Part shown: one piece after another, positions 1 through 64,000 of the stretch
Position numbering within the stretch: the stretch's first letter is position 1
How the letters are laid out: every line of letters starts with the position of its first letter
IMG/VR virus record: IMGVR_UViG_3300032265_002598
Location: 137,068-201,067 of that record
Length of the DNA stretch: 64,000 nt
Source: a virus
Taxonomy: Duplodnaviria; Caudoviricetes
Direction: 5' to 3' (one strand)
Program-made: the position numbers and the translations under genes
The notes under the pieces: model-generated
What the model was told of the DNA's origin: nothing
What the model saw: the letters and a program-made list of their open reading frames with translations, nothing else
Database searches by the model: none

Positions 1-175
1 ATAGATTGATAGCTGAGATGTTGTCTCCACCGTGGATAGGACAAGCCATTGAAATCATCTTATTATTTGATCTATACTCAATATTAAAAAAGTCTAGTAA
101 GGTATCAATATTATCACATACCTCATCACAAACTATTTTAAGCTTGTGTTGATCATTCAAATGGGATTTCTTCAT
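1..175 (-). CDS. dnaG: DNA primase (DnaG-type), N-terminal Zn-binding domain; runs off the window edge
   Basis: Not in the ORF track. Manual translation from ATG at 175 gives MKKSHLNDQHKLKIVCDEVCDNIDTLLDFFNIEYRSNNKMISMACPIHGGDNISAINLY. CPIH is the start of a CHC2 Zn finger, and the gene directly follows the helicase. Confidence 0.8.
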   Translation of the reverse strand, partial: MKKSHLNDQHKLKIVCDEVCDNIDTLLDFFNIEYRSNNKMISMACPIHGGDNISAINL

Positions 176-1607
176 TATTTTGTTCTTCAACAACAAATCC
201 ATCAGATGCGCCGCCTTTATTATTAATGACTTCTAATCTTGTTCTGCCTTCAGTAATCTTTGCACACCAACCCTTCATATGGCAGTTGATGTAATCATTA
301 TCGTCTAGTCCACCTCCATGTCTGCTAATTAAAGGAACTAGTTTACGATTGCCATTATCTGGACCATCTTCAGCAATCTCTTCAGGAGTTTTTCTCTTAA
401 AAATACTAAAGTTACTACACAACCAAATGATTCTATCTGAACCACTTGCTGTATCTGTGCTTTCCTTTGTAATACCATCTCTATTTAATTGGATAAATGC
501 AACAATAGGAACCTTATATCTAACAGCAAAGTTATGCAGAGAGGTCATCATAAAACCAAGAACCTGATATTCTTTTAGGTCTTGGCTCATACCAGCACTA
601 TCCATTAGTTTTAAATAGTCATAGAAAATGACACAATCTTTTGCTGTGCCATCATCATTAAGACCAACTTCTTTTAAAACCCAACGTCTCATAATAGCTA
701 GCTGATCTTCAAATGGTTTACCAGCAATACTTTTATGAAAGAATGGTGTTTTCTTAATTTCTTCTACTGCTTGTAGTAATTTAGTTTTCTTATCTGGTGA
801 TTCTGCAAACTTACCAGTTTCAATTGCATTGATCTCAATTTCGGTCATCATTGCTAAGATTCTGTTAATATGATCTTCTTTATTCATTTCCGTATCCATA
901 TTCAATACGGGAACCCCCAGCTTGGCTACATTACGACCAATATTATCTGATAGTAGAGTTTTACCAGTCTTAGGACGAGCAGCTATAACATTAACCGTGC
1001 CTTTTCTTAAACCACCACCAATGGCTTGATCATATGCTGGAAAACCAGTAGGAATACCAATCTGATCAGTTTTGTTCTCTTCAAGATTACGAATATAGGC
1101 ATCTAGATCTTTACCAATAGTGACAGGATTATTATCGCTATCATTTAGTAAAGAAGTAAAATTGAATATCGTTTCTTCTGCAATACCAAGAATAGAACCA
1201 ATAGGCTCTGTACCATTAACGTCTAGAATTTTTTCTTGAGCTAATTCAAGTTGTTTTCGTAAAAGTCTAGCAATCTCTAGCTTGCGAATCTTAGCAGCAA
1301 ATTTACGAACATTATCTAAAGCTACTGGAAAATCAATGATAGCTCTAAGATGTTGAACCTCTTCCTTTTTGCTTAAGATATGTCCATAACCCAATTCTTC
1401 TGCTACTGAAAAAATAGTAGCCACATCGATATTGGGCTTTTGTTCTCTTTCACAAACAGTTTTAAGACATTTGTAAATGATAGAATTACTATCAATAGTA
1501 AATGATGTATCCTGAATAATATCAGCAATATCTAAATAAGCATCTTCGCCATAATTACATATTCCAGATAAAACAGCACGTTCTGCTGCAACGTCACAGA
1601 GTATCAT
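153..1607 (-). CDS. dnaB: Replicative DNA helicase (DnaB family)
   Basis: N-terminal AERAVL motif, Walker A AARPKTGKT, Walker B region IFYDYL, QLNR motif. Confidence 0.95.
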   Translation of the reverse strand: MILCDVAAERAVLSGICNYGEDAYLDIADIIQDTSFTIDSNSIIYKCLKTVCEREQKPNIDVATIFSVAEELGYGHILSKKEEVQHLRAIIDFPVALDNVRKFAAKIRKLEIARLLRKQLELAQEKILDVNGTEPIGSILGIAEETIFNFTSLLNDSDNNPVTIGKDLDAYIRNLEENKTDQIGIPTGFPAYDQAIGGGLRKGTVNVIAARPKTGKTLLSDNIGRNVAKLGVPVLNMDTEMNKEDHINRILAMMTEIEINAIETGKFAESPDKKTKLLQAVEEIKKTPFFHKSIAGKPFEDQLAIMRRWVLKEVGLNDDGTAKDCVIFYDYLKLMDSAGMSQDLKEYQVLGFMMTSLHNFAVRYKVPIVAFIQLNRDGITKESTDTASGSDRIIWLCSNFSIFKRKTPEEIAEDGPDNGNRKLVPLISRHGGGLDDNDYINCHMKGWCAKITEGRTRLEVINNKGGASDGFVVEEQNNEEIPFE

Positions 1608-1608
1608 A

Positions 1609-2001
1609 TTAGCCTGCTGCTCCGGAACATTTGTTACACTTATATCTGTCTATTGAGTCTGTAATTAGCACTGGATTAACAGTCTCTTTCTTTCCACAAA
1701 CTCTACAAATAGCAGTGACCAAATTGAATGGTCTAGCTCTTGGTACTGGAGGCTGAACTATTAATTTCTTATCTATTTCAATGTCTTCCATATGCATTCT
1801 TTTTTCCATCATAGCATCAAACTTATTATTTGAAGACTTTGATGTTGAAGGTTTGCTCTTGTTATTGGTACGAGGAGCTTTTTTCTTAGTCTTCAAGTCA
1901 TTCTGCTCTGATGAAGCATTGTCCTGCTTTGGCAGCATAGACTGAAGCATTAAAATCATCTGCTGTATTTGCTGAGGATCTAAGTTCATATTATTGTCCA
2001 T
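1609..2001 (-). CDS. Hypothetical protein with C-terminal Zn ribbon
   Basis: CRVC...CNKC pair; tightly packed with its neighbours. Confidence 0.6.
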   Translation of the reverse strand: MDNNMNLDPQQIQQMILMLQSMLPKQDNASSEQNDLKTKKKAPRTNNKSKPSTSKSSNNKFDAMMEKRMHMEDIEIDKKLIVQPPVPRARPFNLVTAICRVCGKKETVNPVLITDSIDRYKCNKCSGAAG

Positions 2002-2485
2002 GTTTAGTCACTTTCATTCTTTGAATAGCAATTAAAATATCTGATAAGTTCTTAATAGAGTTAGCTATATATGATAAACGATCAGTTCTTTGTTTAGCAT
2101 AAATCTTAATTTTATTTAAGGATTGAGCTTTATCATTATGTTTAATTGCCTGATTAGATTTTTCAACGTATCCATAACCTTTATAATTATTGATATCATC
2201 TGCTATTACTATCTTAGTAGTATCTTCTGCCCAATTATATCTAGCTATTTCTCTATTAATAGTTCGTTGAACATGAAAAGAGAACTGTGCTAATCTATAA
2301 GATATCTGACCACAATCTTCTGGAGTTAACTTTTCTAATTCATCTCTATTCATAGATAGATAGCTATTTAGTTCTGCTTCTGGCAAACCTCCAGCAGAAT
2401 ATCTAGGAAGACCTAGATTATTTTCATATTCATCTAGAAGATTATCCCAATCTTGTAATTCTTCTTTAGCAGTTTTATTGCTCAT
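1991..2485 (-). CDS. Helical hypothetical protein, possible UvsY-like recombination mediator
   Basis: 164 aa with helical/coiled-coil character, between the RecA-like and DnaB genes; function inferred from position only. Confidence 0.35.
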   Translation of the reverse strand: MSNKTAKEELQDWDNLLDEYENNLGLPRYSAGGLPEAELNSYLSMNRDELEKLTPEDCGQISYRLAQFSFHVQRTINREIARYNWAEDTTKIVIADDINNYKGYGYVEKSNQAIKHNDKAQSLNKIKIYAKQRTDRLSYIANSIKNLSDILIAIQRMKVTKHGQ

Positions 2486-2885
2486 TTTTAATCCTATTAG
2501 ACCAAAGTTCTACATCTTCATGAAATGGCAACTCAATATAAGTTATACCATTTATATCACACCATTCCTGTTTTTCCTGATCTCTCTTCTTGTGTTTAAC
2601 AAATCCTAGCAAAGTGTTATGATAGAATGGCACAAATTTATAATGTTGCTCTCCATGCACCTCTATTGTTTTCTTTAGTAGAGGGATATAAAAATCTAAG
2701 TATAAAGTTTCTGATCTTCTTAGAGGAATTGCCACTTCTTCCAGAATTTGCATCGTGGGGAAGCATTTATGTAGTAAGTCCCTAGCAACCAAGTGCAAGG
2801 ACGATTTGTTTTTAGCTTTCCCATGCGCAATGCCTCCAATAAGTTGCCAATTGCACATGTTACCATCAAGATCTTTTACTTGCAT
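2475..2885 (-). CDS. PD-(D/E)xK nuclease (Vsr/DUF559-like)
   Basis: LYLDFYIP...IEVHGEQHY motif typical of Vsr-like endonucleases. Confidence 0.75.
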   Translation of the reverse strand: MQVKDLDGNMCNWQLIGGIAHGKAKNKSSLHLVARDLLHKCFPTMQILEEVAIPLRRSETLYLDFYIPLLKKTIEVHGEQHYKFVPFYHNTLLGFVKHKKRDQEKQEWCDINGITYIELPFHEDVELWSNRIKNEQ

Positions 2886-3901
2886 TTAATGCCCATTGTT
2901 TCCTTGACTTGTGCTAGTAAACTATCGTAGACAGCAGGATTATCTACTATATACTGTCTTAGTTTTTCTGTTCCTTGAAATTTAGGCTTGTCTGTAACTG
3001 ATGTTAGAGTATACCAAGCGCCACCCTTTTGTATAATACCAATATCAACTGCAAGCATGAGCAATTCCATTTGCTTATCTATGCCCTGACCATATCGAAT
3101 ATAGCTAGTAATAGTTCCGCCGGGAGCGCCTAATGCAGAGCACATTACTTGCCATTGAATTTCTTGACCAATTTGTTGACCATCTTCTGCTGATCCAATT
3201 TTCCAAGCGGTGTGGAACTTAGCTCTTAGTTTAATATCTGTTTGATAAGCAATAGCCTGACCACTCTTTTCTTTCCATTCAACATGACCAGTACCTGGAT
3301 TACCCATTAAGTGAGTAATACCAATAACAATATTTCTATTCACAGGAATAACATTCGCCACCTTCCTGCAAAACTTAGCCAATAGTTTAGCCCCATCCGC
3401 TCTTTGCATTTTGTTCATATCGCTAGTGATTTCTGTTTCAGTACATAGTGCAGAGTAGGAGTCTATGATAAGAACACATCCAGGAATTTCATTAATAATT
3501 CTCTCTCCAATCTGGAGATATTCTTCTGCGTGTAAAATCTTACCTTGCTGAGAACCTATAATATGAAATCTATCTAGATCTAATCCTGGAATTCCTTCTA
3601 GATCCCTTTTCTTTAATCGACCTTCAATGTTAAGGTAGTACACTTCTCTACCCTCTTTGAATCCCTGATAAGCATATTCGGGTCTTTGTGCTGTGGCAGC
3701 AAAGTCTAAAGAGGTCGTGGTCTTTCCACATTTCGGTTGTCCGGTTAAAATCATAAAACTTCCTTCTGGGACACCACCATTTAAAATAATGTCCAGAGAA
3801 GGGCTCACAGGAATTGTAATGAGTTTTTTGTCAACAACAGCACTTGCTGTGAGCATGATTTCATTACCGAAATTTTTAATTACGTCTTCTTTGAGACTCA
3901 T
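2876..3901 (-). CDS. recA: RecA/UvsX-like recombinase
   Basis: SPSLDIILNGGVPEG, Walker A GQPKCGKTT, Walker B LIIDSYSAL, KGGAWY C-terminal motif. Confidence 0.9.
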   Translation of the reverse strand: MSLKEDVIKNFGNEIMLTASAVVDKKLITIPVSPSLDIILNGGVPEGSFMILTGQPKCGKTTTSLDFAATAQRPEYAYQGFKEGREVYYLNIEGRLKKRDLEGIPGLDLDRFHIIGSQQGKILHAEEYLQIGERIINEIPGCVLIIDSYSALCTETEITSDMNKMQRADGAKLLAKFCRKVANVIPVNRNIVIGITHLMGNPGTGHVEWKEKSGQAIAYQTDIKLRAKFHTAWKIGSAEDGQQIGQEIQWQVMCSALGAPGGTITSYIRYGQGIDKQMELLMLAVDIGIIQKGGAWYTLTSVTDKPKFQGTEKLRQYIVDNPAVYDSLLAQVKETMGIKCK

Positions 3902-4317
3902 TGATCTAAATCCTTAAGTTTGGAAATAATATTTTTAGAAACTGGTGATTTTATACCAAAAGTGATATTATCTTTTCTTTCAATAGTTAAACTAAGAGTT
4001 GTGTTTTCTTGTTTAATATTAATTTCTTGTTGTTCTATAATAGCAGGAAGATGGGGTGCTCGCAAAGAATAGATTTTCTTGCCTTGATCAGTATTGAGAG
4101 CCCTTATGATTGCTTTAGCTGAATATGTCTTAAGTAATTTATGAGCAGAACCTATTTGATTTCTAAAAAAAGTTGCCCACTTATTATGTACCCAGAAACG
4201 ATAATGTAAATCTAGTTTGTCTTTTTGGGCTTTTCGTTCACAGATAATCTCTGTAATAAACTGAGCCTGGGACACTTCTTTCCCATTTGAGTACTTAGAT
4301 ATGTATTTGTCGCACAT
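3898..4317 (-). CDS. Hypothetical protein
   Basis: ORF overlaps both neighbours in operon fashion; no recognised motif. Confidence 0.6.
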   Translation of the reverse strand: MCDKYISKYSNGKEVSQAQFITEIICERKAQKDKLDLHYRFWVHNKWATFFRNQIGSAHKLLKTYSAKAIIRALNTDQGKKIYSLRAPHLPAIIEQQEINIKQENTTLSLTIERKDNITFGIKSPVSKNIISKLKDLDQ

Positions 4318-4733
4318 TACTTTTTAAACTGGTTTAATTCTTGACAAACACTTTCCAAGGAATTATGAAACTTTTCAAAAAACTTATCCATATGTATTTT
4401 CCAATCGTCTTTAGATTTGACTGGAACATGATAATATTTTTCTACGATCTCTTTAATTTCACCAAGATATCCCTTATCGTCTATCTCAGATACTTCTGCT
4501 TTGATAAAAAATGTAATCTCATGAGGAGCTGTTGTTACATGCTTAGGATGTATAACATCAGGATGCTTTTCTGAGAAGTCCGGAACTATATTAGGATTAT
4601 TTGTATCAATATCTGCAAAACGATTATCTTTAATTTCTTCGATAGCAGCATTGAGCTTATTTTCTATTTTAGACAGAAGCTGTTTTTCTTCTTCTGTCAA
4701 TTGTTCGTATACGTTTGCAAATGATTCTATCAT
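4317..4733 (-). CDS. Hypothetical protein
   Basis: Packed ORF, no recognised motif. Confidence 0.55.
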   Translation of the reverse strand: MIESFANVYEQLTEEEKQLLSKIENKLNAAIEEIKDNRFADIDTNNPNIVPDFSEKHPDVIHPKHVTTAPHEITFFIKAEVSEIDDKGYLGEIKEIVEKYYHVPVKSKDDWKIHMDKFFEKFHNSLESVCQELNQFKK

Positions 4734-4738
4734 ATAAT

Positions 4739-5080
4739 TTAATTATTAAAGGGTCTAAAAATACCTTTTTGATTTTTACGAACTTCTGGAGTGTTGGCTT
4801 TTTTCAAATCATCATTCATAGAAGAAGCTTCTTTGGTCATGATTGATACTTTACGAGTTTTACCGGCACTCTCATTAATCATCAAATTCTTAGATGGAGA
4901 CTTGCCCATAGGAGAAGAAACAGTTTTTATTGAGGCTTGAGGAGTGGTAGATGGATTATCTACTACATTCTTAACCTGATTATCAGTAAGAGATAATTCA
5001 TTAGCAATCCTAGGTAAATCCCATCCTTGACTATTTAGCCATAGAGCAGCATATTTTTGAACCTTATTAATTCTAGCCAT
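4739..5080 (-). CDS. Hypothetical protein with N-terminal HTH-like segment
   Basis: GWDLPRIANELSLTDNQVKNVV resembles a helix-turn-helix. Confidence 0.5.
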   Translation of the reverse strand: MARINKVQKYAALWLNSQGWDLPRIANELSLTDNQVKNVVDNPSTTPQASIKTVSSPMGKSPSKNLMINESAGKTRKVSIMTKEASSMNDDLKKANTPEVRKNQKGIFRPFNN

Positions 5081-5481
5081 TATTCTTTCTCTCTTTCAGC
5101 ATTGTTAAGCCATGCGATATTTTTGGTTTTTAAAAATTTGACATACCAATTAAACACTTTTTGATTTACTTCAGCAAACTTATTATTTGATCTACAAACT
5201 CTATTTAAAAAAGTATTATTAACTTCTTGACCTAAAATAGATACTGGATTATATAGTTTACCATTATTGCTTAGTCTAATGGTATATTTTGTTGTTCCAT
5301 TTTTTCTTTTTGTTCTTTTAGCAAAGACCGAATCTGTTTCAACTTTTGTTCTTGGAAAATCTTCTGTATCCAAAAAATCTTCCATACCAGATAATGTAAA
5401 AAATTCTGCAATAATCTCTTCATCAATATTTTCTGATGAATATTTGCTCTCAGGATTAAAAATAAAATTATCCATGTTCAT
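5080..5481 (-). CDS. Hypothetical protein
   Basis: Packed ORF, no recognised motif. Confidence 0.55.
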   Translation of the reverse strand: MNMDNFIFNPESKYSSENIDEEIIAEFFTLSGMEDFLDTEDFPRTKVETDSVFAKRTKRKNGTTKYTIRLSNNGKLYNPVSILGQEVNNTFLNRVCRSNNKFAEVNQKVFNWYVKFLKTKNIAWLNNAEREKE

Positions 5482-5488
5482 AATCTCT

Positions 5489-5839
5489 CTATGAGGTCCA
5501 TTTAGTTTTAATTTTAGGTTTCTGTATTCTAGACATACCCTTTGGTAATTCTTTCTGGGATGGTTCTTCTTTATAATCGTTATGTTTTTGTTCTAAACTT
5601 ATTTTATGGTCTTGACTAAGCCTATCTCTATTACGATTAGCTAAATCACCAAGTGTCTTAAGTTCGCTATCTGATTTTTTGATGGAAGTATTAAGTGTCT
5701 TGATATCTTCGGTATACAATCTATGTGTTTTTTTGCTTTTACAATACTCGCATTTTGGTTGAGCAATATAATCCTTGATAGAAAATACTAATTCAAATTT
5801 AGTATCACACTTTTCACAACAATATGTATAGCATGGCAT
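5489..5839 (-). CDS. FmdB-family zinc-ribbon protein
   Basis: MPCYTYCCEKC...PKCEYCKS matches the FmdB CxxC_CxxC pattern. The true start is probably ATG at 5839, overlapping the HNH stop (TAATG). Confidence 0.8.
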   Translation of the reverse strand: MPCYTYCCEKCDTKFELVFSIKDYIAQPKCEYCKSKKTHRLYTEDIKTLNTSIKKSDSELKTLGDLANRNRDRLSQDHKISLEQKHNDYKEEPSQKELPKGMSRIQKPKIKTKWTS

Positions 5840-6420
5840 TATAAATAAGACTCTGGAAGGTAAATCGTCCATTCCTCTGGGATGTCTGATCTTATCTTAA
5901 GGAGAAGTCCTCTTACTGGCAAGTACTTTGCACTTTTATTTGGTACTACTGGAAGATTTCTAAGAGGCATATTAGCCTCTTTTGGTGTTCTATTTCCTTT
6001 TTTTCGATTACACTCCACACAAGCTGTAACAATATTTGTCCAACAAGTAGGAGAACCTATATTTTTTTTCCAAACAGATTTGGGAATAACATGATCATAT
6101 GTTAGTTGATTGATTTCTTTTTCGCAACCACAATATTGACAGCTATAATTATCTCTAATAAATAAATTTTTTCTAGAGAAATTAACATTTTGATGATTTA
6201 GACGAAAATATTTTGCTGTTTTAACAACTGCTGGTATGGGTATTTTTTTATTATTAGCCCCACAGATATAATCATCTTTATAAAAATCAATAATTTCTAC
6301 ACCAACATGAGAATTCTCTTCATGTCTAAAAGACCACACTAATGCTCTTTTCCAAGAGATAATACCAAGTGGAGTGTAATCAGCATTTAAAATCAAGCAT
6401 TTACTATTTTGAGGTTTCAT
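5839..6420 (-). CDS. HNH endonuclease (McrA-like)
   Basis: RDNYSCQYCG, TYDHVIPKS, NIVTACVECNRKKG. Confidence 0.9.
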   Translation of the reverse strand: MKPQNSKCLILNADYTPLGIISWKRALVWSFRHEENSHVGVEIIDFYKDDYICGANNKKIPIPAVVKTAKYFRLNHQNVNFSRKNLFIRDNYSCQYCGCEKEINQLTYDHVIPKSVWKKNIGSPTCWTNIVTACVECNRKKGNRTPKEANMPLRNLPVVPNKSAKYLPVRGLLLKIRSDIPEEWTIYLPESYL

Positions 6421-7132
6421 CTTTTTCGTAGTTGTCTAGTCGTCCGATAATTTTTCCTATAATTGGATTTCTAACAATATCTGATGCTTCTAATCTAGCT
6501 ACAGCAATACCTTCAATATCTGATAAAGCATGAGTCATGGACCAAAATCCACCCTGCATATGTCTATGCAAATCTGATTGACTAACATCTCCAGTTAATA
6601 CCATCTTGCTGTTAGTACCAATTCTTGTTAATAACATCTTTAGTTGATCATACGAAGCATTCTGACACTCATCTGCTACAATAAAAGCATTATGAAAATT
6701 ACGACCTCTCATCAATCCAAGGGGTACGATCTCTATTTTATTATTAGTTTTGAGACTAGCATATTTGGCACTAGGTATGAAGTGATTTACTTCATCTAAT
6801 AATGGTAATAAATAAGGATGCAATTTTTCTTCTGCTGTTCCAGGCAAATATCCAATTTTTTCTCCTGATTCAACCACTGGTCTAGTAATGATAATTTTTT
6901 TTACTTTTTCGTCCAGTAAATATTCTAAAGCCATACCAATAGCAATATGGGTTTTACCACTACCAGCAACACCTTGGCAGAATGTAATGACGTTTTCTGC
7001 TATATCTCTGATGTATTGTTTTTGATTTTCAGATCTGGGTTTTAGCCTATTTCGGTAAATTTCTGGGATGGGAAGTTCTTTAGTAGCATCTATGACCTTG
7101 GACCTTTTCTTGGTGGTTTTATTTTTTCTCAA
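6404..7132 (-). CDS. phoH: PhoH-family ATPase
   Basis: GVAGSGKT, ITRPVVE, GYLPG, MRGRNF, DECQN, GDVSQSD. Confidence 0.95.
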   Translation of the reverse strand: MRKNKTTKKRSKVIDATKELPIPEIYRNRLKPRSENQKQYIRDIAENVITFCQGVAGSGKTHIAIGMALEYLLDEKVKKIIITRPVVESGEKIGYLPGTAEEKLHPYLLPLLDEVNHFIPSAKYASLKTNNKIEIVPLGLMRGRNFHNAFIVADECQNASYDQLKMLLTRIGTNSKMVLTGDVSQSDLHRHMQGGFWSMTHALSDIEGIAVARLEASDIVRNPIIGKIIGRLDNYEKDETSK

Positions 7133-7182
7133 GGCTTACCCTTTAGCTAATATATGGAATAGAGATCCCAAGTTATTCTTAT

Positions 7183-7190
7183 AATACACC
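7183..7190 (-). promoter_or_regulatory. RGTGTATW motif (putative phage-specific promoter) upstream of phoH
   Basis: GGTGTATT about 50 nt before the start; one of about ten such sites. Confidence 0.5.
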
Positions 7191-7252
7191 ATATAAGAAG
7201 TATTATTATAGTAAACAATTAGTGCTTGCTAATTAATTGACCGTTAACTCTA

Positions 7253-9445
7253 TTAGAGTAAACAAGCTCCACCAGCACAGCTGATCTCCTCAATACCCGC
7301 AGTATTGTCTTCTGTTTCTAGTAATTGAGTATAGTCCACCTTCTCAAAACTATCATAAAGATCACAGTATAACTTCCAGTTGTAGACATCCTTCATGCAA
7401 TAAGTCAGTCTCCTGTTATCTCCATTAAAATACTTAGTAGCAAAGTTTTTCATCTTATTAATAAACCTAACTTTATTTTCATCATCTCCATCTTTGGCTT
7501 GATTTAAACTAACATAATCACAAGCTGCCCATAGATTATTGTTAAAAGCATTTAGACCAAGCTCAATCAAACCAGAACACCACAATGCAGCATCTCCATA
7601 TTCTTTAACAATCTCTCTACTAGTATAAACAGTAGTAAAAGGAGCTTGTGGATAATCTTTGTCTCCACTTTGAGGAATTAAAGATATACCTGCAAAATAC
7701 TTTCTATTATCATAGATATATTTTGTTACAGAATCCCATTCATCGGGTTTCACTGTTACAGTATTACTAACATTATGACTCAAATATTCTTGTGTACATA
7801 ATGATCTATTTTTGCCAGAATGAACCCAATTCTTTTGTGTATCTTTTACAACAGAAAGCATTTCTACTGCTGGTAATTGATTTCTTAATTTAGCTCCATC
7901 TGGTACTTCTATTGGAAACTTAACTACTTCATCAGTATTATTTGCAGACCATGATGATTTCTCACAGGCTTGTGGATTAACTTTCTTGAAGTGTTGATAT
8001 GGTGCTTCTAAAATATTGGCTTGTACGTGGCGTATATAGCGTTTGGCATGGTGTGGGTGGATACCAGAGCTAGTACCAAGCATACTTGATGATGTTCCTT
8101 CTGGTTTTAGGCATGTAACTCTAGCCGCTTGATTAATATTGATCCTTTGGGAAATCTGCTTATTGGTATCAACAGCAATCTTAGCGCCCTTAGTTAATGT
8201 CTTTTCTGTAAGAACAAGATCATGCTTTTCCATAGTGCCAGTTAAAGACACTCCCAAAAGAGCTTCTCTTGCAAAAATCTTTTCGCTAGTTTGTCCAAGA
8301 TAGTCTAGTTTTGTAAAACCAGCTTGTAATGTACCAATAATAGCTGCTGCTTTGCATCTCTCATAAAAATCTTCTTCGTCATCAACACTAGAACAATTGA
8401 TTGTTGAAAGATTGCAGCCTTGCCATCCAGACTTACCAGATTCTTCTTCAATAGGCCACATACCAATTTCTACACAAGGATTAAAAATCATTTCTGTAGA
8501 TTCACTCCAGATAAATCCGGGTTCTCCAAATTCTTTAACCGATTGCATCAATAAAGAAAATTCTTCAAAAGTAGTTTCGCTTTTTAAGAGTAAGGCAGAA
8601 TTATTGCTTCGTGCTCTTTGTGGATTCTCCATATACCAGTTTCCAGTTTTAGCTTTAGCCATTTCTTCATCATTATGACTAAATAAAGCTAGAGATGCAC
8701 TTCGTCGAACACCACCAGATAATACAGCATCACTGCTATGCATAACAATATCATATGCATCAATAGGTCTAAGTTTCTTTTGTCCATTTGCCAAACATCG
8801 GTCTAGTAAAGTACGAATTTTTTCAAGACCATTAGCAAGAGGCTCATATCCTGGGGCTTTGCCTACTCCAGAAGCTAGTGCTGCTCCCTTTGGTCTGATA
8901 TTAGAATAATCAAATGAAATATGACTATTTTTGTATTGTTTAAATTCTTCTACAGGCTTGCTGAAATAAGAACTTAACAGAACACCCAAAGCATTGGACC
9001 AGCCTTCAATACTATCATCAATAACATACTTAGTTGATTGTCCTTTTTCCACTTCATGCTCTAATGATGGAAGTTTAGCAACATGGTGCTTTTGAACACT
9101 AAAGCCAGTTCCTGATCCACACAATAGTAACCAAAAACACTCTTGGAAAAATCGTAATCTATCACAATAAGAAGCTGTGCAATTATATATCTTAGCATGT
9201 CGTTTGAGAATAGGATCTCCACCAAACTGTAATGCTCTCTGACTACCTAATACTTTCTTCTTATACATCATATCGTAAGCCCAATCGATCTCTTCTGAGA
9301 TTCCAAATGTATCATAACGAGAGTGCATCATTTCTCTAACTCTGTCTACAGCTTCTTTCCAAGTTTCCCTTCTATTTTGATCACTTAACCATCTGGCATA
9401 CTTACTAACGAAGGTATAATTTTGAAGTTCTTGTAGAGCTGACAT
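7253..9445 (-). CDS. nrdJ: Class II (adenosylcobalamin-dependent) monomeric ribonucleoside-triphosphate reductase
   Basis: IYNC, NPCVEI (thiyl Cys plus Glu), GCNL, KPEGTSS, C-terminal CAGGAC redox pair; no ATP cone. Confidence 0.9.
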   Translation of the reverse strand: MSALQELQNYTFVSKYARWLSDQNRRETWKEAVDRVREMMHSRYDTFGISEEIDWAYDMMYKKKVLGSQRALQFGGDPILKRHAKIYNCTASYCDRLRFFQECFWLLLCGSGTGFSVQKHHVAKLPSLEHEVEKGQSTKYVIDDSIEGWSNALGVLLSSYFSKPVEEFKQYKNSHISFDYSNIRPKGAALASGVGKAPGYEPLANGLEKIRTLLDRCLANGQKKLRPIDAYDIVMHSSDAVLSGGVRRSASLALFSHNDEEMAKAKTGNWYMENPQRARSNNSALLLKSETTFEEFSLLMQSVKEFGEPGFIWSESTEMIFNPCVEIGMWPIEEESGKSGWQGCNLSTINCSSVDDEEDFYERCKAAAIIGTLQAGFTKLDYLGQTSEKIFAREALLGVSLTGTMEKHDLVLTEKTLTKGAKIAVDTNKQISQRININQAARVTCLKPEGTSSSMLGTSSGIHPHHAKRYIRHVQANILEAPYQHFKKVNPQACEKSSWSANNTDEVVKFPIEVPDGAKLRNQLPAVEMLSVVKDTQKNWVHSGKNRSLCTQEYLSHNVSNTVTVKPDEWDSVTKYIYDNRKYFAGISLIPQSGDKDYPQAPFTTVYTSREIVKEYGDAALWCSGLIELGLNAFNNNLWAACDYVSLNQAKDGDDENKVRFINKMKNFATKYFNGDNRRLTYCMKDVYNWKLYCDLYDSFEKVDYTQLLETEDNTAGIEEISCAGGACLL

Positions 9446-9596
9446 GATGTATAAATAATACTCCTATAAATTATTCTGACACAGCTTTGGTTCTTGGTAA
9501 TACACTATCGAACGAAAAAGAATTCGATCTCTGTGAGCGATGAATTTATCATATCTCCACACGAAAAAAACACCAGCGCATTGTTTTTTATTTGTC

Positions 9597-10601
9597 TCAC
9601 CAGTCAGAATGTTTGAATTTCAACATAACTTGCTTTATAGCCATCCACATATCTAAATATTGGTAAGTGGCTAATCTTCCTAGAAAAATAGTATTCTGTT
9701 CATTTTTAGATAATTGAATATATTTCTTTGCTATCTCAACACCGTCACCAAATGGTATTGGGTAGTAAGGAATATTATTTTGGTTATATTTAACTGGATA
9801 TTCTTCAGTAATAACTGTTGTGGACTGAGAATGATTATGTTGCAAGTAGCTGTGGTCGTATTTTCTAGTATATTCTACAATATTATTATTTTGATTCTCT
9901 ATAAAATATGGCATTTTTTTGTCTGTAACTGTGTGCTTAAATTCTAATGATCTATATGGAAGCTCGCCGTAGATATAATCATAGTATTCATCTATCTTAC
10001 CAGTATATACAGTAAGATCAGTATTAAAATTTTTCCAGTCTTCATTGGAGCATGATAGTCTGATATCAAACCCTTTAAGCATATTTCCCATCATTTTAGT
10101 ATATCCGTGTTTAGGCAAACACTGATACTTTTGTCCCTCAAACCAAGTAGGATCTTCACAATCTTTTGTTTTGGGTATTCTGTTTGTTATAGTTCGTGGT
10201 ATAGAATCAAAAGGAACGCCCCATTGTTTTTCTGAGTAATCTTTAAAAATAAACTCTAATATTTCTTCTTGTGACAGCTCTCTACCAATTTCTTTCTTTG
10301 TTTTTTTACTATATGGTAAAGAAATAAGACCTAATTTGGAATTGCCTTTTGGTTGCAACTTAAATGGAATCCAATCTGTATATCTGCTAAGAAACTCAAA
10401 TACTTCATCATCATCTGTATGAAATATATGTGGACCATAATTATGAATCATTGTTCCACATAAATTACTATCAAAACAGTTGCCACCAATATGATTTCTT
10501 TTATCAAAAATAGTGACACTATATCCTCTTTCTTTTAATAAAATAGCAGAGGTTATACCAGATAATCCGCAACCTATCACTTTAGCTTTTTGTGTTGTCA
10601 T
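9597..10601 (-). CDS. glf: UDP-galactopyranose mutase
   Basis: GCGLSG FAD motif, RNHIGGNC, HNYGPHIFHT, ELPYRSL, EPYYP-like NIPYYP, GRLATYQYLDM. Confidence 0.92.
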   Translation of the reverse strand: MTTQKAKVIGCGLSGITSAILLKERGYSVTIFDKRNHIGGNCFDSNLCGTMIHNYGPHIFHTDDDEVFEFLSRYTDWIPFKLQPKGNSKLGLISLPYSKKTKKEIGRELSQEEILEFIFKDYSEKQWGVPFDSIPRTITNRIPKTKDCEDPTWFEGQKYQCLPKHGYTKMMGNMLKGFDIRLSCSNEDWKNFNTDLTVYTGKIDEYYDYIYGELPYRSLEFKHTVTDKKMPYFIENQNNNIVEYTRKYDHSYLQHNHSQSTTVITEEYPVKYNQNNIPYYPIPFGDGVEIAKKYIQLSKNEQNTIFLGRLATYQYLDMWMAIKQVMLKFKHSDW

Positions 10602-11430
10602 CGTGTGTATTTTTGTTTTGGAAGGATAAAAGAATATTATAGATTTTTTCGTATGCTGCTTCTTTAGTTAAATATTCTAGGGCAAACTTTTTTTGTTCTT
10701 GTTTGATATATTTTTGTATCTCAAGATCATTTTCGATAATATTATAGTTTTGTTCTAAGTCGCTAAGATCTTCTTTAATAGGAACATAGTGTTTCCAAGG
10801 AATAAAAAATTCATGCCACCATTCTTTATAAGGATTATCTACTATAAAAACAATTCTCGGAGAAGATACTAATATTTTTAATCTAGCAGAATATCCTGCT
10901 CCTTCAATATCTAATAAATATTTCCATTTATTTATTTGTTCTTGAAAAGATAAATATTTTGAAGTATTTTTCCATAAATTATCTGGATCTTCACGATTCC
11001 ATTCTAATGTAATAGCTTCGGTCAAAGGAGTATTTTGGTATTGATCAATATAAATTCTTCTCTTTTCTCCTGTAATAGCTCCTATCCATCCTATTTTGTT
11101 GCTTAATGGAATAGTATCTTCAAAAGAATTGATTAATTCGTGATAGTTTTGAATATTACAAGCTGGCCAAGAATCGTAAGCAAAACAAGGAAATGTTTTT
11201 TGGTAATTTTGTGTTACAGTTGAAAAAGAAAAGTTTTCGCTATCGGATGGACGATCACCTGTCCATATAGACATCTCAAATTCTTTTCCAGGATAATTAT
11301 TATATTTTTTAATACCATAACGAACAGAATTATAAATCAGATCTCTTACGGATTCTCCTCTGTTTTCATAATTATTAAAAAGTCTTGTTTCTATTTTTTG
11401 AAGATCTTGTGATACTAAAACTAATCCCAT
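10582..11430 (-). CDS. Glycosyltransferase family 90 (CAP10/POGLUT-like)
   Basis: KWKYLLDIEGAGYSARLKIL and FIPWKHYVPIKEDLSDL match the GT90 C-terminal signature. Confidence 0.8.
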   Translation of the reverse strand: MGLVLVSQDLQKIETRLFNNYENRGESVRDLIYNSVRYGIKKYNNYPGKEFEMSIWTGDRPSDSENFSFSTVTQNYQKTFPCFAYDSWPACNIQNYHELINSFEDTIPLSNKIGWIGAITGEKRRIYIDQYQNTPLTEAITLEWNREDPDNLWKNTSKYLSFQEQINKWKYLLDIEGAGYSARLKILVSSPRIVFIVDNPYKEWWHEFFIPWKHYVPIKEDLSDLEQNYNIIENDLEIQKYIKQEQKKFALEYLTKEAAYEKIYNILLSFQNKNTHDDNTKS

Positions 11431-11433
11431 TAT

Positions 11434-12111
11434 TTATACCTTAAAATTATGAATAATTGTGGCATTCATATCTGCATCTACAAATTCATTGTTTACTACA
11501 TGCATAGGAATATTTGATACTTCCTCCCAATGACCAAAAGAAAGTCCTGCTATTCGTCCAATTAAAGTTAAAATCATATCCATAAAATAATTTTGTGGAA
11601 ATTTATCAAATAATTCTTGAAATAAACCAAAAAGATTTTTTTCTTTAATAGTAGTGAAATACTTATTAGAAAAAATAGTTCCACCACACCCAGTATGTAT
11701 TCTAGGATTTCCAATATTTAATGCATCATATAGAGCAAACTCTTTTGGTCCACAAGGATTATTTGGGCCAGCTATGTCAAATTTTGGCTCTATAGTAATA
11801 GTTCTATTTGTTAATACATCTGTTTCTAGTAATAGTGTATGTGTAAAATTCTCGTTTAATCCAAAATCAAAAAAATAATCAGCGAATTTTGGTCCGAATG
11901 AACCTCTGCCGCAATGTGTTTTTTTATGCCAGAGATCCGGTGCATCTATAAATTCAATATTAGAAATATGAGATAGTAATGATTTTGGAGAATCTCCACC
12001 AGCATTTATTACTCTAATAGGTATAATAGGATTGTGTTTTCTAAAATTTTCTAGAGTAAATTTGGCTCTAGCAAAATCATTACGCATAAATAATATTGTT
12101 TGAATTTTCAT
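11434..12111 (-). CDS. Putative GT-A-fold glycosyltransferase
   Basis: LLLETDVL (DxD-like), GCGGTIF; lies inside the glycosylation cluster. Confidence 0.55.
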   Translation of the reverse strand: MKIQTILFMRNDFARAKFTLENFRKHNPIIPIRVINAGGDSPKSLLSHISNIEFIDAPDLWHKKTHCGRGSFGPKFADYFFDFGLNENFTHTLLLETDVLTNRTITIEPKFDIAGPNNPCGPKEFALYDALNIGNPRIHTGCGGTIFSNKYFTTIKEKNLFGLFQELFDKFPQNYFMDMILTLIGRIAGLSFGHWEEVSNIPMHVVNNEFVDADMNATIIHNFKV

Positions 12112-13028
12112 AAGTAGCTCTCATATTTTTTTAATATCTCTTTCCAATCAAATGTTTGAGCATATTCTTTTATTATATTTCTAGATATATTAGAACATAA
12201 TTCTCTATTTTTGATGATAGTACTTTTTACTATTTCTTCGTTATCAATTTGATCTTGAGGTATCATAGAAATAAAAGGTTGTGATAGATTTAAATTTTGT
12301 GCAGCGACTTCTGATACTACTAGTCCGAGACCGGCAGATAAAGCCTCTAAACAAACTAATGGATGTAACTCTGATACTGATAATAATACTAAGTTAGTAT
12401 AATTAGTCAACTGATTAAATACCATAGTACGATCCCATAACCCCAAATAATTATCATCTAGTGGATTAAATTCTGCTATAGTATTTTGTCCGGCAAAACA
12501 AATACCACAATCCAATGACTGCAAAAAAGCCTGTCTTTTTCTTTGATCTATTTTTCCTAAACAAATACTTTTATCTTTAAATTTTGGCTTATCAGTAATT
12601 CTAAATTGACCATTATCTACTCCGTTAGGTAGTATTTTTATTTTAGAATTATCAACTCCATTATCTAATAGAAGTTGCTTTTCCCATGATGTTAACATAA
12701 AAAAATTGCAATCTTTAAAAAAACTTCTGATTAAATTTTTATGAAAAGATTGAGAATATAAAAATCCGCCATCATGAGATGTTACTATTTTTTTACAATC
12801 TAAATAAGGCATAATCTGCCAATGTTTACCATAATGCAAATGAACGATGTCCGGTTTCGTTTGCAAAACTTTTTGGTATGTTTCATTGGTGTCTTTTTCA
12901 TTAACAATAGTAACAGTATGTCCCATTTTTTGCAAATTGATGTATTGATTCCAAACAACTGTTTCTAGTGCTCCCCAACCACTAGGAGGAATACTAATTT
13001 CTCCAGGACCAACAAAAGTAATTTTCAT
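12108..13028 (-). CDS. GT4-family (GT-B) glycosyltransferase
   Basis: IPPSGWGALE, PDIVHLH, ILPNGVD, ELHPLVCLEALSAG (Ex7E). Confidence 0.85.
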   Translation of the reverse strand: MKITFVGPGEISIPPSGWGALETVVWNQYINLQKMGHTVTIVNEKDTNETYQKVLQTKPDIVHLHYGKHWQIMPYLDCKKIVTSHDGGFLYSQSFHKNLIRSFFKDCNFFMLTSWEKQLLLDNGVDNSKIKILPNGVDNGQFRITDKPKFKDKSICLGKIDQRKRQAFLQSLDCGICFAGQNTIAEFNPLDDNYLGLWDRTMVFNQLTNYTNLVLLSVSELHPLVCLEALSAGLGLVVSEVAAQNLNLSQPFISMIPQDQIDNEEIVKSTIIKNRELCSNISRNIIKEYAQTFDWKEILKKYESYL

Positions 13029-13037
13029 AAATGAGTC

Positions 13038-13793
13038 CTATTTATGGATAAAATAAACATCTTGTCTATCTATTTCGTATTTTTTAAAATTACTAGTAAA
13101 AGGCTCACCAATTAATAGTTTTTTATTAGATAGTAAATGTCTGAATACATATTGACCTACCCACATATCAGCATTAAAATATTCATATCTCATATCTTCT
13201 CTTGCTTGACAGAATGTTTTTAAAAATTCAAGCATATTATCATATGAACCTCCTATAACCCCCATATTAATTAAATCCCATTCTTTAGCATTTTCTGTAA
13301 AGAACTGTAGATTATCCCATTTAAGATCTCTATGAATCCAGAGATATGGGAATTCAGACAGTTTAATGCTGTCTTTACAAATAAAATAGTCTATATTAGA
13401 AAAATCTTTTAATACTTGAGAAGGATCCTTTACAACTGTAACATCTGAACCATCGGTCAAAAAAACAGAATCAAATTTATTAGCTAATAGATATTTTTTA
13501 TAAACAAAGAATCTCCAGTCATTATTTGAGTATTCTGATGGTGCAGCATAAATGAATTTTATTTTATCTGTTTCATATGTTCTCAAAAATTCATCAGATA
13601 AATTATCATAAAAAATTCTAGCTTCTAATCCGAGAGAAACGACAGAGTTATACCAGTTTTTAATATAGTCAAAATTATTCTGTAATACTCTTCCATCCTT
13701 GTCTCGTCCCACTACGGCATCGTCAGAGGGATCATTAGGATGTTTTTTTTGTGAAAAATAAGTAGTAAATATTACTGATTTATTCATTGTCAT
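13038..13793 (-). CDS. Putative GT-A-fold glycosyltransferase
   Basis: VFLTDGSDV, LINMGVIGG, NADM; cluster context. Confidence 0.5.
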   Translation of the reverse strand: MTMNKSVIFTTYFSQKKHPNDPSDDAVVGRDKDGRVLQNNFDYIKNWYNSVVSLGLEARIFYDNLSDEFLRTYETDKIKFIYAAPSEYSNNDWRFFVYKKYLLANKFDSVFLTDGSDVTVVKDPSQVLKDFSNIDYFICKDSIKLSEFPYLWIHRDLKWDNLQFFTENAKEWDLINMGVIGGSYDNMLEFLKTFCQAREDMRYEYFNADMWVGQYVFRHLLSNKKLLIGEPFTSNFKKYEIDRQDVYFIHK

Positions 13794-14652
13794 CTTGTTT
13801 TGTCATTTCTGATGATAAAGAGGTATAAAAAATTTGATTAATTTGTTCCATTTTTTCTATTTGTTCTTTAGCTATTTTATTGCAAGTCTCAGGAGAAACG
13901 TTGGATAAATCTAAAACTGCTTTTGGTTTACAATCTGGTATCATTACTATATTGCCAAATTTAGAAATTTCAGAACAGAAATTAACATATTCAGGTTGAC
14001 CAACAGTTGACCAGAAACATTGTTTTAACACTGGTGTTCTGATCAAACTAAATCCACCATGACCAGCACTTATAGAAATGGGAGAATTTTTATTCCAAGC
14101 TTCTCTATCTTCTTTTAGCAAGAATGGGCAGTCTGTGAATGGTAATCCATGATGAAAATATTTATCTCTAAATGTTAATATATCATAAAAGCTATCTTCT
14201 GTAACTTCTTCCATAAGATCTTTAGTTTGAAAATCTCGTGTATTGGCAACTAACATTACTGCCATAGGAATAGTTTTAGCTTTTTCAAATAATCTTATAA
14301 AATCTATATGATCAAATACAACGTCTGTGTTAAGTAATAGAGTGTATTCTGTCTCAGCCATTGTTAGCTGATTTAATTTATTTCTACAGTATGAAGATAG
14401 TATAAATCTATGTAAAGGCTCCAAACTTTCTAGTTTGGGAACCCCAAGATCTTCATGTATTAATTCTCCAGATTTATTTTCAAGCCATTTTTTTAATATT
14501 TGTTGAGTATTATCTGATGAATCATTTTCGTAAAAATAAAAATTGAACTTGAAATTTTCTAGATTTGATAATTTTTCTAAACACGCAAGCGTTCTTTCTA
14601 TATAAGCTTCTGAATCTCTCCATATTCCACAAACATTAATTTCTGTAACCAT
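13780..14652 (-). CDS. Putative glycosyltransferase (CAP59/Anp1-like GT-A)
   Basis: GIWRDSE, FYFYENDSSDNT, YCRNK, LLLNTDVVF, SAGHGGFSLIR. Confidence 0.6.
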   Translation of the reverse strand: MVTEINVCGIWRDSEAYIERTLACLEKLSNLENFKFNFYFYENDSSDNTQQILKKWLENKSGELIHEDLGVPKLESLEPLHRFILSSYCRNKLNQLTMAETEYTLLLNTDVVFDHIDFIRLFEKAKTIPMAVMLVANTRDFQTKDLMEEVTEDSFYDILTFRDKYFHHGLPFTDCPFLLKEDREAWNKNSPISISAGHGGFSLIRTPVLKQCFWSTVGQPEYVNFCSEISKFGNIVMIPDCKPKAVLDLSNVSPETCNKIAKEQIEKMEQINQIFYTSLSSEMTKQDDNE

Positions 14653-14660
14653 ATTTTTCC

Positions 14661-15125
14661 TTAAACTTTAAGATTATTAATCCACGATAGGTCTGGGTTT
14701 ATATATTCAATAGTCATTCCACTCATTTTAATAAATAGGTCAAATCTTTTCTTTTGTTCTTCATCAAAAAGATGAGTTCCATGATTTTCTCTCATGTAGA
14801 CTTTTGTTATTCCTTCTTGCCATAAAGCCATTATGCAATCATTGCAGGATTGACCTGTAACATATGCTATTCCATTTTCGGGTCTGATTGTACAATTAGA
14901 TAGAGCATTACGTTCTGCATGAATCATCCAAGGATACTTTTCTGGTCGAATATTAGGTAGTTTACTATCATCAAGTCCTTTAGGAAAACCGTTATATCCT
15001 AATCCTAAAATCCTATTATGATGATCTGTTATAACACAGCCATGTTGGGTTTGTATGTCATGGCTACGAACAGCCACGGCATGTGCTAATCCTATAAAAT
15101 ATTCTTGCCAGTTTGGTCTAAACAT
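14661..15125 (-). CDS. dCMP deaminase
   Basis: RSHD..TQHGCVI, GYNGFP, HAERNAL, SCNDC Zn motif. Confidence 0.9.
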   Translation of the reverse strand: MFRPNWQEYFIGLAHAVAVRSHDIQTQHGCVITDHHNRILGLGYNGFPKGLDDSKLPNIRPEKYPWMIHAERNALSNCTIRPENGIAYVTGQSCNDCIMALWQEGITKVYMRENHGTHLFDEEQKKRFDLFIKMSGMTIEYINPDLSWINNLKV

Positions 15126-15155
15126 AACTGTATGATAGATAATTTTTTCATCTGG

Positions 15156-18100
15156 TCAAGATTTACATTCGGTTAAGGTGCCATCTTCGGTAATTGTTCC
15201 TATAACTTGGGAGAATGTATCATAACAAGATCCTGATATAAAAATAGCATCACCACTAACTAAATGATAGTTTTGTCCAGAAATAAATGTAGCATTTCCA
15301 ATAACTGTACCTTTATTTTTACTAAATTCAAATGTAGTATTATGATTTGTAGCTATTCCTTTGTTAGTAGAATTTATAAATAAACTATCAGAATTAGTAT
15401 TAATAATATTTTTGTTTTCAGAATTATCAAAAATGCCACCACCATTTTCAATTGAACCATTGTTTATGCTATAATAAAAAATGTAATCTCCAAAAATATA
15501 TCCATGATCACTTTGAAGAATATGATCATTGCTCCAAATATATGTTTTTGTTCCAACTCTTTGTATAATAGGAATAGGATAAATTGGATATGGTGGAACG
15601 TATTCTATTCTTTCTATAGTATCAGAATTATCATTAGTAGAACTCAAAAAAAGAGTTTTACCTGTAATAAAATGAGAATTTTTTGAGTTAGAAAATATTG
15701 ATACTCCATTGATTGTGCCTTTATTTGTTGAATTAATAAAAACAGTAGAACAAATATTATCTTGTATAAATCCAGAAACATATGGTTGCCTATAAAAATA
15801 AAGTATTGTTGGATCTATATTATTTTTAATATCATCATTTCTACCATTAATAATATTTCCATAATTAATTGAATTATCACCAAAAGAACAAAGTCCATTT
15901 AATGTTGCTAAATAAGCATTAATAGAATTACCAAAAGAAGATGGACCATCTATATTTCCAAAATTTATACTTTTATTGAAACTTCCTCCATTTGCAAGAT
16001 AGCCACCATAATTTGTGCTTTGATTAAAAAATCCAGTATTAGAGATTACACTATTTTTAGTTACAATTTTATTTCGAGCTAAAAATATATCAATATCAAT
16101 ATCACTAGTACGATAACTAAAATAAGATTTTGATGGATTAAAAGCAGCATCTCCAAATAAAGCCCCATCTGTAAAAGTTGCTCCACTAGCAAAAATAGAG
16201 CTTACATATTCAGATTTATCGAAATTTGCTATACCACCAACATTTGATGCGAAACATAAAGAGTTGTTCATGGTAAGATTGCCACCTATATCACCATAAT
16301 TATCTGAATCGGTAAAAATAGCATCTCTAGTTATATCTCCAAAATTAACAGAACCACTAAAATTACCACTACTATTAATATTGTTAAAGTTTTTGGAATT
16401 ATTGAATATTGCAAATGTTGATAATGCACCAAAATTTTTTGAACTATTGATGAAATTCAAAGTTCCGCTAATGCCTAAAATGTTACCAGAATTAATTGAT
16501 CTATCAAATAATCCTAAATCAATAGTTCCATAATTAATAGAGTCTTTAAAATTTACCGTATGTTCGATATTTCCATAGTTTGAACAAATTGCTCCTGTTC
16601 CAGTAGTACCATTAAAAATAGCAGTAATATGATCACTAGGAAAAACTGGATATATAGAAATATTTGCATAATTAATTCCAGTATTTTTAAATATTACCTG
16701 TTTATACCCAAAAATATTTCCTCTATTTATAGTATTATCTTGAAATATTATAGATGGACTTTTATTAAATAAAGTTAAAAAGCTTTCATTAGTTATGTTA
16801 CCAGTATAATAAATAAAAGCATTTGATTGTGCATCATAAACACTATCTATTGTTAATATTCCACTTGAAGTAAATATAAATTTTTCATGTTCTATTGGAG
16901 TCCAATTAAGTTTTCCATTATTTATTCCTGAATTTTTAAAATTTATAGCAACATTTTCTAAAGAAGCATTGTTTATTCCACTATCTAATATTTCTATTTG
17001 ACGAGCACCATATGTAAATTGATCTTGTCCAGAAACAAATGGTCTTCTCATTGAGCTATTATTTATAGAAAAATCATGAAAATTTGCTATTTCTAATACT
17101 CCCAAATTTTGATTTTTTGATCTATGGAAAAAATCACCAGATTGTGCATATCCATAATTAGTAGAATTGTTTAAAAAATATCCACTATGTATTCCAGCCA
17201 TTTTATCATTGAATGCATTATCAAAAAAAACTGCTCCTTTAGCATAGTTTTTATTAATAGAAGAACCCGAAAAGAAAATTAATCTATTATTTAAATATGC
17301 ATAATTAATAGCGTTTTCAAAAAAATTACAACTATAATTTCCAGAAGCATAATTAATAGAGTTTTGTCCAAATTCTGCAAAAAGTCCAATATTAGATCCA
17401 CTCATATTACTAGACTGATTACAAAATATTGCATTTTGTGCTGTAGCTCCAGAAATATTTTGACTATTACCATAAAAAGATCCATATCCAACATCTTTCC
17501 CGTTATGAGAAAAACTTTCAAATCTTCCACTTCCAACTTTTCCACTATTAGCAGATTGACCATAAAATATAGCCCCAGTAGCATTACCCACATTGATTGA
17601 AATATTATTAAAGATACCTAGATTAAAAATATTTCCACTATTTATTGAATCTTTATTAAATATACCAGTAACTAAACTACCACCATTAACACAGCCAGAT
17701 CCAAAAGATGCTATTCCGGTTATTACAGATTTATTAAATGATGCAGAGTCAAAAAAAGTCAAGGCGGCTGGAGCATTTAATTCACTCCAATTAGAAGAAC
17801 CACTAATAAAAGAAATAATTCCAGAATTTCCAATTGATCCACGATTTTCAGAATTATTCGCAAACAAAAAATTTCCAGAACCATCTCCAATATTGTATTG
17901 ATTTTTAGCGAATGTGAATTTAGCTCCACTAATTAATATACCATCATTAATAGCATAATCAAACCAAGAATATTTTTTTAATAATCCTTTGTTCAAAGTA
18001 CCAGAATAAAAAATTGCTGGTTCTAAAATAATTCCTTTGTTGATTGCTCCGCTTACAAAAGTAGTAATTCCAGAAACAACTCCAGCATTAATTGATCCTA

Positions 18101-18899
18101 CACCACTAAAAATTACATCTCCATATATTGTTCCACTATTAATACATCCTTTTGTTCCGGTTGAAGCAAAGAAGATATCTCGACCATATAATTTACCTAT
18201 GTTGAAAGATTCTTGAAATAAAAATGATCCAGTTAAAGAAGCATTATTTACTGATTGATTTTGAAATATAAATTTCCCATTACCGCTTCCTTCAATATTA
18301 CAATTATCTAATAAAAAAGAACCATTATATTGAATTCTATCTCCTACTCCAGAAGAGTCTATTAATATAGAAAATAAATCGCTTTTTTTAGCTTTAAGAG
18401 TTGTAAAATATGGGCTGTTACCATTTAAATTTACTCCGCTTAAGTTTATAGTATTTGATGATATATAAGAATTATTAATAGAAGATTTATTATTTAAAAT
18501 AAAATAATCTAGTCCTTCAAATATTATTTTATTAATATCATTTTTACCTCCAGAAAAAGAATTAATATTCCACTGGCAATATGTATTTGGATACCAATGA
18601 GAAAAAATAATATCGTTTCCTGCAACAACATTCTCAGCAACTAATTCTGCACAAGTAAAGTATCCTCTAGTATTTCCTCCATTACTGACTATTCCTCCTG
18701 TACTTAAAACAATATTAATATTATTGCATTGTAGAAATGGGATTTGAGAATAACATTGAGCATTATCTATTATAGAATAAGCGAAAAAAGAAGAATCGAT
18801 CTCTACCTCATCGATCTGATTTCTTGGAATAGCTATGCTTTGATTACTAAACTTAGCATCTTTCCACCAATGATGAGAATCGCACCACTCAGATGTCAT
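15156..18899 (-). CDS. Large Asn/Gly/Phe-rich beta-solenoid repeat protein (putative tail fibre/adhesin)
   Basis: Dozens of degenerate ~15-16 aa units G-x-F-x-x-x-S-x-N-x-G, e.g. GIFNKDSINSGNIFNL / GIFNNISINVGNAT / GAIFYGQSANSGKVGS. Confidence 0.7.
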   Translation of the reverse strand: MTSEWCDSHHWWKDAKFSNQSIAIPRNQIDEVEIDSSFFAYSIIDNAQCYSQIPFLQCNNINIVLSTGGIVSNGGNTRGYFTCAELVAENVVAGNDIIFSHWYPNTYCQWNINSFSGGKNDINKIIFEGLDYFILNNKSSINNSYISSNTINLSGVNLNGNSPYFTTLKAKKSDLFSILIDSSGVGDRIQYNGSFLLDNCNIEGSGNGKFIFQNQSVNNASLTGSFLFQESFNIGKLYGRDIFFASTGTKGCINSGTIYGDVIFSGVGSINAGVVSGITTFVSGAINKGIILEPAIFYSGTLNKGLLKKYSWFDYAINDGILISGAKFTFAKNQYNIGDGSGNFLFANNSENRGSIGNSGIISFISGSSNWSELNAPAALTFFDSASFNKSVITGIASFGSGCVNGGSLVTGIFNKDSINSGNIFNLGIFNNISINVGNATGAIFYGQSANSGKVGSGRFESFSHNGKDVGYGSFYGNSQNISGATAQNAIFCNQSSNMSGSNIGLFAEFGQNSINYASGNYSCNFFENAINYAYLNNRLIFFSGSSINKNYAKGAVFFDNAFNDKMAGIHSGYFLNNSTNYGYAQSGDFFHRSKNQNLGVLEIANFHDFSINNSSMRRPFVSGQDQFTYGARQIEILDSGINNASLENVAINFKNSGINNGKLNWTPIEHEKFIFTSSGILTIDSVYDAQSNAFIYYTGNITNESFLTLFNKSPSIIFQDNTINRGNIFGYKQVIFKNTGINYANISIYPVFPSDHITAIFNGTTGTGAICSNYGNIEHTVNFKDSINYGTIDLGLFDRSINSGNILGISGTLNFINSSKNFGALSTFAIFNNSKNFNNINSSGNFSGSVNFGDITRDAIFTDSDNYGDIGGNLTMNNSLCFASNVGGIANFDKSEYVSSIFASGATFTDGALFGDAAFNPSKSYFSYRTSDIDIDIFLARNKIVTKNSVISNTGFFNQSTNYGGYLANGGSFNKSINFGNIDGPSSFGNSINAYLATLNGLCSFGDNSINYGNIINGRNDDIKNNIDPTILYFYRQPYVSGFIQDNICSTVFINSTNKGTINGVSIFSNSKNSHFITGKTLFLSSTNDNSDTIERIEYVPPYPIYPIPIIQRVGTKTYIWSNDHILQSDHGYIFGDYIFYYSINNGSIENGGGIFDNSENKNIINTNSDSLFINSTNKGIATNHNTTFEFSKNKGTVIGNATFISGQNYHLVSGDAIFISGSCYDTFSQVIGTITEDGTLTECKS

Positions 18900-18916
18900 A
18901 GTTATATCCTCTCACT

Positions 18917-20500
18917 TTAATTAAAATACAGAGTAGAGGTGGTTTCTTGGTTTTTAAACTTGTGGATAGGATAAAATTGTTTATAGTCTAGATTCCTAGG
19001 AGGAAAACCGCTATTTGTTGATAATCCTATAATTAAACCAAAAGCACTTTGATGATCTGTACAAGCAAAAGGAACACAGCTAGAATCTTCTGAACACGCA
19101 GCGGCTTGAGCTTGTGATATAGGATCGCACGGTTCAGGACATTCTTTTTTACGACATCCTATTAAATCTGGATTTTGATTAAATTTTACTATCTTACTTA
19201 GGTGGGTTTCTGTAACTAAAAAACTACCATCTGGTATTGGTCCCCAACTAGGACCACCACCAGTATTCCAATTTCCCCAACTATTGGCAATTAAGAATAC
19301 ACACTCTGGATATTCTATCTTACGATCATCATATCCTATAATGGAGTATGTATGATAATGATTACGATCAGGATAGGTTAATCCGGTAGAATCTCTAGTA
19401 TTAGGAAATCCAACATTAGTAAATAATACAACCCCATAGCCATTGTATAATAAATCTTTGACACTACTAGTTTGATCTTTTTGAATAAAACTAATAGTTC
19501 TCATTCTTGGAACAATATTGTTTGATATTCCAGTATTTTTTATATAGTCATAACCATTATTGTTTTGAAAATATTTTAAAAATAAATCGTTTTTGCAAAT
19601 ATTCATACTAGAAGATACAACTGGATCTAAAAAGTTAGCATATCCATCATATCTTTTTCTTTTAACTATTCCTATATGTTTGAAAACTTCATCAATCCAA
19701 CCAGTTAAAATATTTCCTCCAAAAGAACTATCTTCTGATGGTACTAGATATTGAAAATCAAATCTGCTTGTTTGTGGTTGTCCACAACAAAGATTCATTT
19801 TATCTCTACAATTACCAGCGCAGCATGGGTCTGTAGCATAACCCGGATCATCTGCTTCTCTTGTACATGGGCTACAACTATCACATGTACTTTTCATAGT
19901 CAATAAATTTAATTGACAAGAATGTGGAGCCCCTAAAGAACCGGGCACTGAAGTAACAAAACAAGATAATTCTTGATCGCAACCTATTGTTCTTTCTATA
20001 TCAGGATATGTATATCTACCAATAGAATTAGTTATTGCATTTCCATTTTGGTCTAATAAAATACCAGAAACTACATCTGGACCAAGCATCATTAAACAGT
20101 CTGGTAGAGAGTTGCCAGCAAAATATTGGAGATATTCTGTAGACATTCTGGCTTCCCAATCTTGATAATTACCACTAACCTCTATATCGCAGGCTCGTGT
20201 AATATCACAAGCATTTCTTATACCATAAGCAGTTCCGCTTTTAATATCAGATTGGATTTCTGTAAATGCTTCAGCATCTAATCTCATTAAAAATTTAAAA
20301 GGCATACCTAGTTTATTAGCGCCAGTGCCGCTAATATTACCAGTAAGAGCTGGAGAAATATTTGGCACTCCAGAAGTTATTGGATCATAACAAGGCCTAT
20401 TTAAATGTTTTACAAATTTAACCAAACGAATCAAGTCGTATGGGGTACCATCACAAATATTTGCAGAGTATTCATTATATAGTTGAGTGGGAGTAAACAT
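18917..20500 (-). CDS. Papain-like (C1) protease paralog, apparently lacking the catalytic Cys, with a Cys-rich insertion
   Basis: Aligns by eye with 23920..24873 (RNACDITRA, HTYSIIGYDD, ANSWGNWN, WGPIPDGSFL), but QTVGDCVSHG becomes QSDIKSGTAYG. Confidence 0.75.
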   Translation of the reverse strand: MFTPTQLYNEYSANICDGTPYDLIRLVKFVKHLNRPCYDPITSGVPNISPALTGNISGTGANKLGMPFKFLMRLDAEAFTEIQSDIKSGTAYGIRNACDITRACDIEVSGNYQDWEARMSTEYLQYFAGNSLPDCLMMLGPDVVSGILLDQNGNAITNSIGRYTYPDIERTIGCDQELSCFVTSVPGSLGAPHSCQLNLLTMKSTCDSCSPCTREADDPGYATDPCCAGNCRDKMNLCCGQPQTSRFDFQYLVPSEDSSFGGNILTGWIDEVFKHIGIVKRKRYDGYANFLDPVVSSSMNICKNDLFLKYFQNNNGYDYIKNTGISNNIVPRMRTISFIQKDQTSSVKDLLYNGYGVVLFTNVGFPNTRDSTGLTYPDRNHYHTYSIIGYDDRKIEYPECVFLIANSWGNWNTGGGPSWGPIPDGSFLVTETHLSKIVKFNQNPDLIGCRKKECPEPCDPISQAQAAACSEDSSCVPFACTDHQSAFGLIIGLSTNSGFPPRNLDYKQFYPIHKFKNQETTSTLYFN

Positions 20501-20523
20501 ATATTGGTCTAATTAAGCTAACT

Positions 20524-20781
20524 TTATTTAGTCTGATTTAGCTTATTATAAACCACAAGAGCTAAAGTGCCACCAGCAACACCCATAAATATACCCGCTG
20601 GACTCATACTACTATATTGTCCCATTAAATACATTATAGCTCCGCCTAAATAAGAACCAGCTACTCCAAGAGCTACTGTTTTAACAAAACCAAAATTTTC
20701 TTCACCAGGAACTAAGCTTTTGGCAATAGACCCAACAAATAGACCATAAACACACCATACTAAAATATTAAACATTGGCAT
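20524..20781 (-). CDS. GlsB/YeaQ/YmgE (transglycosylase-associated) membrane protein
   Basis: GLFVGSIAKSLVPG...ALGVAGSYLGG...GVAGG pattern with three hydrophobic helices. Confidence 0.85.
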   Translation of the reverse strand: MPMFNILVWCVYGLFVGSIAKSLVPGEENFGFVKTVALGVAGSYLGGAIMYLMGQYSSMSPAGIFMGVAGGTLALVVYNKLNQTK

Positions 20782-21172
20782 TCTCCACTAGGGTTTTAAT
20801 TTCATCATCCGTGAGAACTTCTCCTGTTTCTAACAAAGCATTCAAAATACTTAATGAATATTTTTCATAATCTTCTCTATTCATTTCTCTGCGTAAAATT
20901 TTCTTAATTCTCATTTTTGTAAACCAGCCTCTACGTTCACTGAAAGTATGTAGCTGTTCACCATATATAGAGTATTTATCTTCTGCTGTTGAACTAGCTG
21001 ATAGTTTATTTTTATTACACTCTTGTAAAATTCTTACACAAGTTAATACTATACTAATTATCATTAAAATAGTAACAATAGCAAATCCATATACTTCATC
21101 TTTTTGTACATTAGATTTTTCTAAAATTTTAACAGCTATAGCTTTTAGTTTTTCATTATCTGGAGTTGTCAT
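20768..21172 (-). CDS. Single-pass membrane hypothetical protein
   Basis: Hydrophobic FAIVTILMIISIVLTCV segment. Confidence 0.6.
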   Translation of the reverse strand: MTTPDNEKLKAIAVKILEKSNVQKDEVYGFAIVTILMIISIVLTCVRILQECNKNKLSASSTAEDKYSIYGEQLHTFSERRGWFTKMRIKKILRREMNREDYEKYSLSILNALLETGEVLTDDEIKTLVENANV

Positions 21173-21219
21173 AATTATTACCTTATTAAAATGATTGAAT
21201 CTTAATTTGATACACCTTA

Positions 21220-23253
21220 CTATACGTTTGCGGACTCAAGAATTACAGAAGGATATCCTCCATCTGTTCCTATACTAGCTATTCTATAAGTACCTGAAAT
21301 ATCAGCAATTCCAATACCTACCGAAGAAGTAATTATAACTACTAATTCTCCTACAATAAAAGTTCCAGTAACTGTGCTACCAACTCCGGCATTAACTCTA
21401 CCATTTTTTACTCCTAAACTAGATGTATATAACGCTGTTTGAATAGCCCCAGAGGTTTGACCAGTCATACTAGACGAATTAGCAGGATATGATTGGCTCC
21501 AATTACTAAAATCACTAGGAGATACTTTAACAGTTGGGTTGGTTTTAAAGAATCTTTTTCCTATGGTAACTGTTGCTGGGGCATAGATATTTGGAGTTGT
21601 GTAGTATCTATATACTGGGGTGCTTTGACAATAGCTATCTCCAAATTGATTATATACTGTACATATATTTGCATATCCTATCCTTTTTCTATATTTTCTT
21701 ACATATGCAAAATTAGAAACATTAAATTGTGGAGATGTTGCATTATTACTATTGATCATATCTCCTCTGTCAATTGTCAATGTCTGAGCAAATTCTGTTT
21801 CCATTGGATCTATATTATTAAGATTATATCTATCAGAACCATCAGATGTTGATCTATATTTTTCATAGATAAAATTTGAACCAAAAGTAAAAGTTCCACC
21901 ATTTGGGTTTGGAATTCCAGTTCCTAAATTGGTAAAAGTTATAGGGTATTGAGCAAATACTGAGGATGTTCCTCCACTACAAGAAATAGAAAAATCAAAT
22001 GAACCTGATACTATACTTAATTCTAATGCTTCCCAACCAGATAAATCTGAAACAAAAGTATCTCGATACCATATCACGGGGGCTATCATAATACAACCAC
22101 CACCCAATTCATCACGACATGTATCTACTCCAGTTGCATATGGATCTCCAGATATTGGAAGAAAATCTACTACAGACGGATATGGTATAGTAAATGTGAT
22201 ACTATTTTCTGGTAATAAAAATTTAAAAGAAGAAATCAGATCAATATTTTCATTAGTTTTGGAAGTATATAATGAACGATAATCTATTAAAAGATCTGGG
22301 TCTGTAAATGCAACTGTTGTATTAAATGTCTTATGATTATTATTAGAAAATGTTACAAGACCGGTGGCTTTAGAAGCTCTATCAACTGTGAAAATAGTAT
22401 ATTTATGAGGAAACGAACTACTTATAGTATATGCAATATTATTACCATCAACCATATTCAATCCAGTAGTAGAAATAATACCAGACCAATATTTACCTTC
22501 TGTACCTCCATAAAGACCTCCTGCTGGAGAGGCGGTTTTATATTGAATTTCTATCAAATTTCCTGCTCTAGCATTTAACCCAGTATTATATATCACTCCG
22601 CTGTAAGGCCAAGTAGTTTCAAAGTCTCGTACTATCAAATTCTCTGTACGAGTATTTAATCCTGTGGTAGAAACAATACCACTAACATATTTACCCCCAA
22701 CTCTACCATATTTATTAGCAGCAGGCGTTCCTGCATAAAATTGAACTTCCATGTTGTTTCCAACAATAGCATTTAATCCAGTATTATAAATTACTCCACT
22801 ATATGGCCATGTCGTCTCAAAATCTCGTACTATTAGATTTTCTGTTCTACTATTAAGTCCTGTTGTAGAAATAATTCCACTAAAATATTTGCCTCCAACA
22901 CCACCATATTTATTAGCTGCTGGAGTAGACGAAGCAAACTGTATTTCCATATTATTACCAACTCTGGCATTTAATCCAGTAGTTGCAATACTTTGATAAT
23001 ATGGATAAGAAATAGAATAATTAATATCTATTAAATTATCTTCTTGTGCAGTGGAGAACACTGTAGGATTGAAATCTTTATTGCTAAATCCTACTCCAGA
23101 AACACCACTCAGTACAACTAAATATCTTCTTAAATTTTGTATTGATGATTCTCTAGACTCTGGCAAAGAATTAGTTTTATTATATCCAGTTATAACATAA
23201 ACTAAATCATCTTCTACAATAGGAAATGGGGGAGGAAGATTTGGATCAAACAT
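21220..23253 (-). CDS. Repeat-containing putative virion fibre/spike protein
   Basis: 677 aa, Thr/Gly/Ser-rich, with internal 66-aa tandem repeats. Confidence 0.65.
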   Translation of the reverse strand: MFDPNLPPPFPIVEDDLVYVITGYNKTNSLPESRESSIQNLRRYLVVLSGVSGVGFSNKDFNPTVFSTAQEDNLIDINYSISYPYYQSIATTGLNARVGNNMEIQFASSTPAANKYGGVGGKYFSGIISTTGLNSRTENLIVRDFETTWPYSGVIYNTGLNAIVGNNMEVQFYAGTPAANKYGRVGGKYVSGIVSTTGLNTRTENLIVRDFETTWPYSGVIYNTGLNARAGNLIEIQYKTASPAGGLYGGTEGKYWSGIISTTGLNMVDGNNIAYTISSSFPHKYTIFTVDRASKATGLVTFSNNNHKTFNTTVAFTDPDLLIDYRSLYTSKTNENIDLISSFKFLLPENSITFTIPYPSVVDFLPISGDPYATGVDTCRDELGGGCIMIAPVIWYRDTFVSDLSGWEALELSIVSGSFDFSISCSGGTSSVFAQYPITFTNLGTGIPNPNGGTFTFGSNFIYEKYRSTSDGSDRYNLNNIDPMETEFAQTLTIDRGDMINSNNATSPQFNVSNFAYVRKYRKRIGYANICTVYNQFGDSYCQSTPVYRYYTTPNIYAPATVTIGKRFFKTNPTVKVSPSDFSNWSQSYPANSSSMTGQTSGAIQTALYTSSLGVKNGRVNAGVGSTVTGTFIVGELVVIITSSVGIGIADISGTYRIASIGTDGGYPSVILESANV
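22456..22980. repeat. Intragenic tandem repeat, 198-bp (66-aa) period, about 2.6 copies
   Basis: atttaa(t/c)ccagt recurs at 22573, 22771 and 22969 (198-bp spacing). Each unit is a 39-aa plus a 27-aa subunit, both starting TGLN. Confidence 0.9.
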
Positions 23254-23274
23254 ATGATTTCAAACTCCCCATAT

Positions 23275-23622
23275 TTATTTTTTAATAGGACATTTGCCAT
23301 CGGGACAATTGATTGGTGCTGAATATGCTTTTGAAGAGGGGGCTTGTGGGTTAAACGACTTAATTGGACCTATAGAGATAGACCCTTTATCTGCTTCACA
23401 GTATGTACAATCAATTTTAAGAATGCCATCTCCACTCATATACCAGCCTTTACCCTTGCAAACTGGACAATCTTTTCTTTTATACTTTTGTGTGACTTCC
23501 TGTACATGCTTGGCTTTAATAATGCCTCCAGCAAGAGTTACTGGGGCTGTTGTTGAGCCATAGTAGTGAGATTGGGTAAACAATAAACTAACGCAAAATA
23601 AACCAACAAATAATTTATTCAT
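23275..23622 (-). CDS. Secreted/membrane protein with CxxCxGxG...CxxC Zn finger
   Basis: Signal-like N terminus, CPVCKGKG...CTYC, C-terminal CPDGKCP. Confidence 0.65.
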   Translation of the reverse strand: MNKLFVGLFCVSLLFTQSHYYGSTTAPVTLAGGIIKAKHVQEVTQKYKRKDCPVCKGKGWYMSGDGILKIDCTYCEADKGSISIGPIKSFNPQAPSSKAYSAPINCPDGKCPIKK

Positions 23623-23840
23623 TTCTTATCTCTCCATGGAAGAGGTATAATATTATCAATAGTATCTACAACTCTTTTTAAGGGTCGTGGTCTATTGGGT
23701 TTAACTGGAGAGTCTGGATTAACTTTGGGTTTTGGTCCAAACTTTTCTTGAGCTTTGGTAAATAAATTCACCAGAGTTTCAATAACGCCAATGATCATGT
23801 TAATAACAGCGCGAAGTTCTAATCTTTCTCTTAGGTTCAT
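23619..23840 (-). CDS. Hypothetical protein
   Basis: RBS-preceded ORF overlapping the next gene; Pro/Lys-rich tail. Confidence 0.55.
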   Translation of the reverse strand: MNLRERLELRAVINMIIGVIETLVNLFTKAQEKFGPKPKVNPDSPVKPNRPRPLKRVVDTIDNIIPLPWRDKK

Positions 23841-23873
23841 AAAATATTCCTAGAAATTTAGATATATAAATTA

Positions 23874-23881
23874 TATACACC
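23874..23881 (-). promoter_or_regulatory. RGTGTATW motif upstream of 23619..23840
   Basis: GGTGTATATAAT in the intergenic gap. Confidence 0.55.
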
Positions 23882-23919
23882 TAATAGAGATGATGGTTTA
23901 AAATAGCTAATTGCGAATT

Positions 23920-24873
23920 TTAGAGATAGTCTTCAAATCCATAGCTTGGTAGCTTTTGGAGAGGAAAACCGTCAAAACTGCTAAATGTATATGATCCATT
24001 CATGGCGAGCATACCAGCAGCCACATCAGCATGAATTAAAAATGAACCATCTGGAATTGGACCCCATTCGGGATGTCCTCCGTCGTTCCACTTACCCCAG
24101 CTATTTTGGACTAAAAAGGCTGGCTCACTGCCAGTATCATCACACGCTATCCAAGCCATACAATGTCCCCAACTACCAGATTGTTTAGCAAATCCCTTTT
24201 TATCTCTTGTATTACTAAAACCATAATTAGAACATACTGCTACTCCATAACCATTAGATAGAGCATCACGAGCCTCTTCTACTGTTCTGATTAATGAAGC
24301 AGTCTTAATCTGATGATCATTAGCTAAATCTAATACTTTATCTGGAAGTCCTCTACCTCCCCAGCCAGCACCTAGATTACCATTATATTTACTGAAGTCA
24401 GCAATGCCTGGATAATTCTTTCTAAGAACTATTCCACCAATTTTACTAACAAACTCAGCAGCCCTAGCGCAACTCATGCCTTCACCAGAGAATCCTCTAG
24501 CACCATAAATAGCTTCTGTGGCTCCCTTGGTTACCCAATCTTCTCTTTCATTATTTACATCTATTTCAACTGCTCGGGTAACATCACAAGCATTTCGTGT
24601 TCCATGACTAACACAATCTCCGACAGTTTGTCGTTCATTATAAGGATTCTTCTCAAATCTCAACACACTCTTGTATGGTGTTGAAAGTTTTCCTTTACCA
24701 GAATTCTTAATTTTTTTACTAGCATCACCAAACAATGGATATTTTGCATTCTCCATAAAATGGTCGTATACGTGTTGCTCCCATATGCAACCACTAAATC
24801 CTTGACGATAGTTATCGTAAAGTTCTTTTGGAGAATAACGTGGCATTATTTTGACCCTTCGTTGCAAGCCCAA
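23920..24873 (-). CDS. Papain-like (C1) cysteine protease
   Basis: Oxyanion Gln and nucleophile in QTVGDCVSHG, His in WGHCMAW, Asn in QNSWG. Confidence 0.85.
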   Translation of the reverse strand: MGLQRRVKIMPRYSPKELYDNYRQGFSGCIWEQHVYDHFMENAKYPLFGDASKKIKNSGKGKLSTPYKSVLRFEKNPYNERQTVGDCVSHGTRNACDVTRAVEIDVNNEREDWVTKGATEAIYGARGFSGEGMSCARAAEFVSKIGGIVLRKNYPGIADFSKYNGNLGAGWGGRGLPDKVLDLANDHQIKTASLIRTVEEARDALSNGYGVAVCSNYGFSNTRDKKGFAKQSGSWGHCMAWIACDDTGSEPAFLVQNSWGKWNDGGHPEWGPIPDGSFLIHADVAAGMLAMNGSYTFSSFDGFPLQKLPSYGFEDYL

Positions 24874-25337
24874 GCTAAAGCATTAAGACCTTCTACAGCT
24901 TTAACTCTTAGCTCTTTGGATAAAAGAATTTGATCATCACCAATAGAAGCAACTACTACTTCTTTTGCTTCTTTAGCTAGATTTGGATATTTACCTTTCA
25001 TATCCAATCTGAGCATAATACCAGCTAGACTATTAGCTTGACGAATTTCTTCAGTACTTTTAATTACTTCGTCTTCACCGTCAAGTTCAACTAGCTTTGC
25101 TAAATCAATATATAAATCTCTTAGCTTCCTAGCTTCTGACTTGATACCAGCTTCTTTTAGAACTATTACAACATCATCAGTTTCTTTTTTTACAGCTTCA
25201 TCTGTTGGTACTGATAATTCAAGAACATCTACTACAGCTGGTCTAGGCTTAAACATATCAGAAAACTCTGGCTTAAGTAGACCTACTAAAATGAGTAAAC
25301 CACCTAGTACTAATAATACTTTTTTATCCATGCTCAT
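24846..25337 (-). CDS. N-terminally membrane-anchored hypothetical protein
   Basis: KKVLLVLGGLLILVGLL anchor followed by a helical domain. Confidence 0.6.
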   Translation of the reverse strand: MSMDKKVLLVLGGLLILVGLLKPEFSDMFKPRPAVVDVLELSVPTDEAVKKETDDVVIVLKEAGIKSEARKLRDLYIDLAKLVELDGEDEVIKSTEEIRQANSLAGIMLRLDMKGKYPNLAKEAKEVVVASIGDDQILLSKELRVKAVEGLNALAWACNEGSK

Positions 25338-25723
25338 GATACTTTATCCTCTTTTTTGCAAACATTGGGACTTAGGAAAGGAAACATTTGGTCAGCAACC
25401 TTAACTGCTTCGCCGCAACCGCTTTGAACAGCCAAATCTCTGGTTTGCTTCCATGATACAACTAGCTTAAAAAAAGTATCATCTGGTTGATTAGCTACTA
25501 ACTTTGGAACAACAACAGCATCAACTGATGGTACAACAATTGGTACAACAGAAGAAGGGGTGGAGCCTTTCATTTTAGCTAATAGACCACCCAAGAATGT
25601 TTGTATGGGACTCAACTTATCCTTAAATAAAACCCATAGTACAAGACCAGCACCAGCATAAAGAGCCAAATCCATTGTGCTCAAACGACTACTAAACTCT
25701 TGGAAACTTTCTGTGAAATTCAT
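25334..25723 (-). CDS. Membrane hypothetical protein
   Basis: LALYAGAGLVLWVLF transmembrane segment. Confidence 0.6.
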   Translation of the reverse strand: MNFTESFQEFSSRLSTMDLALYAGAGLVLWVLFKDKLSPIQTFLGGLLAKMKGSTPSSVVPIVVPSVDAVVVPKLVANQPDDTFFKLVVSWKQTRDLAVQSGCGEAVKVADQMFPFLSPNVCKKEDKVS

Positions 25724-25738
25724 TGGAATCTCTCTTTC

Positions 25739-26167
25739 TCATTTATCTGAAACTTTAGGGGTATTATCGACTGTATTATCAACTGTTGGACTACTGAAAA
25801 CACCAGTATTTTTAAAGGTAGTAACCATAGCATCTATAGAAGCGCCAACCAAAATCATTAACAGCTGTTTAACGTACCTTTGTATAATAGGTTGTAGCAA
25901 GTGTGGTAGAAAGGGAAATTCAACTACTAAAAAAACCTGATCATAAAAACTAGAAACAGCATTCATAGCTATCTCTTTTTTATCAGATCCTTTTAATTCT
26001 GGATGACTTACTTGAATTTGTTGAATTATATCTGCTAAAGCTAACTGTAATAAATTCCATGCTTGAGGAATAGCTACTGATTCTGTTTGTTTTAAAACAG
26101 ACTTAGCGGCTTCTATTAGATTATTGATCTTTAATAATGCTACTTGATTCGTTACTAGATTTGACAT
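25739..26167 (-). CDS. Hypothetical helical protein
   Basis: Packed ORF, no catalytic motif. Confidence 0.55.
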   Translation of the reverse strand: MSNLVTNQVALLKINNLIEAAKSVLKQTESVAIPQAWNLLQLALADIIQQIQVSHPELKGSDKKEIAMNAVSSFYDQVFLVVEFPFLPHLLQPIIQRYVKQLLMILVGASIDAMVTTFKNTGVFSSPTVDNTVDNTPKVSDK

Positions 26168-26474
26168 TGGTTTTTCCTGTTTTTTTGGGTTTTTTCTTTT
26201 TTCTGTAATTACTTCTATTTGCTATTTTTCTTTCTTCTGGATTAGCTGTGTTCCACCAAGTTTTTTTCAATTCTGCTCTACTTGATACATACTTAAATAG
26301 AACTGTTAATTGTCCTATAATAAGTATTGTAGCTTCTAGACCTCTACTTGTTTCTTGAATCAAATCTTCTTTCTGACTATTCTCTCCAATGATTCCCATT
26401 AAATATAGTCCACTAAAAACAAAGCTGACCATAGTGAACCAAAATTCGCTAGTTCTATAGCCGGGTTTGACCAT
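26121..26474 (-). CDS. Putative holin-like two-TM protein
   Basis: N-terminal KPGYRTSEFW (a motif I associate with small phage holin-like proteins), two hydrophobic segments, basic C-tail. Confidence 0.5.
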   Translation of the reverse strand: MVKPGYRTSEFWFTMVSFVFSGLYLMGIIGENSQKEDLIQETSRGLEATILIIGQLTVLFKYVSSRAELKKTWWNTANPEERKIANRSNYRKKKKPKKTGKTNVKSSNESSSIIKDQ

Positions 26475-26510
26475 GAATGTTAAACTCCCATTTTAAATTA
26501 CCAAAAAATA

Positions 26511-26720
26511 TCATGTGCCGCTAGGTAATACTTTAACAAATATACCATTATAGAACTTATTGCCATATTTATTGTAGATGGTACTGATTGCTGGTGTGTT
26601 CTTGACGTAATTATTATTTGTTGAATATTTACCAGTAAATGTTGTTGATACGACTGCTGTGCCATTTTTAACCACATTACCACTGATTGCAGCTTGAACG
26701 TCTGTGTATGGTCTAGCCAT
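26511..26720 (-). CDS. Small hypothetical protein
   Basis: GGAG RBS and RGTGTATA motif upstream. Confidence 0.55.
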   Translation of the reverse strand: MARPYTDVQAAISGNVVKNGTAVVSTTFTGKYSTNNNYVKNTPAISTIYNKYGNKFYNGIFVKVLPSGT

Positions 26721-26753
26721 TGTTTGATTCTCCAGAATAAGGGGTTGTAATTA

Positions 26754-26761
26754 TATACACT
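26754..26761 (-). promoter_or_regulatory. RGTGTATW motif upstream of 26511..26720
   Basis: AGTGTATATAAT. Confidence 0.5.
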
Positions 26762-27077
26762 ATTTTTCGATGCGGTCTTCTAGAGCCTCTAGAGTTTTAC
26801 CAAGTGTTGCTATTTGAATTTTTAATTCTGTCATAACTTCAGTGTTTCTTTGTAAAGCATTAGCGAAAGCTGCTTGAGTTTCTTTATTAGTATTTAATCT
26901 TTCCATAATAAATTGACGATCATGTACATATGGAGATTGTGTTTCAATCATTACTAATACTTCTGATTTAGTAGTCATATTTCTTCCTATAGCTACCCAA
27001 AATCCTACCATTGTGACAATAATGCCAATAGCTGTTGTAGCAATATTTTCCCAAAAATGAATAATTGTTTCGCTCAT
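26760..27077 (-). CDS. Membrane-anchored coiled-coil protein
   Basis: IATTAIGIIVTMVGFWVAI transmembrane segment followed by a heptad-rich tail. Confidence 0.6.
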   Translation of the reverse strand: MSETIIHFWENIATTAIGIIVTMVGFWVAIGRNMTTKSEVLVMIETQSPYVHDRQFIMERLNTNKETQAAFANALQRNTEVMTELKIQIATLGKTLEALEDRIEK

Positions 27078-27094
27078 CGGATTTACTTTCTAAA

Positions 27095-27140
27095 TAATAA
27101 CTAAAAGCCAACGACACTCAAGGCATCGCTGGCTTTAGTT
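27095..27140 (-). terminator. Rho-independent terminator after 27166..27720
   Basis: Minus strand AAAGCCAGCGATGC-CTTGA-GTGTCGTTGGCTTT stem-loop followed by a T-rich tract. Confidence 0.75.
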
Positions 27141-27165
27141 GTATAGTAAAATTGATTAGTTATAC

Positions 27166-27720
27166 TCAGCCAGTCTTAGCCTTGTAATCATTATTAATAA
27201 CTGGTACTACACCGCCAAGCTTGTAAGTAAGTTGACCAGGAGCAGAACGAGTTGGATTTGCAGCACTATCTGTTGCTAATGTATCAACAGCTACAACAGG
27301 ATAGCCAGCATCAAATGTGCCTGTGTAACGATTGTATTTATTAGCTCTAATAGCTGTTGTAAATCTACGAGTTCTAAGAACTTCAAGCTTATTTATACTA
27401 CGAGTAATACCTGGAACATTAGCACCACTAAGCAATGAAGTATTAGCAACACCAGCCAAATCTGATGTGGCTCTCATGGCAACACCATTTTTATCATTAA
27501 AAGCAAAAGTGCCAGCACTTAGAGCTTTATCAGCCCAACTATTATCAAGAACTGTTGAAGCAAATACTGTTGTGTTATATCTACTAACGCCTACGTTTGT
27601 GAGCTTACCAGAAGTAACTGAGCCACCACGAGCTACTGTGCCTCTGTTATTAACTGAGCCACTGGACTTTACGTTTGGGGGTACTGTATAATCAGAACCA
27701 GATGTTTTTGCTATAGCCAT
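27166..27720 (-). CDS. Hypothetical, probably highly expressed structural protein
   Basis: Ala/Gly/Thr/Val-rich, with its own promoter-like motif, strong RBS and own terminator. Confidence 0.6.
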   Translation of the reverse strand: MAIAKTSGSDYTVPPNVKSSGSVNNRGTVARGGSVTSGKLTNVGVSRYNTTVFASTVLDNSWADKALSAGTFAFNDKNGVAMRATSDLAGVANTSLLSGANVPGITRSINKLEVLRTRRFTTAIRANKYNRYTGTFDAGYPVVAVDTLATDSAANPTRSAPGQLTYKLGGVVPVINNDYKAKTG

Positions 27721-27770
27721 TTTATTCTCCCATGGTTGACGGAAATGCTAATTATACTATACCCTAAACC

Positions 27771-28427
27771 CTAAGAACTTTGGTTATTTTTGGATAATAA
27801 TTCTAACCCATTAATAGAATTGACCTTAATACCATATAATTTAGTTCGATTGATATTATTAATTTGGCTAATATTCCAAACATTACCATTACAAATAATA
27901 TTAATGGGTACTTTTTTATTGATTAGAGCTGCTGCTAAGATATTATCATTGATATCATCAAGAAGATATCCAGAAGATGGATATATAGTATTGATACCAA
28001 AATCCATTAAAATTTGAGAAACTTTATATAGAAGCTCATAAGAGAAAACTCTATATTCTAAAGTATATCTTAATTCAACAGATGATTTATTACAAAGTTC
28101 TAAATTGGTTTTGATATCTTCCCTAAACTTGTCATATTTTCTGTTACAGAAATGTGAGGGTTGGGCGACTATATTGACTATGTGAGTTCCAGCTTTGATA
28201 GCTGCTTCTATTGCAATTCCTCTACTTTTTGTATCTAAAATACCAAGAGGATAATCGATAGGAGTAGAAATTAAAGTATCTGTTTGAGCAATAATATTCT
28301 TTGCTATCTTGATATGATTGAGAAATACTGAAATTGTAGATGGACTATAGTGAATAGCTGATTGAAGACTTTTTTTTAATTCTTCATCAGATAAAGAAAT
28401 ATCATAATTAGAATATTCTATGATCAT
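27771..28427 (-). CDS. Deoxyribose-phosphate aldolase (DeoC)-fold protein with degenerate active site
   Basis: ISTPIDYPLG, AIKAGTHIVNIV, LRYTLE and TIYPSSG map onto DeoC TVIGFPLG, A..GA.EIDMV, LKVIIE and FIKTSTG; both Lys and the Asp are replaced. Confidence 0.7.
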   Translation of the reverse strand: MIIEYSNYDISLSDEELKKSLQSAIHYSPSTISVFLNHIKIAKNIIAQTDTLISTPIDYPLGILDTKSRGIAIEAAIKAGTHIVNIVAQPSHFCNRKYDKFREDIKTNLELCNKSSVELRYTLEYRVFSYELLYKVSQILMDFGINTIYPSSGYLLDDINDNILAAALINKKVPINIICNGNVWNISQINNINRTKLYGIKVNSINGLELLSKNNQSS

Positions 28428-29104
28428 TTTTTTGCTTTATATGTTTTAAGTAGTTCAATACTAGGGTATTTCTTACTACCTAATACACCGTCAGCAAACC
28501 CATATTCTACAGCTTCATTCGATGTTAAAATCCAATCACACTTATTTGCTAATTGTGAAGTGATGTGTTTTCTGGCCATCATTTTCTTCCAATTTTTTTG
28601 TTTAGCTAGTTCACTTTCCATACATCTATCGGTAAAAATTTCAATCATCTTATCACATTCTTGTTCATTCCATTTAATAGAACTAGCAGCAGCCTTGGAG
28701 TGTTCGCTATCCATACTGAATGATCCATAGTGAATAAGCATGGTAGCATTAGGAGTCAGAATCCTTAGTGGTGCAGCTTGAAAAATTACGCTGCTTGATG
28801 ATTCTACTTTAGCATAAGCCAGAATAATAATTCTTGATTTTGAAAATCGTATGGTATCATAAATACCTAAACAATCTTGCCACTCTCCACCCGGCAAGTG
28901 CATATGAACTAAAATAGGTTCACTAGATAGAGTGTTTAGATATCTAATATTTTTTTCAAATATGACCGCTGACCTATAATCAACCCCTCCCTCATCTGCA
29001 CCATCTATGTGGGAGTGTAAGTATACTTCTCTATTTTTGATGTCTATATTAAAATTATGAATTTCATTAAGTTCACTATCATTATTTGGTGAATTGACTA
29101 CCAT
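28424..29104 (-). CDS. clpP: ClpP-like serine protease (S14)
   Basis: HLPGGE..GIYDTI, Ser in KVESSS, His in TMLIH, Asp in CDWILTSNEAVEYGFADG. Confidence 0.85.
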   Translation of the reverse strand: MVVNSPNNDSELNEIHNFNIDIKNREVYLHSHIDGADEGGVDYRSAVIFEKNIRYLNTLSSEPILVHMHLPGGEWQDCLGIYDTIRFSKSRIIILAYAKVESSSSVIFQAAPLRILTPNATMLIHYGSFSMDSEHSKAAASSIKWNEQECDKMIEIFTDRCMESELAKQKNWKKMMARKHITSQLANKCDWILTSNEAVEYGFADGVLGSKKYPSIELLKTYKAKK

Positions 29105-29105
29105 A

Positions 29106-29534
29106 TTAATTACCTAGGTATTCATATATCTGATCATTAATTTCTTTCATTACTCTAGCATCATCAAAAACTTTTCCTATAGATATTCTAAATCGATATC
29201 TAGTAAAAATATCAAGAGTTTCTACTCCATCTATTTGATCTATAATATTTACTATCTGATTATTAATATTAAAGTTTGTATGACCAACCCAAAAATTAAA
29301 GATTTTACCAGACGCAGTATTTTCTGTATAAGGAATTAATCCCATTGGAGTAGCAATTGCTCTTAATGGTTGTTTGACATTTTGCATTTCATCAACATAT
29401 TCACCATCAAGATCTTCTTCCTTATCATAATGGTCATCGTCCAACTTGTCATGCTCTATAGCATCATCCTCACCAAATGGATCGAACCATTTTTGCCATA
29501 CTATTAAATTAGCTGTCCCATAAATATTTCTCAT
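29106..29534 (-). CDS. Hypothetical protein
   Basis: Packed ORF with an acidic stretch. Confidence 0.55.
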   Translation of the reverse strand: MRNIYGTANLIVWQKWFDPFGEDDAIEHDKLDDDHYDKEEDLDGEYVDEMQNVKQPLRAIATPMGLIPYTENTASGKIFNFWVGHTNFNINNQIVNIIDQIDGVETLDIFTRYRFRISIGKVFDDARVMKEINDQIYEYLGN

Positions 29535-29550
29535 TAATTATATCCATTCC

Positions 29551-29967
29551 TTACTTAGTATAGTTTTTAAATACACTAGAAGGCTTAATTACTGGGCCAT
29601 AAGAACTATTAAATAGGCCTTTTTTCTTTAGCTCTATCCATGCCTCTAACACTTTTTCCACAAAAAATGAGTCTGAAACATTATTTTGATCAGCAATAGA
29701 TGTTAGACTACTAACAATATCTTCTCTAAGAGAACCATTTTCTAAAATAAACATTAAAGCTCCATATTGATTAGCTATATTAGTAATCATTATTTCATCA
29801 AGTTTATCTAAATCTGGCCAATAACAAACAATATTAACCGTATTATCAAAATTTAATTCAAAGTTGACACTGCATAAAAAATCTCTTTTCTCTCCATTAG
29901 TTTGAGGGACAATTATTATAGGTTTTGGATAAATTTTTTCTAATAAATTTTTCCACCACTTAAACAT
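29551..29967 (-). CDS. Hypothetical protein
   Basis: Packed ORF. Confidence 0.55.
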   Translation of the reverse strand: MFKWWKNLLEKIYPKPIIIVPQTNGEKRDFLCSVNFELNFDNTVNIVCYWPDLDKLDEIMITNIANQYGALMFILENGSLREDIVSSLTSIADQNNVSDSFFVEKVLEAWIELKKKGLFNSSYGPVIKPSSVFKNYTK

Positions 29968-30307
29968 ATAATAAACACTTTCTAGATATAGGATCTATAA
30001 GAGCTAGATTTAAATTGACATAATAACCAGAGTTAAGTTCTGTCTCAGGAGGAATCGAACAGGCAAAAAAGATATTGATATGATTGTCTTTTTTTAGAAC
30101 ATCAACTAACATAATTTTAACAGAATCGTATTTTAGAGCTACATACTTTTCAAAAACCCTTGCTGCCGCATAACGAATAGAGTCATCTTCTTGCTCTAGT
30201 TCTAATACTAGAGGGACATAAATTTCTGGATGTGAGGAAACAACACATCTTTCATTTTTATTTAAATCAAAAGATGAAACAAAAATACTTGTTGTTACTT
30301 TAAACAT
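29960..30307 (-). CDS. Hypothetical protein
   Basis: Packed ORF. Confidence 0.55.
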   Translation of the reverse strand: MFKVTTSIFVSSFDLNKNERCVVSSHPEIYVPLVLELEQEDDSIRYAAARVFEKYVALKYDSVKIMLVDVLKKDNHINIFFACSIPPETELNSGYYVNLNLALIDPISRKCLLYV

Positions 30308-30881
30308 AAGCTCTAATCTTTGCTAAACCCTTTTGGATATTTTGTCGGACTGCTTCTCTAGTTACTCCAAATTCTTTACCTATTTCAGATAAAGTTTTCT
30401 CTTCAAAATAATACTGTTTGATTTGATCTTTTTGTTTATCTGATATGATTCCAGAAGAGAGGATATTTTCAATATTCTTTTTCAGGGATTCTTCGTATTC
30501 ATTATTTTCAACAACTATGTAGGGATCATATTCCTCTTTGTCTGGGATATTATCAGCAAAAGAAACATCATTTTCATTAATGTTATTTAGTGAATAATGA
30601 GTATTCTGCTTACGATACTTATTTGACAAATATGTTTTAATAGCCCAAATACCACATTGATTCCTATAAGAATATTTGGTTTTTGATTTTCCATTAAATC
30701 CAGAACGATCCTTGTCCCATCTCCAATCACCTATCATAATAGCAGAAGCGATATCAGCAATAGCATCTTCATTCGATAATAGCTCTTGTCTTAATGCTGA
30801 ATAAAAAGTGGGCGCAAACTTAGATATAATCTTCTTGGCTAGGGTAATATATGTAGGCAGACTATCAAACTCTTTTTCCAT
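30300..30881 (-). CDS. RNA polymerase sigma-70-family factor (region 4 HTH)
   Basis: EKTLSEIGKEFGVTREAVRQNIQKGLAKIR; region-2-like KYSYRNQCGIWAIKTYL. Confidence 0.85.
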   Translation of the reverse strand: MEKEFDSLPTYITLAKKIISKFAPTFYSALRQELLSNEDAIADIASAIMIGDWRWDKDRSGFNGKSKTKYSYRNQCGIWAIKTYLSNKYRKQNTHYSLNNINENDVSFADNIPDKEEYDPYIVVENNEYEESLKKNIENILSSGIISDKQKDQIKQYYFEEKTLSEIGKEFGVTREAVRQNIQKGLAKIRAYV

Positions 30882-30926
30882 TATTTATTTCCTTTAAGTT
30901 AGATTCCTAATGTCCGAACTATTTAC

Positions 30927-31853
30927 TTAGTTCTTCTTCTTATTTTCTTCGTCAGTTAACTTTTTCCAAGTTTTTGGATCTGGTCTATCCTTGTTACCAC
31001 GTTTGGCTGGCTTATAATTTTTGCCTTCTCTTTCTTTCTTTTTGCGAATATTATCCCATAATCCCGTTTTGGAAATTGTGGATGGTTCTGAGGTTTCAGA
31101 CATTTCTTCTGTTTCATTGTTCTCATTTTCTTGAGATTCTTCATTAGTTGTGATGGGTGCGCTAAAATGTAAAAATGGAAAATTATGTAAAAATGATGGT
31201 TGGATTTTCTTTTTTTTCTTAATAGCTTTATTTGCTGTAGTATCACTATTTTCAATATCGTCAGAATCCTGAGAAAACATGAGAAAATCATGTATTTGTC
31301 GAACATAGTCAGCAACTACAGCGATTTTACCCTGAAGCCAAGCTTCTGTCAAATTGTCTTTTACGTCCATGTTGTTATTGTCAATAGCATTTAAAATTCC
31401 CTGTACATGTACATTGATGGACTTTATGGAAGAAAGAGACATATCATATAATTCTTGTATTGTTTCTTCATTTTCTACTATAGAAGAATTTTCTTCGTCC
31501 TCAAATAAATCTTCTGGTGAAGATGTTATTAAATCAAAAACATCATCAGCATTACTTTTGATACCTAATTTTTCTTTACTAGCATCAGGTAATGCTGATA
31601 CAAATTCTGAGCCTTTTTTCTTACAAAAATTATAAAGCTTTCTTAAAAAGGCATCATAAGTCATTTTTCCACTCATTCTCCCATAATTACTAATAGCATC
31701 TTTTACATCTGTTGGAGATACGATTGGAAATGATTGTGTTTCTGGAAAAAGAAAATCACTATCTTTCAGATCACTTCTTTTTTTGCCGTCATATGTTTTT
31801 TGTGAAGCTATTGATTGCTCTATATTTAGTAATATTTTATGAAAACTATTCAT
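30927..31853 (-). CDS. Mosaic hypothetical protein of small phage modules with acidic linkers
   Basis: Modules RSDLKDSDFLFP..FPI, EAWLQGKIAVVADY and GLWDNIRKKKER..DRPD separated by E/D/N-rich linkers. Confidence 0.55.
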   Translation of the reverse strand: MNSFHKILLNIEQSIASQKTYDGKKRSDLKDSDFLFPETQSFPIVSPTDVKDAISNYGRMSGKMTYDAFLRKLYNFCKKKGSEFVSALPDASKEKLGIKSNADDVFDLITSSPEDLFEDEENSSIVENEETIQELYDMSLSSIKSINVHVQGILNAIDNNNMDVKDNLTEAWLQGKIAVVADYVRQIHDFLMFSQDSDDIENSDTTANKAIKKKKKIQPSFLHNFPFLHFSAPITTNEESQENENNETEEMSETSEPSTISKTGLWDNIRKKKEREGKNYKPAKRGNKDRPDPKTWKKLTDEENKKKN

Positions 31854-31862
31854 TATTAATCC

Positions 31863-32453
31863 TTATGCTTGAATAGAAAGGAAGTTGTCTAATCCCATTT
31901 GTTCAATAAGTTTTAAGAAACCACTATATAGTATAATGCCATCTTCGCTGCCTTGAAGTAGAGGTATCATTATATTAGCAGTAATTTCATCACCAACTGC
32001 TCTAGCAGCAGAAATAGTTGCTCGTTCAGCTTTTGATGCCTCTTGGACAGACTCTAGATTATATTTTATCATATCTATCATATCGTGTCTTTTCCATGTC
32101 TTTGGTTGAACAATGAGCGGTTGATAGTCTGCATCAAAAAATTCTAGTCTCGATAAGTTGATCATAGCATGTTTATGTTCCTGTTTAGCGTCTGCTTTTA
32201 TCATCTTAGCAAGTTTATTATATCCCCATCTTTTTAAATGAACAGCTTGTGCGGATAAAGCGGTAGTCTGTTGCCAATGAATATTTAAAGACTTTTTTAG
32301 TAGATCTACTACATTATCATTGATATAATTTTGTGCATCTTTATCGGATAATAATTCTATATGATCTGCCATAATTTTTGCCTTTTCTTTGATGGATAAC
32401 TTAGATTCTTGTTCTTTTAATAGTTCTGAAATACTACAATGATTTTTTGACAT
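31863..32453 (-). CDS. bfr: Bacterioferritin/ferritin-like protein
   Basis: RWGYNKLAK...QEHKH...RLEFFD, LESVQE, GDEITA..L...EDG; four-helix ferritin pattern, with some ferroxidase ligands apparently altered. Confidence 0.75.
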   Translation of the reverse strand: MSKNHCSISELLKEQESKLSIKEKAKIMADHIELLSDKDAQNYINDNVVDLLKKSLNIHWQQTTALSAQAVHLKRWGYNKLAKMIKADAKQEHKHAMINLSRLEFFDADYQPLIVQPKTWKRHDMIDMIKYNLESVQEASKAERATISAARAVGDEITANIMIPLLQGSEDGIILYSGFLKLIEQMGLDNFLSIQA

Positions 32454-32462
32454 ATTGATTCC

Positions 32463-33020
32463 TTATGTTAAATCTGAGACATTGGTTTTTGACCACATTT
32501 TACAAGACCAATATTCTGCTTTCCATTTTGGTCCAGGATTATCACAGTTATGCCTTGCTCTATAAGACTTCCTTCTTTCTGGATCGTCTCTTTTAATTTC
32601 CATATTTGGATCACCGAAGTTTACTTTTACAACATTACCTTTTTCATTTTTAACATACACAGAAAACTTTTTGGGACCACTTGGGGTGCGAAAAGGTTTA
32701 TTCAATGTTACTTTTTTATTGTTTTTATTATTTTCTTTAGCTATGATCTGTTCATCATTATCTTCATAGATTATTTCTGGAACAATTTCTTGAGTAAATT
32801 CATCCCATTCATTATCATATTCAGCTCTTAGATAAGCTAAATTGTCTTGAACATCCTCTAGTAATTGATTTTTAGCATGTTTATCTTTTTTAGTTTGAGA
32901 TAAACAAATAGCAACTCTTTGCTTGCTATCAGGATACTCTTTTTTCATTACCTCACTAGACATACAGCGAGATACAAATTTATCTTTATCTTCATTTTGA
33001 TGTGGATTAGGAATTGGCAT
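32463..33020 (-). CDS. Two-module phage hypothetical protein
   Basis: MPIP.P...FVSRCM..EYPD.KQRVAIC module plus KVTLNKPFR...FGDPNM..RARHNC..YWSCKMW module. Likely start is ATG at 33020 (AGGAG RBS). Confidence 0.7.
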   Translation of the reverse strand: MPIPNPHQNEDKDKFVSRCMSSEVMKKEYPDSKQRVAICLSQTKKDKHAKNQLLEDVQDNLAYLRAEYDNEWDEFTQEIVPEIIYEDNDEQIIAKENNKNNKKVTLNKPFRTPSGPKKFSVYVKNEKGNVVKVNFGDPNMEIKRDDPERRKSYRARHNCDNPGPKWKAEYWSCKMWSKTNVSDLT

Positions 33021-33031
33021 AGTATTTCTCC

Positions 33032-34093
33032 TTATTTTTCTATACACCTAACTAATTGCTTGGCCGAATTTTCCCAAGTAAAGTTTTGAGCAGTTTGTAG
33101 TCCTTCGGGATTGGTGCCAATTTTATTAGTGTACACATATTTCATATAATCAATAATTTGATCTTTTTCTTTTTGATCAATTTTAGCCCAATTACCATCT
33201 CCATGAAACCATTTTCCATCTTTTGCTAATTCTTTATCTTTAATATCTACCAAATAAGAATTTTTATCATTACAATATTCTGTATGAGCAGAATAATTTG
33301 TTGCAATAACTGGCTTATTCATAGCCATAGTTTCTAATAATTCTAAATTCCAACCTTCTGCCCTAGATAAATACAGACCACAATCAGCATATGATAGAAC
33401 TTCTGCTACATTAGTTTGAGTAGGCAGTCTTGGAAAAACTTTAATTTTATTTTTAAGTTTAGATCTATTTACCATAGATAACCATTCATGTTCTTGCTGT
33501 TCGTTTAAAAATGGATTATGAGTTATCATCCATAGTTCAACATTATCCTCATTAGAAAATGCTTTATTAAAACACTCTATAACAATATCATGAGATTTAC
33601 GAATTTCCCATTTACCTACTGTTATAAAGATAAAATTTTGTGGTCTAGTTGGTATTTCTCTTGGATAAAAAATAGAACCATCTACTCCAAGATGTACAAT
33701 ACCAATATCTTTTTTAATATTATTGTCTAATAGAATTTGTTTGGCCCATTCACTACTTGCTATTAGTTTATCTGGAAAATTTAGATGATATTTTTCTAAA
33801 CTATTAAAAGTATCTATTTCAAAAAAGGGATATGCTAAATATTGTCCTCTTCCTGGTCTAGTAAGTAAATCAAATTGATGCCATATTTTAAGACAAGAAG
33901 TGTCATAATCCATACTGATATTAAGATCAATAGCATGATTTATTAGAGCTGAATCTAATGGAGACTCTACTTTGGGATTACCTATTGGCGTTAGACAAAC
34001 TTTATGTTTTTCTTTAGTTAATTCTTTTAACAGATTGAACGAAACATTCCCGTAACCTGTAACACCTATTGGGGCATATAAATTAATATTCAT
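33032..34093 (-). CDS. GT4-family glycosyltransferase
   Basis: TGYG, HLGVD, VGKWEIRK, RAEGWNLELLETMAM (Ex7E), ATNYSA. Confidence 0.85.
   Translation of the reverse strand: MNINLYAPIGVTGYGNVSFNLLKELTKEKHKVCLTPIGNPKVESPLDSALINHAIDLNISMDYDTSCLKIWHQFDLLTRPGRGQYLAYPFFEIDTFNSLEKYHLNFPDKLIASSEWAKQILLDNNIKKDIGIVHLGVDGSIFYPREIPTRPQNFIFITVGKWEIRKSHDIVIECFNKAFSNEDNVELWMITHNPFLNEQQEHEWLSMVNRSKLKNKIKVFPRLPTQTNVAEVLSYADCGLYLSRAEGWNLELLETMAMNKPVIATNYSAHTEYCNDKNSYLVDIKDKELAKDGKWFHGDGNWAKIDQKEKDQIIDYMKYVYTNKIGTNPEGLQTAQNFTWENSAKQLVRCIEK
33041..33048 (-). promoter_or_regulatory. RGTGTATW motif upstream of the 33020 start
   Basis: GGTGTATAG. Confidence 0.5.
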
Positions 34094-35214
34094 TCGTAAA
34101 TCCTATTATGTGTATTGTTGACTTGAATAAAAGTGGTTTTTTTGCCAAAGTCTTTAATCTTAGATGCTCCTATATAAGTACAAGCACTTCTAATTCCTCC
34201 AAGAATATCTTGTAAGATAACTTCTGCTTTATCTTTATATTGAACAGTAACGCATTTACCTTCGCTAGTCCTGTAGTTTGCTACTCCATTATGATATTTA
34301 TCCATAGCATTTTTAGAACTCATGCCATAGAACTTGAGTTTAGTTTTCTTCTTTTCTGTTTCATAACCAGGATTAAATGGTTGCCAAAATTCAGATGTTA
34401 AACCAGCTCTTTTGCATAAGAACTCGTATTCCCATTCTCCTTCGCACTCATCAGAACCAGCAAACATACTACCTAACATAACAAAATCAGTATTTGCTCC
34501 AAACGCTTTGCAAACATCTCCGACTATTTTGCATCCACCATCAGAACAAATATGACCACCTAATCCGTGAGCAGCATCAGTACATTCCATTACTGCTGCC
34601 AGTTGAGGATAGCCTATTCCTGTTTTAAGTCTTGTGGTGCAAACAGATCCTGATCCTATTCCTACTTTAACAATATCTACTTTACCATGAAGAATTAGTT
34701 CTTCAACCATCTCTGGAGTTACAACATTTCCGGCCATAATTATGACATCTGGATATAGTCCACGAATATGACTAGTTGTTTTTACAAATTTTTCGCTATA
34801 ACCATTTGCAACATCAATACAAATATTAGGAATTTTCTTTCCAATAGAAAGTAATGAGTTAAAAACTGTTACTAGTTTTTCAATATCTTTTACAGATGTT
34901 CCTATAGAATAAAAAACAAGATCTTTATCTATATCATTTTCAGCAGAATAAAATTTGACTAGATCTTCTATAGAATAGTGCTTATGTAAGCAAACTATAC
35001 TTCTAGCTGAACACACTGGATTAGTCATACCAAATGTTCCAGTAGTGTCCATATTTGCCACCATAATAGGAACACAAGAAAGTTTCCTTGGAGAGTGAGC
35101 AAAATTAAATTCTCTAACTAAACTAACATCAGATCGACTACTTAATGAAGATCTTTTGGGCTTGATTAAAACATCATCAAAATCTAGTTTTATCTCATTA
35201 ATTATTTTTTGCAT
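34090..35214 (-). CDS. guaC: GMP reductase
   Basis: DFDDVLIKPKRS, ANMDTTGT, IDVANGYS, KVGIGSGSVCTTR, FYGMSS, SEGK. Confidence 0.92.
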   Translation of the reverse strand: MQKIINEIKLDFDDVLIKPKRSSLSSRSDVSLVREFNFAHSPRKLSCVPIMVANMDTTGTFGMTNPVCSARSIVCLHKHYSIEDLVKFYSAENDIDKDLVFYSIGTSVKDIEKLVTVFNSLLSIGKKIPNICIDVANGYSEKFVKTTSHIRGLYPDVIIMAGNVVTPEMVEELILHGKVDIVKVGIGSGSVCTTRLKTGIGYPQLAAVMECTDAAHGLGGHICSDGGCKIVGDVCKAFGANTDFVMLGSMFAGSDECEGEWEYEFLCKRAGLTSEFWQPFNPGYETEKKKTKLKFYGMSSKNAMDKYHNGVANYRTSEGKCVTVQYKDKAEVILQDILGGIRSACTYIGASKIKDFGKKTTFIQVNNTHNRIYE

Positions 35215-35629
35215 TATCCAACTCTATTTTAGGTTTGTCATTAAAATATTTATTTCCATAATCTACGAATATTTCATCTTTTGCTTGAATATCTTTAATA
35301 GATACTATATCGGCTATCAGATTACGATAGTCGAATTTCCATTCAGTATTAGCATTATCTTGATGATTATAAATCATTCCATAGCCTAAGACCATATGAA
35401 ATATAAATCCATGATTTTTACATTCATTGCATGGACAGGTTGGTTGAGTATATAGATATCTATAAAGTTGTGGATCAGAATGGTATTTGGATCTAAAAGA
35501 TAAAGGGACTAGCGGACATCTTTCTATTATCTCCCCCTCTTTAATATCTCTGGTTGCAAAAACTCCACGACCTTCTATAGCTGAAAGTCCAATCTTAATA
35601 GGAAAGTTATTTAAAAATTTTATGCTCAT
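35198..35629 (-). CDS. SET-domain protein-lysine methyltransferase (copy 2)
   Basis: GRGVFATRDIKEGE, YNHQDNAN, EIFVDYG. Confidence 0.88.
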   Translation of the reverse strand: MSIKFLNNFPIKIGLSAIEGRGVFATRDIKEGEIIERCPLVPLSFRSKYHSDPQLYRYLYTQPTCPCNECKNHGFIFHMVLGYGMIYNHQDNANTEWKFDYRNLIADIVSIKDIQAKDEIFVDYGNKYFNDKPKIELDNAKNN

Positions 35630-35630
35630 A

Positions 35631-36101
35631 TTATTTAGTAATTTTAGTTTTACCTGTTTTTACGTTATCTGAATCAAAATAAGAATTACCATACCCTACA
35701 AAAATTTCTTCTTTAATCTTAATATCAGTAATAGCAATTACATCCGCAAATAGCTGAGAATAATTGAATTTCCAAACAGCATTAGAGATATCTTGATGGT
35801 TATATAACATCCCATAACCTAAAACCATATGTAAAATAACTCCATGTTTTTCACAGTCTTCACAAGAACATGGAGGCTGGGCATACATATAAGCAAAAAT
35901 TTTAGGATCTGATTGATAATTTGATCTATAGTCCATCTGAATCAATGGACATCTTTCAATAATTTCTCCCTTGGCAATTCTGGTAGTAGCAAAAACTCCA
36001 CGACCATGCACAGATGAATCACCTGCAATAATCTTATATGGTGGAAGATAATTTAGTTTTGTAGGATCGTCAGGTCTTATAATGTGTTTTGTCATAATCA
36101 A
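35631..36101 (-). CDS. SET-domain protein-lysine methyltransferase (copy 1)
   Basis: HGRGVFATTRIAKGE, YNHQDISN, EIFVGYG. Confidence 0.88.
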   Translation of the reverse strand: MIMTKHIIRPDDPTKLNYLPPYKIIAGDSSVHGRGVFATTRIAKGEIIERCPLIQMDYRSNYQSDPKIFAYMYAQPPCSCEDCEKHGVILHMVLGYGMLYNHQDISNAVWKFNYSQLFADVIAITDIKIKEEIFVGYGNSYFDSDNVKTGKTKITK

Positions 36102-36102
36102 T

Positions 36103-36300
36103 CTAGAGTTTTTTCAAGAATTCATCTGTATCATAGCAAGTTGTTTCTTTATTCCAACCAACTTCACTAATACATATTTTAAGAGCCGTACTTAATCCTT
36201 TTCCTTTGAATGCTTTTAATGTGTCATTGATAGCAATAAGATAATCAGGTCTGTCTATTATATATTTCACTTGTCCAGATTTGACATAGTATTTGGGCAT
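36103..36300 (-). CDS. Small hypothetical protein
   Basis: Likely start MPKYYVKSG at 36300. Confidence 0.55.
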   Translation of the reverse strand: MPKYYVKSGQVKYIIDRPDYLIAINDTLKAFKGKGLSTALKICISEVGWNKETTCYDTDEFLKKL

Positions 36301-36836
36301 GATGAATGTATGGTAAAGAAATACCATCTCTTATGGGTGTCTATGTTTTCGGATGAATCTATATGAACAAGATATTCTCTAATTTCATCCCATGTAGAAA
36401 AAATTGTTTGATGTGGAATAGTGCCGAATAGCCAATCTGGAGCATATTTCTTGCCTTGTTCCATATGAATTATAATAGGTTTTTTCTGTCTATTGGCCCA
36501 AAAGATTTCTTCATATGTTCCACAAGGATGGATATCTAAATTCAAATTAACAATCAAAAAATCACTAATATCAACTAGTCTGAGATCTACTGCTCGTATT
36601 GTTTTCATCATAGAAGATAATTCATCATAGCTTTCTTTTGCTTTAAATTTAGTTTTGATAGCATGAACATCAGAATCTTCTAAACCTATATTAGATGGTT
36701 TACTAATAGGATTAAAAACTTCTATTCCTAGATTTTGTAAAAATGGAGTTATGCTATCTCTCCATGTAGATCCTCTATCTGCGACTCTATCCATTGCCCC
36801 AGCTAAATATACTCTTTGACTGTGTAATCTATTCAT
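36267..36836 (-). CDS. Nucleoside 2-deoxyribosyltransferase-like protein
   Basis: VYLAG, FNP, DLRLVDISD, CGTYEEIFWA...KKPII. Confidence 0.82.
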   Translation of the reverse strand: MNRLHSQRVYLAGAMDRVADRGSTWRDSITPFLQNLGIEVFNPISKPSNIGLEDSDVHAIKTKFKAKESYDELSSMMKTIRAVDLRLVDISDFLIVNLNLDIHPCGTYEEIFWANRQKKPIIIHMEQGKKYAPDWLFGTIPHQTIFSTWDEIREYLVHIDSSENIDTHKRWYFFTIHSSCPNTMSNLDK

Positions 36837-36845
36837 AGTTTTATC

Positions 36846-37553
36846 TTAAAAGTTATTTACTATTTTACCAAAAAAATCACCATTTTGATGTTCTAATATC
36901 CATTTGTATAAACCAAAATCTCTGTAATAATATGCTGATCTTTCAATACCATTATTATAAATATCTTTTTTCATTGTAAAAATTCTTGAATCATAAAATT
37001 TTATATTTCCATAATTTTTAATAGAATTTATTTGTATATTTTCTGTATTATAAATACTAGATGAACCACATTCCAAATATATTGCTTCAGCTTTATTTAC
37101 TATTGTCTTAAAATTATTAGTATATTTATCTATAATATGACCACCAAAAGCACAAGTATTAGCATGTGGTCCTTTTACTATATGTAATTCATGATCTCCT
37201 ATAGTATCATTAAGAAAATTATATTTATCATTGAAAGAATAATCAAAAGTTGTAGTATCTAGTATATACAAATATGATTTATCTATTATAAGACGATGAT
37301 ATCTCCAAGTATACAGAGCATGATATGCAGTATAGTCATAATTGTTCATTGCCATACCAACAACTGTAATTTCATCATCAAAATTAAGATCAGTTATTTC
37401 TTTAATTTTTTTTATGCGTGGGCTAAAATTTTCATATTGAGAAATAACTAAAATAATATCTTTAAATCTTGTAAAATTAACCTTTTTTAAAGATCTAAAT
37501 AGAAGATTTAAGGCTTTTCTATAAAATAGATTTGAATTAATTACAAGTTTCAT
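36846..37553 (-). CDS. Hypothetical protein, possibly glycosyltransferase-like
   Basis: Likely start MKLVINSN at 37553; NNYDYTA and YLYILDTT resemble degenerate GT-A motifs. Confidence 0.45.
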   Translation of the reverse strand: MKLVINSNLFYRKALNLLFRSLKKVNFTRFKDIILVISQYENFSPRIKKIKEITDLNFDDEITVVGMAMNNYDYTAYHALYTWRYHRLIIDKSYLYILDTTTFDYSFNDKYNFLNDTIGDHELHIVKGPHANTCAFGGHIIDKYTNNFKTIVNKAEAIYLECGSSSIYNTENIQINSIKNYGNIKFYDSRIFTMKKDIYNNGIERSAYYYRDFGLYKWILEHQNGDFFGKIVNNF

Positions 37554-37554
37554 A

Positions 37555-37677
37555 TCAATTAGGAAATAAAAAGTCAAAAAGATTTTTAGAGGAATATTGT
37601 TCACTAGAATTATTTAATTTCCTACTTCCATCCATCCATCCCAAAACCAAACAAAATAACAATAAAAAAGAATACAT
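37555..37677 (-). CDS. Unannotated 40-aa small membrane protein
   Basis: Manual translation MYSFLLLFCLVLGWMDGSRKLNNSSEQYSSKNLFDFLFPN; fills the gap between the macrodomain gene and the next gene. Confidence 0.5.
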   Translation of the reverse strand: MYSFLLLFCLVLGWMDGSRKLNNSSEQYSSKNLFDFLFPN

Positions 37678-37681
37678 AGTC

Positions 37682-38227
37682 TCACTTTGAATATATGTAA
37701 ACGGGTAAATCAAACCAAATATCATTAATTAGATCAGAAATAAAATTCCAGTTACCTCCAGCCAAACCGCTACCAAACTTTGGCGCATGTATTTCCACTT
37801 TAGTTTTTTCTGTTCCATCCTGAGTATTCTTGCATACTGTCCTAACCTGATTCATGCAATATACAAGAGCAGCATAGTTTAATGGTCTTTTATTTTGATT
37901 ATTAATAAGTTTATTCTGTGCTATCATATTTGCAAAAATAATTTTATGACGATACTTTGAATCTGTCTTAACAGTAATAAACTGAGTATGTCCTAATTTA
38001 GCTTGTTGACCAAGCATATGAAAATTAGCCTTTACTTCTGGATAAATATGAGCTACTTCACCAGCAAATCCAGCACCAAAAGCATTGCTATTATTACACA
38101 CATGAGGAACAATAACCGTGCTACCATTAACTCCAGAAGAAATTCTGGTATTGATAAGCTCAAATATATTTTGATTCTTAACGAAGCTAAAAGTATTAGC
38201 TGTATTTTTGTTTATTTGAGTTGGCAT
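37682..38227 (-). CDS. Macrodomain (Poa1p-like ADP-ribose-processing) protein
   Basis: PHVCNNSNAFGAGFA, IFANMIAQ, IHAPKFGSGLAGGNW. Confidence 0.88.
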   Translation of the reverse strand: MPTQINKNTANTFSFVKNQNIFELINTRISSGVNGSTVIVPHVCNNSNAFGAGFAGEVAHIYPEVKANFHMLGQQAKLGHTQFITVKTDSKYRHKIIFANMIAQNKLINNQNKRPLNYAALVYCMNQVRTVCKNTQDGTEKTKVEIHAPKFGSGLAGGNWNFISDLINDIWFDLPVYIYSK

Positions 38228-38231
38228 AGTT

Positions 38232-38486
38232 TTACCTTTTTATTTTTAACCACTTATTTAGTGGACACTGTTGATCAGCCCATGCCAGCTTATTTAAGAA
38301 TATCTTTTTCTTACTAAGATTACAACCACAAGCCAAACATTGACTAGAGGTATTATGAAACATTTCGCAGGTTTGGCAAATTGCAAATCTTTTATCTATT
38401 TCCTCTTGGGTAGATTTTGGAAATCCGGCACCTATATGAAATAGTAAAGACTTAAGAAATGTTAGGAGTTTTGTCCGTATACTCAT
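38232..38486 (-). CDS. Small Cys-rich (Zn-binding) hypothetical protein
   Basis: RFAICQTC...QCLACGC...CPLNKW. Confidence 0.7.
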   Translation of the reverse strand: MSIRTKLLTFLKSLLFHIGAGFPKSTQEEIDKRFAICQTCEMFHNTSSQCLACGCNLSKKKIFLNKLAWADQQCPLNKWLKIKR

Positions 38487-38715
38487 TCTTATGTTCCTTT
38501 AGAGCCAATATATTGCCATCTTTGTCTCTATAATATAGGTCCAATGATTCTACTACAGAATCTTCAACTAACCAACTAGCAAAACCTGTTTGAATGTCTA
38601 TTGACATTTTTTTAGTTTTTTGATCCTTAGTAGATTTGAAATCACCAGTAAGAATAAACCTCTTCTTATCTATTAAGAATAAATCTCCGGGTTTTAATTC
38701 TTCAAGATATTTCAT
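38452..38715 (-). CDS. Hypothetical protein
   Basis: Packed ORF. Confidence 0.55.
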   Translation of the reverse strand: MKYLEELKPGDLFLIDKKRFILTGDFKSTKDQKTKKMSIDIQTGFASWLVEDSVVESLDLYYRDKDGNILALKEHKNEYTDKTPNIS

Positions 38716-38890
38716 TTTCCCAATCTTCCCACAACTCTTCTACTCTTATATTTTCTTTTTGTTTCTTGAGTTGTTTCTTCATTTTGTTAATATCACGAGA
38801 ATCATAGGATTCGGCTTTCTTATTCAAAAACCTATGTTCTATGTTTTCTCTTCTGGAAGTTTTTCTTTTATCAAAATCTGAATCGCTCAT
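38702..38890 (-). CDS. Small hypothetical protein
   Basis: Follows a sigma70-like promoter and an AAGG RBS. Confidence 0.55.
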   Translation of the reverse strand: MSDSDFDKRKTSRRENIEHRFLNKKAESYDSRDINKMKKQLKKQKENIRVEELWEDWENEIS

Positions 38891-38908
38891 TGCACACCTT
38901 TCGTAGTA

Positions 38909-38936
38909 ATCATACGCCCCATTGGAGACAAGTCAA
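38909..38936 (-). promoter_or_regulatory. sigma70-type promoter
   Basis: TTGACT-N16-TATGAT. Confidence 0.55.
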
Positions 38937-39012
38937 GCTTGAGGCTTAGAATTTTTAAAACTTGACAGACAACGATCATCATATTATATCTTATGCAGAG
39001 GGTGATTAATAA

Positions 39013-39942
39013 TTAGAGTACAGGTCTAATGATACCATAGCCCTCATATTTCTTTATTCCTGTATAATTCTGCTGATGCAGTTTCATGGCTTTTTTAGCA
39101 AAAACCGCCACATAATCGTCAGATGATTTTAGCATATTCTCAAGCATAGCAAATTTAATTTTTTTAGCAAACGATAAAAATAAAGCAGCACAGCCTACCG
39201 CAAATGGTGTTGCCATACTAGTTCCAGACATAGAAGCATAGGTATTCCCAGGTACAGCACTAATAATATCTGCTCCCGGTGCCAAGAAGTCAAGTTCTTC
39301 TCCACAGCAACTAAATGAACAAATATTCAATCTCTCATCTACTGCACCAACGCTAATTGTATTATTATATTTTGCTGGATACTGAATTCCTGATTCTATA
39401 CCACTGTTTCCTGCTGCACAAAAAATTATTACATTTTTGTATTTAGCATATTCTATAGCTTTTTCTATCTGAATAGCAGGATACTCTGAACCAAGAGACA
39501 TAGTGATTAAATCTGCTTCGTGGTCAGCAGCCCACACAATAGCTTCAGCGACATTTTTATTAATACCTGACCCATCGGCCCCAAGTGCTTTAATAGGCAT
39601 GATCTTGGCTTGCGGAGCGACTCCTACCATGCCCACTCCATTGTTAACAGCAGCTATCGTACCAGCAACGTGAGTACCGTGACCATTATCATCTTGTGGT
39701 GGTTGATCTGGATCAATAAAATTATATCCATCTACAATATTATCTTTAATATCTTCATGATTTAAATCGCACCCAGTATCTATTACTGCTACAGTAACAC
39801 CCTCTCCTTGAGAATGTCTCCATTGTTGAGGAATGGAGAATTTATCAATGGGCCAACTATGAAACTGACTAGAACCTACCGACAAACCATAAATATCTTT
39901 TCTTGTGTGAGGTAAAAGCTTACATTGTTTCTTTTTTAACAT
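39013..39942 (-). CDS. Subtilisin-like serine protease (S8)
   Basis: Catalytic triad VAVIDTG, HGTHVAG, GTSMATP. Confidence 0.95.
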   Translation of the reverse strand: MLKKKQCKLLPHTRKDIYGLSVGSSQFHSWPIDKFSIPQQWRHSQGEGVTVAVIDTGCDLNHEDIKDNIVDGYNFIDPDQPPQDDNGHGTHVAGTIAAVNNGVGMVGVAPQAKIMPIKALGADGSGINKNVAEAIVWAADHEADLITMSLGSEYPAIQIEKAIEYAKYKNVIIFCAAGNSGIESGIQYPAKYNNTISVGAVDERLNICSFSCCGEELDFLAPGADIISAVPGNTYASMSGTSMATPFAVGCAALFLSFAKKIKFAMLENMLKSSDDYVAVFAKKAMKLHQQNYTGIKKYEGYGIIRPVL

Positions 39943-39944
39943 AA

Positions 39945-40685
39945 TTATTTCTTAATAATGTTTCTAATCCATGGAATATACATACTAATTCTTGTATGAC
40001 AACTTTCATCACCGTATGTTGAGTCTGGTTTACCATCATACCCCAATACTGAAGAATTTATACCAGCAAGTTTTCCATCTATAAAAAGACCGCCACCACT
40101 ATCTCCACTACAAATTAAATATTCAAGTTCTGTGATTTTTTGGCTGGGTTTGGAAGCATTACAGACTAAAGTTCCTCTTTCTATTTTTGTAATATAGTTA
40201 GATCCAGCTCTTTTTTTACCATCAAAAATATTTACTCCAGTATTGAAATTTCCAGTAAGTCCAACACCAGCAATAGCAGCTATTTTTCCAACTTCATCTG
40301 AATCCTCATATAACTCTGGATAAGGAGACATATCTACTTGTTCTGAGATGTGACCTACTGCTATATCATAATATCCAAAAATATTGTCACTATATTTTTC
40401 ATGACAAATAATAGAATCTAAATTGTATTTTTTATCATCAACAATTATTTGATGATCTTTCATATTTTTTACAACATGAGCTGCTGTTATTATCCAATTA
40501 TTATCTACTATTACAGCAGAACCCGCTGCTTGTCCATTACCATCATAGCAAACAATTTTAACAGTATGTTTAAATTTAGATCCATATTCTATATATTTAG
40601 AGTCTTCAACATTGGGATCAATTGTCCCAGCGAAAGAATTTGAAAGAAATAAAAAAACACCCAGAAGAAAAATTAAGCTTTTCAT
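39945..40685 (-). CDS. Trypsin-like serine protease (S1) with signal peptide
   Basis: ITAAH, YDIAV, GDSGG; N-terminal MKSLIFLLGVFLFLSNSFA. Confidence 0.92.
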   Translation of the reverse strand: MKSLIFLLGVFLFLSNSFAGTIDPNVEDSKYIEYGSKFKHTVKIVCYDGNGQAAGSAVIVDNNWIITAAHVVKNMKDHQIIVDDKKYNLDSIICHEKYSDNIFGYYDIAVGHISEQVDMSPYPELYEDSDEVGKIAAIAGVGLTGNFNTGVNIFDGKKRAGSNYITKIERGTLVCNASKPSQKITELEYLICSGDSGGGLFIDGKLAGINSSVLGYDGKPDSTYGDESCHTRISMYIPWIRNIIKK

Positions 40686-40712
40686 GGGTCATTCCTTTGA
40701 CGGATATGTAAA

Positions 40713-41045
40713 CTAAGGTCTATTTTTAACCTTATTTAAATACACCGAACAATCTTCTATGACCGATTTATTATAACTCTTAAAGTTCATTAAATGACCA
40801 AATAGAAAGTGGCATGGGTCTGCACACAAAGTCACAAGATTTGAAGGATCAAGTTCTAGCTCTGGACTAATATGAACTGGGGTTTTATGATGAACTTCTA
40901 ATTTTTTATCTCTACCACAAGCAATACAATATGGATTTTCTTTTAAGTGTTGTTTTCTTACATTACTCCATTTTGGAGATCGTACTGCAAACCTAATTTT
41001 ATTCAGGAAATTAAACATTATAATACCTTTGCAGCAATTAAACAT
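40713..41045 (-). CDS. HNH endonuclease
   Basis: PYCIACG...EVHH...NLVTLC..CHFLFGH. Confidence 0.82.
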   Translation of the reverse strand: MFNCCKGIIMFNFLNKIRFAVRSPKWSNVRKQHLKENPYCIACGRDKKLEVHHKTPVHISPELELDPSNLVTLCADPCHFLFGHLMNFKSYNKSVIEDCSVYLNKVKNRP

Positions 41046-42019
41046 CCTTTAGCAACAGCGTGTAAGGGGTCTGCCGCATGTCTGACTTCTTTAATTTGCA
41101 ACGGAAATCCATTTTCTTCTAATTTTTTAGCAAACTCCTTAATATATCCGTTAGCTTGAGAAGTACCACCGGCTACCACAATAACCAAAGGATTTTTAAA
41201 TTTTGGTAATGATTTATGGTTTAATAAAGCATGGGCTAATTGTTTTGTAGTATAGTCTATTAGTCTCTCATAATAAGCTGACACAGCACCTAAAACTGGA
41301 TTATCATTAGGTTCACCAATCGTAAAACCCCCAGCCTCTTTCTCTGCCTGCACAACACTATCTGGTTCTCCTGTAGCAACAGAACTCATGCGATCAATCC
41401 AGTCTCCACTTTTGGTTGTGCTGAATACTACAGTAGGTTCGCCATTTAACATAACACAAACATTTGTCATACCAGCCCCACAACTAACAGCAATACCAGT
41501 ATAATCCTCAACTTCTAATTCAGCATAACAAAGAGCCTCTGCTTCATTAATAGCTTTAGCGCTATATCCACATTCAGCTAGAATAGTTTTGACTACATCT
41601 TCATGGTATCCGACATCAAAATCTTCATCTTCTTGATCTACTGGTTGAGCAGGGACGCAGAATACTAACTTTTCATTTTCTTCTTTAGCTTTACCCGCTA
41701 CTTCTTTCAAGATAAAAGCCAATATTTTTTTGGCATCTTTTTCTTTGGCAGATACTACGCCTTTATACATTGGTCTTTTAGCAGTATCATTTCTTTCTAT
41801 AGCTTTTTCAATAGCATCTTTACCTAATAGGATAAATGATCCATCAGTATCTTTAATAAAAACTTTTCCTGCTAATCCTTTCTCTATCATCTTTGTAGCA
41901 ACTGGTGTGGTTGGTTTGATAACATAAAAAGCATCTCTAAAATCTTTATAAACAATACTATTTTTATTTTCTTTTGATAATACTATGTAACTTGTACCAA
42001 CGTCTAATCCAGCTGCCAT
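41018..42019 (-). CDS. Actin-like ATPase, volactin/salactin-type
   Basis: Phosphate-1 GLDVGTS, connect-1 INEAEA, phosphate-2 SCGAGMTNV, adenosine VAGGTS, connect-2 PLHAVAKGCL. Confidence 0.9.
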   Translation of the reverse strand: MAAGLDVGTSYIVLSKENKNSIVYKDFRDAFYVIKPTTPVATKMIEKGLAGKVFIKDTDGSFILLGKDAIEKAIERNDTAKRPMYKGVVSAKEKDAKKILAFILKEVAGKAKEENEKLVFCVPAQPVDQEDEDFDVGYHEDVVKTILAECGYSAKAINEAEALCYAELEVEDYTGIAVSCGAGMTNVCVMLNGEPTVVFSTTKSGDWIDRMSSVATGEPDSVVQAEKEAGGFTIGEPNDNPVLGAVSAYYERLIDYTTKQLAHALLNHKSLPKFKNPLVIVVAGGTSQANGYIKEFAKKLEENGFPLQIKEVRHAADPLHAVAKGCLIAAKVL

Positions 42020-42022
42020 ATT

Positions 42023-42355
42023 TCACCTCTTCATATTTTTAAGTTTATTTATTGAAGTACTTATATCTTCTTCAGATTGATTGATTTCTCCCAAAGATTC
42101 GTACTTCTTTTCCATTCCAGATGTCTTAATATCAACCACATATTTAGTATCATCAATAGACACAACCGTTTTATCTTTTTTCGTTTCTTGAAAAAAACTT
42201 GTTGGTTTACTATTAATAACAGTATTACATACACCAGCATTAGATTGCTTACCAACAAAATAGCCGATTAAAAACAAACACACCCCTAAGATTAGGAGTG
42301 TGCTTGAGAAGAAAATAATAGTGGGTAAGTTTATTGATACTGATATTTCATTCAT
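42023..42355 (-). CDS. Single-pass membrane protein upstream of the actin gene
   Basis: TIIFFSSTLLILGVCLFLIGYFVG transmembrane segment; stops 3 nt before the actin start. Confidence 0.7.
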   Translation of the reverse strand: MNEISVSINLPTIIFFSSTLLILGVCLFLIGYFVGKQSNAGVCNTVINSKPTSFFQETKKDKTVVSIDDTKYVVDIKTSGMEKKYESLGEINQSEEDISTSINKLKNMKR

Positions 42356-43265
42356 GTTTATATGAGCCTATCACTCTTCCCTTTTGGGTTCTTACAGCAA
42401 AACCTTTTCGTACTAGATATGGTTCTATGCTATTCTCAATAGTGTCCATAGCAATTCCAGTTAAAGCTGAAATACTCTTTAGGCCCAATCCAGCACCTTT
42501 AGAATTAGCAAGCACCTTTAAATACATCTTATCATACACATCCAAACCGTCCTTATCAATGCCCTGACTATTAAAGATTTCATCCACACTCATCTTCTTC
42601 TCTGTATAATACGCACTACAATTCTTATACCATTGTAGTCTACCATTCAGAATTCTAGGAGTTCCCTTGCTTCTTTTAGCAATTTCTAGCAAATCTTCAT
42701 CACTAATATGTAAACCTAGTTTGTTAGCGTTCAATCCTGCTAGTTTAGCTAGATCAATTTCATTATAGAAAGACAAATGTTCTTTAATTTGAAATCTGTC
42801 ATAAAATGGCTGACTTAAAGATCCACCACTAGTTGTTGCTCCAACCAAAGTAAATACTGGCAACTCAATAGTCTCTGGCTTTTCTTTGTCTTGTTCATCT
42901 TTAACAGTAATATTTAGAACAAAATCTTCCATAACAGGATATAGAAATTCTTCGACAATTTTTGGTAGACGATGGATTTCATCAATAAATAAAACAGAAT
43001 GCTTTTCCATTCCCATAATATAGGGCAAAATATTTTTGATACCACGAACAGTGGCAGCATTGATGGTATATAGGTTGACTCCCATCTCAGTAGCTATAGC
43101 ACTGGCTATTGTAGTCTTTCCTAGCCCCGGTGGGCCGTCTATTAAAAGATGAGGCATCACACCACCAGAATTTTTACAACCAGCAACCACGATGTTTAAC
43201 CGTGTAATCACTTCTGACTGTCCAATAATTTCACTAAATCGCGTGGGACGAATTGCATTAGCCAT
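42348..43265 (-). CDS. ruvB: Holliday-junction branch-migration ATPase RuvB
   Basis: RPTRFSEIIGQ, HLLIDGPPGLGKTT, FIDEIHRL, GATT, DRF, GTPRI, EPYLVR..RTQKGR. Likely start is MANAIRP at 43265. Confidence 0.93.
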   Translation of the reverse strand: MANAIRPTRFSEIIGQSEVITRLNIVVAGCKNSGGVMPHLLIDGPPGLGKTTIASAIATEMGVNLYTINAATVRGIKNILPYIMGMEKHSVLFIDEIHRLPKIVEEFLYPVMEDFVLNITVKDEQDKEKPETIELPVFTLVGATTSGGSLSQPFYDRFQIKEHLSFYNEIDLAKLAGLNANKLGLHISDEDLLEIAKRSKGTPRILNGRLQWYKNCSAYYTEKKMSVDEIFNSQGIDKDGLDVYDKMYLKVLANSKGAGLGLKSISALTGIAMDTIENSIEPYLVRKGFAVRTQKGRVIGSYKHE

Positions 43266-43671
43266 TTTTTTCTCCAAAGTTTTTTAAAGCCTGTTTGATT
43301 AAATCAACGCAAATATAAGTAGGTGTTCTGTCAAAGGTTGAGACTATTAGTTTCTCAGCTTCACTAATATCAAAACCATATCCAAGTAAAATTGTACAAG
43401 ATTGTGTTAAAAGATCTAAAGGAATAGTTTCTTTCTTTTCCTCCGTTTCTGCTGCTAAAGATGACTTCTTTTGAGTCTGACTATAGATAATCTCATTTTT
43501 TTCTACTAGTTTTACCCTAAGTATCTCATTGCAGTCGCAGACTATTCTATATCCTTTTGTCTGTGCCTCTTTCATGGAAATCCAATGGTCTGAAGAACAT
43601 TTAGGACATCTATATTTTAGATGAACATCTTGATCAATCGGTCTCAGGCGTTTCTGTTTGATTGTTGGCAT
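43258..43671 (-). CDS. Zn-ribbon protein fused to a RuvA domain-III-like C terminus
   Basis: CPKC...CDC N-terminal; C-terminal LLGYGFDISEAEKLI...DLIKQALK matches RuvA domain III; immediately upstream of ruvB. Confidence 0.7.
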   Translation of the reverse strand: MPTIKQKRLRPIDQDVHLKYRCPKCSSDHWISMKEAQTKGYRIVCDCNEILRVKLVEKNEIIYSQTQKKSSLAAETEEKKETIPLDLLTQSCTILLGYGFDISEAEKLIVSTFDRTPTYICVDLIKQALKNFGEKNG

Positions 43672-44068
43672 CTTCTTTTACCCAAAAAATGAAATCGTTT
43701 TTTTCACTGTCGTATCCACTATCCAAAACCCCCTTGTTAACCAAGGTATTCAAAATATTGCTGACCATTCTTCCGTTCAAATCTTCTATAATCTCTCCTA
43801 AAATTTTATCAGTAAGTGAGTATCGAATTTCTTTACTTTTTTTATTGATTTGTTTTCTAGCATGATTCTTAATGATAACAGATGCTTCCTCATGACTTAG
43901 AGTAATATCCATCTCTTCTATTTCTTCTTTACTCATTATTGATAAAGAAGCTGTCAAAGAATCTGCTGCTACTTCATTAACTTGTCCAAATAAATTAAAA
44001 ACCAAAGCTCTTGAATGGTCAACAAATTCTTCAAAATTACTTATAAAAAACCATTTTTCATTCTTCAT
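43634..44068 (-). CDS. Hypothetical protein (paralog family with 59015 and 59379)
   Basis: C-terminal LVNKGVLDSGYDSEKNDFIFW. Confidence 0.6.
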   Translation of the reverse strand: MKNEKWFFISNFEEFVDHSRALVFNLFGQVNEVAADSLTASLSIMSKEEIEEMDITLSHEEASVIIKNHARKQINKKSKEIRYSLTDKILGEIIEDLNGRMVSNILNTLVNKGVLDSGYDSEKNDFIFWVKEDANNQTETPETD

Positions 44069-44304
44069 TATACTAATGTTTCACCCTCGTACTTGGGGAT
44101 TGTTGTCCATTCCAGTTTAGCAGAAAAAGCTGTTTTGTAAACCACTACTGTTCTATCGGTTTTCTTGTCTTTCTCCATTACCTTTAGAGGAATTCTTCTA
44201 TCTTGATTAACAGAATTTTCTATAAAGAGAATAGTGTCCGACATTGTATCACAGACTTTACTTACAGTTTTATCATTAAAATATATCTCAAAATATGTGG
44301 TCAT
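44068..44304 (-). CDS. Hypothetical protein
   Basis: Packed ORF. Confidence 0.5.
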   Translation of the reverse strand: MTTYFEIYFNDKTVSKVCDTMSDTILFIENSVNQDRRIPLKVMEKDKKTDRTVVVYKTAFSAKLEWTTIPKYEGETLV

Positions 44305-44555
44305 TATTTTTTATTAATCTCCGTTTGACAATTGTTGTGTTTGTCCACGAAAGTTCTTTCAAATCCTAGCTCCGCTAAAATTGGCATCTTATAAAAAGTA
44401 ATAGTAAATCTTACATTATTATCATCATCTGTCATTTTTGTCCATTCTACTCTTTGTGCTTTGCTCATATGAGTTGCTAGATCATATGCAACAAAAGGAG
44501 TTTCAGTCAATGAACTGAAGAACATAGCCACATACAATAGTGCTGCTGGTAACAT
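44304..44555 (-). CDS. Hypothetical protein with signal-like N terminus
   Basis: MLPAALLYVAMFFSS. Confidence 0.5.
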   Translation of the reverse strand: MLPAALLYVAMFFSSLTETPFVAYDLATHMSKAQRVEWTKMTDDDNNVRFTITFYKMPILAELGFERTFVDKHNNCQTEINKK

Positions 44556-44564
44556 CCTTGTCCT

Positions 44565-44981
44565 CTAATTAAGTATGTCGAACATACCCATATAATAGTT
44601 TGGTTGCGAAAGAAAATGAACCGCGTGTGATACTAAGTGATTTCTATACGCCACATCTAAATTGTTATGTATAAAGTATTTGGTTTTATAGACTGGTTCT
44701 TTATAATGATTGTTCCCCAAAAACAGGGAGTTTTTAAAGTTCCCTGATTTGGAGAAGTAATCATTCACAGGTAACGAACCTTTATCGAATCCATGTCCAA
44801 TATACCAGACATTAGAAGGATATTCAACTATGTCATTTAAAGCTTCGTATAGCATTTTACCCCAAGCATCCCATGCACTAGGATCAAACTTGAAATAGTT
44901 TTTATGCTGACTCTCTAAATTGTCCTGACTACTATCTTCATAGTCATCATCGTAGTTGTAATCTTCGTCTTGTTGTCCCAT
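44565..44981 (-). CDS. Hypothetical protein
   Basis: Acidic N terminus; packed ORF. Confidence 0.5.
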   Translation of the reverse strand: MGQQDEDYNYDDDYEDSSQDNLESQHKNYFKFDPSAWDAWGKMLYEALNDIVEYPSNVWYIGHGFDKGSLPVNDYFSKSGNFKNSLFLGNNHYKEPVYKTKYFIHNNLDVAYRNHLVSHAVHFLSQPNYYMGMFDILN

Positions 44982-44988
44982 AAAATTC

Positions 44989-45267
44989 TCAATTTTCTAT
45001 ATTAGACCATCTTGATCCAGTAGTGGCAATTACATTTGTTCTTGTTGGTTTTCTTCCTCTTCTTGCTCCTTTAAATCCTAATCGACGTATAACATGACAC
45101 ATAGTTTGATATCCGTTATAGAATTTAATGCCTCTAAAACCATTGTTTTTTATGTGTTCATATACATCGAAAGAACAATTGTATTTCTTCATCAGTTCAA
45201 CAAATTCTTGTTTTGCTGATTCATCATCAAGCAACATCTGCGTTAATTTATTAGTATGTCTACCCAT
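44989..45267 (-). CDS. Small basic hypothetical protein
   Basis: AAGGAG RBS; Arg/Lys-rich RRLGFKGARRGRK. Confidence 0.6.
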   Translation of the reverse strand: MGRHTNKLTQMLLDDESAKQEFVELMKKYNCSFDVYEHIKNNGFRGIKFYNGYQTMCHVIRRLGFKGARRGRKPTRTNVIATTGSRWSNIEN

Positions 45268-45288
45268 TTGTTTTCTCCTTATGTGGTT

Positions 45289-45325
45289 GTGTCAAAGGGT
45301 ATGGAGTCTCCAATACCCCTGACAC
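45289..45325. other. Long imperfect inverted repeat directly downstream of the primase gene
   Basis: GTGTCA..GGGTAT.GGAG / CTCC.ATACCC.TGACAC; no U-tract. Confidence 0.7.
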
Positions 45326-45332
45326 TAAACCC

Positions 45333-46484
45333 TCACCCGATACAAAACTTGTCACTAATTTGAGAAGCAAGGTCTTTAGCAGAGTTGGACAAGAATCTAT
45401 TGTTGCTAAAGTAAAGCGGCGTTGAGACTTGATTAAGGAACTCCACGACCGTTTTTAAAAGCTTGGTCTGCTGACCGTCCAGACTCATATCTTCGTCCTC
45501 TACGGGCATCCTATCGTCTACCAGAGCATCCTCATCTTGGATGGGTTGAACTGGCATTGGATCGCCATAAGCCTTTTGAAAAACTGTACTCTTAGTATAA
45601 CCATAAACATCCTTATAGGATTCTGTACTATTGTTATAGTTCTCAGGATTTGAAACTCTCATTTGATTAAGAATTTCTGTGGCAACATTTACTGACACTG
45701 GAACTCCCGTAATGTCAGACTTCTTATAAGCCTTAGCATATTCCTTAAACCACTCATCGCTAGTCTTATTAGCAATAATATTGACCACAGCAGAAACACC
45801 ATCAAGAGCCTGCTTCAGTTGCTCAATATTTACTGGATTGCCAGTTGATCCTGACAAAATACTAGTAAAGTAAGGTTGCTTACCCTCCCAACCTTTTCTC
45901 CACCAAGTATAAGGAATACGATAAATCTGATTAATCTTAATAGCTCTGGCATCACCACCAAAATGATTTACCAGTTTCTTTTGAATACCGCTCCAATAAG
46001 TCTTATGAGGACTATTGGTATTTTGATTTAGAATCCAATAGCACTGATAGCCATTACGAGTATCAACAACCCAGCTTGGTTTTACTGGAAAGTTATTGAT
46101 CTTATTTAAGAACTCCCGCTTCTTTTGCATAACAATGCTAGGCTTTAAATAGCTACCCTGCTCATCTCGTCCAGCGTCCATATCAACAAAACAAGCACGA
46201 ACCCTGCTAATAGCATATTGCTTACGTCCACCATTAACATAGAAGTAAGCATCAGCACCTTGACTATCGTTTGCAATAGCAACAGTAGTAAGATTGTCCG
46301 TATGGTTCATGCTACTGATCTTCTTACGAGGATCGCCATTGTAGCAAAAAATCTGTTGACTACCCAAAGACTCAAAAAACTTATTCCTCAAAGTAATTTG
46401 ATCTCTTGTTCCAATAGCACTATGAGTCTTATCGAACGGATTAAAAGCCAAAGTATCACTAAACATTTGTTTTCCTTTTTCCAA
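45333..46484 (-). CDS. RepB'-like (AEP superfamily) DNA primase
   Basis: ACFVDMD, KPSWVVDTRNGYQCYWIL, GGD..I..IYRIP. Confidence 0.75.
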   Translation of the reverse strand: MEKGKQMFSDTLAFNPFDKTHSAIGTRDQITLRNKFFESLGSQQIFCYNGDPRKKISSMNHTDNLTTVAIANDSQGADAYFYVNGGRKQYAISRVRACFVDMDAGRDEQGSYLKPSIVMQKKREFLNKINNFPVKPSWVVDTRNGYQCYWILNQNTNSPHKTYWSGIQKKLVNHFGGDARAIKINQIYRIPYTWWRKGWEGKQPYFTSILSGSTGNPVNIEQLKQALDGVSAVVNIIANKTSDEWFKEYAKAYKKSDITGVPVSVNVATEILNQMRVSNPENYNNSTESYKDVYGYTKSTVFQKAYGDPMPVQPIQDEDALVDDRMPVEDEDMSLDGQQTKLLKTVVEFLNQVSTPLYFSNNRFLSNSAKDLASQISDKFCIG

Positions 46485-46545
46485 CTTCCTATCTACAATT
46501 TTGATATTGGGACAGTAAACACTACCATCAAAAGCAATATCTTAA

Positions 46546-46627
46546 AAGATGGTAACGGAATCGAACCGTTATTGTACGATAGCAGAAACTATATAGGTGC
46601 TACCTTACAAGTTACCAAACACCACCT
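46546..46627 (-). tRNA. tRNA-like element / probable pseudo-tRNA (anticodon not assignable)
   Basis: Acceptor AGGTGGT/ACCATCT and a perfect T arm AACGG-TTCGATT-CCGTT, but non-canonical D and anticodon arms. Confidence 0.45.
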
Positions 46628-46634
46628 TGACTAT

Positions 46635-47519
46635 CTAGTTATAAAAACCTTCTTCGTCCAACTCATCTTCATCGTCACTATCAAGATCGTCCTCATCCTC
46701 GTCCTCGTTATCAAACTGATCCCAATAACTCTCGTCATAATCATTCAGATAATCATCCTCATCATCTTCGTAATCATCTTCACTGAAATTGGCCTTGTAA
46801 AGAGGCTTGAGCAATTCGCCCTCATACTGTCCAACCACTTCGTAGCGACAAGTACGAAGCTTTTCACAATTAGAATCGCTTGGAACACTGACTACATCCT
46901 TGGGATTGATCTTAACGATCACAATACGATCTCCAGCTTCCAGACTACCATAATTAGCAACATAATTTAATGCTCCAGCATGAAGTCCATTAGAACAACC
47001 ACGACCACGATCATCGTCAACTTTTGCTCTTTGCATTTCGCAGACTTGACCAACACGGTTGTCAAAAACTCCTCTATACTTATCCTTAAAATCTGAACGA
47101 ACAGCCTTATAAGCGAGAAAGAAACCATCCTCAGTAATGGGAAGATGCTCATGCTCCAAGAAATCATACAGTTCTTTTTGACTCTGCATACTTGGATTTT
47201 CCATGATATTATTCAAGAAATTAACAAGGGGCTGAAAAGGTAATCCCTTGCTCATAAACTCCAAAATACGCTTACTAATACTACCATGAACTTCCTCGCC
47301 CTCATAAAGAACCTGTCCATTCTTGATCTCCACAAGACCATCGCTAAAAGCAGCAACAGCTTTCTGAACATCAACAACTTCCAGTAGTTCATCTGCCGTA
47401 GCAGTAGGAAGTCTTTCCAGAATCAACTTATAGTTGATATGATCTGGCAACACCTGATAACTCTGATTATTAAGAACCAGCGTCAAATTACCATCCACAA
47501 ACATAAACGGAACAGCCAT
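46635..47519 (-). CDS. rIIB: RIIB-like protein
   Basis: LYDFL..LPITEDG.FLAYKAV, CS.GLH, KINPKDVVSVP, KLRTCRYEVVG; acidic tail. Confidence 0.9.
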   Translation of the reverse strand: MAVPFMFVDGNLTLVLNNQSYQVLPDHINYKLILERLPTATADELLEVVDVQKAVAAFSDGLVEIKNGQVLYEGEEVHGSISKRILEFMSKGLPFQPLVNFLNNIMENPSMQSQKELYDFLEHEHLPITEDGFFLAYKAVRSDFKDKYRGVFDNRVGQVCEMQRAKVDDDRGRGCSNGLHAGALNYVANYGSLEAGDRIVIVKINPKDVVSVPSDSNCEKLRTCRYEVVGQYEGELLKPLYKANFSEDDYEDDEDDYLNDYDESYWDQFDNEDEDEDDLDSDDEDELDEEGFYN

Positions 47520-47563
47520 AATCCAAACTCCTAGTTTCTAGTTACGATACCTGTGATACTCTC

Positions 47564-47591
47564 ATTTTACACTAATCGGCAAGCTTGTCAA
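47564..47591 (-). promoter_or_regulatory. sigma70-type promoter of rIIB
   Basis: TTGACA-N16-TAAAAT with CCGAT in the spacer. Confidence 0.7.
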
Positions 47592-47612
47592 GGGGTCTTG
47601 AGAAATTTCTGA

Positions 47613-50303
47613 CTACTTGACTAAACTACTCAACTGAATTCTAAATAGGTCAATATTCTCTTGGCTCATCTGCATGATCCAATCCTTACCATCATTATTA
47701 TAATACGAGTGACGATCATCAAGCTGATTAATAGGATTCTTCTTAGCTCTTAGATCAGTAAGAGTTCCAGTAACTTGATGACTACCAAGAATATACTTTA
47801 GTATAGGATTCTTATCAAGTTCAGTTCTGACGCTCTCTCTAATCTTAGAGATTGCTGGAAGTTTAAAGTTTTCCTTAGACTCACCCTTAATAATCTTCAG
47901 ATAAGTTTCGGCCTTATCAGAATTAGATCCAGTATAAAGTGATCGACTAATCAAACTGGTCAAGACATTGTAGGCCAAACTAGCCTTACGAATATCCTTA
48001 CTATCTACTGATCGGATATTGGCTTTGTCCATTAACTTTGAGATATGAGAGAAATAATCTGATTGAGAAAATCTTTCAATCCTAAAGTTACTGTCATGAA
48101 CAGTATTAGCAAAGAATTCCATGAGCATAGTAGTGTCTATGCACTCAACTAGAGTCTTGCTACTAATAAACTTTTCATAATTCAACCCAAAAATATTCAG
48201 CATATGAAACATGAACTGCTTGTCCATAGTTCCGTGATTGTAATATCTATAATGGTTATTCTTATGTTCCTCACTTGCATATTCTTTCTTACAGAAGTCA
48301 ACAAGATCATTGAAAGAAGCCAAACTTGAAAAATGTTTCTGAGTAACAATCTTTAACTGACGCTTAAAGAACTCATTAAAACTGACAAGATTATACCCAT
48401 CATTTTGAAGCTTTTTAACAAAAGCATTTTTGATAGCATAAATCTTACTATCTCCCAGCAAATCCTTGACTATAAACTTCAAACTATCATCACCAAGAGT
48501 AGTGGTAATATCATTAATCTCAGGATGACCAGATTCAGCCTCAGTCTTATATCGAAGCATAGGAACGTACACTATCTCGTCCTGCTCTAGAAAATCTTCC
48601 AGTTGTTCTTCTGAAAGAATTCTTAGACAAGTAGCATCATTATAAGGATTGGTAATCTGCTTACTATCTTTGTCATAACCATGAATAAAGAATACATCTT
48701 GATCGCTTACGCTACCATTAGAGTTTCTATTGTAAGACTTTCTTGGGCCAGAACTTTGAGTAAGATGTTTGTAGTCTGAAACCTTTAGCAGATTTTCAGC
48801 ACCAACATCTTCAATCAGTTTATCAAAACCTTCTCCACTCTTGGTGTGGTCTTTAGTATCAAGCATCAAGTAGGCAAAACAATCATTACTATTGCAATAC
48901 TTTGTGATGATCTTCTTGGCTGTTTCTTCTCCCTTAACGTCACAGATAAAGAAAGCCATCGTGCCTTTTTTCCTCTGGTTATTCCAATAATAGGAACCTT
49001 TACCAGTAAGAGTTTCATGATGAATCTTATCTGTCAGAGCAACTTGGCGACGAGAACGATAGCCAGCAGTCTTATAATTAAAAACGTACAGACTCTTGCC
49101 AGCCGGAATTTTATATTCCAAGTCATTTCCAGAATTGATCGGATGATCTTTACCCTTGGGATCAGTCCAAGTGGCACCAACACCCCAGCCGCCAGCCAAT
49201 TCATTCATAGTATAATATGAAGTAATTGCTTCTACCTTGGTCTTGGATGCTTGAATTTTCTTGGAGAATTCTTCCTTCATCTCCATGTAAATTTCTTGGG
49301 TCTTTTTACGAAGAGCCTTAATTACATCCTTGGTATACTGCAAACCTTCGCGGCTAACGTCCATCTCAAGTTCACCGATACCAAAATCCAGTTCAAGATA
49401 AAGGCCAGAGTTAAGAATCTCTCCCACAAAACTCTTCCAAGAATCAATGTCTGCTTTCTGGAAAGCCCTATTCCACTTCTGAATATGGTCGGGCATTTCT
49501 TCCTTTTCTTGACCAACAATCTGTGCGGTTTGAACAGGATACGCAATATTTCCCATGATAGCGATGATACCACTATCAATTCGATGATAATTGCTGGGAA
49601 AATAACTGTTATCATTATTGAGTCGGCAAACTCTCCAACCCTCACCACTAATAACGATATTGGTATTGCTATACTTATGATCCATAAGATTTCCACCAAC
49701 ACCACCCTCAATGATGGGTTTCATTCGGAAGTAGTGAAAAATTCTCTTAGCCTTATCGGTGAACTCTTGAAAGTCATGCTGCTTAACAGCAAAACTAATC
49801 TCAAGACCATTAGGCTCAGATGTTTCGGCAGTATTAAAAAGATTCAGAGTAGGAACACCACTCTCATCAATTGCTGCAATATAGGTATATTTCTTACCAT
49901 TGTAATATGATGCAGTGGTAAAGCTCTTGGTGTAGGCAAACGGACTCTTAGACCCTAGACCAAGACAACCAACAAAATCATTGCTATCGTTCTTATTGGA
50001 AGCACCATAAGTTGTATACAAGTCCTCCATATCGGCCTGACTAAGACCAGTACCATAATCTCTCACCATAAAGGTAGGATTAGCAGCGGTGGGCAGAGTA
50101 ACCTTAAAGGGATTCTTATTACCGGCAGAGATATGACTATCATAAGCATTAGTAGAAAGCTCACGAATTGCTGCCATTACCTTATCAGAATAAAGAGAGT
50201 CTGAAAGGATTTTAAACATCTTGCTAGTCTGAGCGATGTTAAACTGATTCCTGCTTGCAACACCAACGCTGTGAGTCTCAATCGTCCTATCTGCCAACTT
50301 CAT
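47613..50303 (-). CDS. rIIA: RIIA-like protein (N-terminal GHKL/HATPase fold)
   Basis: LYSDK..AIRELSTNAYDSH, VRDYGTGLS, GCLGLGSKSPFAY; adjacent to rIIB. Confidence 0.9.
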   Translation of the reverse strand: MKLADRTIETHSVGVASRNQFNIAQTSKMFKILSDSLYSDKVMAAIRELSTNAYDSHISAGNKNPFKVTLPTAANPTFMVRDYGTGLSQADMEDLYTTYGASNKNDSNDFVGCLGLGSKSPFAYTKSFTTASYYNGKKYTYIAAIDESGVPTLNLFNTAETSEPNGLEISFAVKQHDFQEFTDKAKRIFHYFRMKPIIEGGVGGNLMDHKYSNTNIVISGEGWRVCRLNNDNSYFPSNYHRIDSGIIAIMGNIAYPVQTAQIVGQEKEEMPDHIQKWNRAFQKADIDSWKSFVGEILNSGLYLELDFGIGELEMDVSREGLQYTKDVIKALRKKTQEIYMEMKEEFSKKIQASKTKVEAITSYYTMNELAGGWGVGATWTDPKGKDHPINSGNDLEYKIPAGKSLYVFNYKTAGYRSRRQVALTDKIHHETLTGKGSYYWNNQRKKGTMAFFICDVKGEETAKKIITKYCNSNDCFAYLMLDTKDHTKSGEGFDKLIEDVGAENLLKVSDYKHLTQSSGPRKSYNRNSNGSVSDQDVFFIHGYDKDSKQITNPYNDATCLRILSEEQLEDFLEQDEIVYVPMLRYKTEAESGHPEINDITTTLGDDSLKFIVKDLLGDSKIYAIKNAFVKKLQNDGYNLVSFNEFFKRQLKIVTQKHFSSLASFNDLVDFCKKEYASEEHKNNHYRYYNHGTMDKQFMFHMLNIFGLNYEKFISSKTLVECIDTTMLMEFFANTVHDSNFRIERFSQSDYFSHISKLMDKANIRSVDSKDIRKASLAYNVLTSLISRSLYTGSNSDKAETYLKIIKGESKENFKLPAISKIRESVRTELDKNPILKYILGSHQVTGTLTDLRAKKNPINQLDDRHSYYNNDGKDWIMQMSQENIDLFRIQLSSLVK

Positions 50304-50343
50304 CTTTATTCTCCAAAAGTGTTATCGTTCCTGTGATAGCCCA

Positions 50344-50372
50344 AGTATACCATCGGCATACTGTCTTGTCAA
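50344..50372 (-). promoter_or_regulatory. sigma70-type promoter of rIIA
   Basis: TTGACA-N17-TATACT with CCGAT in the spacer. Confidence 0.8.
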
Positions 50373-50620
50373 GCATCACTTTTCTTTTGTGTGCTATCCG
50401 ATATGATCTTTAATCCTATTGCTATATCAATTAATCCCAAAGCTCTTAAAAAGGGTATAGGTAAAAAACAAACCCACCCACCAACAAAAATACAAACTAT
50501 TGCCATTATCCATTTGATCAAATTTGGCATCCAAGAGAATAATGATAGAAGATAACTAATTGGGCCTATTATTAGCACAGATAAAAAAATTATTGTTACT
50601 AGTAGAGCTAAACTAGCCAT
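50369..50620 (-). CDS. Small multi-pass membrane protein
   Basis: Almost entirely hydrophobic, 2-3 transmembrane segments. Confidence 0.6.
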   Translation of the reverse strand: MASLALLVTIIFLSVLIIGPISYLLSLFSWMPNLIKWIMAIVCIFVGGWVCFLPIPFLRALGLIDIAIGLKIISDSTQKKSDA

Positions 50621-50937
50621 TAGTATTGATCTTCTTCATCATCATTCTCTTCTACCTGATAATCTTCTTGTTGATCATAAGGAGTCCAATCTTCATGATC
50701 CTCTTCCTCTTCTTCATCAATATCTAAATCGTCTTGTTCTGTGAGAAGCATGGTAAATGTATTCAAGAGATCTATAGTTTGATCAAGCTTATTCTCTATT
50801 GTCTTAATTTTATTCTCAATATTCTTGATGCCTTTTTTAAGTTCGCTAATGTCTTTAGAGATATGAGCATCCATATTATGAATCTCCTTATTACTTTTCA
50901 TTACCTCTTTGATAACATCATCAATATTTTTAGACAT
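50620..50937 (-). CDS. Coiled-coil protein with acidic tail
   Basis: Heptad repeats followed by a D/E-rich tail. Confidence 0.55.
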   Translation of the reverse strand: MSKNIDDVIKEVMKSNKEIHNMDAHISKDISELKKGIKNIENKIKTIENKLDQTIDLLNTFTMLLTEQDDLDIDEEEEEDHEDWTPYDQQEDYQVEENDDEEDQY

Positions 50938-50947
50938 TTTGGCCTCT

Positions 50948-51304
50948 TTATTTTAGGCGTTTGTATTCTTTAATATCACCATTCTCCAGAATCTTATTGT
51001 GTTCATAGGGTTCAGCTACTCTACGATAAAATTCTTGCTTAATATTCTCTAATACACCAGTAATCATAGCAATTTTGGAGTAAGAAGTAGTACCCATCAT
51101 ATCTCCTAAAACTCTAGAAAAACAGTAATTAATGTCTCCAAGAACTGTTGTTAGTTCTTCATTAGATAAAGCTCTACCTTTAGTCATATGAGCATTAACA
51201 AAATATTGACCATTTTCTTTAATAGAATTGATCAAGTTTTCTATAGCATCATCTAAATTTTTTCTGTTTTTTTCACTAATATATGGCATTTTAAATTCCT
51301 TCAC
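50948..51304 (-). CDS. Hypothetical protein
   Basis: GDINY...GVLENIKQEFYRR..PYE..KI.ENGD, a pattern I associate with a conserved phage family. Confidence 0.6.
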   Translation of the reverse strand: MKEFKMPYISEKNRKNLDDAIENLINSIKENGQYFVNAHMTKGRALSNEELTTVLGDINYCFSRVLGDMMGTTSYSKIAMITGVLENIKQEFYRRVAEPYEHNKILENGDIKEYKRLK

Positions 51305-51845
51305 ATTTACATTTGTATTTCAAACAATAGGAACATTTGGGGCCGGGATCGGTATTTCCAAAATAATTAGAATGTCCTTCCCAAGTTTCTTTACCAGTAT
51401 CAATACATACTAATTTATTTTTACCATCTACTCTAATATAACCAATATTTTCCCAATGACAATCCCAAAATTTAAGTTTGGTTTTTATGTAAATTGTATC
51501 AACTAATTTTTGTATTCTAATTAATGGTATAGAATTTTTATCTAGTGTTTTAGCTATCTCTGTGATATATCCCCAACCACTTCTTTGGCCGGGGAACAAT
51601 GTATCATATTTCATCTTACATAATTTAGAATATACTTTTGGTGCAAGATTATGCCTGCTTAATTTAAGCTGAACTTTCCTAGCGTATTCAGCCCTAGATT
51701 TAGAGATAAATTCCTTAAAGGCTAAGTTCTTATGATTGAGGATACAATAAAATGTACAATATCCTCCTTGATCACTATATGAGTGTAGATCAATCTTATA
51801 TTTGGTGTTTATCATCTCAATAAGAAACAACCTGCACTTCTTCAC
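51291..51845 (-). CDS. Protein-kinase-like fold protein
   Basis: LAFK (ATP-binding Lys), APKVY, DCHWENIG (catalytic loop), CIDTG (DFG-like). Confidence 0.75.
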   Translation of the reverse strand: MKKCRLFLIEMINTKYKIDLHSYSDQGGYCTFYCILNHKNLAFKEFISKSRAEYARKVQLKLSRHNLAPKVYSKLCKMKYDTLFPGQRSGWGYITEIAKTLDKNSIPLIRIQKLVDTIYIKTKLKFWDCHWENIGYIRVDGKNKLVCIDTGKETWEGHSNYFGNTDPGPKCSYCLKYKCKCEGI

Positions 51846-52143
51846 CAGTTAAATAATATAGAAAATTAAGAGCTTTATCTAGATCATAAAACTCTCCAAG
51901 AAACATTGGGTCAGACATTACATCATCCATATATCTCTTGCCATAAATTTGATAGAAAGGCTCATCACATGATTCATTTTCAGTTGCTAAAAATTGAGCA
52001 GCAGTGTTGATCTCATCAATGTATGTGCCTCCGTCACAATCATTACATTCTCTTACTGTAACAAGAACAAAAGTATCTATCGGAGACTTAGGATTATGAT
52101 TCTTAACAGTCGCTCTACACAATCTATTTCCTTTGGGTCTCAT
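51817..52143 (-). CDS. Hypothetical protein
   Basis: Packed ORF. Confidence 0.5.
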   Translation of the reverse strand: MRPKGNRLCRATVKNHNPKSPIDTFVLVTVRECNDCDGGTYIDEINTAAQFLATENESCDEPFYQIYGKRYMDDVMSDPMFLGEFYDLDKALNFLYYLTGEEVQVVSY

Positions 52144-52145
52144 TT

Positions 52146-52382
52146 TTACTTCCTGTATAGTGGAACCACAGAACTTTGATCAACATGAATATTATTACAC
52201 AAACGAGGATCAAACAAATCCCCACGCTTATTTATTCTAGCCCAAGCAACGGGATTAGCAAGATTGTTTTCTTGAAGTTTTTTAAGTTCGTCTTTAGCAT
52301 TATTTACTACAAAACGATCAGCACCACTTGCCCAAGCAAACTCAATTAGATATTCAATAGGATTAGAATTTTGTTTCATCAA
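52146..52382 (-). CDS. Hypothetical protein
   Basis: Packed ORF. Confidence 0.5.
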   Translation of the reverse strand: MMKQNSNPIEYLIEFAWASGADRFVVNNAKDELKKLQENNLANPVAWARINKRGDLFDPRLCNNIHVDQSSVVPLYRK

Positions 52383-52588
52383 GAATTTTCCTTTATAATA
52401 ACTTCAGCACCAACAAACTCAGACTTATAATAGCCTGTTAAACTATCTTTCTGATAAACATCATGAACCATAAACTTAATATCCAAACCGTTGGGAGCTT
52501 CCATAATCTCACTATCAATATATCTCTCAATGGCTTTTTCAATATCATCAGGAGTTAAAGTAATATGTGTTCTGTTGTGGATTTTCAT
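52379..52588 (-). CDS. Hypothetical protein
   Basis: The track start lies inside the tRNA 3' exon; likely start is MKIHNRT after an AAGG RBS. Confidence 0.5.
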   Translation of the reverse strand: MKIHNRTHITLTPDDIEKAIERYIDSEIMEAPNGLDIKFMVHDVYQKDSLTGYYKSEFVGAEVIIKENS

Positions 52589-52608
52589 TAATAGTTCCTT
52601 TAAATTAG

Positions 52609-52883
52609 TAGGAGCGGTGAGAATCGAACTCACACTGGATGGATTTTCTTACCACTATAGTTTTCACTACCATTTCTGTTTGTGGTCTGGACTTTATCTT
52701 AACCATAACTTTCGTTTTAGGTTCCTGCCGTTAAGTCTCTACACCTTCTTAATATTTCTATTAAGCTTGGCTCGGTATTAGCAGTTAAGCCTTCACCGAA
52801 TTTGACAAGTTCTACATTAAAGATTTCTCTCTAAGCACTCAAATTGTATAAGTCCACTGTCTCTGCCGTTGGACTACGCTCCC
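52609..52883 (-). tRNA. trnL: tRNA-Leu(UAA) split by a group I intron (exon 1 52850..52883, exon 2 52609..52647)
   Basis: Spliced sequence GGGAGCG TA GTCCAACGGCAGAGAC A GTGGA CTTAAAA TCCAT CCAGT GTGAG TTCGATT CTCAC CGCTCCT A folds as a cloverleaf with A73; CCA not encoded. Confidence 0.92.
52648..52849 (-). mobile_element. Group I intron (IC3-like), 202 nt, no ORF
   Basis: Inserted after U34. P1 ACUU/GAGU with U.G at the splice site; P AAATTCGGTGAA, Q TAATACCGAGCCAAG, R GTAGAGACTTAACGG, S AAGATAAAGTCC; terminal G; GAAA-capped P2/P8/P9 helices. Confidence 0.92.
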
Positions 52884-52902
52884 ATTTACTTCCAAGCTAC
52901 AT

Positions 52903-52930
52903 ATCATAACGATTGGTTAGATTTTGTCTA
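52903..52930 (-). promoter_or_regulatory. sigma70-type promoter of tRNA-Leu
   Basis: TAGACA-N16-TATGAT, about 20 nt upstream of the tRNA. Confidence 0.6.
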
Positions 52931-52983
52931 GGTTGTCTCTACCAATATTTATGAGGGATGTAGCTGGAAGTTTTGGGTTAATA

Positions 52984-53268
52984 TCAACCGTTAGAATGAG
53001 CGGCCTTTAGGCGGCGAACAGTCTCAGCCATAGCCTCGACATTATCCACAGTCTTAATGGGCTTTGCTCGTTCCATAGCGGGAAGTTCAATCCCCTTAAC
53101 AGTCAGAGCGGCCTTTGTACGAGCATAACGAGCCATCGTACTAGCAACCTTCTGACCCGTCTTTGACGCAATCTCAGCATAAGTCTTACTGGAAAAAACT
53201 GCCTCAAGGAACTGGTCATCACTGCAACGAACACGACTCTGCTTCTCAGTAGTAGTAACTTCAGCCAT
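52984..53268 (-). CDS. Small putative DNA-binding (HTH-like) protein
   Basis: TYAEIASKTGQKVASTMARY; GGAGG RBS; likely start MAEVTT at 53268. Confidence 0.6.
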   Translation of the reverse strand: MAEVTTTEKQSRVRCSDDQFLEAVFSSKTYAEIASKTGQKVASTMARYARTKAALTVKGIELPAMERAKPIKTVDNVEAMAETVRRLKAAHSNG

Positions 53269-53328
53269 AATAAAATCCTCCAAATTATTAACCAATCTTA
53301 CAAACGAGGCTCAGTCGAACGACTGATC

Positions 53329-53946
53329 TTACCTCGCGTTGTTCCTTCGATTATACAGTATGGTATCGTCAATGTCAATAGGCGAACTTGAAATTTTTTT
53401 CGTTCTCGCCAGAAATTGTTGTTGAACGTCTTTAAAACTCCAAGGAGTACCAAACTCTACCCCATCTCTTTTATTATCGACTCCTACATCAAGCGTGAGA
53501 CTGCCAGAAATAACGTCCTCACGATGAAGTCTGCCATGAACATGACCATAGAGCATCCAGCTTTTCCTATAACTACCTGACCAACTTCTCATAGGATAAT
53601 GACACATAAATATTTTTTGATTGATATACAGAATCATTTTCTGATCAGAGACACTAGAAAATCCACTAGTGAATTTAGTTGGCTCATCATGATTACCAAG
53701 AATAACGTGAACATTTTCACAAGCTATTCTTTCTCTATAAGATAGAGCAGTGCCGCCTTTATGGCAGAAATCTCCTAGAACGTAAAGAATGTCATTTTTT
53801 CCAACTGTTTCGTTTATGGAAGAAATAATCTTTTCGTCCATTTCTTCACCAGTAGTGAACGGACGATTACAATATCCTATAATATTTCGATGTCCAAGAT
53901 GAAGATCAGCAGTAAAAAATACTTTCTGACCGACTATCTTATCCAT
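53329..53946 (-). CDS. Calcineurin-like metallophosphoesterase
   Basis: TADLHLGH, LGDF, LGNHD, CHYP, GHVH. Confidence 0.9.
   Translation of the reverse strand: MDKIVGQKVFFTADLHLGHRNIIGYCNRPFTTGEEMDEKIISSINETVGKNDILYVLGDFCHKGGTALSYRERIACENVHVILGNHDEPTKFTSGFSSVSDQKMILYINQKIFMCHYPMRSWSGSYRKSWMLYGHVHGRLHREDVISGSLTLDVGVDNKRDGVEFGTPWSFKDVQQQFLARTKKISSSPIDIDDTILYNRRNNAR
53350..53378 (-). promoter_or_regulatory. sigma70-type promoter
   Basis: Perfect TTGACA-N17-TATAAT with ACGAT in the spacer. Confidence 0.85.
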
Positions 53947-53950
53947 TATA

Positions 53951-54136
53951 TCAATCCTCTGTAGGCAACACTAAAGCAAAAAGTAAATAAACCCAAAACA
54001 AAATACTTCCAGTAAAAATTGCTCCAAGACAAAAACCTATTCTTAATAGAGCGGCATCTACTCCTAGATTTTCTGCTAGTCCTCCACAAACGCCGAATAA
54101 AACTCTGTTCTTATTACTCTTGTGAAGTTGGCTCAT
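53951..54136 (-). CDS. pspC: PspC-domain membrane protein
   Basis: LHKS.KNRVLFGVCGGLAE.LGVDA.LLRI...YL. Confidence 0.88.
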   Translation of the reverse strand: MSQLHKSNKNRVLFGVCGGLAENLGVDAALLRIGFCLGAIFTGSILFWVYLLFALVLPTED

Positions 54137-54228
54137 GGGTAGACCCTTTAATTATTTGTTGAATTTGATATTCATTATAGCCAGAGAGTAACATAGCTTG
54201 GTTAAATCCCATTACGGGAATCAATTCA

Positions 54229-54531
54229 TTAATCATGTTTTTCCTTTGTTGAGAATAAGGTAACTTTGATTATTATATAGCCATCTCGCCCACTGTCAAT
54301 GTTTTGTATCGCTGAGATTTTACCTTTACCCAAAAAAGAATCGCCCACTAATAAAAATGGGCCACCATCTAAGTTAGCAGAAGTTATTATTGATATATCT
54401 GATTGACAACCAAATCTAGCCCAATCGCTTTCTCCCTCAATCAAATATTCATTCTCACCAATTTGTGTTATTACTCTTTTATTTTTAGACCGTAAACACT
54501 GGCTCATTAAAAGCCTCACTATCAAGAACAT
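54229..54531 (-). CDS. Hypothetical protein
   Basis: Packed ORF. Confidence 0.5.
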   Translation of the reverse strand: MFLIVRLLMSQCLRSKNKRVITQIGENEYLIEGESDWARFGCQSDISIITSANLDGGPFLLVGDSFLGKGKISAIQNIDSGRDGYIIIKVTLFSTKEKHD

Positions 54532-54700
54532 AACCTTCGTTATTTTCTGACGTTAGATTATTAAGAACGTCTTTTAGATTGTTGTTTTCTCTTTCTAGAG
54601 TGGTAATAATTTTCTCAGCTTGATTTAAAGCTTTTTGTAACATCTTCACTCTATCAGCTAATTGATCATTCATATATTCTACTGCTGTTCTGACGACCAT
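54485..54700 (-). CDS. Small coiled-coil protein
   Basis: Heptad pattern; true start probably MNDQLAD. Confidence 0.5.
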   Translation of the reverse strand: MVVRTAVEYMNDQLADRVKMLQKALNQAEKIITTLERENNNLKDVLNNLTSENNEGYVLDSEAFNEPVFTV

Positions 54701-54737
54701 AATTAGCCTCCCTGTTATAAGTTAGGAAACCTTATAA

Positions 54738-54745
54738 TATACACC
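54738..54745 (-). promoter_or_regulatory. RGTGTATW motif upstream of 54485..54700
   Basis: GGTGTATATTATAAG. Confidence 0.5.
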
Positions 54746-55024
54746 TTAAAGGCTAAGTCCACTCAGGAATTTTTGTAAATCTTTTAATTGCTTTTTGTCT
54801 AGCACCATCTGATCAGAATAGGGTTTTTTATATACCAAAACCTGAAAACAATATCGTAGTCTCTGCCATAATGACATCTTATTACTATAATTTGTATAAT
54901 GTTCAAATATTGCAAGATCAGCGATATCTATTTCATGATCATATTCGATCACTAAAATTTCACTCTTACAAGAACACGGAATGAAAATTGTTTTATTTTC
55001 TTTTAGATTCGTTACGCTTCCCAT
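54746..55024 (-). CDS. Hypothetical protein
   Basis: CSCKSE, SLWQRLRY. Confidence 0.55.
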   Translation of the reverse strand: MGSVTNLKENKTIFIPCSCKSEILVIEYDHEIDIADLAIFEHYTNYSNKMSLWQRLRYCFQVLVYKKPYSDQMVLDKKQLKDLQKFLSGLSL

Positions 55025-55118
55025 CTTTTTTCTTTCTAAAAATTCTTTCGTAGTTTTTATCCCAAGTTTCTTGAGAAACTAAACTGACTCGTCTTTTAGA
55101 CCCTTTACCATTCTGCAT
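54993..55118 (-). CDS. Unannotated 41-aa basic protein
   Basis: Manual translation MQNGKGSKRRVSLVSQETWDKNYERIFRKKKDGKRNESKRK; the GKGSKRR...Y.RIF pattern recurs in phage small proteins. Confidence 0.65.
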   Translation of the reverse strand: MQNGKGSKRRVSLVSQETWDKNYERIFRKKKDGKRNESKRK

Positions 55119-55120
55119 AA

Positions 55121-55831
55121 TTAGTTCTCCAGAACATAACTCCAGTAACGACTATCTTCTTTCTTTTGCAGATCGTCCCAATAGATTGATCGGGCAACAT
55201 ATGATGGAACTTTAAGCTTTCCACAATTTACCATCCAGTGACGCTCCATCTTTTTATAAATCTCTGAGCCAGACTTACTCTTATTATACTTTAGAGCCTC
55301 AACATCGTAAAGCCTAAGTTGATGAATATCTCCACACAGCACCCTTGCCTCATTAGGGTGGATCATCTCAAGAGCAAAGCTAATTTTAGCCAACCCAATT
55401 CCACTAATCTTATTAAGGATACTGTCTCGTTTCTTAACATGATACTTCTTAGTAGTCAAATAAAAGTCTTTAGGATTAGCCCAAAACTTGGTACTAAAAT
55501 CCCAGATATAAGTGGTGCGATTATTGTGTAGACCGACGCCACTCTTATGAAGTTTTTCCAAAAGAATTTCTTTGCTATCTACCCATTCGCTAAAATTCTT
55601 AATAGCATTATATCCTTTGACATTACCTTGCCAAGTGGTGTGAACTGAGCAATAGGCAAAAAGATAGCGACGAAAAATATCTTCATCAGTCTTGGGACGA
55701 ACAGTTTCCCAATAATCTTTATAAGCAACAACCTTGTCCTTGGGAAAATTCTTAAAAAATTCATCAGCCTTGCTGGTACTCATAACAACAGGCTTTTTTT
55801 CAATTCGATCTTGCTGGATTAGGTCAGACAT
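55121..55831 (-). CDS. HhH-GPD-superfamily DNA glycosylase/AP lyase (Ogg/EndoIII-like)
   Basis: HhH ISGIGLAKISFAL followed by LCGDIHQLR (catalytic Asp). Likely start is MSDLIQQ at 55831. Confidence 0.72.
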   Translation of the reverse strand: MSDLIQQDRIEKKPVVMSTSKADEFFKNFPKDKVVAYKDYWETVRPKTDEDIFRRYLFAYCSVHTTWQGNVKGYNAIKNFSEWVDSKEILLEKLHKSGVGLHNNRTTYIWDFSTKFWANPKDFYLTTKKYHVKKRDSILNKISGIGLAKISFALEMIHPNEARVLCGDIHQLRLYDVEALKYNKSKSGSEIYKKMERHWMVNCGKLKVPSYVARSIYWDDLQKKEDSRYWSYVLEN

Positions 55832-55867
55832 TTCAACTCCAAGTTTGTTTCCAAAGTGTATGCTGTG

Positions 55868-55896
55868 ATTGTACACTAGTCCTATCGTCTTGTCAA
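55868..55896 (-). promoter_or_regulatory. sigma70-type promoter of the glycosylase gene
   Basis: TTGACA-N17-TACAAT with TG extension and ACGAT in the spacer. Confidence 0.8.
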
Positions 55897-55907
55897 GCCA
55901 CTGCTCT

Positions 55908-56333
55908 TTAGTTTTTATCCTGACTTAGCCTTTTTTCTTCCACGATGCTATCAAATTTCTTGGTATGATAATTATATTCCCAAGGTCGCCATCTTATTTT
56001 TGTACTAACTATAGTTTTAATTTCTTGTCCAGTTTTTACATCTGTATATTTCGCTATAGCCCAATAATATTCCTCGCCCTTTACAACATCTTCAAGAATT
56101 TGAAAATCATGTGGATATCCTAATTCAGAATGTATCCTATTTTTACCCATCCATTTAACATAATTTTCTATCTGCTCATTATATTCTATAGGGAAAAAGA
56201 TATTATTAATTGATCTTTCTATAACAACAGCTTTTTCTCCAACATATTCTGAGTTGCAGATAAATCCTATAGCAACACCGACAAATAAAAATAGCCAGTG
56301 ATAAAAAATTGACCGTATAACAATCTTGTGCAT
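55908..56333 (-). CDS. Membrane-anchored hypothetical protein
   Basis: HWLFLFVGVAIGFIC transmembrane segment. Confidence 0.55.
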   Translation of the reverse strand: MHKIVIRSIFYHWLFLFVGVAIGFICNSEYVGEKAVVIERSINNIFFPIEYNEQIENYVKWMGKNRIHSELGYPHDFQILEDVVKGEEYYWAIAKYTDVKTGQEIKTIVSTKIRWRPWEYNYHTKKFDSIVEEKRLSQDKN

Positions 56334-56361
56334 GGTAGGCTCCTTTGAGGCGGGACATTTT

Positions 56362-56369
56362 TATACACC
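56362..56369 (-). promoter_or_regulatory. RGTGTATW motif upstream of 55908..56333
   Basis: GGTGTATAAAAAT. Confidence 0.5.
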
Positions 56370-56390
56370 GCTCTTAATTGGAACCAATAA

Positions 56391-57689
56391 TCAAATATCC
56401 CTCTCATCCCCATGCAAAATCTTAAATGTCGGAAATCTTAGGCTAATACCACCCTTTTCATTTTCTGTTTCCTCAAAGTATTGAACGGTAATTTGCTTTC
56501 CAAGAATTTTCTTAGGGTTCTTATAAAACTCCTGTCTTTGATCAATACTAAAACCAGAACCCACCCTGACAGTATGACCCTTATGTTGAATCATAACACA
56601 ACTCAACATAATCTCTTCACACTCTGCACCATCTTTAACATAGCGGAACGGCCCCATTTCAGTATCTAGAACTTCATATTCGTCATCAAAGAATGATTTA
56701 TATTTGAGAAGGTCTTTTGATCGCTTACCCTTATAAGGAGTATCTGCACGAAGCATAAGTCCCTCCCAACCATTCTGAGTAGATTCTTTGACAAATTCTT
56801 GAAAATGGTTTTCGTCCTTAATCAAAGACTGACCCAATAGTGTTAGACATGGACATTCATTCTTTTTCATAACTTCTGTAAGATTCTTGAGTCTGATACC
56901 AAAGGGTCTATTATATTCTCCTTTCTGACTATAAAATTCATCATGAGTAATCATATCAAAAATCTTATAGGAAGGATTAGGAATAGTATGATCCTTCTTG
57001 CGAAGTTCCTTCATTACTCCTTGAAAATCCTCATTACCATCTTCATCAACAAGACAAAGTTCTCCATCAAGAACTACATTAGTAAGTCCCAAAGCTTTAA
57101 TCCCACCGCTAACAACGTCAAGAGTATCAAAGTTTTTTCCCGTGCGGGAATAAAAGGTAGTATTACCATTACTGTCAACAATAGCAATACATCTAGCACC
57201 GTCGATCTTCCTGCTAACATACCATCCATCCTTCCAGTCTACAATTTTAGGAACATACTTGTCCGCTAATGCAACGCTAAATGTTGGAATGTGATCTGGA
57301 ATAGCCTTATTGATTAACTTATCTCCAGCACGGGTTTTCAAGTCTTTATCAATGATGCAGTGAATTAGTTGTTCGTGTCCATTATTGTCAATAAAAGTAT
57401 TAACTGCTCCAATAGCATCGTGTCCTGTAATTTCTCTATTCTTCAAAGAATCCAGCAAATCAAAAATAGTTTTAAAAGATTGTCCTCTGAGAGAGGATTT
57501 CTTTTTGAGATTATCGCTGGTCACATTATACTGCCAAAGAGGATGATAAGTATAGAGCAAAATCTTTTTGATAAAATCTGCTCCAGCCTGATTGGAAGAG
57601 GTATAATCCTCAATAATTCCAACTTTATCAAGTGTACTACTAGTTGCTTTCAGATCACGAACAAAACCATTAAGATGCTCAAATGACAT
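56391..57689 (-). CDS. lig: ATP-dependent DNA ligase
   Basis: Motif I KIDGAR, LDGEL, YKIFD, EGLMLR, KRSKDLLKYK, VGSGF, LRFP. Likely start is MSFEHL at 57689. Confidence 0.93.
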   Translation of the reverse strand: MSFEHLNGFVRDLKATSSTLDKVGIIEDYTSSNQAGADFIKKILLYTYHPLWQYNVTSDNLKKKSSLRGQSFKTIFDLLDSLKNREITGHDAIGAVNTFIDNNGHEQLIHCIIDKDLKTRAGDKLINKAIPDHIPTFSVALADKYVPKIVDWKDGWYVSRKIDGARCIAIVDSNGNTTFYSRTGKNFDTLDVVSGGIKALGLTNVVLDGELCLVDEDGNEDFQGVMKELRKKDHTIPNPSYKIFDMITHDEFYSQKGEYNRPFGIRLKNLTEVMKKNECPCLTLLGQSLIKDENHFQEFVKESTQNGWEGLMLRADTPYKGKRSKDLLKYKSFFDDEYEVLDTEMGPFRYVKDGAECEEIMLSCVMIQHKGHTVRVGSGFSIDQRQEFYKNPKKILGKQITVQYFEETENEKGGISLRFPTFKILHGDERDI

Positions 57690-57714
57690 TTCCAATTTCT
57701 CCTGTGTTTTCCCA

Positions 57715-57743
57715 AGTATAGCATACGGTAATGCTGTTGTCAA
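57715..57743 (-). promoter_or_regulatory. sigma70-type promoter of the ligase gene
   Basis: TTGACA-N17-TATACT; the track's TTG start is the -35 box. Confidence 0.8.
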
Positions 57744-58162
57744 GCATCATTTCGTCTTTTCTCTAGCAAATGGTTTAAAGAAAAAACCACGCCTTGAATA
57801 ATGTGATTTAGCACAGCTTGATCTTCAACTTTACTTCTTACTGATAAGTATTTCAAAGCAGCAACAATACCTTCTAAATTATCTCCTAATTTTCCTATCC
57901 CTATATTACAAGTTTCACATAACCATCCCCTAAAGGTATGATAAACATGGTCATGATCTAGGTGCCATTTATCTGGGCTACAAAAACAACACTCACAACC
58001 CTCTGGTTTTATTGGTGCCTTTTTTCTTAGCTTATTTCTAATCTTAGTATGTTTCTTCACACACTTTCTGCATCTACTGTCCAGATTGTCTTTATGTCCA
58101 ATATGTCTAGCAAAAGACTTGGCATTTTTTCTTTTCCCACAGTATATGCAAATCTTTCTCAT
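57740..58162 (-). CDS. Endonuclease VII-domain protein
   Basis: CECC...LDHDH...FRGWLCETCN.GIG.LGDN....ALKYL. Confidence 0.85.
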   Translation of the reverse strand: MRKICIYCGKRKNAKSFARHIGHKDNLDSRCRKCVKKHTKIRNKLRKKAPIKPEGCECCFCSPDKWHLDHDHVYHTFRGWLCETCNIGIGKLGDNLEGIVAALKYLSVRSKVEDQAVLNHIIQGVVFSLNHLLEKRRNDA

Positions 58163-58170
58163 AATATAAG

Positions 58171-58519
58171 TGGACTAGGGCAGAGTCGAACTGCCGTCCA
58201 GAATAAACATCAATATAAACTTCTACATCGTTAGTTGGTTGTTATCACACTACCAACAAAGCTATCAGAATTATCTGCGTCAGATTGAGTACAATCATCA
58301 GTCCCATTTATGTCTGGTAGGACTACCATATCCGAATATCGGAGTCAGCATGATTTGGTAATAAGGCTCATGCCGCCCCACTCATTACCTAATTAATTAG
58401 GCAGCGAGAGCAAGAGATGTCTTGCCAATTAACAATTTGAATACCTTTTATACTGGCCCAGTATTCAACCAGTCGATGCGATCTATACCTAGATTACCTG
58501 TCGATACCTTTACTAGCCC
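58171..58519 (-). ncRNA. ssrA: tmRNA (one-piece), tag (A)GKTSLALAA
   Basis: Acceptor GGGCTAG/CTAGTCC-A with G3.U70; T arm GGCAG-TTCGACT-CTGCC; tag ORF GGC AAG ACA TCT CTT GCT CTC GCT GCC TAA at 58426..58397; 349 nt. Confidence 0.93.
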
Positions 58520-58701
58520 GTTTTAGTATACCCCCAAACTTTTGGTTTTATGTTAAATTCTGGTGGCTGTTCTATAATAATCCTAGCTGGCTTGTTTGCC
58601 AACTTTTTGAGTCTTTGTATATTGGCATACAAAACCATATTAAAGCCTAGTGATGTTATAAATAGTCCTATGAAGATAACTGTTAAAGGTTGTAGTTTCA
58701 T
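58513..58701 (-). CDS. Small membrane-anchored protein between tRNA-Ile and tmRNA
   Basis: Likely start MKLQPL at 58701 (AAGG RBS), one transmembrane segment; its stop codon lies inside the tmRNA acceptor stem. Confidence 0.6.
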   Translation of the reverse strand: MKLQPLTVIFIGLFITSLGFNMVLYANIQRLKKLANKPARIIIEQPPEFNIKPKVWGYTKTG

Positions 58702-58717
58702 ATTAAATCCTTTTAAG

Positions 58718-58793
58718 TAGGGCGTGTCTGAGTCGAACAGACCTATGAACACCTTATAAGAGTGTCGGATGCAACCGGCTTACCTTACGCCCC
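58718..58793 (-). tRNA. trnI: tRNA-Ile(UAU)
   Basis: GGGGCGT/ACGCCCT acceptor, ACACT-CTTATAA-GGTGT anticodon arm, GTCTG-TTCGACT-CAGAC T arm, A73. Confidence 0.88.
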
Positions 58794-58806
58794 GTGTTGT
58801 TTTCCT

Positions 58807-58835
58807 ATTGTAGTCTATCGACCATCCTCTGTCAA
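58807..58835 (-). promoter_or_regulatory. sigma70-type promoter of tRNA-Ile/tmRNA
   Basis: TTGACA-N17-TACAAT with TCGAT in the spacer. Confidence 0.8.
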
Positions 58836-58866
58836 CTCTTGAATCAAAAATCGTATCCTTGGCGTT

Positions 58867-59022
58867 TTATATGGATTCATTAATTATTTCGGTGAGTTTT
58901 TTCTGATAATCTTCTAGTTTCAAGACGCTTTCATAACAACCTCTACAAGAATCAGAATTTAGATATTCCTGCAACTCGTATATTTTTTCTTTTAGTTCAT
59001 TGATTTCGTTTTGATTACTCAT
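58867..59022 (-). CDS. Unannotated 51-aa protein
   Basis: Manual translation MSNQNEINELKEKIYELQEYLNSDSCRGCYESVLKLEDYQKKLTEIINESI; coiled coil with CxxC. Confidence 0.55.
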   Translation of the reverse strand: MSNQNEINELKEKIYELQEYLNSDSCRGCYESVLKLEDYQKKLTEIINESI

Positions 59023-59389
59023 AATTATTTCTAGAACAAGAGGCAATATGGAATTCTTCTGAAGATTTTATATGCCAAAAGATCATTTCATTTATTTCAT
59101 CATCCCATGCACACTCTATCTCTCCAGAAGATGCAAGCTTACTTAGACTACTATTATATAGCCAAGCTTTAATATTGTCAAATATCAGATTATAATTATC
59201 TTCACTCACTAAAAATTCATCATTAGAAGAAATTTCAGCATACTGTCTTATTAGATTTTCTGTTTGACCAACTGAAATCAACTCATCTATTTGAGCAGAA
59301 TAAGATTTGGGGAAACAAAAAACAACATTCTTTCTGATACTCTTAGCAAACAATTTGATGTTTTTAACTTTGTAGTATTCAGTCATCAT
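59015..59389 (-). CDS. Hypothetical protein (paralog family)
   Basis: C-terminal LSKLASSGEIECAWDDEINEMIFW. Confidence 0.65.
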   Translation of the reverse strand: MMTEYYKVKNIKLFAKSIRKNVVFCFPKSYSAQIDELISVGQTENLIRQYAEISSNDEFLVSEDNYNLIFDNIKAWLYNSSLSKLASSGEIECAWDDEINEMIFWHIKSSEEFHIASCSRNNYE

Positions 59390-59750
59390 TATCTACTGAC
59401 GGTTTTGCTGGAATATTAGTCTTGTCTTTATTAGCTAACCAGAATACCATCTCATTAGCTTCATCATCCCATGCACAATCTACAAAGCCTTTTGCTGCCA
59501 GCTTAGAAAGTCCAACACCATAAAGCCAGTCCCTAATCTCCCCAAACATTTCATCAAAAATATCAGAGTTAATAATGTAGTTTCCGTCCTCATCCAAACC
59601 AAGATTATTTTTCTTGATAAGATTGATTATTTGCTCAATAGTGATGAAATCATCAAGATTTTCTGTGTAGTCTTTTTCAAAAGAAGATGCGGCACCATCT
59701 CTCATAGCCTTAGCATATCCCTCAAGATCAATAATACTATAGGTTTCCAT
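59379..59750 (-). CDS. Hypothetical protein (paralog family)
   Basis: C-terminal LSKLAAKGFVDCAWDDEANEMVFW. Confidence 0.65.
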   Translation of the reverse strand: METYSIIDLEGYAKAMRDGAASSFEKDYTENLDDFITIEQIINLIKKNNLGLDEDGNYIINSDIFDEMFGEIRDWLYGVGLSKLAAKGFVDCAWDDEANEMVFWLANKDKTNIPAKPSVDNDD

Positions 59751-59765
59751 AATAGTCTTTCCAAA

Positions 59766-60050
59766 TTAGAGATACTTATTGATATTCTTGTCGCCACTGT
59801 CTATCATTTTACACCGCTCTATCAGATTGTCAATAGTGTTCTGCAAACTATACTCGCCTCTACTTAGCCACTTTTTATCCTCATAAAGAGCAGTGGTAAT
59901 TTGAGGCAGATAAAACTGGATAGCTCTTTCAAATTCTTCTGGAAAATATGTTTTAAGAATACGCTCAATATGAAATAAACTACCTACCATCTCGTCACGG
60001 TAATCTATGAGCCTATTAATCTGATCCCGCTGTTCCTGTGTAAGAGACAT
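59766..60050 (-). CDS. Hypothetical protein
   Basis: Packed ORF. Confidence 0.55.
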   Translation of the reverse strand: MSLTQEQRDQINRLIDYRDEMVGSLFHIERILKTYFPEEFERAIQFYLPQITTALYEDKKWLSRGEYSLQNTIDNLIERCKMIDSGDKNINKYL

Positions 60051-60454
60051 TACGCCTCCACTTTTTGTTTGAGTTTCATAAGCTTGTGTTTAATCTTCCA
60101 TACGCCAGTTTCTTTGTTCTGAATATCTGGCCCCATATAGATATGACAAAAGCCTTGATGCTTGTCCAGCCCCCATGCTTTAATTCCATCATGGTCAAGA
60201 CCCTCCACAACAAAACGACCCCTATAACCCATAGGAACAAAATCTCCCTTGGATACAAAGTATGGGCCTCCACCAACTCTGATACGATCTCCCTTTACCA
60301 GTTCTTTCCAATTAAAGTCACGAATGATCTTGGTGTTCTTTGCTTCTTTGCTCTTTGCCTTGAAAACAAACGGAGCATTGCATTTAGGACACATATAAGC
60401 TCTTGGGCCTGTGGTAGCTCCACATTTATCACAAGTTTTTTGACCCTTACCCAT
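60050..60454 (-). CDS. Double Zn-ribbon protein with SH3-like C terminus
   Basis: CDKCG...CPKCN; own promoter and AGGAG RBS. Confidence 0.65.
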   Translation of the reverse strand: MGKGQKTCDKCGATTGPRAYMCPKCNAPFVFKAKSKEAKNTKIIRDFNWKELVKGDRIRVGGGPYFVSKGDFVPMGYRGRFVVEGLDHDGIKAWGLDKHQGFCHIYMGPDIQNKETGVWKIKHKLMKLKQKVEA

Positions 60455-60490
60455 CTTAGTTTCTCCTGTGTTAGTTGACGTTACTCCTCA

Positions 60491-60518
60491 AGTATACAAC
60501 AGTAATCGGCACTGTCAA
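60491..60518 (-). promoter_or_regulatory. sigma70-type promoter
   Basis: TTGACA-N16-TATACT with TG extension and CCGAT in the spacer. Confidence 0.75.
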
Positions 60519-60546
60519 GAGGAAATCTTTAGCAGTTTTGAGAATT

Positions 60547-60951
60547 TCAGATATACCTCTGTCTCTCTGCTTCCTTATCAGAAAGAGTTCTAACCCACGC
60601 ATGAATAGGATTCCCATCTTCATCAAGTTTTTTATATCTAACTTTTCCTTTTTCTCCAGTAACCTCACAGGTAATATAACTAATACTTTCTGCCATATCT
60701 ATTGCTCCGCAAATATATTCATCTGCACCATAACAGTAAGCTCTTAAACCTCCAAATTTTTCTTTAATTTGATTCCAATAAAAGAATTCTAGTGGCTCAT
60801 TAAGTCTTCGTTTATAGTCAATACGATTATTTACAATATAACAAAGTTTAGACAGAATCTCATACCAGCCGTCATCACACTCTAAATATTTGAGATTTTT
60901 AAACTGTTCTGAGTATTGTTCAATTAATTTATTGGATAGTTCAGGACTCAT
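60547..60951 (-). CDS. Conserved phage hypothetical protein
   Basis: ECDDGWY, QIKEKFGGLR.Y, SYITCEVTG..G, WVRTL. Confidence 0.7.
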   Translation of the reverse strand: MSPELSNKLIEQYSEQFKNLKYLECDDGWYEILSKLCYIVNNRIDYKRRLNEPLEFFYWNQIKEKFGGLRAYCYGADEYICGAIDMAESISYITCEVTGEKGKVRYKKLDEDGNPIHAWVRTLSDKEAERQRYI

Positions 60952-61213
60952 TGTAGTTTACCTTGTGTATAATTTTTGTTCCTAAATGAGCGTTACTAAG
61001 CTCCCCCTCATTATTTATAGCTTCTTTACAAAGTCTTTCAAATTCTTTTCTATCAATCTTTCGACCATCAAGAATAGTTTCTTCAAGATATTTCTGTGTT
61101 AATTCTTCTGGCTTATCACACAAGATAGTATCATAGGCGTGTTCAAGATTCTTTGCATCAACAATATATTTGTGTCTATAAAGAGAAACAGTGTTAACTT
61201 CAAATAGTGGCAT
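60941..61213 (-). CDS. Hypothetical protein
   Basis: Packed ORF. Confidence 0.55.
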   Translation of the reverse strand: MPLFEVNTVSLYRHKYIVDAKNLEHAYDTILCDKPEELTQKYLEETILDGRKIDRKEFERLCKEAINNEGELSNAHLGTKIIHKVNYNES

Positions 61214-61214
61214 A

Positions 61215-61463
61215 TTAAAATTTCCTTTTTAGATCTTCTGGTTTTTTATCTGGATCGGGAATAATAGTCAGAATATTCTTTCTAAACGTAGTCATATAAC
61301 TTTGAGCAATTTTACGTTTAATCAAACCTTCTTCTTCAATTTCAGTATAAACATTAATTCGATAATAGTCATGAAAAACATTTATTACCTTAGTCATAGA
61401 ATGATGTTTGGGTTTTTTTACTTGTTCAAACAAAAGACTTTCAATTTCATAATCACTAATCAT
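61215..61463 (-). CDS. Hypothetical protein
   Basis: Packed ORF. Confidence 0.55.
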   Translation of the reverse strand: MISDYEIESLLFEQVKKPKHHSMTKVINVFHDYYRINVYTEIEEEGLIKRKIAQSYMTTFRKNILTIIPDPDKKPEDLKRKF

Positions 61464-61678
61464 CTAGCTCTCCTATTTGCTCGGTCTAAAATCCTAATAG
61501 TTTCTTTAGCATTACTTGGCACCATAACTAAACTTGGTGCGGTCTTATGTCCCCAATCCATATATCCAACAGCCTTTTGCTCTGCTGAACATTCTTTACA
61601 TACTATATTGCGGTTAGTTTCGACCAAAAATTCATATCTGTCAACACCAACACAATTCTTACAATAGATACAATTCAT
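61460..61678 (-). CDS. Small Zn-finger (DksA/TraR-like C4) protein
   Basis: CIYC...RYEFL....CKECS. Confidence 0.55.
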   Translation of the reverse strand: MNCIYCKNCVGVDRYEFLVETNRNIVCKECSAEQKAVGYMDWGHKTAPSLVMVPSNAKETIRILDRANRRAR

Positions 61679-61713
61679 CGTGTCTCCAATGACAAAGAGT
61701 AGCCAACGCTGTG

Positions 61714-61741
61714 TTTATACCATAGCTATCGGCATTGTCAA
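61714..61741 (-). promoter_or_regulatory. sigma70-type promoter
   Basis: TTGACA-N16-TATAAA with CCGAT in the spacer; weaker -10. Confidence 0.55.
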
Positions 61742-62170
61742 GCTTTCAACCTTAATGGTTTTGGTTGGACAAATAAAATCCCCATTATCGTCACTATGAT
61801 ATACTTGAGTTAATCCAACAGCATTTAACAGTTTAGAACAGTTAACGCACGGTTTACTTCCAAGAATTAATCCTTGTCTGTTAATTCTAAGGACACATAT
61901 GCTCCAATTAGGATCAATGGAATTATAGCGATCAAGTAATTTAGAAATAAGATGAGATTCACTGTGAACATAAGGATACTCCAAATACTTAGGTATATTA
62001 AATCGTTTACCAATTCTGAAAGCTTTGGTACTCATCTTGATAGGATTATTCTGTGCAAATTCAATCATCTTGGTTCCATCAAAAGCAGCAGCATAATGAT
62101 AGCAACGAATAAGAGGATCGGGTTGCCAATGTTGATAGGCTTTCTTAATTGTTTTCTGAATTATCTTCAT
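61715..62170 (-). CDS. Cytidine-deaminase-fold protein (second deaminase)
   Basis: HSE...SKPCVNC Zn-binding motif. Confidence 0.75.
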   Translation of the reverse strand: MKIIQKTIKKAYQHWQPDPLIRCYHYAAAFDGTKMIEFAQNNPIKMSTKAFRIGKRFNIPKYLEYPYVHSESHLISKLLDRYNSIDPNWSICVLRINRQGLILGSKPCVNCSKLLNAVGLTQVYHSDDNGDFICPTKTIKVESLTMPIAMV

Positions 62171-62336
62171 TTAATGATCTGTTGAATGTAGTTAAGTCCA
62201 AAGAAATATATGTATCATCATTATCTTGACCGCTAATCTCAAATTCTTTATTATCAACTGGTAGTAGTCTATACCTTATAGGTTCTTTTATTACTGGTGT
62301 TTCTGGATTTAGTTTAATTTTTTTTGGTTCTTTCAT
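62145..62336 (-). CDS. Small hypothetical protein
   Basis: Packed ORF. Confidence 0.45.
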   Translation of the reverse strand: MKEPKKIKLNPETPVIKEPIRYRLLPVDNKEFEISGQDNDDTYISLDLTTFNRSLNEDNSENN

Positions 62337-62349
62337 AATTTAGTTCCTA

Positions 62350-62499
62350 TCATTTAGAAGCTAACATATATAAGCCCACATTTGCCGCCGCATATCCCAT
62401 ATAAGCAATAAACATACCGTAATTATTATGTAAATAACCTTGTTCTACTGCTATGTAAACATAAATTAAGCCAGTAATAAGAATAAGATTAGCTGACAT
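62350..62499 (-). CDS. Unannotated 49-aa two-TM membrane protein
   Basis: Manual translation MSANLILITGLIYVYIAVEQGYLHNNYGMFIAYMGYAAANVGLYMLASK; overlaps the uvsE stop. Confidence 0.65.
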   Translation of the reverse strand: MSANLILITGLIYVYIAVEQGYLHNNYGMFIAYMGYAAANVGLYMLASK

Positions 62500-63409
62500 T
62501 TGAAATCTCTCTGGTTAAAAGTTCACTGTACTCTGCAATAGCCAAGTCTTTAGCTTTCAATTCCATATCAAGATCAAACTCTAGTCCATAAGTATTCAAG
62601 GGTTTTACTGCATAATCTGCGTGTTTACGAGGATTAGTTCCTAGTGATGATTCGCTATAATGAAAAAGAGGTTTTGTTTGCCAAGTTTCCCAGCACATAT
62701 TAATAGCATCACTTTCCGACAAATTATTGGGGTGACATTTATGATGCAGATAATCGAAGCAGATCGGGATGCGTGTAATTGGATAGAAAATATCTACCAA
62801 TTCTTGAACACTCCAACAATTTAGTTTATCATCGTTCTCTATTGTTATACGATCCTGACAATTTTTGTCCAGTTTTTTGAAGTTGTTATAAAATCTGTGG
62901 GCAATTTCTTCTCTGGTTCCATTATTGTTATGAACATGAAAATTCATGGGTGATCTACGGTCTGCTGGCAACCCTATTCTGTCAAAGAAACTACTGTAGA
63001 AGTTGAGTTCTGAGATTGTTTTTTCGACAACTTTTTCATTGAGACTTGCCAAACTATTAAATTCACTAGGATGAGCAGAAACCCGAACATTAGTATTGGT
63101 AATAGTATTTGCGATATTGTCGAACTCATCTTGGATAGCATCATGATTAGGTAAATCTTCCAATTCAACATTTGCTTCATCATAAGTAATAAGTGGAAAA
63201 ATATCGCTACTAACGCGATAGGTATAATTATTTTCTGCACAAAACTGAATAGTCTTGTTTGTTGTAACTAGATTATTTAGAATTCTATCTCCAAGAGTTT
63301 CTAATGCTTCTTCTCTTGGCAAAGAATTAAAACGCTTAAAGGTCATAGTCTGATGACCAAAACCTTGATCTTTAAGTTTGAGAGAAATGCAACACAGTCC
63401 GAATCTCAT
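62489..63409 (-). CDS. uvsE: UV-damage endonuclease (UvsE/UvdE)
   Basis: GLCCIS, YRVSSDIFP, RVSAHP, HVH, TIENDD, CFDYLHH, FHYSES, HADY, MELKAKD. Confidence 0.93.
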   Translation of the reverse strand: MRFGLCCISLKLKDQGFGHQTMTFKRFNSLPREEALETLGDRILNNLVTTNKTIQFCAENNYTYRVSSDIFPLITYDEANVELEDLPNHDAIQDEFDNIANTITNTNVRVSAHPSEFNSLASLNEKVVEKTISELNFYSSFFDRIGLPADRRSPMNFHVHNNNGTREEIAHRFYNNFKKLDKNCQDRITIENDDKLNCWSVQELVDIFYPITRIPICFDYLHHKCHPNNLSESDAINMCWETWQTKPLFHYSESSLGTNPRKHADYAVKPLNTYGLEFDLDMELKAKDLAIAEYSELLTREISNVS

Positions 63410-63427
63410 AATACCTCCGTTTACAGG

Positions 63428-63456
63428 ATTCTATCACAGTATCGTCCAACTGTCAA
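63428..63456 (-). promoter_or_regulatory. sigma70-type promoter of uvsE
   Basis: TTGACA-N17-TAGAAT with ACGAT in the spacer; GGAGG RBS downstream. Confidence 0.8.
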
Positions 63457-63470
63457 CTGAGACTTGAGAA

Positions 63471-64000
63471 TTATTCGTATTCAGCCAATAAAGCTTGTCG
63501 AATAGGATCGGTTAAATTATTTCTATCTAGATAAAAAGACAGATTGGGATTAAAAGTATTAGGCATATGTTCTAATACTCTTTGTGAATAAATAGGATTT
63601 TTAGGTCTAATCCTCAATTCTCTATTTAAATGATAAGACCATAAGTAAGCATTAGACGCTCTAATGTATTTATCGACATCAAAATCTTCTATAGGACAAT
63701 TTTTAACTAATTTCAAAACTCTTTTTTCACAATCATGTTCTATCTCTAGAATATCATGTAAGCTTTGATTTAATTGTTCATCAGTAATCTTACAATCTTT
63801 AATAAAAACATTATGAACTAATGATGGGAAACTGATCCAGTCAAAAAGAATATCGTAGGTGGACATACTTCTATCCAATAGTTTGCGATCTTCTTTCCAT
63901 TGTAAAAAATGACAATATTCATGGATAAGAATTTCAAAACCCATACGATGTTTCATAGCAACAGCAAATTCTCTTTCATCTTCATCAATAGAACACCATC
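63471..64000 (-). CDS. Zincin-like (HExxH) metallopeptidase-domain protein; 5' end beyond the window
   Basis: IHEYCHFLQW...LEIEHDCE; the frame stays open to the window edge (WCSIDEDEREFAVAMKHR...). Confidence 0.65.
   Translation of the reverse strand, partial: WCSIDEDEREFAVAMKHRMGFEILIHEYCHFLQWKEDRKLLDRSMSTYDILFDWISFPSLVHNVFIKDCKITDEQLNQSLHDILEIEHDCEKRVLKLVKNCPIEDFDVDKYIRASNAYLWSYHLNRELRIRPKNPIYSQRVLEHMPNTFNPNLSFYLDRNNLTDPIRQALLAEYE

Follow-up and report, generated by a model that had tools for sequence, protein, structure and literature searches.

The locus considered here raises the question of whether a bacteriophage builds an actin filament of its own, how such a filament would be held in the infected cell and what it would serve. 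Apart from the tubulin PhuZ of nucleus-forming jumbo phages, the phage cytoskeletons known to date comprise a few actin-like proteins, e.g., AlpC, and volactin has, to our knowledge, been studied so far in one haloarchaeon only. From a 64,000-nt window of the IMG/VR record IMGVR_UViG_3300032265_002598 (the whole stretch that was analysed, in which all positions below are given), the original prediction had proposed a volactin- or salactin-type actin, paired with a membrane protein, as a candidate phage cytoskeletal system.

The phage genome is 201,067 bp long, has 123-bp terminal repeats and is rated 100% complete; it encodes a terminase, tail fibres and RIIA, and is thus that of a tailed phage. 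A tmRNA (RF00023) was also detected, which implies a bacterial host, and no tubulin-family gene was found in the 201 kb. This jumbo-phage lineage is a freshwater one, uncultured and very abundant (536 IMG/VR loci and 1,827 protein clusters). The genes of interest are the following:

39013..39942, minus strand, subtilase (S8) protease (Pfam Peptidase_S8, 197 bits)
39945..40685, minus strand, trypsin-like serine protease with an N-terminal signal peptide (Pfam Trypsin)
40713..41045, minus strand, HNH endonuclease, a mobile passenger (Pfam HNH)
41018..42019, minus strand, volactin-family actin homologue, 333 aa (Pfam PF25216, AF2, dN/dS)
42023..42355, minus strand, partner of the actin, a single-pass membrane protein of 110 aa and of no known family
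42348..43277, minus strand, RuvB-like AAA+ ATPase (Pfam RuvB_N, lid and RuvB_C)

The actin and partner reading frames lie exactly where they had been placed, 3 nt apart. The pair sits among RuvB, rII and protease genes and is preceded by a RuvA-like gene and RuvB, whose stop overlaps the partner start by 8 nt; on the other side, the HNH gene likely starts at the ATG of a TAATG that overlaps the actin stop.

Family and fold of the phage actin

The actin matches the Pfam family Volactin (PF25216) with 210.6 bits (E 5.4e-62; gathering cut-off, 35 bits), its residues 1–330 covering positions 1–321 of the 321-position model, i.e., its full length, and a six-frame search of the genome agrees with this match. 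It is 34–35% identical to proteins of Haloarcula, Halogeometricum and Natrinema over 99% of the query (E 1e-53 to 1e-55), the Haloarcula homologue itself scoring 447 bits on PF25216. The predicted likeness to volactin is thereby confirmed, and that to salactin has to be dropped: the query has no Salactin (PF25229) match at E≤0.01, and its relatives give sub-threshold matches only. MreB/Mbl was rejected as an identity, in agreement with the prediction that the protein is neither MreB nor ParM, as PF06723 yields 31.6 bits over residues 57–209 only and MreB sequences of the PDB are reached at E ~0.9; there is no Pfam match to ParM/StbA. Volactin and the partial MreB_Mbl match are the only Pfam profiles that the protein hits, PHROGs holds no family for either the actin or its partner, and neither mreC nor mreD was found near the locus.

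The actin-superfamily motifs noticed at the outset are real and conserved across 43 diverse members of the family, in which D6, G8, S179, G181, G183, N186, D206, D209, G284 and G285 are invariant, E159 is invariant or nearly so, and T9 and T286 are nearly invariant. Direct reading finds the volactin nucleotide-binding pattern (D-x-G-T; S-x-G-A-G-M-x-N; S-G-D-W-I-D; G-G-T-S) in the phage protein, including a family-specific Ser that replaces the usual Asp of the phosphate-2 motif and that is common to the haloarchaeal volactin-type proteins. The AF2 model (pLDDT 96.5, pTM 0.93) has its best Foldseek matches in the PDB with MamK, MreB and BeeR (TM 0.68–0.73); MamK 5ljv, MreB 1jce and MreB-RodZ 2wus are among the nearest solved folds, at 14–20% identity only, and a sequence search of the PDB gave only E 0.075, to BeeR. 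The dN/dS of about 0.06, with dS near saturation, indicates strong purifying selection on the actin, one value (locus L008) having been discarded as an alignment artefact from a length difference. On the strength of sequence and model, this is a phage-encoded, volactin-type actin of the filament class, from which we infer polymerisation.

The membrane partner and its linkage to the actin

No Pfam family is matched by the 110-aa partner, its 390 homologues are all unannotated, and its look-alikes in the Atlas are at chance level only. AF2 predicts a TM helix, a disordered linker and a terminal helix, and the following parts can be distinguished:

42245..42328, minus strand, TM helix (residues 10–37), ending in GY-x-x-G-[KR] (hydropathy, AF2)
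42026..42166, minus strand, conserved cytoplasmic tail (residues 64–110; alignments, dN/dS)
42026..42064, minus strand, C-terminal amphipathic basic helix (residues 98–110), the proposed actin-binding peptide (AF2 helix 98–109)
42023..42031, minus strand, AAGAGG-TGA, the actin ribosome-binding site, within the terminal codons of the partner and its stop (direct sequence reading)

The TM helix is supported by a hydropathy peak of 2.58 and by a modelled helix over residues 10–37 with pLDDT over 90, and the GY-x-x-G-[KR] at its end is kept in the relatives of the partner. The predicted membrane span thus stands; the tail foreseen as short is not very short, the cytoplasmic part being about 73 aa long. 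This tail follows the pattern I-D-x-x-K-x-V-x-x-I-x-T ... E-K-K-Y-x-x-L-G ... N-K-L-K-N-M-K-R, with K104 and L105 invariant in the alignments, and is the more constrained portion of the protein, with a dN/dS of 0.06–0.34, the values for TM helix and linker together running from 0.18 to about 1 (dS near-saturated; a further value for helix and linker, from L022, was discarded as an artefact of alignment caused by a length difference). The core of the C-terminal helix is K-L-x-x-[LM]-K. In its strict form, the C-terminal motif occurs once in the 62,720-aa phage proteome, in the partner itself, and it recurs in the partners of actins that are only 40–57% identical; the final two codons of the partner gene are under a second constraint, since they contain the ribosome-binding site of the actin. 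This helix could instead bind the membrane, in which case any contact with the actin would lie elsewhere in the tail.

The Shine-Dalgarno-like AAGAGG coincides with the last two sense codons of the partner gene, an arrangement which, as read from the sequence, makes the two genes translationally coupled. A homologue of the partner lies upstream of the actin in all of 80 related IMG/VR loci (within 21 nt in 74) and in 79 of 80 further loci, in which actin identity goes down to 53%. Overall, 159 of 160 loci (actin identity, 53–99%) retain the linkage to the TM gene on which the original prediction depended, these counts not being independent events because most of the loci belong to one phage lineage. 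Scans of IMG/VR with single proteins from distant representatives retrieved 0–1 loci each.

Where rearrangements have displaced RuvB, HNH and trypsin, partner and actin are still found as a pair, and they are also absent together: RuvB-anchored loci without the actin lack the partner as well, while trypsin and HNH remain. Individual exceptions are a locus with a truncated actin (L206) and one with a partner but no adjacent actin (L241). RuvB, by comparison, is a frequent and not an obligatory neighbour, with a looser linkage than that of the partner. It lies within 4 kb upstream of the actin in 76/80 loci, and the position downstream of RuvB that had been predicted holds at this locus; conversely, of 60 loci surveyed around RuvB, 17 are without an actin in the adjoining 5 kb, and another two are special cases, one with a truncated actin and one with an actin at the edge of the locus. 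The HNH gene is present in only 45 of the 80 loci, at variable positions. The same gene order, subtilase included, recurs in the relative L086, which has an actin of 53% identity, and in more distant phage relatives the pair adjoins glycosyltransferases or peptidases. On the scale of genomes, the module is present in a lineage of 200–250 kb, and relatives of 153 kb, two of which are rated complete, do without both genes, volactin included. The module is therefore dispensable, and only a handful of contigs stand behind its correlation with genome size.

A fusion to a secreted protease, and known systems

In five loci from separate metagenomes (L044, L045 and L052; L058 and L059), the reading frame of a trypsin-like protease with a signal peptide runs on into the anchor, giving fusion ORFs of 382 aa in which the signal peptide is followed by the trypsin domain, then by the TM helix and the tail. 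The fusion sets the topology of the anchor as N-out, C-in, and ties the module to the envelope, a connection that the earlier interpretation did not foresee. The trypsin-like protease is retained in relatives that lack the actin and is thus independent of the filament.

Among the closest known systems is that of Haloferax volcanii, in which volactin forms dynamic filaments in vivo that touch the membrane by their tips only and whose binding factors are unknown (PMC10869688). Haloferax volactin (VolA, HVO_2015) and the phage actin belong to the same family, PF25216, over their full length and have the same variant nucleotide-binding motifs, although the phage proteins form a clade separate from the haloarchaeal ones and come from a bacteriophage with a bacterial host. 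Upstream of each haloarchaeal volactin gene lies a gene for a four-TM, CdpA-like membrane protein (DUF7139) with a long cytoplasmic tail, an adjacency that is already in print (PMC12126565). Like the phage partner, the Haloferax protein HVO_2016 is encoded upstream and in the same orientation, and in both a TM anchor is followed by a disordered linker in the cytoplasm and by a short C-terminal element that is conserved. However, the phage partner spans the membrane with a single helix and not with four, and it has no Pfam match where the haloarchaeal partners score 124–139 bits on PF23600 (DUF7139). Homology between the two lacks statistical support and is retained as a lead only, the best hhalign result being E 0.11 with a probability of 0.5%, even if the K/R-L motifs do align; the phage and archaeal partners resemble each other in architecture only.

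Among viral systems, AlpC/AlpA of the C. glutamicum prophage CGP3 is likewise a phage-encoded actin co-transcribed with a small upstream adaptor, and is accessory rather than structural. AlpA, however, is a DNA-binding protein that couples the phage DNA to the filaments, whereas the adaptor described here sits in the membrane and the locus shows no repeats of the binding-site kind; a segregation cassette of the ParMRC/AlpAC type was rejected, there being no DNA-binding adaptor family, no centromere-like sites in 40500–45400 and no Pfam match to ParM/StbA. The volactins of huge phages (e.g., LR745208 and LR756511) also have a small upstream partner ending in a basic helix, with a similar L-K-x-x-R-K motif in LR745208. 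In the tree, these actins make up a 20-tip clade of their own, distinct from the 18-tip one that contains the 201-kb phage (support 0.98), and their partners have no TM helix, unlike the membrane-anchored partner of the 201-kb phage. The PhuZ spindle is similarly a cytomotive filament encoded by jumbo phages, but it belongs to a different superfamily, of which the 201-kb phage has no gene. Finally, MreB-RodZ and MamK-MamJ connect an actin in the cytoplasm, by way of a bitopic membrane protein, with events beyond the membrane; the phage partner is unrelated to these in sequence and oppositely oriented, and its genomic context is without elongasome or magnetosome genes.

Possible roles of the module

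The supported parts of the original prediction are a phage-encoded, filament-class volactin and its persistent coupling to a membrane protein, and two results that could have refuted it, the kind of actin nearest in fold and the linkage to the TM gene, came out in its favour; for its DNA-positioning part, neither a DNA-binding adaptor nor centromere-like repeats were found. Filaments that transport the phage DNA or hold it in place, or do so with factories of replication and recombination, with the membrane protein as a fixed end only, are nonetheless a reading to be weighed, and one that we consider rather unlikely. The adjacency of RuvB is the clue to it, the coupled pair lying behind RuvB and the RuvA-like gene in a neighbourhood kept in most loci. 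Moreover, the prophage actin AlpC and its co-transcribed adaptor AlpA are needed for efficient phage DNA replication (PMC4446434), and some cellular volactin-family proteins carry N-terminal ParB-HTH domains (the cellular distribution of the family being judged from a plasmid collection and Atlas labels). On the other hand, Pfam, PHROGs and AF2 show no DNA-binding domain in the partner, which does carry a TM helix, and within about 2.5 kb no iteron- or centromere-like repeats are present, the interval 40500–45400 holding short repeats at chance level only. The linkage to RuvB is in addition much looser than that to the partner, and distant phage relatives have the pair beside glycosyltransferases or peptidases and not beside RuvB.

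The phage actin might otherwise act like or against MreB or FtsA, e.g., enlarging the cell or blocking its division for a jumbo virion, with a RodZ-like anchor. Volactin does act in the rod-to-disk shape change of Haloferax (PMC10869688), the phage actin has its weak local similarity to MreB, the bitopic partner recalls RodZ, an MreB binder whose complex 2wus is among the fold matches, and the module occurs in the 200–250 kb lineage and not in the 153-kb relatives. Such a take-over of host shape or division is nevertheless distinctly unlikely in our view, considering that the partner has no similarity to RodZ and the opposite orientation, that mreCD, rodA or pbp2-like genes are absent from the vicinity, and that the correlation with genome size comes from so few contigs; the published role of haloarchaeal volactin in cell shape need not apply to the phage protein. 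We give still less credence to a non-polymerising ASKHA chaperone or ATPase, kept by operon compaction next to an unrelated small membrane protein of the holin, spanin or exclusion type. EutJ, PilM and FtsA do appear among the lower-ranked fold matches, the phosphate-2 Ser replaces the usual Asp, and polymerisation of volactin is known for the H. volcanii protein only, in vivo. However, the top-ranked folds are all polymerising actins, the Ser variant is found in haloarchaeal volactin-type proteins too, and the volactin of Haloferax does polymerise in vivo (PMC10869688). The joint retention and loss of partner and actin, and a selection that is concentrated on the cytoplasmic tail and not on the TM helix, also speak against a fortuitous neighbour.

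By a modest balance of probability, then, we take the partner-actin pair to be a phage-encoded, membrane-anchored actin filament module. By analogy with its archaeal namesake, the actin would bind ATP and most likely form dynamic filaments in the infected bacterium. The partner, made from the same mRNA just ahead of the actin, would sit in the inner membrane with its short N-terminal stub in the periplasm and its flexible tail of about 73 aa in the cytoplasm, where the amphipathic basic helix (K-L-x-x-[LM]-K) most likely binds the actin, so that filaments would be tied to the membrane, probably by their ends. Since the outward side of the partner is linked to a secreted protease, we think that the module organises something at the cell envelope rather than segregating DNA.

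A bolder version of this membrane-anchored module, improbable when all its parts are taken jointly, would put the pair at the centre of a connection that the phage builds across the inner membrane, and by which the actin positions or moves a periplasmic trypsin-like protease. Filaments would be held by the C-terminal helix of the anchor, to which the protease is covalently fused in some relatives, and the host envelope would be remodelled at set places or times, a viral counterpart of the steering of wall enzymes that MreB exerts by way of RodZ. In the short K/R-L helix one would then see an ancient volactin-binding peptide, which the archaeal CdpA-like anchors have as well.

In the literature on volactin, phage-encoded actin and the actin-like proteins of jumbo and huge phages, no paper on phage volactins was found; matches to "actin" in huge-phage papers were not to the whole word. 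The phage pair offers a compact and easily expressed two-protein system for the anchoring of volactin-family filaments, with a dedicated, simple anchor in which the candidate binding peptide takes up only about 12 residues. It also opens the questions of whether bacteriophages organise the infected cell with actin as well as with tubulin, and whether a virus can couple a cytoplasmic filament to periplasmic enzymes.

The actin gene and its phage

The window forms the final 64 kb of a 201,067-bp IMG/VR virus record with 123-bp direct terminal repeats and a completeness rating of 100%, whose genes include those for a large terminase, tail fibres and RIIA. The record also carries a tmRNA (RF00023, 84 bits); as tmRNA is a bacterial trait, this is a jumbo bacteriophage rather than an archaeal virus. 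The genome has no gene of the tubulin family, so that the actin is the one cytomotive filament protein that can be recognised in this phage. The RNA features of the window are:

58168-58519, minus strand: tmRNA, tag GKTSLALAA
58717-58793, minus strand: tRNA-Ile(TAT)
52666-52859, minus strand: group I intron

The actin gene lies in a tight gene row:

43258-43671, minus strand: RuvA-like ORF
42348-43277, minus strand: RuvB
42023-42355, minus strand: 110-aa ORF (membrane partner)
41018-42019, minus strand: 333-aa ORF (actin)
40713-41045, minus strand: HNH endonuclease
39945-40685, minus strand: trypsin-like protease
39013-39942, minus strand: subtilase

The original prediction located both ORFs correctly and was right about their coupling, since ORF positions, overlaps and the Shine-Dalgarno sequence all read accordingly: the end of RuvB and the start of the 110-aa ORF overlap by 8 nt, 3 nt separate the end of the latter from the ATG of the 333-aa ORF, and the Shine-Dalgarno of the actin gene consists of the last codons of the partner gene (AAG AGG TGA). 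The HNH gene probably starts at a TAATG overlapping the actin stop. This endonuclease is a mobile passenger; it occurs in 45 of 80 loci with closely related actins (L006-L085), where its placement varies (after the actin gene, in the interval from RuvB to the protease, or at a greater distance). A terminator-like hairpin (window 42275-42306, minus strand; 14 pairs, 6 of them G-C, then a T-run) falls within the TM-helix-coding part of the partner gene and may be due to chance or, possibly, serve the actin gene behind it as an attenuator.

The 333-aa protein covers the entire Pfam Volactin model (PF25216, E 5.4e-62, 210.6 bits), with a partial MreB_Mbl match (31.6 bits) and no Pfam match to Salactin, ParM, FtsA or Actin. 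On plasmids, tblastn matched haloarchaeal replicons only (34-35% identity, 99% of length, E ~1e-55); a Haloarcula homologue scores 447 bits on PF25216. Nucleotide-binding residues are invariant in alignments of 12 and of 43 diverse family members, which carry a family-specific S-x-G-A-G-M-x-N where D-x-G-x-G-T is usual. AF2 models the protein with very high confidence (pLDDT 96.5, pTM 0.93), and the closest PDB folds are those of MamK, MreB and BeeR (TM ~0.7, 14-20% identity), all of which form filaments, so that structural and sequence evidence agree on a volactin-type actin; we know of no solved volactin structure. The family is large, with 938 clusters (50% identity) at E<=1e-3; viral, bacterial and archaeal clusters appear among the Atlas labels. 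A FastTree tree of 97 sequences, with E. coli MreB as root, puts the query together with other IMG/VR and phage-like metagenomic sequences in a clade of 18 tips (support 0.98). The huge phages LR745208 and LR756511 belong to a second clade, and the haloarchaeal proteins lie in a third region of the tree.

Many volactin-family genes are interrupted by inteins with C...HN|C/S junctions, in at least 12 of the best 150 representatives (P0121, P0132, P0139, P0186, P0197, P0209, P0230, P0233, P0238, P0242, P0248 and P0262), two of which match Pfam Intein_splicing and LAGLIDADG. At least three different sites are used, all within the phosphate-2 loop or just ahead of S-G-D-W-I-D, corresponding to window actin residues 179/180, 181-186 and 203/204; residue 180 of the query is a Cys, the +1 position of the commonest site. 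To our knowledge, inteins have not been reported in actin homologues. Some family proteins (P0141, P0169, P0175) bear an N-terminal ParB-type HTH domain, and one of these is fused to a Wzz/tyrosine-kinase-like module (GNVR, ParA-like ATPase), which hints at DNA-linked and envelope-linked uses in cells.

A conserved membrane partner

The 110-aa partner matches no family in Pfam or PHROG. In the AF2 prediction, residues 10-37 form a TM helix (pLDDT over 90), residues 38-97 are poorly ordered and residues 98-109 make up a helix at the C-terminus. A partner homologue lies upstream of the actin in all 80 IMG/VR loci whose actins are 82-99% identical to the query (spacing of 21 nt or less in 74; a ~610-nt insertion splits 4). 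Among a second 80 loci (actins 53-87% identical), 79 carry a small ORF ahead of the actin that shares three elements with the partner: its N-terminus is hydrophobic and ends in G-Y-x-x-G-[KR], it contains the stretch I-D-x-x-K-x-V-T-x-I-x-T, and its C-terminal helix reads K-L-x-x-[LMF]-K-[KRG]. The linkage is thus close to universal. The C-terminal motif persists upstream of actins only 40-53% identical to the query (protein ends INKLKELKKR in L086, ADKLKKMLKRR in L088, IDKLRQLKK in L096, VEKLRKLLGR in L098). These proteins begin with a TM helix, except in L088 and L096, where a basic segment (Trp-rich in L096) takes its place. The strict form of the motif is found a single time in the phage proteome (62,720 residues), in the partner itself.

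Identity to the query proteins is 82-92% for actin, 61-87% for RuvB and 35-78% for the partner. With dS near-saturated, dN/dS is ~0.06 for actin, 0.06-0.34 for the partner tail and 0.18 to ~1 for its TM helix and linker; the low tail values indicate conservation as protein, not merely through ribosome-binding-site overlap. Such a pattern fits a short element for binding, carried on a flexible tether.

Gain and loss of the pair

RuvB, HNH and trypsin genes move or disappear among relatives, and the partner remains ahead of the actin. Of 60 loci with at least 4.5 kb downstream of RuvB (including L238, with actin only at the locus edge), 41 have both genes and 17 neither, the latter retaining HNH and trypsin. 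The remaining two, in which the partner precedes either an actin cut short at its C-terminus (L206) or an unrelated gene (L241), represent two decay states of the module. In L206 (4789-5843), the actin ends after residue 246, loses G-G-T-S and runs straight into the subtilase gene; in L241 (1911-2993), an unrelated 250-aa gene follows the intact partner gene in the actin's place. Volactin is also absent from two related ~153-kb contigs rated complete (G001 and G002, behind L199 and L215), which share RuvB (73-75% identity), HNH and the trypsin-like protease. These counts and contigs together establish the pair as an accessory module gained and lost as a unit. Contig sizes make it typical of the 200-250 kb members of the lineage, and it may go with larger genomes.

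Proposed anchoring and possible roles

In five different metagenomes (L044/L045/L052 and L058/L059), the trypsin-like protease and the partner form a single 382-aa ORF, ordered as signal peptide, protease domain, linker, TM helix and cytoplasmic tail ending KLKNMKG, with no Met between protease domain and TM helix in L058/L059. The window's own trypsin-like protein also opens with a signal peptide. This order fixes the partner in an orientation with its N-terminus outside and its tail inside, and it links the anchor to an enzyme of the periplasm. Peptidases also flank distant phage volactins:

L086, 6363-8751: trypsin and S8
L098, 268-2565 and 4108-4902: Trypsin_2, M42 and M24
L097, 2468-3001: ClpP-like

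These neighbours may be coincidental or reflect a recurring actin-protease association; actin-less relatives still carry the protease, which counts against an obligate link.

In archaea, each haloarchaeal homologue likewise follows a co-oriented membrane protein, here of ~300 aa with four TM helices (DUF7139) against one in phage, and an acidic cytoplasmic tail containing V-x-x-x-V-x-G-L-[RK]-x-L-[RKQ]-G-G. The CdpA-like HVO_2016 adjoins volactin HVO_2015, and volactin was present in a CdpA pull-down (PMC12126565); Schiller et al. described dynamic volactin filaments contacting the membrane by their tips only, with binding factors unknown (PMC10869688). An unbiased profile comparison of phage and archaeal partners gave the two K/R-L motifs as top alignment (E 0.11), so the shared architecture is a lead and not demonstrated homology. 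The phage module has neither centromere-like repeats near the operon nor a partner with a DNA-binding domain, and this speaks against a classical ParMRC/AlpAC design.

On balance, we lean slightly towards a membrane-anchored actin filament, in which the actin would polymerise and be tied to the membrane via the partner, with the C-terminal amphipathic helix of the latter as the putative actin-binding element. Because of the protease-anchor fusion, an envelope-directed role is the favoured putative purpose, ahead of positioning of DNA or replication factories and, last, take-over of cell shape or division. Our literature searches found no paper on phage volactins. What is new here is a distinct, very abundant ~200-kb freshwater phage clade with a volactin-type actin, a single-pass membrane adaptor with a defined C-terminal peptide, the gain and loss of this pair as a unit, and the protease-anchor fusion.

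Follow-up and report, generated by a model that had tools for sequence, protein, structure and literature searches.

RuvAB is the branch-migration machine of bacteria, and the fourfold junction platform formed by RuvA is regarded as giving the motor its substrate. In T4-type phages, branches are processed by the UvsW helicase and the gp49 endonuclease VII, with a RecA/UvsX-like recombinase. Within RuvAB, domain III of RuvA serves as nucleotide-exchange factor, ATPase activator, and anchor for RuvB (PMC9477746), and helix α3 together with the presensor-1 β-hairpin of bacterial RuvB makes up the composite site on which domain III docks (PMC9477746, PMC10272136).

Our analyses concern a locus in an uncultured freshwater phage with a complete 201-kb genome, in which ruvB directly follows the gene for a small protein, here called the adaptor, that joins a zinc ribbon to a RuvA domain III homolog. 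All coordinates refer to the window, the 64-kb stretch of this genome that was analyzed (Table 1). A preliminary description of this DNA, made from the sequence, had pointed out a reading frame overlapping the start of ruvB. That reading frame is present, and we set the overlap at 8 nt, counted from the ATG at 43265. On sequence grounds this ATG, which has a GGAGA ahead of it and corresponds to the same MAN... methionine at which the RuvB proteins of adaptor-less relatives begin, is most likely the true start of ruvB and is preferred over the TTG at 43277. With the 8-nt ATGGCTAA overlap and a ribosome-binding site lying within the adaptor gene, the adaptor gene and ruvB are translationally coupled.

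Table 1. Features of the adaptor–ruvB locus and of related genes in the 64-kb window
Feature	Coordinates	Strand	Basis
Adaptor gene, 137 aa, zinc ribbon and RuvA domain III	43258..43671 (stop codon included)	-	ORF list; homolog family; two-domain AF2 model, pLDDT 84.5
Adaptor residues 1–62, basic N-terminal tail (KxxKP) and four-cysteine zinc ribbon (C22, C25, C45, C47; W30)	43486..43671	-	Conservation in alignment A3; AF2 strands; weak zinc-ribbon matches; charge
Adaptor residues 63–83, disordered K/E-rich linker	43423..43485	-	AF2 pLDDT; homolog lengths and charges; alignment gaps
Adaptor residues 84–137, RuvA domain III homolog	43261..43422	-	PDB profile search; hhalign; Pfam in relatives; Foldseek; VIA-align
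Adaptor/ruvB 8-nt overlap ATGGCTAA, ruvB ATG within the final codons of the adaptor gene	43258..43265	-	Sequence; RuvB starts of adaptor-less relatives
ruvB ribosome-binding site GGAGA, within the 3′ end of the adaptor coding sequence	43271..43275	-	Sequence; five A's before the ATG
ruvB, 305 aa from the ATG, complete AAA+ motor	42348..43265 (stop included)	-	Pfam; E. coli comparison; motifs
RuvB residues 101–138, helix α3 (PKIVEEFLYPVMEDF) and presensor-1 β-hairpin	42852..42965	-	Conserved versus E. coli and in adaptor-positive and adaptor-negative phages
orf144, invariant upstream neighbor, not RuvA-like	43634..44068	-	Synteny in 80 loci and 3 divergent contigs
Endonuclease VII family gene, candidate junction resolvase downstream of RuvB	57740..58162	-	Pfam Endonuclease_7, 2.1e-10
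RecA/UvsX-like recombinase gene	2876..3901	-	Pfam RecA, 7.6e-17, at genome positions 140144–140953 (window 3077–3886)

The phage RuvB has the parts expected of a bacterial-type motor. The ORF at 42348–43277(-) matches the Pfam families RuvB_N (2e-46), AAA_lid_4 (2e-7), and RuvB_C (1e-16), and the protein shares 41% identity with E. coli RuvB across 300 residues. Among 41 phage RuvBs, the Walker A, Walker B, GATT, DRF, and GTPRI motifs show no variation. The RuvB_N core, the lid, the RuvB_C winged helix, the catalytic motifs, and the presensor-1 hairpin are all in place. The phage protein keeps α3 and the hairpin, the docking site for domain III in bacterial RuvB. Comparison of phages with and without the adaptor revealed no systematic difference in the hairpin.

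The C terminus of the adaptor, which had been likened to RuvA domain III from its sequence, forms a bundle of three helices in the AF2 model (residues 85–97, 102–115, and 121–136) and carries the signature L95..Y98-G99-F100...E104-A105, matching the LxxLGYxxxEA of RuvA; both the fold and the motif that mark domain III were thus found. The likeness was borne out by sequence profiles, by Pfam matches in relatives, and by two structural comparisons. When the family profile was searched against all PDB sequences, domain III of Thermus RuvA (1IXS_A) came first in each of two runs (E values of 4.8e-4 and 5e-4), and RuvA entries made up 7 of the 13–14 PDB matches listed. The comparison with a RuvA profile, which the preliminary description had proposed as a check, was made with hhalign and strengthened as the family profile deepened, from a P value of 8.7e-4 to 1.1e-4 and then 1.1e-5, with a probability of up to 82%; the alignment always covered domain III end to end, and only RuvA positions 147–199 were aligned. 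Pfam RuvA_C was matched by 12 of 150 scanned sequences (best 3.5e-6), while every other Pfam family was matched by two sequences at most. By itself the window protein has no match to RuvA_C (PF07499), nor did a scan of the genome give one, a pattern that points to a divergent RuvA_C member beyond the reach of a single-sequence scan.

Structural comparison of the AF2 model gave the same first answer. Ten of the top 11 Foldseek matches were RuvA domain III (1ixs_A with a TM score of 0.78 and an rmsd of 1.8 Å), all with E-values >0.1, and VIA-align, which is independent of Foldseek, was led by 2ztc_A (Z 7.4), 7pbp_G (Z 7.1), and 1ixs_A (Z 6.3). Taken singly, the E-values and Z-scores are modest for a domain of this small size. 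In size and fold the bundle equals the isolated RuvA domain III of structures 1IXS_A, 7X7P, and 7PBL_G (TM 0.78–0.79, rmsd of 1.5–2.0 Å over 47–50 residues), in which the fragment alone binds RuvB; unlike these laboratory fragments, the adaptor is a natural stand-alone protein with a different targeting module. Across 37 homologs, the only invariant or near-invariant residues of the C-terminal domain are L95, Y98, G99, F100, and E104, which map to L167, L170, G171, Y172, and E176 of E. coli RuvA. In RuvA, the L167A and L170A substitutions abolish RuvB activation and leave junction binding unaffected (PMC2628435). By sequence and by structure, the identification of adaptor residues 84–135 as a true RuvA domain III is confirmed.

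The N terminus is of another kind. The CxxC...CxC zinc ribbon read there in the preliminary description is real and beyond chance: in alignment A3, which holds 37 diverse homologs, C22, C25, C45, and C47 are invariant, as are P11, W30, and a Lys/Pro-rich N-terminal tail, and in the AF2 model (overall pLDDT 84.5) the cysteines lie on both of two β-hairpins built from strands 17–21/28–32 and 42–44/50–52 (pLDDT >90). The four predicted metal ligands are thus arranged as two knuckles on two hairpins, as in a zinc ribbon. Their spacing is C22-x2-C25 and C45-x-C47 in the window protein, with Cx4C in some relatives at the first knuckle and CxxC in some at the second. The domain has weak matches to zinc-ribbon proteins, and Pfam scans of the 150 sequences returned weak matches to the TFIIB, Lar, SprT, and LysW zinc-ribbon families. 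The domain is basic across homologs (net charge +2 to +12, median +6), and its charge and fold class suggest that it may bind DNA. It is followed by a linker of 11–61 residues in homologs, for which the model has pLDDT <50 at residues 72–78. An Atlas feature search with the zinc ribbon as query gave scores of at most 0.80 and led to viral clusters with RuvA_C, later confirmed by the Pfam scan.

Neither an OB-fold nor a HhH motif was seen in the adaptor. In the place of the OB-fold of RuvA domain I, AF2 shows the four-strand zinc ribbon, and in that of the two HhH motifs of domain II lies the disordered linker of residues 63–83. No Pfam match to RuvA_N (PF01330) was found in the protein or in the complete 201-kb genome, and no HhH family was among the Pfam matches of the 150 sequences. 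Pfam, hhalign, and AF2 therefore agree with the earlier suggestion that the two junction-binding domains have been replaced, and with both absent, a tetrameric adaptor that binds four-way junctions is unlikely. Like bacterial RuvA (1IXR/1IXS, 1C7Y, 7PBL–7PBT, 7X7Q), the adaptor has the three-helix domain III with its LxxLGYxxxEA signature and a flexible linker ahead of it, is encoded immediately upstream of ruvB, and has a partner RuvB that keeps the α3/presensor-1 hairpin site. Unlike bacterial RuvA, it lacks domains I and II, and hence the tetrameric junction platform and the acidic pin; it has instead a single basic four-cysteine zinc ribbon, comprises 137 rather than ~200 residues, and is phage-encoded and dispensable in close relatives.

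A full ruvA elsewhere in the phage was looked for as well, and neither RuvA_N nor RuvA_C was matched by Pfam in the 201 kb; the genome has no HhH either. The absence of RuvC, noted earlier for the region, extends to the complete genome, in which no Pfam match to RuvC was found. The gene at 57740, in which an EndoVII domain had been recognized, was confirmed by Pfam (2e-10). Together with the RecA/UvsX-like recombinase, these genes resemble the T4-type set of phage branch-migration motor, EndoVII-family resolvase, and recombinase, a functional analogy. T4-type phages use an SF2 helicase as the motor, in contrast to the RuvB AAA+ hexamer of bacterial type and its domain III cofactor found in this phage.

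The adaptor is one member of a large family that has not been described before; it comprises at least 274 clusters at 50% identity, each of them phage-like, and its members are likely RuvB adaptors. It lies directly upstream of ruvB, the position of the canonical ruvA gene, in 61 of 61 loci (58/58 adaptor-bearing viral loci and 3/3 of the most divergent members), and none of the adaptor genes seen lacked a neighboring ruvB. Of 81 related loci, 23 lack the adaptor, as do five genomes rated complete by CheckV, all of which keep RuvB; RuvB thus does not strictly need it. The adaptor looks ancestral in the clade and appears to have been lost about ten times. Because these repeated losses left RuvB and its α3/docking hairpin in place, we regard it as accessory, not obligatory, for RuvB. 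No other RuvA-like gene was found in adaptor-less genomes, either with PF07499, which misses the domain III of the window protein too, or with the family profile, for which a positive control worked.

The conserved gene order is orf144–[adaptor]–ruvB, and orf144 persists in phages that have lost the adaptor; an Atlas feature search with orf144 gave low-score leads only. The preliminary description had also raised a connection with the neighboring actin system. Synteny does not support it: the TM-protein/actin pair forms a unit of its own, often split from ruvB by variable inserts or missing from the flank.

Wider searches for the adaptor added little. A tblastn search against 50,697 GenBank phage records gave no match, the BFVD viral structures gave no informative annotated match, and literature searches for an architecture of zinc ribbon plus RuvA domain III returned nothing. 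Fusions of the adaptor with RuvB, or longer forms, were not found, a weak negative since long proteins crowd the search. HNH+RuvA_C proteins were seen in one Atlas cluster. Scans of the window protein by itself in Pfam and PHROGs yielded nothing of use; its PHROGs match to "DNA polymerase exonuclease subunit" was weak (1.2e-3) and had no significant stretch. Readings from a shallow alignment of 17 close homologs (A1), namely an AF2 model with pLDDT 54, weak Foldseek matches to zinc ribbons without RuvA, and a spurious PDB match to CDK11, gave way to those from A3 and A6, which are deeper alignments.

These data lead us to favor, with reasonable though not high confidence, the view that the protein stands in for RuvA in a minimal, phage-specific form, serving the phage's own RuvB as adaptor and activator and tethering it to DNA through the basic zinc ribbon. 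Domain III would dock on RuvB subunits and, once docked, would take on the roles it has in RuvAB, those of nucleotide-exchange factor, ATPase activator, and anchor. The zinc ribbon, on its flexible linker of 11–61 residues, would bind DNA or, less likely, another protein, and could thereby hold or load the RuvB ring on phage DNA. Since the fourfold platform of RuvA is missing, targeting would probably lack specificity for the square-planar Holliday junction. The targets may extend to the duplex arms of forks and to branched replication and recombination intermediates; these would arise through the RecA-like recombinase of the phage, and its endonuclease VII would cleave them. Relatives without the adaptor may borrow host RuvA. 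Of the new RuvB-recruiting adaptor first proposed, the part that is well supported is a non-canonical RuvA that keeps domain III and has a zinc ribbon for junction-binding domains, as argued by homology, interface conservation, coupling, and synteny in all 61 loci; the actin link is not supported.

A bolder form of this proposal, which we put forward only tentatively, is that RuvB is a general-purpose phage DNA motor with a loader independent of the Holliday junction, acting on forks, branched concatemers, or plain duplex via a monomeric zinc-ribbon anchor tethered to domain III. If true, domain III plus any DNA tether would suffice to operate RuvB, and RuvA_C would be a module that can be carried from protein to protein to recruit RuvB, something at which the HNH+RuvA_C proteins also hint.

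Zinc ribbons are frequent mediators of protein contacts, and the adaptor could accordingly be a pure regulator of RuvB, with domain III tuning (stimulating or braking) the nucleotide cycle and the zinc ribbon binding a phage protein, for example orf144, rather than DNA. The evidence for domain III serves this explanation as well as it does a DNA tether, orf144 always lies immediately upstream, and the adaptor is dispensable in many relatives. Nucleic-acid binding, however, better fits an N-terminal domain that is consistently basic, with an invariant Lys/Pro-rich tail, and the retention of orf144 in adaptor-less phages indicates that orf144 does not depend on the adaptor; we consider a pure regulator unlikely.

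Somewhat less probable again is a protein directed at the host, in which the domain III mimic binds host RuvB and either blocks host RuvAB or redirects it to phage DNA, or else shields the hairpin of phage RuvB from host RuvA. The contacts of domain III are sufficiently conserved that RuvA and RuvB from different species function as pairs (PMC9477746). The adaptor also evolves much faster than RuvB (28–45% versus 63–87% identity), as expected in conflict, and has been lost repeatedly. Its rapid change, however, is concentrated in the linker while the interface signature is invariant, and the adaptor always occurs with a phage ruvB, to which it is coupled in translation.

Three-helix bundles of the UBA-like kind are widespread and share the fold class of the adaptor bundle; the VIA-align list does include UBA, CUE, and EF-Ts N-terminal domains at Z 4–5, below the Z 6–7 of RuvA. 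A generic bundle of this type with no connection to RuvB, next to ruvB by an accident of conserved gene order, would also agree with the Foldseek E-values and with the conservation of order throughout the block. We regard it as highly improbable: RuvA domain III came first by three independent methods and in Pfam, the 150 scanned sequences gave no Pfam match to a UBA, CUE, or TS_N family, the invariant residues fall on the positions through which RuvA activates RuvB, and the adaptor gene and ruvB share a specific start/stop overlap of 8 nt. Least credible of all, and rejected at the sequence level, is a split RuvA in which orf144, always just upstream and about as long as RuvA domains I and II, supplies their equivalents and the adaptor domain III, since the orf144 family compared with RuvA gave an hhalign P of 0.49 and a probability of 0.1%, orf144 has no PDB sequence match and no RuvA_N or HhH Pfam match, and the genome lacks RuvA_N.

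The preferred reading, a phage RuvA substitute, makes the adaptor a widespread natural protein that keeps, by homology, only the RuvB-docking and -activating domain, with the platform swapped for a small basic zinc ribbon. It would offer a minimal system in which to ask what a differently tethered domain III does to RuvB and which DNA structures a phage wants moved by it. Among 224 jumbo phages surveyed earlier, RuvB coupled to phage RuvC was reported to be absent (PMC7824862); here, by comparison, RuvB is phage-encoded across an entire clade of freshwater phages of the jumbo type. The loss of the adaptor with the docking site kept raises the question whether phage RuvB borrows host RuvA, and a protein family so far unannotated gains a testable function.

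Two overlapping minus-strand ORFs span positions 42348-43671 of the window. The downstream ORF encodes a complete RuvB, and the upstream one a 137-residue protein, here called the adaptor. The RuvB protein matches the Pfam families RuvB_N (2.1e-46), AAA_lid_4 (2.3e-7) and RuvB_C (1.3e-16) and shares 41% identity with Escherichia coli RuvB across 300 residues. Its Walker A, Walker B, sensor 1, DRF arginine finger and GTPRI sensor 2 elements are invariant in 41 phage RuvB homologs, and phage RuvB retains helix α3 and the presensor-1 β-hairpin (IHRLPKIVEEFLYPVMEDF, followed by the hairpin). At the gene junction, GGAGA and five A's precede a ruvB ATG at 43265. The adaptor stop codon (TAA, 43260-43258) gives an overlap of 8 nt, ATGGCTAA; the ruvB ribosome-binding site sits within the adaptor gene, and the two genes are translationally coupled. 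Given this GGAGA/ATG arrangement, and since RuvB begins at the same MAN... methionine in relatives that lack the adaptor gene, the TTG at 43277 selected by the ORF finder is probably not the true ruvB start.

The C-terminal domain of the adaptor is a RuvA domain III, an identification on which several individually modest scores converge, single scores being modest because the domain comprises only ~50 residues. When a profile from a 37-sequence adaptor alignment was compared with 177,635 distinct PDB sequences, the top match was 1IXS chain A (Thermus thermophilus RuvA domain III, E 4.8e-4), the RuvA fragment crystallized with RuvB; 1IXR ranked second, and five more RuvA entries were among the 13 matches listed. 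A 150-sequence profile (the window's protein plus 149 representatives) returned the same top matches. In hhalign comparisons with 17 aligned RuvA sequences from Gammaproteobacteria, the P value improved from 8.7e-4 to 1.1e-4 to 1.1e-5 as the adaptor profile was deepened, and the probability rose from 23% to 56% to 82%, with the phage C terminus paired at every depth with RuvA positions ~147-199. Pfam scans of the 150 sequences taken singly found RuvA_C in 12 (best 3.5e-6), the window's own protein not among them; every other family appeared in at most two, and UBA, CUE and TS_N were absent from the matches. With Foldseek, RuvA domain III accounted for 10 of the 11 best matches among 350,542 PDB chains (for example, 1ixs_A with TM 0.78, rmsd 1.8 Å and probability 1.00, and 7pbl_G with TM 0.79). 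An independent VIA-align search of 48,161 representative chains gave 2ztc_A (Z 7.4), 7pbp_G (Z 7.1), 1ixs_A (Z 6.3) and 1ixr_B (Z 6.1) as best matches; UBA and CUE domains of the generic kind scored lower (Z 4-5). The agreement of these five approaches supports the RuvA domain III identity.

The RuvB-docking interface is conserved. The sole invariant or near-invariant C-terminal residues in the 37-sequence alignment are L95, Y98, G99, F100 and E104, which correspond, by the hhalign alignment and by an alignment including E. coli RuvA from the MG1655 record, to E. coli RuvA L167, L170, G171, Y172 and E176, respectively. A passage of PMC2628435, citing Nishino 1998, states that the L167A and L170A substitutions abolish RuvB activity in vivo and leave junction binding unaffected.

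As modeled, the N-terminal domain is a zinc ribbon. C22, C25, C45, C47, P11 and W30 are invariant in the 37 sequences, in which CxxC or Cx4C forms the first knuckle and CxC or CxxC the second. The AF2 model built with this alignment (mean pLDDT 84.5) contains two hairpins, formed by four short strands with pLDDT >90. Zinc-ribbon matches were weak and generic (LysW, ZitP and ribosomal zinc-ribbon proteins; the TFIIB, Lar, SprT and OapC families), and no resemblance of this domain to the RuvA OB-fold or HhH domains was found. The preliminary description, which had read the protein as a CxxC...CxC ribbon in place of those domains joined to a RuvA domain III-like bundle at residues ~85-137, was therefore correct in both halves. 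The N-terminal domain is basic throughout the family (median net charge +6, range +2 to +12). Residues 63-83 are predicted by AF2 to be disordered, and the corresponding linker in homologs has 11-61 residues and is rich in K, E and Q; RuvA likewise has a flexible linker ahead of domain III (PMC2628435).

The adaptor family is large and divergent. The window's protein gave no match in a single-sequence Pfam scan or against GenBank phages, and only 17 close homologs (66-100% identity) came out of a word-indexed search. With an alignment of these 17, the structural model was poor (pLDDT 54) and PDB profile and Foldseek searches were uninformative; even so, hhalign paired residues 85-132 with all of RuvA domain III. 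When 1.84 billion cluster representatives were searched exhaustively with HMMER, at least 274 adaptor clusters were recovered at E <= 1e-3 and 167 at E <= 1e-10; the best 150 of these have 80-184 residues, the majority aligning near the full query length. An IMG/VR search with the phage RuvB recovered 80 loci on contigs of up to ~240 kb, with RuvB identities of 63-99%. Among the resulting 81 loci, the window included, 58 carry an adaptor homolog directly upstream of ruvB. Excluding the window's own near-identical group, adaptor identity is 28-45%, and the adaptor thus evolves much faster than RuvB. Most GenBank phage RuvB matches resemble bacterial chromosome rather than phage, suggesting that genuine phage-encoded RuvB is rarer than the match count implies: the "Acinetobacter phage MD-2021a" contig (CAKLQF020000007.1, L002) carries purL, dgt, ruvA, ruvB and tolQ, and in Javan141 ruvB lies in the prophage flank. 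On one related metagenomic contig (L169:3419-4327), the RuvB call is split into an ORF of 166 aa and one of 128 aa, the latter with the RuvB winged helix; the near-identical contig L168 has a single 300-aa RuvB. The split reflects a frameshift or pseudogene, or else faulty assembly.

At the remaining 23 of the 81 loci, ruvB directly follows orf144, the gene otherwise upstream of the adaptor. Five adaptor-less genomes are rated 100% complete, two with terminal repeats, and the family profile found no adaptor homolog anywhere in them; the same profile detected the adaptor at 1e-49 to 1e-54 in four of four control genomes. RuvA_C and RuvA_N were also without match in the complete adaptor-less genomes. 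When the RuvB tree is rooted on the E. coli sequence, all deep branches bear the adaptor and adaptor-less lineages are scattered; parsimony gives 10 changes, of which strongly supported branches force at least two. The simplest reading of these sequences is that the adaptor is ancestral and was lost repeatedly, with RuvB remaining able to bind a domain III. No difference in the RuvB hairpin was found between adaptor-bearing and adaptor-less phages, the groups being indistinguishable. Because RuvA and RuvB of different species can function together (PMC9477746), host RuvA may substitute in adaptor-less phages. At one adaptor-less locus (L114:3697-3991), the orf144 homolog is matched in part and a 49-aa ORF fills the gap before ruvB, which may be a decaying remnant of adaptor loss.

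All 80 loci share the order orf138-orf144-[adaptor]-ruvB, the adaptor, where present, always lying between orf144 and ruvB, and orf144-adaptor-RuvB is kept in all three of the most divergent members examined (28-31% identity). Conserved orf144 residues include R20, R100, S103, N104 and F126-x-F128-W129. Since orf144 roughly equals RuvA domains I+II in length, a split RuvA was considered; it was rejected at the sequence level, a 45-sequence orf144 alignment giving P 0.49 against RuvA in hhalign and orf144 having no match among PDB sequences or in Pfam. Weak leads (the APAF-1 WHD at 0.07 and DsrD-like features at 0.83) make a winged helix in its C-terminal half possible.

On the other side of ruvB lies a tightly conserved gene pair, an actin invariably following a membrane protein. 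Actin identity across the clade is 71-99% (mostly 78-92%), generally above that of RuvB; to our knowledge, Volactin is otherwise a haloarchaeal family. The suggested tie between RuvB and this actin found no support, since the pair moves independently of ruvB, often being parted from it by inserts that range from several hundred bases to several thousand, or missing from the flank. Farther downstream are HNH endonuclease, trypsin-like protease and subtilase genes; the N terminus of the trypsin-like protein resembles a signal peptide, and the HNH and trypsin genes are conserved in most related loci.

The window is the final 64 kb (137068-201067) of a 201,067-bp record with direct terminal repeats and 100% CheckV completeness, ~33% G+C and almost all genes on the minus strand. 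Across this complete genome, which has a single RuvB, Pfam returned zero matches to RuvA_N, RuvA_C or RuvC. A full ruvA is therefore not detected elsewhere, and both the missing RuvC and the EndoVII-domain gene of the preliminary description are confirmed. The genome also encodes an ATP-dependent DNA ligase, an Ogg-type glycosylase and the UV-damage endonuclease UvdE (7e-43).

Coordinates of features in the window
Feature	Position	Strand	Details
RecA-like recombinase gene	2876-3901	-	7.6e-17
HNH endonuclease, trypsin-like protease and subtilase genes	39013-41045	-	110, 246 and 309 aa; subtilase, Peptidase_S8 at 4e-58
Volactin-family actin and single-pass membrane protein	41018-42355	-	Actin 333 aa, PF25216 at 5.4e-62; membrane protein 110 aa
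ruvB	42348-43265	-
Adaptor gene	43258-43671	-	137 aa
orf144	43634-44068	-	Upstream of (adaptor-)ruvB in 80/80 loci and 3 divergent contigs
DNA-repair/recombination toolkit (Ogg-type glycosylase, ligase, EndoVII, UvdE, RecA-like)	55121-58162, 62489-63409, 2876-3901	-
EndoVII-family gene	57740-58162	-	Pfam 2.1e-10

In RuvAB, domain III serves as nucleotide-exchange factor, ATPase activator and power-stroke anchor (PMC9477746). By analogy, the adaptor domain III would dock on the phage RuvB and act in the same three roles, the basic zinc ribbon would bind DNA, and the flexible tether would let the DNA-bound ribbon hold or load RuvB on phage DNA. Whereas bacterial RuvA has OB-fold and HhH domains and a fourfold platform, the adaptor has a basic zinc ribbon and no such domains; strict Holliday-junction specificity is unlikely because the fourfold platform is missing. 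EndoVII cuts many types of branched DNA, and the phage enzyme would resolve the products.

Our literature search found no paper describing a zinc ribbon joined to RuvA domain III, no Pfam model detects the window's adaptor, and BFVD holds no annotated look-alike. We classify the adaptor as a probable RuvB cofactor of the RuvA type in which the targeting module differs. A 255-aa Atlas cluster from Myxococcota, 64% of whose members carry HNH and 49% RuvA_C, hints at a possible wider use of domain III as a portable module.

Follow-up and report, generated by a model that had tools for sequence, protein, structure and literature searches.

A 2014 review places every phage intron then known in protein-coding genes, despite the many tRNA genes that phages carry (Hausner et al. 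2014, PMC3984707). This raises the question of whether a group I intron can reside in the anticodon of a working phage tRNA gene and, if so, whether it serves the phage or itself. The DNA analyzed here, a stretch of 64,000 nucleotides referred to as the window, forms the final 64 kb of an IMG/VR virus record; this record is complete, spans 201,067 bp, and has terminal repeats and a G+C content of 34%. A preliminary description of the window reported a group I intron within a tRNA gene with anticodon UAA and set it against the classic phage introns of protein genes, a contrast that holds (Hausner 2014, PMC3984707). The observation is confirmed as real and its classification as correct.

Layout and detection of the split gene

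In its default mode ARAGORN calls no tRNA gene at 52883–52609; with introns allowed, it reports tRNA-Leu(taa) i(35,202), with the intron after U34. By this measure the preliminary coordinates (52609–52883), intron length (202 nt) and U34/A35 insertion point are exact, and the strand, left unstated there, is the minus strand. The gene thus reads from 52883 to 52609 as a 34-nt 5’ exon, a 202-nt intron and a 39-nt 3’ exon, with both exons delimited by the ARAGORN intron mode. The 5’ exon (52850–52883, minus strand) ends in GGACUU and contains the 5’ strand of the acceptor stem, the D arm, the 5’ strand of the anticodon stem, and C32, U33 and U34; its D arm has a 3-bp stem that includes C13.A22 and a loop with A14, A15, G18, G19 and A20a. 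The intron (52648–52849, minus strand) has no ORF, starts with AUACAA (A at 52849) and ends with GGUAAG (terminal G at 52648). The 3’ exon (52609–52647, minus strand) starts with AAAAUCC and supplies A35, A36, A37 and A38, the 3’ strand of the anticodon stem, the 5-nt variable loop CCAGU (with U48), the T arm, the 3’ strand of the acceptor stem and the discriminator A73; CCA is not encoded.

Four lines of evidence identify the insert as a group I intron. First, Rfam model RF00028 (Intron_gpI) matches 52859–52666 on the minus strand over its full length (model positions 1–253) at 62.4 bits (E 1.9e-13), above the gathering cut-off of 50 bits; this Rfam search, which the preliminary description had proposed, yields no other match in the window or in the whole 201-kb genome. 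Second, ARAGORN independently places the intron at i(35,202). Third, its helices covary among natural variants. Fourth, it is precisely absent from the syntenic intronless relatives L074, L100 and L129. Rfam, ARAGORN and the intronless alleles therefore agree on a group I intron between U34 and A35. The insertion site, CUU/AAAA, is that of the cyanobacterial and plastid trnL intron (“Leu.3Ug”), as previously described. The classical bacterial tRNA introns, Leu.3Ug included, are all listed as subgroup IC3 (Williams 2020), and the short P2, the absence of P5abc and the P9 junction of the window intron are consistent with IC3, as judged by helix plan.

It is plausible that the tRNA gene has its own promoter, a weak one of sigma-70 type. 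A promoter-like site, TAGACA-16-TATGAT, lies at 52903–52930 on the minus strand and ends 20 nt upstream of the tRNA 5’ end. The promoter proposed in the preliminary description is upheld in that the position of this site is conserved in close relatives, and is weakened in that the site matches only 10 of 12 positions, which is not significant alone (four sites found versus 2.9 expected). In L007 and L012, which are more distantly related, the corresponding place is occupied by TTGACA-17-TATAAT or TATGAT. Downstream, a 69-codon ORF with a ribosome-binding site begins ~20 nt past the tRNA, and the two may be co-transcribed.

Helices of the intron and their covariation

All helices listed in the preliminary description (P1–P4, P6–P9 and the terminal G) can be placed on the minus strand. 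P1 (52837–52853) pairs ACUUA (52853–52849, with U34 at 52850) with UGAGU (52841–52837), leaving a U34.G wobble at the 5’ splice site, and the UUU at 52843–52841 could form P10 with the AAA that opens the 3’ exon. P2 (52817–52834) forms a hairpin of 7 bp capped by a GAAA loop. P3 pairs 52809–52804 with 52729–52724 (CUUGUC/GGCAGG), P4 pairs 52800–52795 with 52776–52771 (UUCGGU/ACCGAG), P5 pairs 52791–52789 with 52782–52780, P6 pairs 52770–52769 with 52745–52744, and P6a pairs 52765–52759 with 52754–52748. P3 (overall 52724–52809) encloses P4, P5, P6, P6a and the 5’ strand of P7, GACU (52737–52734); the 3’ strand of P7, AGUC (52693–52690), forms the P3–P7 pseudoknot. P8 is a hairpin (52723–52701) with a GAAA loop. 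A three-way junction at 52648–52685 comprises P9 (CCAC/GUGG), P9a (CA-GAAA-UG) and P9b (UAGU-GAAA-ACUA), and closes with UAAG, whose last base is the terminal G.

An alignment of 24 distinct natural intron variants provides evidence for most of these helices. All seven P2 pairs are changed on both sides in some variants; P3, P5, P6, P8 and P9 each include pairs altered in both partners, P6a and P9b among the covarying helices; P4 has one compensatory change; and the third P9 pair is divided evenly between C-G and U-A (12 sequences each). RNAalifold, applied to the 24 variants, independently recovers P2, P3, P4, P5, P6, P8 and P9, and 30 of its 59 pairs vary in both partners, although it cannot draw the P3–P7 pseudoknot. 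P1 is invariant, and P7 varies only in L037, whose GAGU/AUUC keeps the pairing; covariation therefore says little about these two helices. RNAalifold also pairs the exon end GGACUUAU with AUAAAGUCC, which is treated as an artefact because GACU occurs both in the exon and in the 5’ strand of P7, and because neither partner varies. A fold of the single window sequence recovers most helices and is only modestly better than shuffled sequences (z -1.7). The U.G at the 5’ splice site and the terminal G are invariant in the 24 variants, and the junction is confirmed by the intronless alleles. From these features we infer that the window intron would undergo guanosine-dependent self-splicing.

The tRNA body and its leucine identity bases

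The spliced product is a class I tRNA of 73 nt with a 5-nt variable loop, a 3-bp D stem including C13.A22, G1.U72, A73 and no encoded CCA. It lacks the long variable arm of the class II bodies to which bacterial tRNA-Leu belongs, a shape that belongs to the host gene rather than to the intron. The tRNA is thus not a canonical tRNA-Leu, a feature overlooked by the preliminary description, which also called the restored anticodon arm perfect; its stem contains a G27.U43 wobble.

Comparisons with related tRNAs bear on whether such a body can be a leucine tRNA. In E. coli, neither the anticodon nor the long arm counts in the leucine identity set (Giege and Eriani 2023, PMC9976931), and the bases that make up this set (A73, U8-A14, A15-U48, G18G19 and A20a) are all present in the window tRNA. 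Among 83 distinct class I relatives, retrieved with a search pattern that left U8, A14, A15, U48 and A73 free, 98–100% of cloverleaf pairs remain intact and compensatory changes are many; U8, A14, A15 and U48 never vary (83/83), A73 is present in 82/83, and G1.U72 is usual. Annotations of cultured phages, among them phages of Prochlorococcus, Lactobacillus, Bacillus and Streptomyces, list the same body as tRNA-Leu. In human mitochondria, tRNA-Leu(UUR) is charged although it too has no long arm (PMC9976931). It shares with the phage tRNA the UAA anticodon, A14 and A73; unlike it, the phage tRNA would need charging by a bacterial LeuRS, keeps the bacterial-type leucine D arm (3-bp stem, A15-U48, G18G19 and A20a), and usually has G1.U72. 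On these comparisons the window gene most likely encodes an arm-less but genuine leucine tRNA that would be charged by LeuRS.

Could the gene instead be dead, with an intron that no longer splices, or could its class I RNA be charged with another amino acid or act as a decoy? The short variable loop, the 3-bp D stem, G1.U72 and the missing CCA are indeed unusual for a tRNA-Leu. This reading is nevertheless very unlikely, given the invariant intron core and covarying helices, the covariation of the tRNA stems across 83 sequences, the conservation of the LeuRS identity bases, the annotation of the same body as tRNA-Leu in cultured phages, and the charging of the arm-less human mitochondrial tRNA. 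A genuine leucine tRNA would find much use: in 113 long ORFs of the phage, 43% of leucine codons are UUA and 12% are UUG, and because these are together its commonest leucine codons (55%), heavy use of tRNA(UAA) is expected. The other tRNAs of the phage likewise fit its A-ending codons.

Distribution, mobility and relatives of the intron

The survey of phage tRNAs suggested in the preliminary description places the intron in at least 44 viral contigs and two further phages. A search pattern comprising the exon end and the P1 guide matches 46 IMG/VR contigs; in 43 of these, ARAGORN reports a tRNA-Leu(taa) split by an intron, the intron lengths being 196–278 nt. A forty-fourth, L049, is called “tRNA-Tyr(ata)”, looks like a mis-split Leu(UAA) copy and was left out. 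A tRNA-Leu(UAA) intron at the identical site is also present in the Agrobacterium jumbo phage Atu_ph07 and in the 735-kb phage LR756501. In the cultured Atu_ph07, the intron-bearing tRNA is unannotated and is overlapped by a “hypothetical protein” CDS. Phage tRNA bodies of both class I (73–75 nt) and class II (83–89 nt) carry the intron.

Empty sites are more numerous. A search pattern made from the spliced junction identifies at least 120 viral contigs with an intronless tRNA of the same kind. One of these, L074, has exons identical to those of intron-bearing L008 and L027 and one base off those of the window. In the syntenic intronless L074, L100 and L129, the exon blocks abut exactly at CUU/AAAA. 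Such precise empty sites by themselves fix the splice junction, and the syntenic intronless alleles imply that the intron was gained or lost within this phage group. Comparison of L026 and L074 illustrates this: their flanks are 96.5% identical over 5.4 kb and the entire tRNA cassette differs, one having an 83-nt body with an intron and the other a class I body without one.

The same comparisons address whether the locus could reflect chimeric assembly or a fragment of host DNA, the case that the preliminary description had named as contrary to its claim. No point in favor was found. An assembly chimera is excluded because the flanking genes are constant in many independent metagenome assemblies, in which the introns are 97–99% identical, and because syntenic intronless relatives exist; the record is moreover an entire phage genome of 201 kb, terminal repeats included. 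In all 25 bacterial cases sampled, the tRNA-Leu(UAA) intron resides in a class II body, whereas that of the window resides in a class I body. A chimeric or host origin is thus vanishingly improbable.

The intron could also benefit the phage directly, as proposed in the preliminary description, either by rendering the precursor uncleavable by host anticodon nucleases or by gating the tRNA supply through splicing. Such a gate might respond, for example, to GTP or Mg level or to infection stage. The tRNA probably matters to the phage, given the 55% of leucine codons that are UUA or UUG; tRNA-targeting defenses exist, such as Septu, which cleaves the variable loop of tRNA-Tyr (PMC13096335); and the intron persists in the window lineage without an adjoining endonuclease gene. 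Against this, intronless alleles of the same class are the majority (at least 120 contigs, among them a syntenic one whose exons are identical), the intron is present in one and absent from another of two phages whose flanks are 96.5% identical, and the mature anticodon loop is identical with or without an intron history, so that exposure to nucleases would be equal. No regulatory element for a gated supply was seen. Direct benefit of either kind is thus quite improbable, and the proposal is not borne out.

Several observations suggest instead that the intron is mobile. First, introns of class I and class II bodies interleave on a tree: L026 groups with L045 (support 100), and L028 and L031 group with L012 and L022 (support 95). 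Second, entire tRNA cassettes are swapped between near-identical phages. Third, clustering of the ORFs near intron-bearing loci reveals a free-standing HNH gene, assigned to phrog_10822 (E 1.7e-46) with weak Pfam HNH matches. This gene, oriented convergently to the tRNA, directly adjoins the tRNA 3’ end at 20 of 44 intron-bearing loci and lies just upstream at one more; among the relatives of the window, it adjoins the tRNA at 21 of 43 intron-bearing loci. It abuts none of 120 intronless loci among the matches listed, and it accompanies at least five different tRNA bodies. These counts represent related contigs rather than independent events, and at a few loci the flanking sequence is too short for scoring.

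The window itself departs from this association. Searches of the flanking ORFs against Pfam and PHROGs found no homing endonuclease in or beside the tRNA, and the HNH gene of the relatives has no tblastn match in the whole genome, even at E 10. The closest relatives (L008, L039, L027, L038 and L051) likewise have the intron and no adjoining HNH gene, while L047 and L018 have introns 97% identical to that of the window and do have the gene, which in L047 occupies 3311–3763 on the minus strand. The window intron looks like one left behind after loss of its endonuclease partner, or one acquired without it.

An ORF-less intron paired with a free-standing endonuclease aimed at one insertion site defines collaborative homing (PMC3984707), exemplified by F-CphI and the psbA intron of cyanophage S-PM2 (Zeng et al. 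2009; Bonocora and Shub 2009, as summarized in PMC3984707). The relatives of the window resemble this arrangement in that an ORF-less intron and a free-standing HNH gene adjoin and co-occur and intronless alleles lack the HNH gene. The system differs in that the window has the intron without the HNH gene, the target gene is a tRNA, and the cleavage specificity of the HNH protein is putative. Since the window has no endonuclease gene beside its tRNA, collaborative homing is inferred for it from the relatives.

A related possibility is that the main role of the intron is immunity: by splitting the site of an HNH endonuclease that cuts tRNA-Leu genes and arrives with co-infecting relatives, it would let its carrier survive superinfection contests. 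Such a role would explain why the intron is retained after HNH loss, and it accords with the confinement of tRNA-abutting HNH genes to intron-bearing loci, with the insertion-site surroundings GGACUUAAAAUCC that are common to class I and class II bodies, with the cassette swaps, and with the precedent of collaborative homing (Hausner 2014, PMC3984707). It overlaps with the selfish-element explanation, however, differing only in the beneficiary, and the HNH target is putative; as the main role, immunity is unlikely. Most likely, the intron is a mobile selfish element among phages that must splice to supply the UUA/UUG tRNA.

Bacterial introns provide a second frame of comparison. The core signature GAGCCAAG...GAAGGUGYAGAGACU is shared with bacterial tRNA introns; the exact 23-base core is common to the window intron and at least 120 bacterial loci from many phyla, and 92 of the bacterial matches listed are in tRNA genes (Leu, Arg, Met, Gln, Asn and others). 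The window intron shares 71–79% of positions with the bacterial introns sampled. Among the matches listed, the closest is in a Bacteroidia chromosomal tRNA-Leu(UAA) (160/202 positions), and no near-identical copy was found in 401 Bacteroidota genomes, of which 12 have matches (66–78% identity). In a quick maximum-likelihood tree, whose bacterial introns are a sample from among the core-pattern matches listed, the phage introns fall outside a branch (support 89) containing 89 of the 91 sampled bacterial introns. The phylogenetic comparison proposed in the preliminary description thus points to a shared family in which the phage copies cluster apart. Like the bacterial Leu.3Ug intron, the window intron has the CUU/AAAA site, the splice-site U.G, the terminal G, no ORF, the same helix plan including the P9 three-way junction, and the core signature. 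Unlike it, the window intron is phage-borne rather than cellular, and it is shorter (202 nt versus 218–336 nt in 25 sampled bacterial tRNA-Leu(UAA) cases).

The idea of a phage vector for tRNA introns, advanced in the preliminary description, therefore fares unevenly. Spread among phages is well supported by presence and absence at syntenic loci, by introns that do not track body type, and by the cassette swap; transfer between phages and bacteria does not gain from a tree in which the phage introns stand apart and from a closest bacterial match, among those listed, at only 160 of 202 positions. A bolder version holds that large phages keep a tRNA-Leu(UAA) intron clade of their own, which would move as intron and HNH cassettes that overwrite the tRNA-Leu genes of rivals, bodies included; that phages would be the vehicle behind the patchy bacterial distribution; and that the class I body would be a phage-specific design escaping host nucleases aimed at class II tRNAs. 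Taken as a whole, this version is unlikely.

The best explanation, which we consider highly probable, is that the locus is a working phage tRNA gene with a genuine self-splicing intron of the bacterial tRNA (Leu.3Ug, probably IC3) family, a selfish element spreading among phages. It draws on observed sequence, structure, covariation, presence and absence, cassette swaps and HNH association, and splicing, leucine charging and the endonuclease target are its predicted components. Transcription would start from the weak sigma-70-type promoter of the gene. The end of the 5’ exon (ACUU) would pair with the intron guide to form P1 with its U34.G wobble, at which free guanosine would attack. The terminal G (52648) would then occupy the G site while P10 and the anticodon stem hold the exons, and joining of the exons would restore the anticodon loop CUUAAAA. 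RNase P and CCA addition would complete the 73-nt tRNA, and LeuRS would charge it with leucine on the basis of A73, U8-A14, A15-U48, G18G19 and A20a, which are kept, the long variable arm being dispensable for bacterial LeuRS. The product would read UUA and UUG. The intron would be a selfish passenger, spreading among phage tRNA-Leu(UAA) genes by recombination during co-infection, and in many relatives it would travel with its adjoining free-standing HNH gene by collaborative homing.

The phage introns of T4 td, nrdB and nrdD, SPO1 DNA polymerase, Twort, and S-PM2 psbA are similar to the window intron in that they occupy large phages of lytic type and are polymorphic among relatives; they differ in that the host gene here is a tRNA rather than a protein gene and no endonuclease is intron-encoded. 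Related intron segments are present in helicase genes of crAss-like phages, with a GIY-YIG ORF, and in the capsid gene of Pelagibacter phage HTVC120P. For Lak megaphages, tRNA introns in phages were stated to be previously unreported and were described as “enigmatic”, with no class given (Devoto et al. 2019, PMC6784885). Like the window gene, the Lak genes are missed by standard bacterial tRNA finders (PMC6784885); unlike the short, unclassified Lak introns, that of the window is a full ribozyme by sequence. A literature search, most subscription journals lying outside its reach, turned up no publication that describes a group I intron within a tRNA gene of a phage.

The mechanism itself is already known. 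What is new is the niche, for which no earlier description was found: a well-known intron family in phage tRNA genes, here in an arm-less tRNA-Leu. The classical tRNA-Leu(UAA) intron is present in a complete phage and is common in phages, occurring in at least 44 viral contigs, in Atu_ph07 and in the 735-kb phage. Because standard tRNA finders miss such genes, phage tRNA sets, and the codon-usage arguments built on them, are incomplete. At 196–202 nt, the shorter of these introns rank with the smallest group I ribozymes found in nature, and natural variants of them are plentiful. Finally, alleles with and without the intron, and with or without an adjoining HNH gene, form a natural series for the spread of an ORF-less intron, and the same series is suited to testing phage-mediated movement of tRNA introns between bacteria, the old question of the trnL intron.

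Intron relatives in phage protein genes

Sequences matching the window intron are found in the crAss-like phage cr111_1 (locus L003), in Kolpuevirus (locus L004), and in Pelagibacter phage HTVC120P (hit H5). Replicative helicase genes of crAss-like phages, which also carry a GIY-YIG endonuclease ORF, contain intron sequence that matches the P9 end of the window intron at 85–93% over ~55 nt, and a 160-nt match to the intron core lies within the capsid gene of HTVC120P. Together, the P9-end and core matches indicate that the same intron lineage occupies phage protein genes and phage tRNA genes alike.

Variation and conservation of the tRNA-Leu gene

Comparison of two phage contigs, L026 and L074, whose flanks are 96.5% identical, reveals that exactly the tRNA-Leu gene and ~40 nt downstream have been replaced (L026:1–470; L074:11610–11932). 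L026 contains an 83-nt tRNA-Leu body with the group I intron, whereas L074 contains a class I body (short variable loop) without it. The class I tRNA-Leu(UAA) family, comprising the window gene and loci L052–L171, also exhibits an unusually conserved weak terminal pair: of the 83 distinct phage sequences, 68 have a G.U wobble at position 1–72 (window 52883 and 52610).

Genes and promoter around the tRNA-Leu

Genes for an ATP-dependent DNA ligase (56394–57743), an Ogg-type DNA glycosylase (55124–55876), and a metallophosphatase (53332–53946) lie upstream of the window tRNA-Leu on the same (−) strand, and relatives keep this gene order. A perfect consensus sigma-70 promoter, TTGACA-17-TATAAT (53350–53378, − strand), precedes a 103-codon ORF (52987–53295) with a weak helix-turn-helix (Sigma70_r4-like) match.

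The phage also encodes a tmRNA (58168–58519, − strand; Rfam 84 bits) with the tag peptide GKTSLALAA. An endonuclease VII-like gene (57743–58162, − strand; Pfam PF02945, E 2e-10; phrog_2633) starts 6 nt downstream on the same strand. Similar to the relatives in which a free-standing HNH endonuclease gene abuts the tRNA-Leu gene, this arrangement places a nuclease gene beside a structured RNA gene. A short way upstream of the tmRNA is a 77-nt tRNA-Ile(UAU) gene (58717–58793, − strand); it reads AUA, the codon used for 31% of the phage's Ile residues. Elsewhere in the whole phage genome, beyond the window (G000:C1:20417–20503), a class II tRNA-Ser whose anticodon is ACU is called by ARAGORN; an unmodified A34 is rare among bacterial-type tRNAs.

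A cultivable carrier

In Agrobacterium phage Atu_ph07 (MF403008.1), at about 112932–113210, a class II tRNA-Leu(UAA) gene is split by a 278-nt intron. The GenBank record leaves this split gene unannotated; the 3’ part of the gene overlaps with AUZ94936.1, a CDS labelled 'hypothetical protein'. Atu_ph07 is a cultivable carrier, suited to splicing tests of the intron-split tRNA-Leu(UAA).
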